Origin: Naegleria gruberi
Taxonomy: Eukaryota
DNA length: 8,532 bases
Strand: one strand, 5' to 3'
NCBI GenBank assembly: GCA_000004985.1
Contig: GG739064.1
The translations under genes were made by a program, and so were the position numbers. Shown here in pieces: positions 1-8,532 of the stretch. Every line of letters begins with the position of its first letter. The first letter of the stretch is position 1. Under the pieces are notes generated by a model. It saw only the letters and a program-made list of their open reading frames with translations. It was not told where the DNA came from and ran no database searches.

Positions 1-145
1 GGAAAGAACCATTGAAGTTGGTGCAGAAGCTGGTTCTAATGCTCAATTAGATCGAGCTGTTGATTTGAATGTAGCCACTAAAAGAAGAGCATCAAGTGTT
101 AAAACTCCAAAATCTCCAGTCGAAGAAGGAATGGATACTGTTTAA
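1..145 (+). CDS. 3' end of an upstream gene; frame with codons at 2,5,8.. reads ...ERTIEVGAEAGSNAQLDRAVDLNVATKRRASSVKTPKSPVEEGMDTV* (stop TAA 143-145); product unknown
   Basis: Open frame from window edge to TAA at 143-145 with yeast-like codons (AGA, GCT, GGT, CCA); below ORF-track length cut-off so not listed; AATAAA overlaps the stop. Only 48 codons visible, so coding status is inferred. Confidence 0.4.
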   Translation, partial: ERTIEVGAEAGSNAQLDRAVDLNVATKRRASSVKTPKSPVEEGMDTV

Positions 146-149
146 TAAA
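144..149 (+). promoter_or_regulatory. AATAAA polyadenylation-signal-like hexamer overlapping the stop codon of the upstream + gene
   Basis: Literal AATAAA at 144-149; the convergent minus-strand gene ends 44 bp away (stop 189-191), implying very short or overlapping 3' UTRs. Confidence 0.3.
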
Positions 150-188
150 GCAATTCTTTTTTGAATAATTAATTATTGAACTAGTTAT

Positions 189-603
189 TTATTTGTGAAC
201 TGTCAAATCTTGATGAATGATATGAATTTTTACAAGTAATTGTCTCAAACAATCCATTGACAATTCCTTTTCCATTTCTATATATGTGAAACAGCCCAAC
301 TTTTCAGCTAGTTTCTCTCCCTGTTCTGTACTCAAAGGAAGTCTATCTTCCAATTTATGTTGAGTTGATAGTAGGGCGTCTCTCTTATCAGCATTATTGC
401 CAATCAGAACGATTGGAACGGAATCTGATATGACACTTCTTAAATCCTTCACCCACAAAGGCAATTCATTCAATAAATAATTTTCTGAAACGTCCACTGT
501 ATCAATAACCAATAAAAAGCCATGATGAACATGTGACTTGTAACAAATATGCAACAAATTCTTATTCTGTTCCAACTCGTGTGAATCATCAACTCCAAAA
601 TCA
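189..603 (-). CDS. Exon 2 of the Ras/Rab-fold GTPase-like protein (…SDFGVDDSHELEQNKNLLHICYKSHVHHGFLLVIDTVDVSENYLLNELPLWVKDLRSVISDSVPIVLIGNNADKRDALLSTQHKLEDRLPLSTEQGEKLAEKLGCFTYIEMEKELSMDCLRQLLVKIHIIHQDLTVHK*)
   Basis: Collinear match to the Ras/Rab core: 'YxxxxHGFLLVID(T)' corresponds to 'YYRGAHGFLLVYDIT', 'VPIVLIGNNAD' to 'VPIMLVGNKCD' (G4 NKxD becomes NNAD), 'EQGEKLAEKLGCFTYIEMEK' to 'EEGEALAKELGIPFLETSAK' (G5 SAK becomes MEK); stop TAA at 191-189. The 'M' at 638 in the ORF track is a TTG codon. Confidence 0.6.
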
Positions 604-650
604 CTTTCATTTTCAATTAATTTCCTCAATTTTCTCAAATATCTACTTAC
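604..650 (-). other. Putative 47-nt spliceosomal intron (GTAAGT...AG, phase 2) joining the two ORF frames of the GTPase-like gene; alternative explanation is a frameshift/pseudogene
   Basis: Donor gtaagt at 650->645; of all downstream AGs only those leaving exon start at 633, 624 or 603 restore the frame of ORF 189..638; 603 gives a plausible 47-nt intron with a TTAAT branch-like element about 13 nt before the AG. The acceptor (aatgaaag|T) is weak and no TACTAAC is present, so this is uncertain. Confidence 0.35.
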
Positions 651-1009
651 GAAAATCCAATAAACACATTCTCACCCATAAATTCCTGTTCCAATCTCAT
701 AGCTTGAAAAACCTCTTGATTTGTAATCCTACTCAAAAAGTCAATTCTTGATTTTTTGCATTTCCCAAAACAAGCCCAAGATAACGGTTCATAATCACTT
801 GTTTTTGGAATTTTATCCTCCAAAACTGAAACTTTTTCAATATTTGCCATTCGGAAGAAGTGATGATCATTATTTTCCTCATCGTGATGATGATGATGAA
901 TTGGTTTTCGTAAGGTTTCTAATAGAAGTTTATGCTTGTGATGATGCTGTTGAACATCAACAAGATCTTGCTGAATGATTTTGCCAACTGCTGAAAGTTC
1001 AGAAAACAT
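651..1009 (-). CDS. Exon 1 of a Ras/Rab-fold small-GTPase-like protein with a His-rich N-terminal extension (MFSELSAVGKIIQQDLVDVQQHHHKHK...PIHHHHHDEENNDHH...MANIEKVSVLEDKIPKTSD...FMGENVFIGFS)
   Basis: ATG at 1009-1007 (minus) in aaaaaaaATG context; ORF 647..1009 in track; 'KVSVLEDKIPKTS' aligns to the beta1/P-loop 'KIVLLGDSGVGKS' but with both Gly replaced (E, P); exon ends at 651 immediately before GTAAGT (650..645 on minus), which overlaps the in-frame TAA. Confidence 0.55.
884..899 (-). repeat. (CAT)4CAC trinucleotide microsatellite encoding His5 inside the GTPase-like gene's N-terminal extension
   Basis: Plus strand gtgatgatgatgatga at 884-899; a second His cluster (HHHKHK) lies at about 930-950. 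Confidence 0.8.
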
Positions 1010-1559
1010 TTTTTTTCAAAGTTCTCAAAAATCAGTTAGTTTTTTGAAATAGTTTACAATAAATCAAAGACTACGGTTTGTTAATTGTAAATTATTAAAT
1101 AAAGAACATTCACAAATAATACAATAACACCTCAATATTCAAAACACCAGCTTCAACATTCAAAGCAATCAAATCGAAACAACTTCCAATCAAAATTTCC
1201 ATTCCGAGCAGAAATTCGAACAACCAGCTTCGAACTTCCACTGAACATTGCCATCACTCATTGTAATCCGTCATCTCATTCTCGTTCCACCACATTCAAT
1301 CAATTACCTCGGAAAGACTTTCAAAATTGATCTCTTTCACATTCAAGAAATTTTTCAACTCGAATTTTCTTCTGCGCAACAAACTTGTTTTTTAAGCTCT
1401 TGATTACGGCGCTGATTTAAAAAGATTTGCGCCAACGATTTGAATTTTTACAACTTAAAAAAAAAATCACAAAAGTTTGGAAAGCCTTGCTCGTGCATAA
1501 ACTTTTTTTGATCAAAACAAAAACTACACACTAATTTCCTCCTCACACTCCCGAAAAAG
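1010..1559. promoter_or_regulatory. Divergent intergenic or promoter region shared by the minus-strand GTPase-like gene and the + strand PB1 gene; contains an A10 tract (1457-1466) and two copies of an ACCAGCTTC[A/G]AAC motif (1146-1161, 1223-1238)
   Basis: No ORF of note; both flanking genes point away from it; T8 (1011-1018) directly abuts the minus-strand ATG; the poly(dA:dT) tract and repeated motif were seen directly. Confidence 0.5.
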
Positions 1560-2094
1560 ATGACAACCTCAAGACAAGCTCCAGTGACCAAGATTAGAGT
1601 TTATTACAAATCACTTTCTAATCCACCATCTAGAAATCAAGATCCACAAGAAGAAGTGCAATTAAAGTTTGTTTATACTAACTTGAAATATGCTCCTCAT
1701 GAATTGACATGGAAGAATTTCCGTTCCGATCTTCAAGTTCAATTGGCCAAGCATTTGGGAAAGAGTGTCAGTACACTTGATTCTGTTGTTTCCTTTATTT
1801 ACAATGATCAAGAATTTGAAATTGAATCAACTGATGATTCAGCCTTTTTGAGTCAAGTATTGCAATCCAATACTTTGGATCAACGTTTGGATGATATTAT
1901 TGTCTTGATGAGTCCAAAGCTTTTGAATAGAAAGCAACTTCCATTGATGGATACTAGTGAACCATTGCACGTTATGGAACTCGTTGATGAAGGTGACAAG
2001 TATAAGAAGACTATCACTGTTGGTTTGCATCAACATGGTAAACTCTATGTTAGATTAATGAATGGTGTTACTGTTTCCAAGTTATACTTTTTCA
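1560..2094 (+). CDS. 5' part (178 codons) of a gene encoding an N-terminal PB1-type ubiquitin-fold domain followed by a second beta-grasp-like segment; continues into the N gap
   Basis: ATG in gaaaaagATG context; uninterrupted ORF with strongly yeast-like optimal codons (TTG, AGA, GGT, CCA, CAA, GAA, GCT); 'KIRVYY..' (beta1 Lys) plus 'SFIYNDQEFEIESTDDSAFLSQVL' matching the PB1 OPCA motif Y.DEDGD.V.I.SDEEL; second block 'KKTITVGLHQHGKLYVRLMNGVTVSKLYF' looks ubiquitin/RA-like. Family assignment is by eye only. Confidence 0.7.
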
Positions 2095-5000
2095 NNNNNN
2101 NNNNNNNNNNNNNNNNNNNNNNNNNNNNNNNNNNNNNNNNNNNNNNNNNNNNNNNNNNNNNNNNNNNNNNNNNNNNNNNNNNNNNNNNNNNNNNNNNNNN
2201 NNNNNNNNNNNNNNNNNNNNNNNNNNNNNNNNNNNNNNNNNNNNNNNNNNNNNNNNNNNNNNNNNNNNNNNNNNNNNNNNNNNNNNNNNNNNNNNNNNNN
2301 NNNNNNNNNNNNNNNNNNNNNNNNNNNNNNNNNNNNNNNNNNNNNNNNNNNNNNNNNNNNNNNNNNNNNNNNNNNNNNNNNNNNNNNNNNNNNNNNNNNN
2401 NNNNNNNNNNNNNNNNNNNNNNNNNNNNNNNNNNNNNNNNNNNNNNNNNNNNNNNNNNNNNNNNNNNNNNNNNNNNNNNNNNNNNNNNNNNNNNNNNNNN
2501 NNNNNNNNNNNNNNNNNNNNNNNNNNNNNNNNNNNNNNNNNNNNNNNNNNNNNNNNNNNNNNNNNNNNNNNNNNNNNNNNNNNNNNNNNNNNNNNNNNNN
2601 NNNNNNNNNNNNNNNNNNNNNNNNNNNNNNNNNNNNNNNNNNNNNNNNNNNNNNNNNNNNNNNNNNNNNNNNNNNNNNNNNNNNNNNNNNNNNNNNNNNN
2701 NNNNNNNNNNNNNNNNNNNNNNNNNNNNNNNNNNNNNNNNNNNNNNNNNNNNNNNNNNNNNNNNNNNNNNNNNNNNNNNNNNNNNNNNNNNNNNNNNNNN
2801 NNNNNNNNNNNNNNNNNNNNNNNNNNNNNNNNNNNNNNNNNNNNNNNNNNNNNNNNNNNNNNNNNNNNNNNNNNNNNNNNNNNNNNNNNNNNNNNNNNNN
2901 NNNNNNNNNNNNNNNNNNNNNNNNNNNNNNNNNNNNNNNNNNNNNNNNNNNNNNNNNNNNNNNNNNNNNNNNNNNNNNNNNNNNNNNNNNNNNNNNNNNN
3001 NNNNNNNNNNNNNNNNNNNNNNNNNNNNNNNNNNNNNNNNNNNNNNNNNNNNNNNNNNNNNNNNNNNNNNNNNNNNNNNNNNNNNNNNNNNNNNNNNNNN
3101 NNNNNNNNNNNNNNNNNNNNNNNNNNNNNNNNNNNNNNNNNNNNNNNNNNNNNNNNNNNNNNNNNNNNNNNNNNNNNNNNNNNNNNNNNNNNNNNNNNNN
3201 NNNNNNNNNNNNNNNNNNNNNNNNNNNNNNNNNNNNNNNNNNNNNNNNNNNNNNNNNNNNNNNNNNNNNNNNNNNNNNNNNNNNNNNNNNNNNNNNNNNN
3301 NNNNNNNNNNNNNNNNNNNNNNNNNNNNNNNNNNNNNNNNNNNNNNNNNNNNNNNNNNNNNNNNNNNNNNNNNNNNNNNNNNNNNNNNNNNNNNNNNNNN
3401 NNNNNNNNNNNNNNNNNNNNNNNNNNNNNNNNNNNNNNNNNNNNNNNNNNNNNNNNNNNNNNNNNNNNNNNNNNNNNNNNNNNNNNNNNNNNNNNNNNNN
3501 NNNNNNNNNNNNNNNNNNNNNNNNNNNNNNNNNNNNNNNNNNNNNNNNNNNNNNNNNNNNNNNNNNNNNNNNNNNNNNNNNNNNNNNNNNNNNNNNNNNN
3601 NNNNNNNNNNNNNNNNNNNNNNNNNNNNNNNNNNNNNNNNNNNNNNNNNNNNNNNNNNNNNNNNNNNNNNNNNNNNNNNNNNNNNNNNNNNNNNNNNNNN
3701 NNNNNNNNNNNNNNNNNNNNNNNNNNNNNNNNNNNNNNNNNNNNNNNNNNNNNNNNNNNNNNNNNNNNNNNNNNNNNNNNNNNNNNNNNNNNNNNNNNNN
3801 NNNNNNNNNNNNNNNNNNNNNNNNNNNNNNNNNNNNNNNNNNNNNNNNNNNNNNNNNNNNNNNNNNNNNNNNNNNNNNNNNNNNNNNNNNNNNNNNNNNN
3901 NNNNNNNNNNNNNNNNNNNNNNNNNNNNNNNNNNNNNNNNNNNNNNNNNNNNNNNNNNNNNNNNNNNNNNNNNNNNNNNNNNNNNNNNNNNNNNNNNNNN
4001 NNNNNNNNNNNNNNNNNNNNNNNNNNNNNNNNNNNNNNNNNNNNNNNNNNNNNNNNNNNNNNNNNNNNNNNNNNNNNNNNNNNNNNNNNNNNNNNNNNNN
4101 NNNNNNNNNNNNNNNNNNNNNNNNNNNNNNNNNNNNNNNNNNNNNNNNNNNNNNNNNNNNNNNNNNNNNNNNNNNNNNNNNNNNNNNNNNNNNNNNNNNN
4201 NNNNNNNNNNNNNNNNNNNNNNNNNNNNNNNNNNNNNNNNNNNNNNNNNNNNNNNNNNNNNNNNNNNNNNNNNNNNNNNNNNNNNNNNNNNNNNNNNNNN
4301 NNNNNNNNNNNNNNNNNNNNNNNNNNNNNNNNNNNNNNNNNNNNNNNNNNNNNNNNNNNNNNNNNNNNNNNNNNNNNNNNNNNNNNNNNNNNNNNNNNNN
4401 NNNNNNNNNNNNNNNNNNNNNNNNNNNNNNNNNNNNNNNNNNNNNNNNNNNNNNNNNNNNNNNNNNNNNNNNNNNNNNNNNNNNNNNNNNNNNNNNNNNN
4501 NNNNNNNNNNNNNNNNNNNNNNNNNNNNNNNNNNNNNNNNNNNNNNNNNNNNNNNNNNNNNNNNNNNNNNNNNNNNNNNNNNNNNNNNNNNNNNNNNNNN
4601 NNNNNNNNNNNNNNNNNNNNNNNNNNNNNNNNNNNNNNNNNNNNNNNNNNNNNNNNNNNNNNNNNNNNNNNNNNNNNNNNNNNNNNNNNNNNNNNNNNNN
4701 NNNNNNNNNNNNNNNNNNNNNNNNNNNNNNNNNNNNNNNNNNNNNNNNNNNNNNNNNNNNNNNNNNNNNNNNNNNNNNNNNNNNNNNNNNNNNNNNNNNN
4801 NNNNNNNNNNNNNNNNNNNNNNNNNNNNNNNNNNNNNNNNNNNNNNNNNNNNNNNNNNNNNNNNNNNNNNNNNNNNNNNNNNNNNNNNNNNNNNNNNNNN
4901 NNNNNNNNNNNNNNNNNNNNNNNNNNNNNNNNNNNNNNNNNNNNNNNNNNNNNNNNNNNNNNNNNNNNNNNNNNNNNNNNNNNNNNNNNNNNNNNNNNNN

Positions 5001-6707
5001 NNNNNNNNNNNNNNNNNNNNNNNNNNNNNNNNNNNNNNNNNNNNNNNNNNNNNNNNNNNNNNNNNNNNNNNNNNNNNNNNNNNNNNNNNNNNNNNNNNNN
5101 NNNNNNNNNNNNNNNNNNNNNNNNNNNNNNNNNNNNNNNNNNNNNNNNNNNNNNNNNNNNNNNNNNNNNNNNNNNNNNNNNNNNNNNNNNNNNNNNNNNN
5201 NNNNNNNNNNNNNNNNNNNNNNNNNNNNNNNNNNNNNNNNNNNNNNNNNNNNNNNNNNNNNNNNNNNNNNNNNNNNNNNNNNNNNNNNNNNNNNNNNNNN
5301 NNNNNNNNNNNNNNNNNNNNNNNNNNNNNNNNNNNNNNNNNNNNNNNNNNNNNNNNNNNNNNNNNNNNNNNNNNNNNNNNNNNNNNNNNNNNNNNNNNNN
5401 NNNNNNNNNNNNNNNNNNNNNNNNNNNNNNNNNNNNNNNNNNNNNNNNNNNNNNNNNNNNNNNNNNNNNNNNNNNNNNNNNNNNNNNNNNNNNNNNNNNN
5501 NNNNNNNNNNNNNNNNNNNNNNNNNNNNNNNNNNNNNNNNNNNNNNNNNNNNNNNNNNNNNNNNNNNNNNNNNNNNNNNNNNNNNNNNNNNNNNNNNNNN
5601 NNNNNNNNNNNNNNNNNNNNNNNNNNNNNNNNNNNNNNNNNNNNNNNNNNNNNNNNNNNNNNNNNNNNNNNNNNNNNNNNNNNNNNNNNNNNNNNNNNNN
5701 NNNNNNNNNNNNNNNNNNNNNNNNNNNNNNNNNNNNNNNNNNNNNNNNNNNNNNNNNNNNNNNNNNNNNNNNNNNNNNNNNNNNNNNNNNNNNNNNNNNN
5801 NNNNNNNNNNNNNNNNNNNNNNNNNNNNNNNNNNNNNNNNNNNNNNNNNNNNNNNNNNNNNNNNNNNNNNNNNNNNNNNNNNNNNNNNNNNNNNNNNNNN
5901 NNNNNNNNNNNNNNNNNNNNNNNNNNNNNNNNNNNNNNNNNNNNNNNNNNNNNNNNNNNNNNNNNNNNNNNNNNNNNNNNNNNNNNNNNNNNNNNNNNNN
6001 NNNNNNNNNNNNNNNNNNNNNNNNNNNNNNNNNNNNNNNNNNNNNNNNNNNNNNNNNNNNNNNNNNNNNNNNNNNNNNNNNNNNNNNNNNNNNNNNNNNN
6101 NNNNNNNNNNNNNNNNNNNNNNNNNNNNNNNNNNNNNNNNNNNNNNNNNNNNNNNNNNNNNNNNNNNNNNNNNNNNNNNNNNNNNNNNNNNNNNNNNNNN
6201 NNNNNNNNNNNNNNNNNNNNNNNNNNNNNNNNNNNNNNNNNNNNNNNNNNNNNNNNNNNNNNNNNNNNNNNNNNNNNNNNNNNNNNNNNNNNNNNNNNNN
6301 NNNNNNNNNNNNNNNNNNNNNNNNNNNNNNNNNNNNNNNNNNNNNNNNNNNNNNNNNNNNNNNNNNNNNNNNNNNNNNNNNNNNNNNNNNNNNNNNNNNN
6401 NNNNNNNNNNNNNNNNNNNNNNNNNNNNNNNNNNNNNNNNNNNNNNNNNNNNNNNNNNNNNNNNNNNNNNNNNNNNNNNNNNNNNNNNNNNNNNNNNNNN
6501 NNNNNNNNNNNNNNNNNNNNNNNNNNNNNNNNNNNNNNNNNNNNNNNNNNNNNNNNNNNNNNNNNNNNNNNNNNNNNNNNNNNNNNNNNNNNNNNNNNNN
6601 NNNNNNNNNNNNNNNNNNNNNNNNNNNNNNNNNNNNNNNNNNNNNNNNNNNNNNNNNNNNNNNNNNNNNNNNNNNNNNNNNNNNNNNNNNNNNNNNNNNN
6701 NNNNNNN
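2095..6707. other. Run of 4,613 N (assembly gap or masked block); no sequence information
   Basis: Literal n characters; ORF-track entries 1560..6734, 2062..6759 and 2092..7119 are X-translation artefacts across it. Confidence 1.
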
Positions 6708-7055
6708 GTTGATTGGATTCTACGTAGGAAATGATATTAAATGGTTGTCTGACAATTAAATTTCCATAACATTGAGGTCCGAAATATAAAGTATGTCCAT
6801 CATTCAATTTTCTGAATAATTTTACAATATCCATGTGAAAATTGTAATCTTTAGAATAAGTTTGTTGGGAAATCTTCTCCATTTCTGCCATCAAATCAAC
6901 ATGAATATTATAGAGAGGTGAATTTTTGGTTGCTTCCCTAAACACAAATAATGGAAGAGTCTTTCGAATAGTTTCGATTGTTTGCGTAAAGATATTCTCC
7001 GAGAAGGGAATACTCTCAACACATGATCTAACAGATTCCACAGGAACAGGAGTAC
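6708..7055 (-). CDS. Exon 2 (partial, continues into the gap) of a secreted protein: G|TPVPVESVRSCVESIPFSENIFTQTIETIRKTLPLFVFREATKNSPLYNIHVDLMAEMEKISQQTYSKDYNFHMDIVKLFRKLNDGHTLYFGPQCYGNLIVRQPFNIISYVESNQ...; family not recognised
   Basis: Long open frame on minus strand emerging from the gap; frame is joined to the signal-peptide exon only by the first AG after the branch-like site (exon starts at 7055, phase 1). The track's 'M' at 7119 is a TTG directly after a TAA. Confidence 0.55.
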
Positions 7056-7151
7056 CTTTACCATATCCCAACCAATGAAGAAATAATATTGTGAAATTGT
7101 GAAATAAATTGATGATCAATTAGTGATGTGAAAAAAATCAAAACCACTCAC
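7056..7151 (-). other. 96-nt intron of the secreted-protein gene (GTGAGT donor at 7151->7146, CACTAAT branch-like element at 7125->7119, first downstream AG at 7057-7056)
   Basis: Exon 1 is 112 nt (37 codons + 1); no AG occurs between the donor and 7057; the AG at 7057-7056 is the only nearby one giving the required phase (exon 2 start position congruent to 2 mod 3). Confidence 0.5.
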
Positions 7152-7263
7152 CTGCTTCAAAAGCACAAAATTGTTGTTGTGCAATAACCGACAAGGCGGA
7201 AATCAGCAACAAGACAAGAATTGATGCGAGAGTGAAAAAACTCTTGTGATGAGATGTTGACAT
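7152..7263 (-). CDS. Exon 1 of the secreted-protein gene: MSTSHHKSFFTLASILVLLLISALSVIAQQQFCAFEA(G), a classical N-terminal signal peptide
   Basis: ATG at 7263-7261 (minus) preceded by A9 (plus-strand T9 at 7264-7272); hydrophobic core LASILVLLLISALSV then polar AQQQ; ends at ...GAAGCAG|GTGAGT. Confidence 0.6.
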
Positions 7264-7449
7264 TTTTTTTTGGAATGGAAACTTGAAAATCTTGAAAAGA
7301 ATCTTTCAAATTTTCATACAATTTCACAAAATCTTTATTCGATTTTTATTGATATTTGTGGACCTGCCAACTTTCAAAAAGATTAAAGAATCCAGCTCAT
7401 AAACATTGAAAAACATGTTTTCTAAAATTTGTTGTTTGAAAGATGAGAG

Positions 7450-7953
7450 TTATTTCTGTATTTCTTTTAAAATAATCTTTCCAATCGATTTGGGAAAGTC
7501 AATTCTTAAACACTTGTCGTTATAATAGCTTATTCTTTCCAAATTGGGCATTTGTGATACAAGATTCGAAACTCCAATCTCTTCTATTGCTGTATAATTA
7601 ACAACTAGCTCAGTAATCGAACTGAATTTCAATAAATGTTCTCCAAAATCATTGTAAATTCCATTCTTTTTAAATATTTTCAAGTTTTTAAGCAGTTCAG
7701 GTTTTAAATATGAAAATACTTTTGGTGTCCAATGACCATTCTCAAAAGTAAGTTCTTCCAGTTGACCATTTGGAATGAAAATATGTCTGAATATCAAGTT
7801 TATATTTCCTATTCTAAATCTGCCGAAAAAATACTTGATGAATTCACATTCCGAACCGAATAGTTTCTCTTCAAATTGGAGAAAGGATAGAATATCCTTA
7901 GTAACTTCTGAAGGAATCTCTCGATAGAGAAAATCAACTTGATATTCAGACAT
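7450..7953 (-). CDS. 167-aa protein, MSEYQVDFLYREIPSEVTKDILSFLQFEE... ; N-terminal segment weakly resembles an F-box (L..EIP.EV...ILSFL), remainder unassigned
   Basis: ORF 7450..7974 in track; real ATG at 7953-7951 in aataaaaaaATG context (the track's 'M' at 7974 is TTG); TAA at 7452-7450; codon usage is low-bias (many ATA, CTA, CTG). Confidence 0.5.
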   Translation of the reverse strand: MSEYQVDFLYREIPSEVTKDILSFLQFEEKLFGSECEFIKYFFGRFRIGNINLIFRHIFIPNGQLEELTFENGHWTPKVFSYLKPELLKNLKIFKKNGIYNDFGEHLLKFSSITELVVNYTAIEEIGVSNLVSQMPNLERISYYNDKCLRIDFPKSIGKIILKEIQK

Positions 7954-8073
7954 TTTTTTATTTGAAATAGTCAACAGTTCAACAATTTAATCTTTGCAGT
8001 TCTCAATTGATTTAATTCCTCCATTTATTATTGCTGATATTTATGTCTTAATGAATAATGGAAAATGACAGAA

Positions 8074-8079
8074 GGGGTT

Positions 8080-8110
<31 letters not shown>

Positions 8111-8146
8111 TGCAGAAGGTCTAGGGTTCGATTCCCTATGACTCCA
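8074..8146 (+). tRNA. tRNA-Ala, anticodon UGC (73 nt, no encoded CCA), nuclear Pol III gene
   Basis: Folds by hand into a cloverleaf: acceptor GGGGTTA/TGACTCC with the Ala identity pair G3:U70; D arm GCTC-AGTTGGTA-GAGC (A box TAGCTCAGTTGG); anticodon stem TCTGC/GCAGA with loop TTTGCAT (anticodon TGC); variable AGGTC; T arm TAGGG-TTCGATT-CCCTA (B box GGTTCGATTCC); discriminator A. Confidence 0.93.
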
Positions 8147-8147
8147 A

Positions 8148-8152
8148 TTTTT
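8148..8152 (+). terminator. Pol III terminator T5 two nucleotides after the tRNA 3' end
   Basis: attttt immediately downstream of discriminator base; standard eukaryotic Pol III termination signal. Confidence 0.6.
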
Positions 8153-8177
8153 ACTTTAATTCAGTAATCGTAATTTG

Positions 8178-8532
8178 TCATTTTGATTCCTGTTCCAGAC
8201 TTTTAATGTAATGAATTGCATTTGGAATTCCTTGTAGAGCTGCTTTTTTCATCCAGAAAATTGCATGATTAACATCCACCAAAGTGCCCTCGCCTTTCAA
8301 TAACATGTTTCCAACATAATATTGACAAATTGCATGACCATTCATTGCTCCACTCATAAATAATTTAAAGGATTCAGTATAATCTTGAAGACAGCCCATT
8401 CCCCTATCGTACATTGTTCCTGCATTGTATTGAGCTTCTGCATGATTTCGTGTAGCTGCCATTAAAAAGTATTTCAAAGCCCAATGGATAGTTCACTTCA
8501 ACTCCTCTACCTGATAAATACATAACTCCAAC
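8178..8532 (-). CDS. Sel1-like repeat (SLR/TPR-like) protein, 3' part, carrying an apparent +1 frameshift at 8480-8482; possibly a pseudogene or sequencing error
   Basis: ORF 8178..8477 gives consecutive Sel1-type repeats (AATRNHAEAQYNAGTMYDRGMGCLQDYTESFKLF / MSGAMNGHAICQYYVGNMLLKGEGTLVDVNHAIFWMKKAALQGIPNAIHY); upstream of an in-frame TGA (8495-8493) the repeat continues in another frame (8532->8479: VGVMYLSGRGVEVNYPLG); deleting one G of the GGG run restores ...GVEVNYPLALKYFLMAATRNHAEAQYNAG... Confidence 0.6.

Follow-up and report, generated by a model that had tools for sequence, protein, structure and literature searches.

The gene on the minus strand at positions 1009 to 189 of the window (the whole 8,532-nucleotide stretch of Naegleria gruberi DNA analysed here) encodes, by homology, a highly diverged member of the Rho/Rac family, not a Rab, and its product is a small-GTPase homolog without canonical G1, G3, G4 or G5 motifs. 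It is probably a paralog from the Rac/Rho expansion that has kept the G-domain scaffold, lost the residues that bind the nucleotide, and serves as an interaction module, i.e., a nucleotide-free pseudoGTPase of the 'class i' type. The parts of the protein that selection appears to have kept are not those that would contact a nucleotide.

Gene structure and placement in the Rho/Rac family

The gene has two exons, both on the minus strand:

651..1009, minus strand: exon 1, with the ATG at 1009..1007; codons 1-119 and 2 nt of codon 120
604..650, minus strand: intron of 47 nt, GTAAGT...AG, phase 2
189..603, minus strand: exon 2, residues 120/121-257, with the stop codon TAA at 191..189; homologs P0003, P0004 and P0005

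The spliced CDS of 774 nt yields 257 aa that are 100% identical, over the full length, to the NCBI/JGI model of N. gruberi (XP_002668440.1, EFC35696.1, NAEGRDRAFT_76647). Left unspliced, the reading frame of exon 1 meets a TAA inside the GTAAGT donor. In a paralog on a metagenome contig (L001), a GTAAGT..AG intron of 48 nt sits at the same position and phase, and a near-identical allele (L005) has the window gene's intron unchanged. The two-exon gene is thus real at the level of sequence comparison, and both the intron, which an earlier note on this DNA had called putative, and that note's product of about 257 aa agree with the deposited model. Every string quoted in that note is also found in the translation (EDKIPKTS at residues 64-71, SDFG at 120-123, FLLVID at 149-154, VPIVLIGNNAD at 182-192, MEK at 230-232).

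The resemblance to small GTPases goes well beyond chance. The Pfam Ras profile (PF00071) matches with E=7e-7 and 29.4 bits (cutoff 21.6), albeit partially (residues 146-230, which align with positions 72-141 of the 162 in the model); homolog P0003 is also above the threshold, which the L001 paralog does not reach in the Pfam profile search. A check against Pfam and PDB profiles had been suggested as a way to expose an unrelated fold, and it returned a small GTPase. With hhalign, residues 111-239 of the window protein are paired with RhoA 49-170 in a Rho profile (probability 97%, E=5e-11), and the best sequence matches of a phmmer search of PDB are TC10, Rho1, RhoA and Rac. Statistical support for the G-domain alignment begins around residue 111 (hhalign) or 130 (HMMER), and residues 54-126, which include both the proposed P-loop and the proposed DxxG, have no significant G-domain match with either method. 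Hence, the collinearity with the whole G domain claimed in the earlier note holds from about residue 111 or 130 to 244, but not for residues 54-126. The supported region and its most diagnostic element are:

231..575, minus strand: Rho-homologous core, residues 130-244, statistically supported (alpha2, beta4, alpha3, beta5, insert, alpha4, beta6 and the start of alpha5)
342..386, minus strand: Rho-insert region, residues 193-207

The Rho insert consists of about 13 extra helical residues between beta5 and alpha4. In our protein the span from GNNAD to KLG (beta5-alpha4) has 36 aa, versus 37 in RhoA and 24 in H-Ras (counted by hand on the alignments), and both AF2 models, unguided and Rho-guided, place a helix at residues 191-199. 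The protein had been assigned to Ras/Rab and, by eye, to no named family. Its best sequence and structure matches are instead of the Rho family and it keeps the Rho insert, and it is listed as 'Rac', with no pseudogene flag, in Herman et al. 2021, Table S8 (PMC8296547). The same table contains more than 80 Rho-family genes of N. gruberi, several of them flagged as pseudogenes, and gives no 1:1 ortholog of XP_002668440.1 in N. fowleri (PMC8296547). We found no mention of this accession or of the locus tag in main texts, nor a paper linking Naegleria with pseudoGTPases. The protein has no CAAX box (the C-terminus is ...HQDLTVHK, and its last 10 residues contain no Cys), and neither do its homologs.

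Remnants of the nucleotide-binding motifs and the predicted fold

A pattern search in the six frames of window positions 1..1500 found no GxxxxGK[ST], DxxG[QHE] or [NT]KxD. The earlier note had asked whether other exons could restore GKS, DxxG and NKxD; with no G1, G3 or G4 pattern in any frame of that interval, such an exon structure is ruled out. The positions at which the motifs are expected are occupied as follows:

800..823, minus strand: P-loop candidate A, residues 63-70, LEDKIPKT (the EDKIPKTS of the earlier note is 64-71)
743..766, minus strand: P-loop candidate B, residues 82-89, GKCKKSRI
594..652, minus strand: G3 remnant SDFG, residues 120-123, split by the intron
387..398, minus strand: G4 remnant NNAD, residues 189-192 (canonical [NT]KxD)
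264..275, minus strand: G5 remnant MEKE, residues 230-233 (canonical SAK)

The claim that every catalytic motif is altered therefore stands for the motifs as wholes, but not for single residues, since N189 and D192 of G4 are kept. At G3, hhalign pairs D121 with the motif's Asp (as DFGV), and the segment can otherwise be read as SDFGV; a DxxG followed by the catalytic Gln is missing in either case, and the closest homolog has SLTV(G) there, without D121 or G123. At G4, none of the four columns is invariant among the four homologs (NNAD, with TSLG, INTK and IGLE in P0003, P0004 and P0005), and the same is true of the four columns of G5. Such variability of the motif positions, seen among the four metagenomic relatives, is what one would expect of a pseudoGTPase, and in this respect the degenerate pattern had been read correctly.

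The P-loop is harder to place. MAFFT chooses candidate A when the full-length protein is aligned with Rho/Rab domains, and candidate B when residues 72-257 are used. Candidate A has no statistical support in hhalign or HMMER, and the L001 paralog has a 5-aa deletion at this point. Candidate B is preceded by a beta1-like PLSWACF and followed by an alpha1-like DFLSRITNQ, and aligns without gaps with the paralog's FSFGLIGENCREGNLFLTRMS, which lies at canonical spacing to beta3. This register shortens switch I by about 8 residues and leaves no Thr as Mg2+ ligand. The P-loop remnant is thus probably 82-GKCKKSRI-89, which fits the paralog better than EDKIPKTS, the segment proposed previously and probably misplaced. 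This preference comes from the paralog alignment and the guided AF2 model, since HMMER and hhalign do not align the region.

Structure prediction divides the protein in a similar way. Without information on the Rho N-terminal half, AF2 models residues 145-257 with pLDDT 83-95 in the order beta4-alpha3-beta5-insert helix-alpha4-beta6-alpha5, and the best 20 Foldseek matches of this model are Rac, ROP, RhoU, RhoD, Rnd and Cdc42 proteins. In the same model, residues 35-122 have pLDDT <50, with low-confidence helices and no strands, and residues 2-34 form a helix (pLDDT ~57-63). When the MSA is Rho-guided, AF2 returns the full G-domain fold (pTM 0.79, N-half pLDDT 49-78), with beta1 at 76-82 and alpha1 at 85-96 (pLDDT ~73-78); this placement is suggestive only, because the alignment guides it. 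The structure-prediction check proposed in the earlier note thus supports a Rho-like C-terminal half, modeled confidently without guidance, whereas the complete six-stranded fold, including the N-terminal half, is obtained only with an MSA that imposes it.

The G-domain-like part is preceded by an extension of variable length:

851..1009, minus strand: N-terminal extension, residues 1-53; MFSELSxVGxI start, then a His-rich low-complexity stretch
896..898, minus strand: junction of an in-frame deletion of 165 nt (55 aa) relative to allele L005, inside a run of CAT codons

The His-rich tail noticed previously is present, His making up 11 of the first 53 residues (including HHHKHK at 22-27 and HHHHH at 38-42). 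A metal-binding function, suggested then, is not supported as a conserved feature, given the absence of the tail from the L001 paralog, which keeps the MFSELSxVGxI start but not the His runs, and the 55-aa indel between strains at this site. The allele L005 has ATTCAT microhomology at both ends of the deletion, and the deleted segment has a counterpart in the paralog (FMERSERIDEIK versus FLERNKKIGEIQ). This suggests that the longer form is ancestral; the extension would have shrunk from ~108 aa to ~53 aa in the reference allele. When the N-terminal extensions of this protein, of P0002 and of the L001 paralog were searched against Pfam, nothing rose above sub-threshold noise.

Conservation among homologs and rival explanations

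The family is small and fast-evolving. Protein-database searches, an exhaustive representative search and a scan of JGI metagenomes yielded five sequences (P0001-P0005). Two further metagenome loci fall outside the family, L006 being a canonical Rac and L007 a canonical Ras/Rap. A tandem-repeat protein (P0007) resembles residues 72-120. To tell orthologs from paralogs, the neighbours of the metagenome loci L001, L002 and L003 were compared with the neighbour of the window gene; none matched.

276..341, minus strand: most conserved block, alpha4-beta6 LPLSTEQGEKLAEKLGCFTYIE, residues 208-229

Twelve of the 15 columns of alpha4 and 4 of the 7 of beta6 are invariant in all four homologs. The 19-residue block PLSxEQGEKLAEKLGCFTY is almost invariant as protein, and is written with different codons in each homolog. 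Between homologs, pairwise pS is 0.59-0.77 (mostly saturated) versus a pN of 0.29-0.45; the comparison with allele L005 shows 4 synonymous changes and 2 nonsynonymous ones. The near invariance of alpha4-beta6 in spite of saturated synonymous change indicates that selection maintains the protein, though for something other than nucleotide binding. Judged by these substitution patterns, purifying selection acts at the protein level and is concentrated on alpha4-beta6 and alpha5.

These patterns bear directly on the possibility that the gene is a dead copy, a relic of the Rho/Rac expansion drifting to a pseudogene whose degenerate motifs reflect loss of function. The several pseudogenes flagged among the Rho-family genes of N. 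gruberi make this conceivable, as do the 55 aa lost from the reference allele by microhomology deletion, the fact that Table S8 gives it no 1:1 ortholog in N. fowleri, the recovery of just five family sequences among the billions searched, and the location of the gene on an unplaced scaffold of 8.5 kb, more than half of which is N. Yet, homologs with saturated synonymous sites have kept an intact reading frame and phase-2 intron, pN is well under pS, the 19-residue block is preserved through different codons, and the curated table carries no pseudogene flag for this gene. We consider decay unlikely. It is similarly improbable that the protein still binds nucleotide through a non-canonical pocket, either as a hydrolysis-dead, permanently loaded G protein resembling Rnd or RhoH, locked in the on state, or with altered specificity. 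Weak or non-canonical binding may persist, because N189 and D192 are kept and both P-loop candidates, LEDKIPKT and GKCKKSRI, carry Lys/Arg and Ser/Thr (PKT and KKS), and there are Rho-family precedents, Rnd1 and Rnd3, among the structural matches. Conversely, G1, G4 and G5 are all broken here, unlike in Rnd, RhoH and RhoBTB, the surviving residues are not conserved in P0003, P0004 and P0005, the P-loop equivalent of the L001 paralog is GENCREGN, and in register B the shortened switch I lacks the Thr that would hold Mg2+.

A third reading limits the G-domain ancestry to the C-terminal half, a Rac fragment to which residues 1-126 would have been joined as unrelated sequence; there would then be no G-domain fold, and the P-loop and DxxG would be misread. 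It would account for residues 54-126 being unaligned or aligned with low confidence by HMMER and hhalign, for the low-confidence helices of the N-terminal half in the unguided model, and for the two incompatible P-loop registers of MAFFT. However, beta4-beta6 alone lack the central sheet strands beta1 and beta3, which would have to be replaced. Furthermore, the KFSFGLIGENCREGNLFLTRMSGSF segment of the L001 paralog has the pattern of a strand, loop and helix at canonical spacing to a beta2-beta3-like hairpin, the guided model reaches a pTM of 0.79 with an N-half pLDDT of 63-78, and the total length is collinear with RhoA. We regard such a fusion as very improbable.

Proposed role and relation to known GTPases

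The reading we prefer, a nucleotide-free pseudoGTPase, would have the following history. A paralog of the Naegleria Rho/Rac expansion diverged strongly, retained the Rho-type scaffold and lost the residues binding phosphate, Mg2+ and guanine. Beta1-alpha1-beta2-beta3 would still come from the N-terminal half, in which residues 82-89 would be the P-loop remnant, and the protein would bind no nucleotide. It may act as a constitutive protein-interaction module, not as a switch, presumably contacting partners through the conserved alpha4/beta6/alpha5 face and the MFSELSxVG N-terminus instead of the switch regions. Since prenylation is impossible, its expected location is the cytosol. A broader and more tentative proposal, which we hold as possible but somewhat doubtful, is that the MFSELS.../PLSREQGEKLAEKLGCFTY proteins are Naegleria-restricted, stand-alone, Rac-derived and nucleotide-free pseudoGTPases with a helical N-terminal extension. 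They would have been re-purposed as constitutive adaptors working via the alpha4/beta6/alpha5 face (the 'allosteric lobe'), not as switches, and would represent a recent and independent class i origin from Rho of which intermediate homologs are extant.

PseudoGTPases are a small and recently defined class, and the known examples are mostly ancient. A young, Rac-derived one with graded homologs would, if true, reveal which parts of the scaffold remain selected once the nucleotide is no longer bound; in this family these are alpha4-beta6 and alpha5. In practice the gain is modest: this is one of the many N. gruberi Rho-family genes and was already catalogued as 'Rac', Table S8 gives no ortholog in the pathogen N. 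fowleri, and one or more further N. gruberi 'Rac' proteins are degenerate in a comparable way. In annotations, XP_002668440.1 should be left out of the functional Rac switches.

With Rac/Rho GTPases (N. fowleri Rac1, PDB 5vcu; human RhoA, Rac1 and TC10; plant ROPs) the protein shares homology from alpha2 to alpha5 and the Rho insert, and with the canonical Rac on L006 it shares the alpha4 sequence STEQGEKLA. It differs from them in having no GxxxxGK[ST], DxxG, NKxD, SAK or CAAX, in its shortened switch I, in its N-terminal extension, and in an N-terminal half diverged past detection. Among other divergent N. gruberi 'Rac' entries of Table S8, XP_002679688.1 aligns with the protein over its C-terminal half (E=5e-6 in a pairwise comparison, 23% identity) and has degenerate G4 (THAN) and G5 (EMDA) and a His-containing N-terminus. 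It is nevertheless distant, lies outside the MFSELS.../PLSREQGEKLAEKLGCFTY family, and is much longer, with Q-rich low complexity.

Rnd1/Rnd3/RhoE, RhoH and RhoBTB are non-cycling, GTPase-deficient and constitutively GTP-bound, and they keep G1, G4 and G5 intact. They too belong to the Rho family, and Rnd1 and Rnd3 are among our matches, but here the binding motifs themselves are lost and there is no BTB or other extra domain. RhoBTB-type proteins are present in Naegleria (Herman et al. 2021, Table S8, PMC8296547).

PseudoGTPases of class i neither bind nor hydrolyze nucleotide (PMC12490416). Our protein resembles those known (CENP-M, p190RhoGAP pG1/pG2, the AAGAB psGD) in its degenerate G1-G5, in a G-domain scaffold modeled confidently for the C-terminal half and, presumably, in being nucleotide-free and acting through protein-protein interaction. 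The likeness to CENP-M and the dynein light intermediate chain drawn in the earlier note does not extend to a specific relationship, neither being among the best 60 matches of the sequence and structure searches, and the sole trace of class i kinship is a sub-threshold match of RhoGAP_pG1_pG2 to homolog P0003 (E=0.11). Unlike a descendant of those proteins, it would have arisen independently, from Rac. AAGAB interacts via the face opposite its nucleotide pocket (PMC12490416), and the conserved face of the Naegleria protein is also remote from the pocket.

Gene model and surroundings

The Rac-like gene lies in an AT-rich window (8,532 bp, GC ~32%), whose features are the following:

2-145, plus strand: 3' end of a convergent neighbour gene, ending in KRRASSVKTPKSPVEEGMDTV and a stop codon
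603..189, minus strand: exon 2
650..604, minus strand: intron of 47 nt, phase 2, GTAAGTAG...AATGAAAG
1009..651, minus strand: exon 1
1560..2094, plus strand: truncated ORF abutting the run of N, starting MTTSRQAPVTK...
2095..6707: run of N (4.6 kb, more than half of the scaffold)
6708..7119, minus strand: truncated ORF abutting the run of N
7450-7974, minus strand: 174-aa ORF without a Pfam match
8178-8477, minus strand: 99-aa ORF with two Sel1 repeats (Pfam PF08238, E=5.9e-16)

Splicing the two exons yields a CDS of 774 nt and a product of 257 aa, identical end to end (100%) to XP_002668440.1 (EFC35696.1, NAEGRDRAFT_76647, UniProt D2W5F5, 'predicted protein [Naegleria gruberi]'). This reproduces the 47-nt intron and the product of about 257 aa proposed in the earlier note, and all the sequence strings quoted there were found at the implied positions. 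Comparison with two other loci supports the intron: a paralog on metagenome contig L001 is interrupted at the homologous position, likewise in phase 2, by a GTAAGT..AG intron of 48 nt, and an environmental-strain allele (L005, 98-99% identical) has the very same intron as the window gene.

Among the neighbours, the ORF at 8178-8477 probably belongs, as one exon, to a larger Sel1-repeat gene, and that at 7450-7974 looks leucine-rich-repeat-like to the eye. The two truncated ORFs had no significant match in Pfam. The convergent gene, whose stop is ~45 nt from that of the Rac-like gene, matches nothing in Pfam and has no equivalent beside the homologs on contigs L001-L003. L001 and L002, from two assemblies of the same run (ERR1078381), carry an identical paralog gene (encoding P0004) and different downstream genes, which points to duplication of the locus, to haplotypes or to a contig that is chimeric. 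On contig L004, upstream of the exon-2-like ORF P0005, another frame of positions 1-230 encodes KVFDMLLHELKYFSGIFHMLEKNIKLSLTGSVSIKK followed by GTAAG; this stretch is similar to the end of exon 1 (alpha1-beta2-beta3), but a few codons before it the frame contains a stop. The homolog may have an extra intron, or it may be a pseudogene.

Rho/Rac descent and loss of the nucleotide-binding motifs

The window protein is a Rho/Rac-family member by descent, as judged by its nearest relatives and by a Rho insert. Residues 146-230 match the Pfam Ras profile (PF00071) above the curated cutoff (E=7e-7), phmmer matches among PDB sequences are nearly all Rho-family (TC10, Rho1, RhoA, Rac/ROP, Rnd), and hhalign pairs the family profile with a Rho/Ras profile (probability 97%, E=5e-11; residues 111-239 with RhoA 49-170). 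HMMER, run exhaustively over 1.84 billion representatives, returned four family members and otherwise only Rho or Rab tandem-domain proteins. Unguided AF2, whose MSA left Rho information out of the N-terminal half, predicts residues 145-257 at pLDDT 83-95 as beta4-alpha3-beta5-short helix-alpha4-beta6-alpha5, and the best PDB matches of this model in Foldseek are Rac/ROP, RhoU, RhoD, Rnd and Cdc42. The beta5-to-alpha4 connection, with 36 residues (37 in RhoA, 24 in H-Ras) and a helix predicted at 191-199, is the Rho insert, the structural hallmark of the Rho family. Herman et al. 2021 (BMC Biol, PMC8296547) list XP_002668440.1 under 'Rac' in the N. gruberi sheet of Additional file 10 (Table S8), without a corrected model, pseudogene flag, extra domain or ortholog outside Heterolobosea, and it is absent from the N. 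fowleri one-to-one ortholog column; their supplementary text counts >80 N. gruberi Rho-family genes. The protein is already catalogued as a Rac, but its motifs are uncommented there. The small-GTPase homology seen earlier therefore stands, including in the Pfam search then suggested, but the protein is neither a Rab nor unassignable, because sequence, profile and structure matches, the Rho insert and Table S8 all point to Rho/Rac.

The functional hallmarks of the family are nevertheless missing, namely G1, G3-G5 and the CAAX box. G3 reads SDFGV, G5 MEKE and G4 NNAD; every catalytic motif is altered, as first claimed, but not every residue, since G4 keeps its Asn and Asp and has lost only the Lys. 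A six-frame scan of window 1..1500 found no GxxxxGK[ST], DxxG[QHE] or [NT]KxD, so no alternative exon structure can restore the canonical motifs. Comparison across the family is stronger evidence than a single sequence: in the exon-2 homologs G4 reads TSLG (P0003), INTK (P0004) or IGLE (P0005), and the G5 and G3 residues are unrelated. None of the four columns of G4 or of G5 is invariant in the family alignment, against 12 of 15 in alpha4, which adjoins the motif positions, and 4 of 7 in beta6.

The family is under protein-level purifying selection that passes over the nucleotide pocket, because the block PLS[TR]EQGEKLAEK[LI][GQ]C[FC]TY is invariant with synonymous codons differing in every homolog, pairwise pN (0.29-0.45) is below pS (0.59-0.77, mostly saturated), and the motif columns are free. 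Exon 1 of the window and L005 alleles differs by four synonymous and two nonsynonymous changes. Constraint elsewhere with unconserved motif positions is what a pseudoGTPase should show at the sequence level, in line with the earlier suggestion, and from it we infer the loss of binding.

The N-terminal half

The earlier account is at its weakest here: the collinearity with the G-domain that it claimed has statistical support only from about residue 111 (hhalign) or 130 (HMMER) onward. The Rho profile aligns in HMMER with residues 130-244 only, hhalign has low confidence before ~residue 130, and unguided AF2 gives residues 35-122 pLDDT <50 and no strands. Two registers can be considered for the P-loop remnant. 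Register A, that of the earlier note, was reproduced by MAFFT with the full-length protein and Rho/Rab domains; the P-loop then falls at 63-LEDKIPKT-70, and ~11 residues have to be inserted before beta3. Register B has beta1 at PLSWACF (75-81), the remnant at 82-GKCKKSRI-89, alpha1 at DFLSRITNQ and a switch I ~8 residues short. We favour register B on sequence comparison, because the L001 paralog matches it gap-free as KFSFGLIGENCREGNLFLTRMSGSF, with near-canonical spacing to a beta2-beta3-like hairpin (VQVSMKYMDMQTNLSLV), and has a 5-residue deletion within the register A 'P-loop'. AF2 run with a Rho-guided MSA folds the protein in register B, which indicates feasibility and not proof, because the MSA imposes the fold. 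In either register the P-loop is non-canonical and is unconserved in the paralog (GENCREGN); the loss of the motif noted earlier stands, and its placement at EDKIPKTS is probably wrong.

A metagenomic protein of 163 aa (P0007) consists of three tandem units of ~53 aa. Each aligns gap-free, at ~33% identity, with the beta1/P-loop/alpha1/beta2-beta3-like part of the window protein (residues 72-120, from minus-strand nt 651-796; SWxxFGxCKxSxIxxLxRI...). The match (pairwise E 4e-7, library E 6.6e-6) does not tell chance from real homology.

The first 53 residues hold 11 His, and residues 2-34 are modelled by AF2 as a helix (pLDDT ~60). The first 11 residues are conserved (MFSELSAVGKI, MFSELSSVGNI in the paralog); the His runs are not conserved in the L001 alignment. 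The L005 allele has 165 nt (55 aa) more, exactly at the run of CAT codons (codon 38, minus-strand nt 896-898 of the window; nt 138-302 of L005), and ATTCAT microhomology flanks the extra segment on both sides. Since a counterpart of this segment is retained in the paralog (FMERSERIDEIK versus FLERNKKIGEIQ), the longer form is ancestral and the reference allele a deletion derivative, although assembly collapse could also explain the missing 165 nt. The tail is indeed His-rich and looks like slippage-prone low complexity in a helical extension; a conserved metal-binding role is unsupported, given the paralog without His runs and the deletion at the CAT run.

Proposed function and relation to other Rho proteins

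Taken as a whole, the protein is probably a Rac-derived, nucleotide-free pseudoGTPase of class i (as defined in PMC12490416) whose role would be that of a constitutive interaction module. With neither a CAAX box nor a C-terminal Cys, it would be soluble, and a putative partner would contact alpha4/beta6/alpha5 and the N-terminal MFSELS motif, the constrained surface, instead of the switch regions.

It is unlikely that the gene is a drifting relic. In favour of decay are the 55-aa deletion in the reference allele, a Rho family expanded to this size and the lack of an ortholog in N. fowleri; against it, ORFs and introns have remained intact across saturated divergence and the alpha4 block is invariant. 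Non-canonical nucleotide binding, as in Rnd or RhoH, seems equally improbable: N189 and D192 are retained and the P-loop candidates are basic, yet all of these residues are unconserved in homologs. Less probable still is a chimera whose C-terminal half alone comes from a G-domain.

A sound outcome is a correction to the annotation of XP_002668440.1, which should not be taken for a functional Rac switch. The gene may be useful as an evolutionary snapshot, and will not surprise specialists. Rnd, RhoH and RhoBTB have intact binding motifs, whereas the window protein has lost them. Nor does the window gene stand alone in N. gruberi: in another 'Rac' of Table S8 (PMC8296547), XP_002679688.1, which can be aligned with the same half, the G4 (THAN) and G5 (EMDA) motifs are similarly degenerate.
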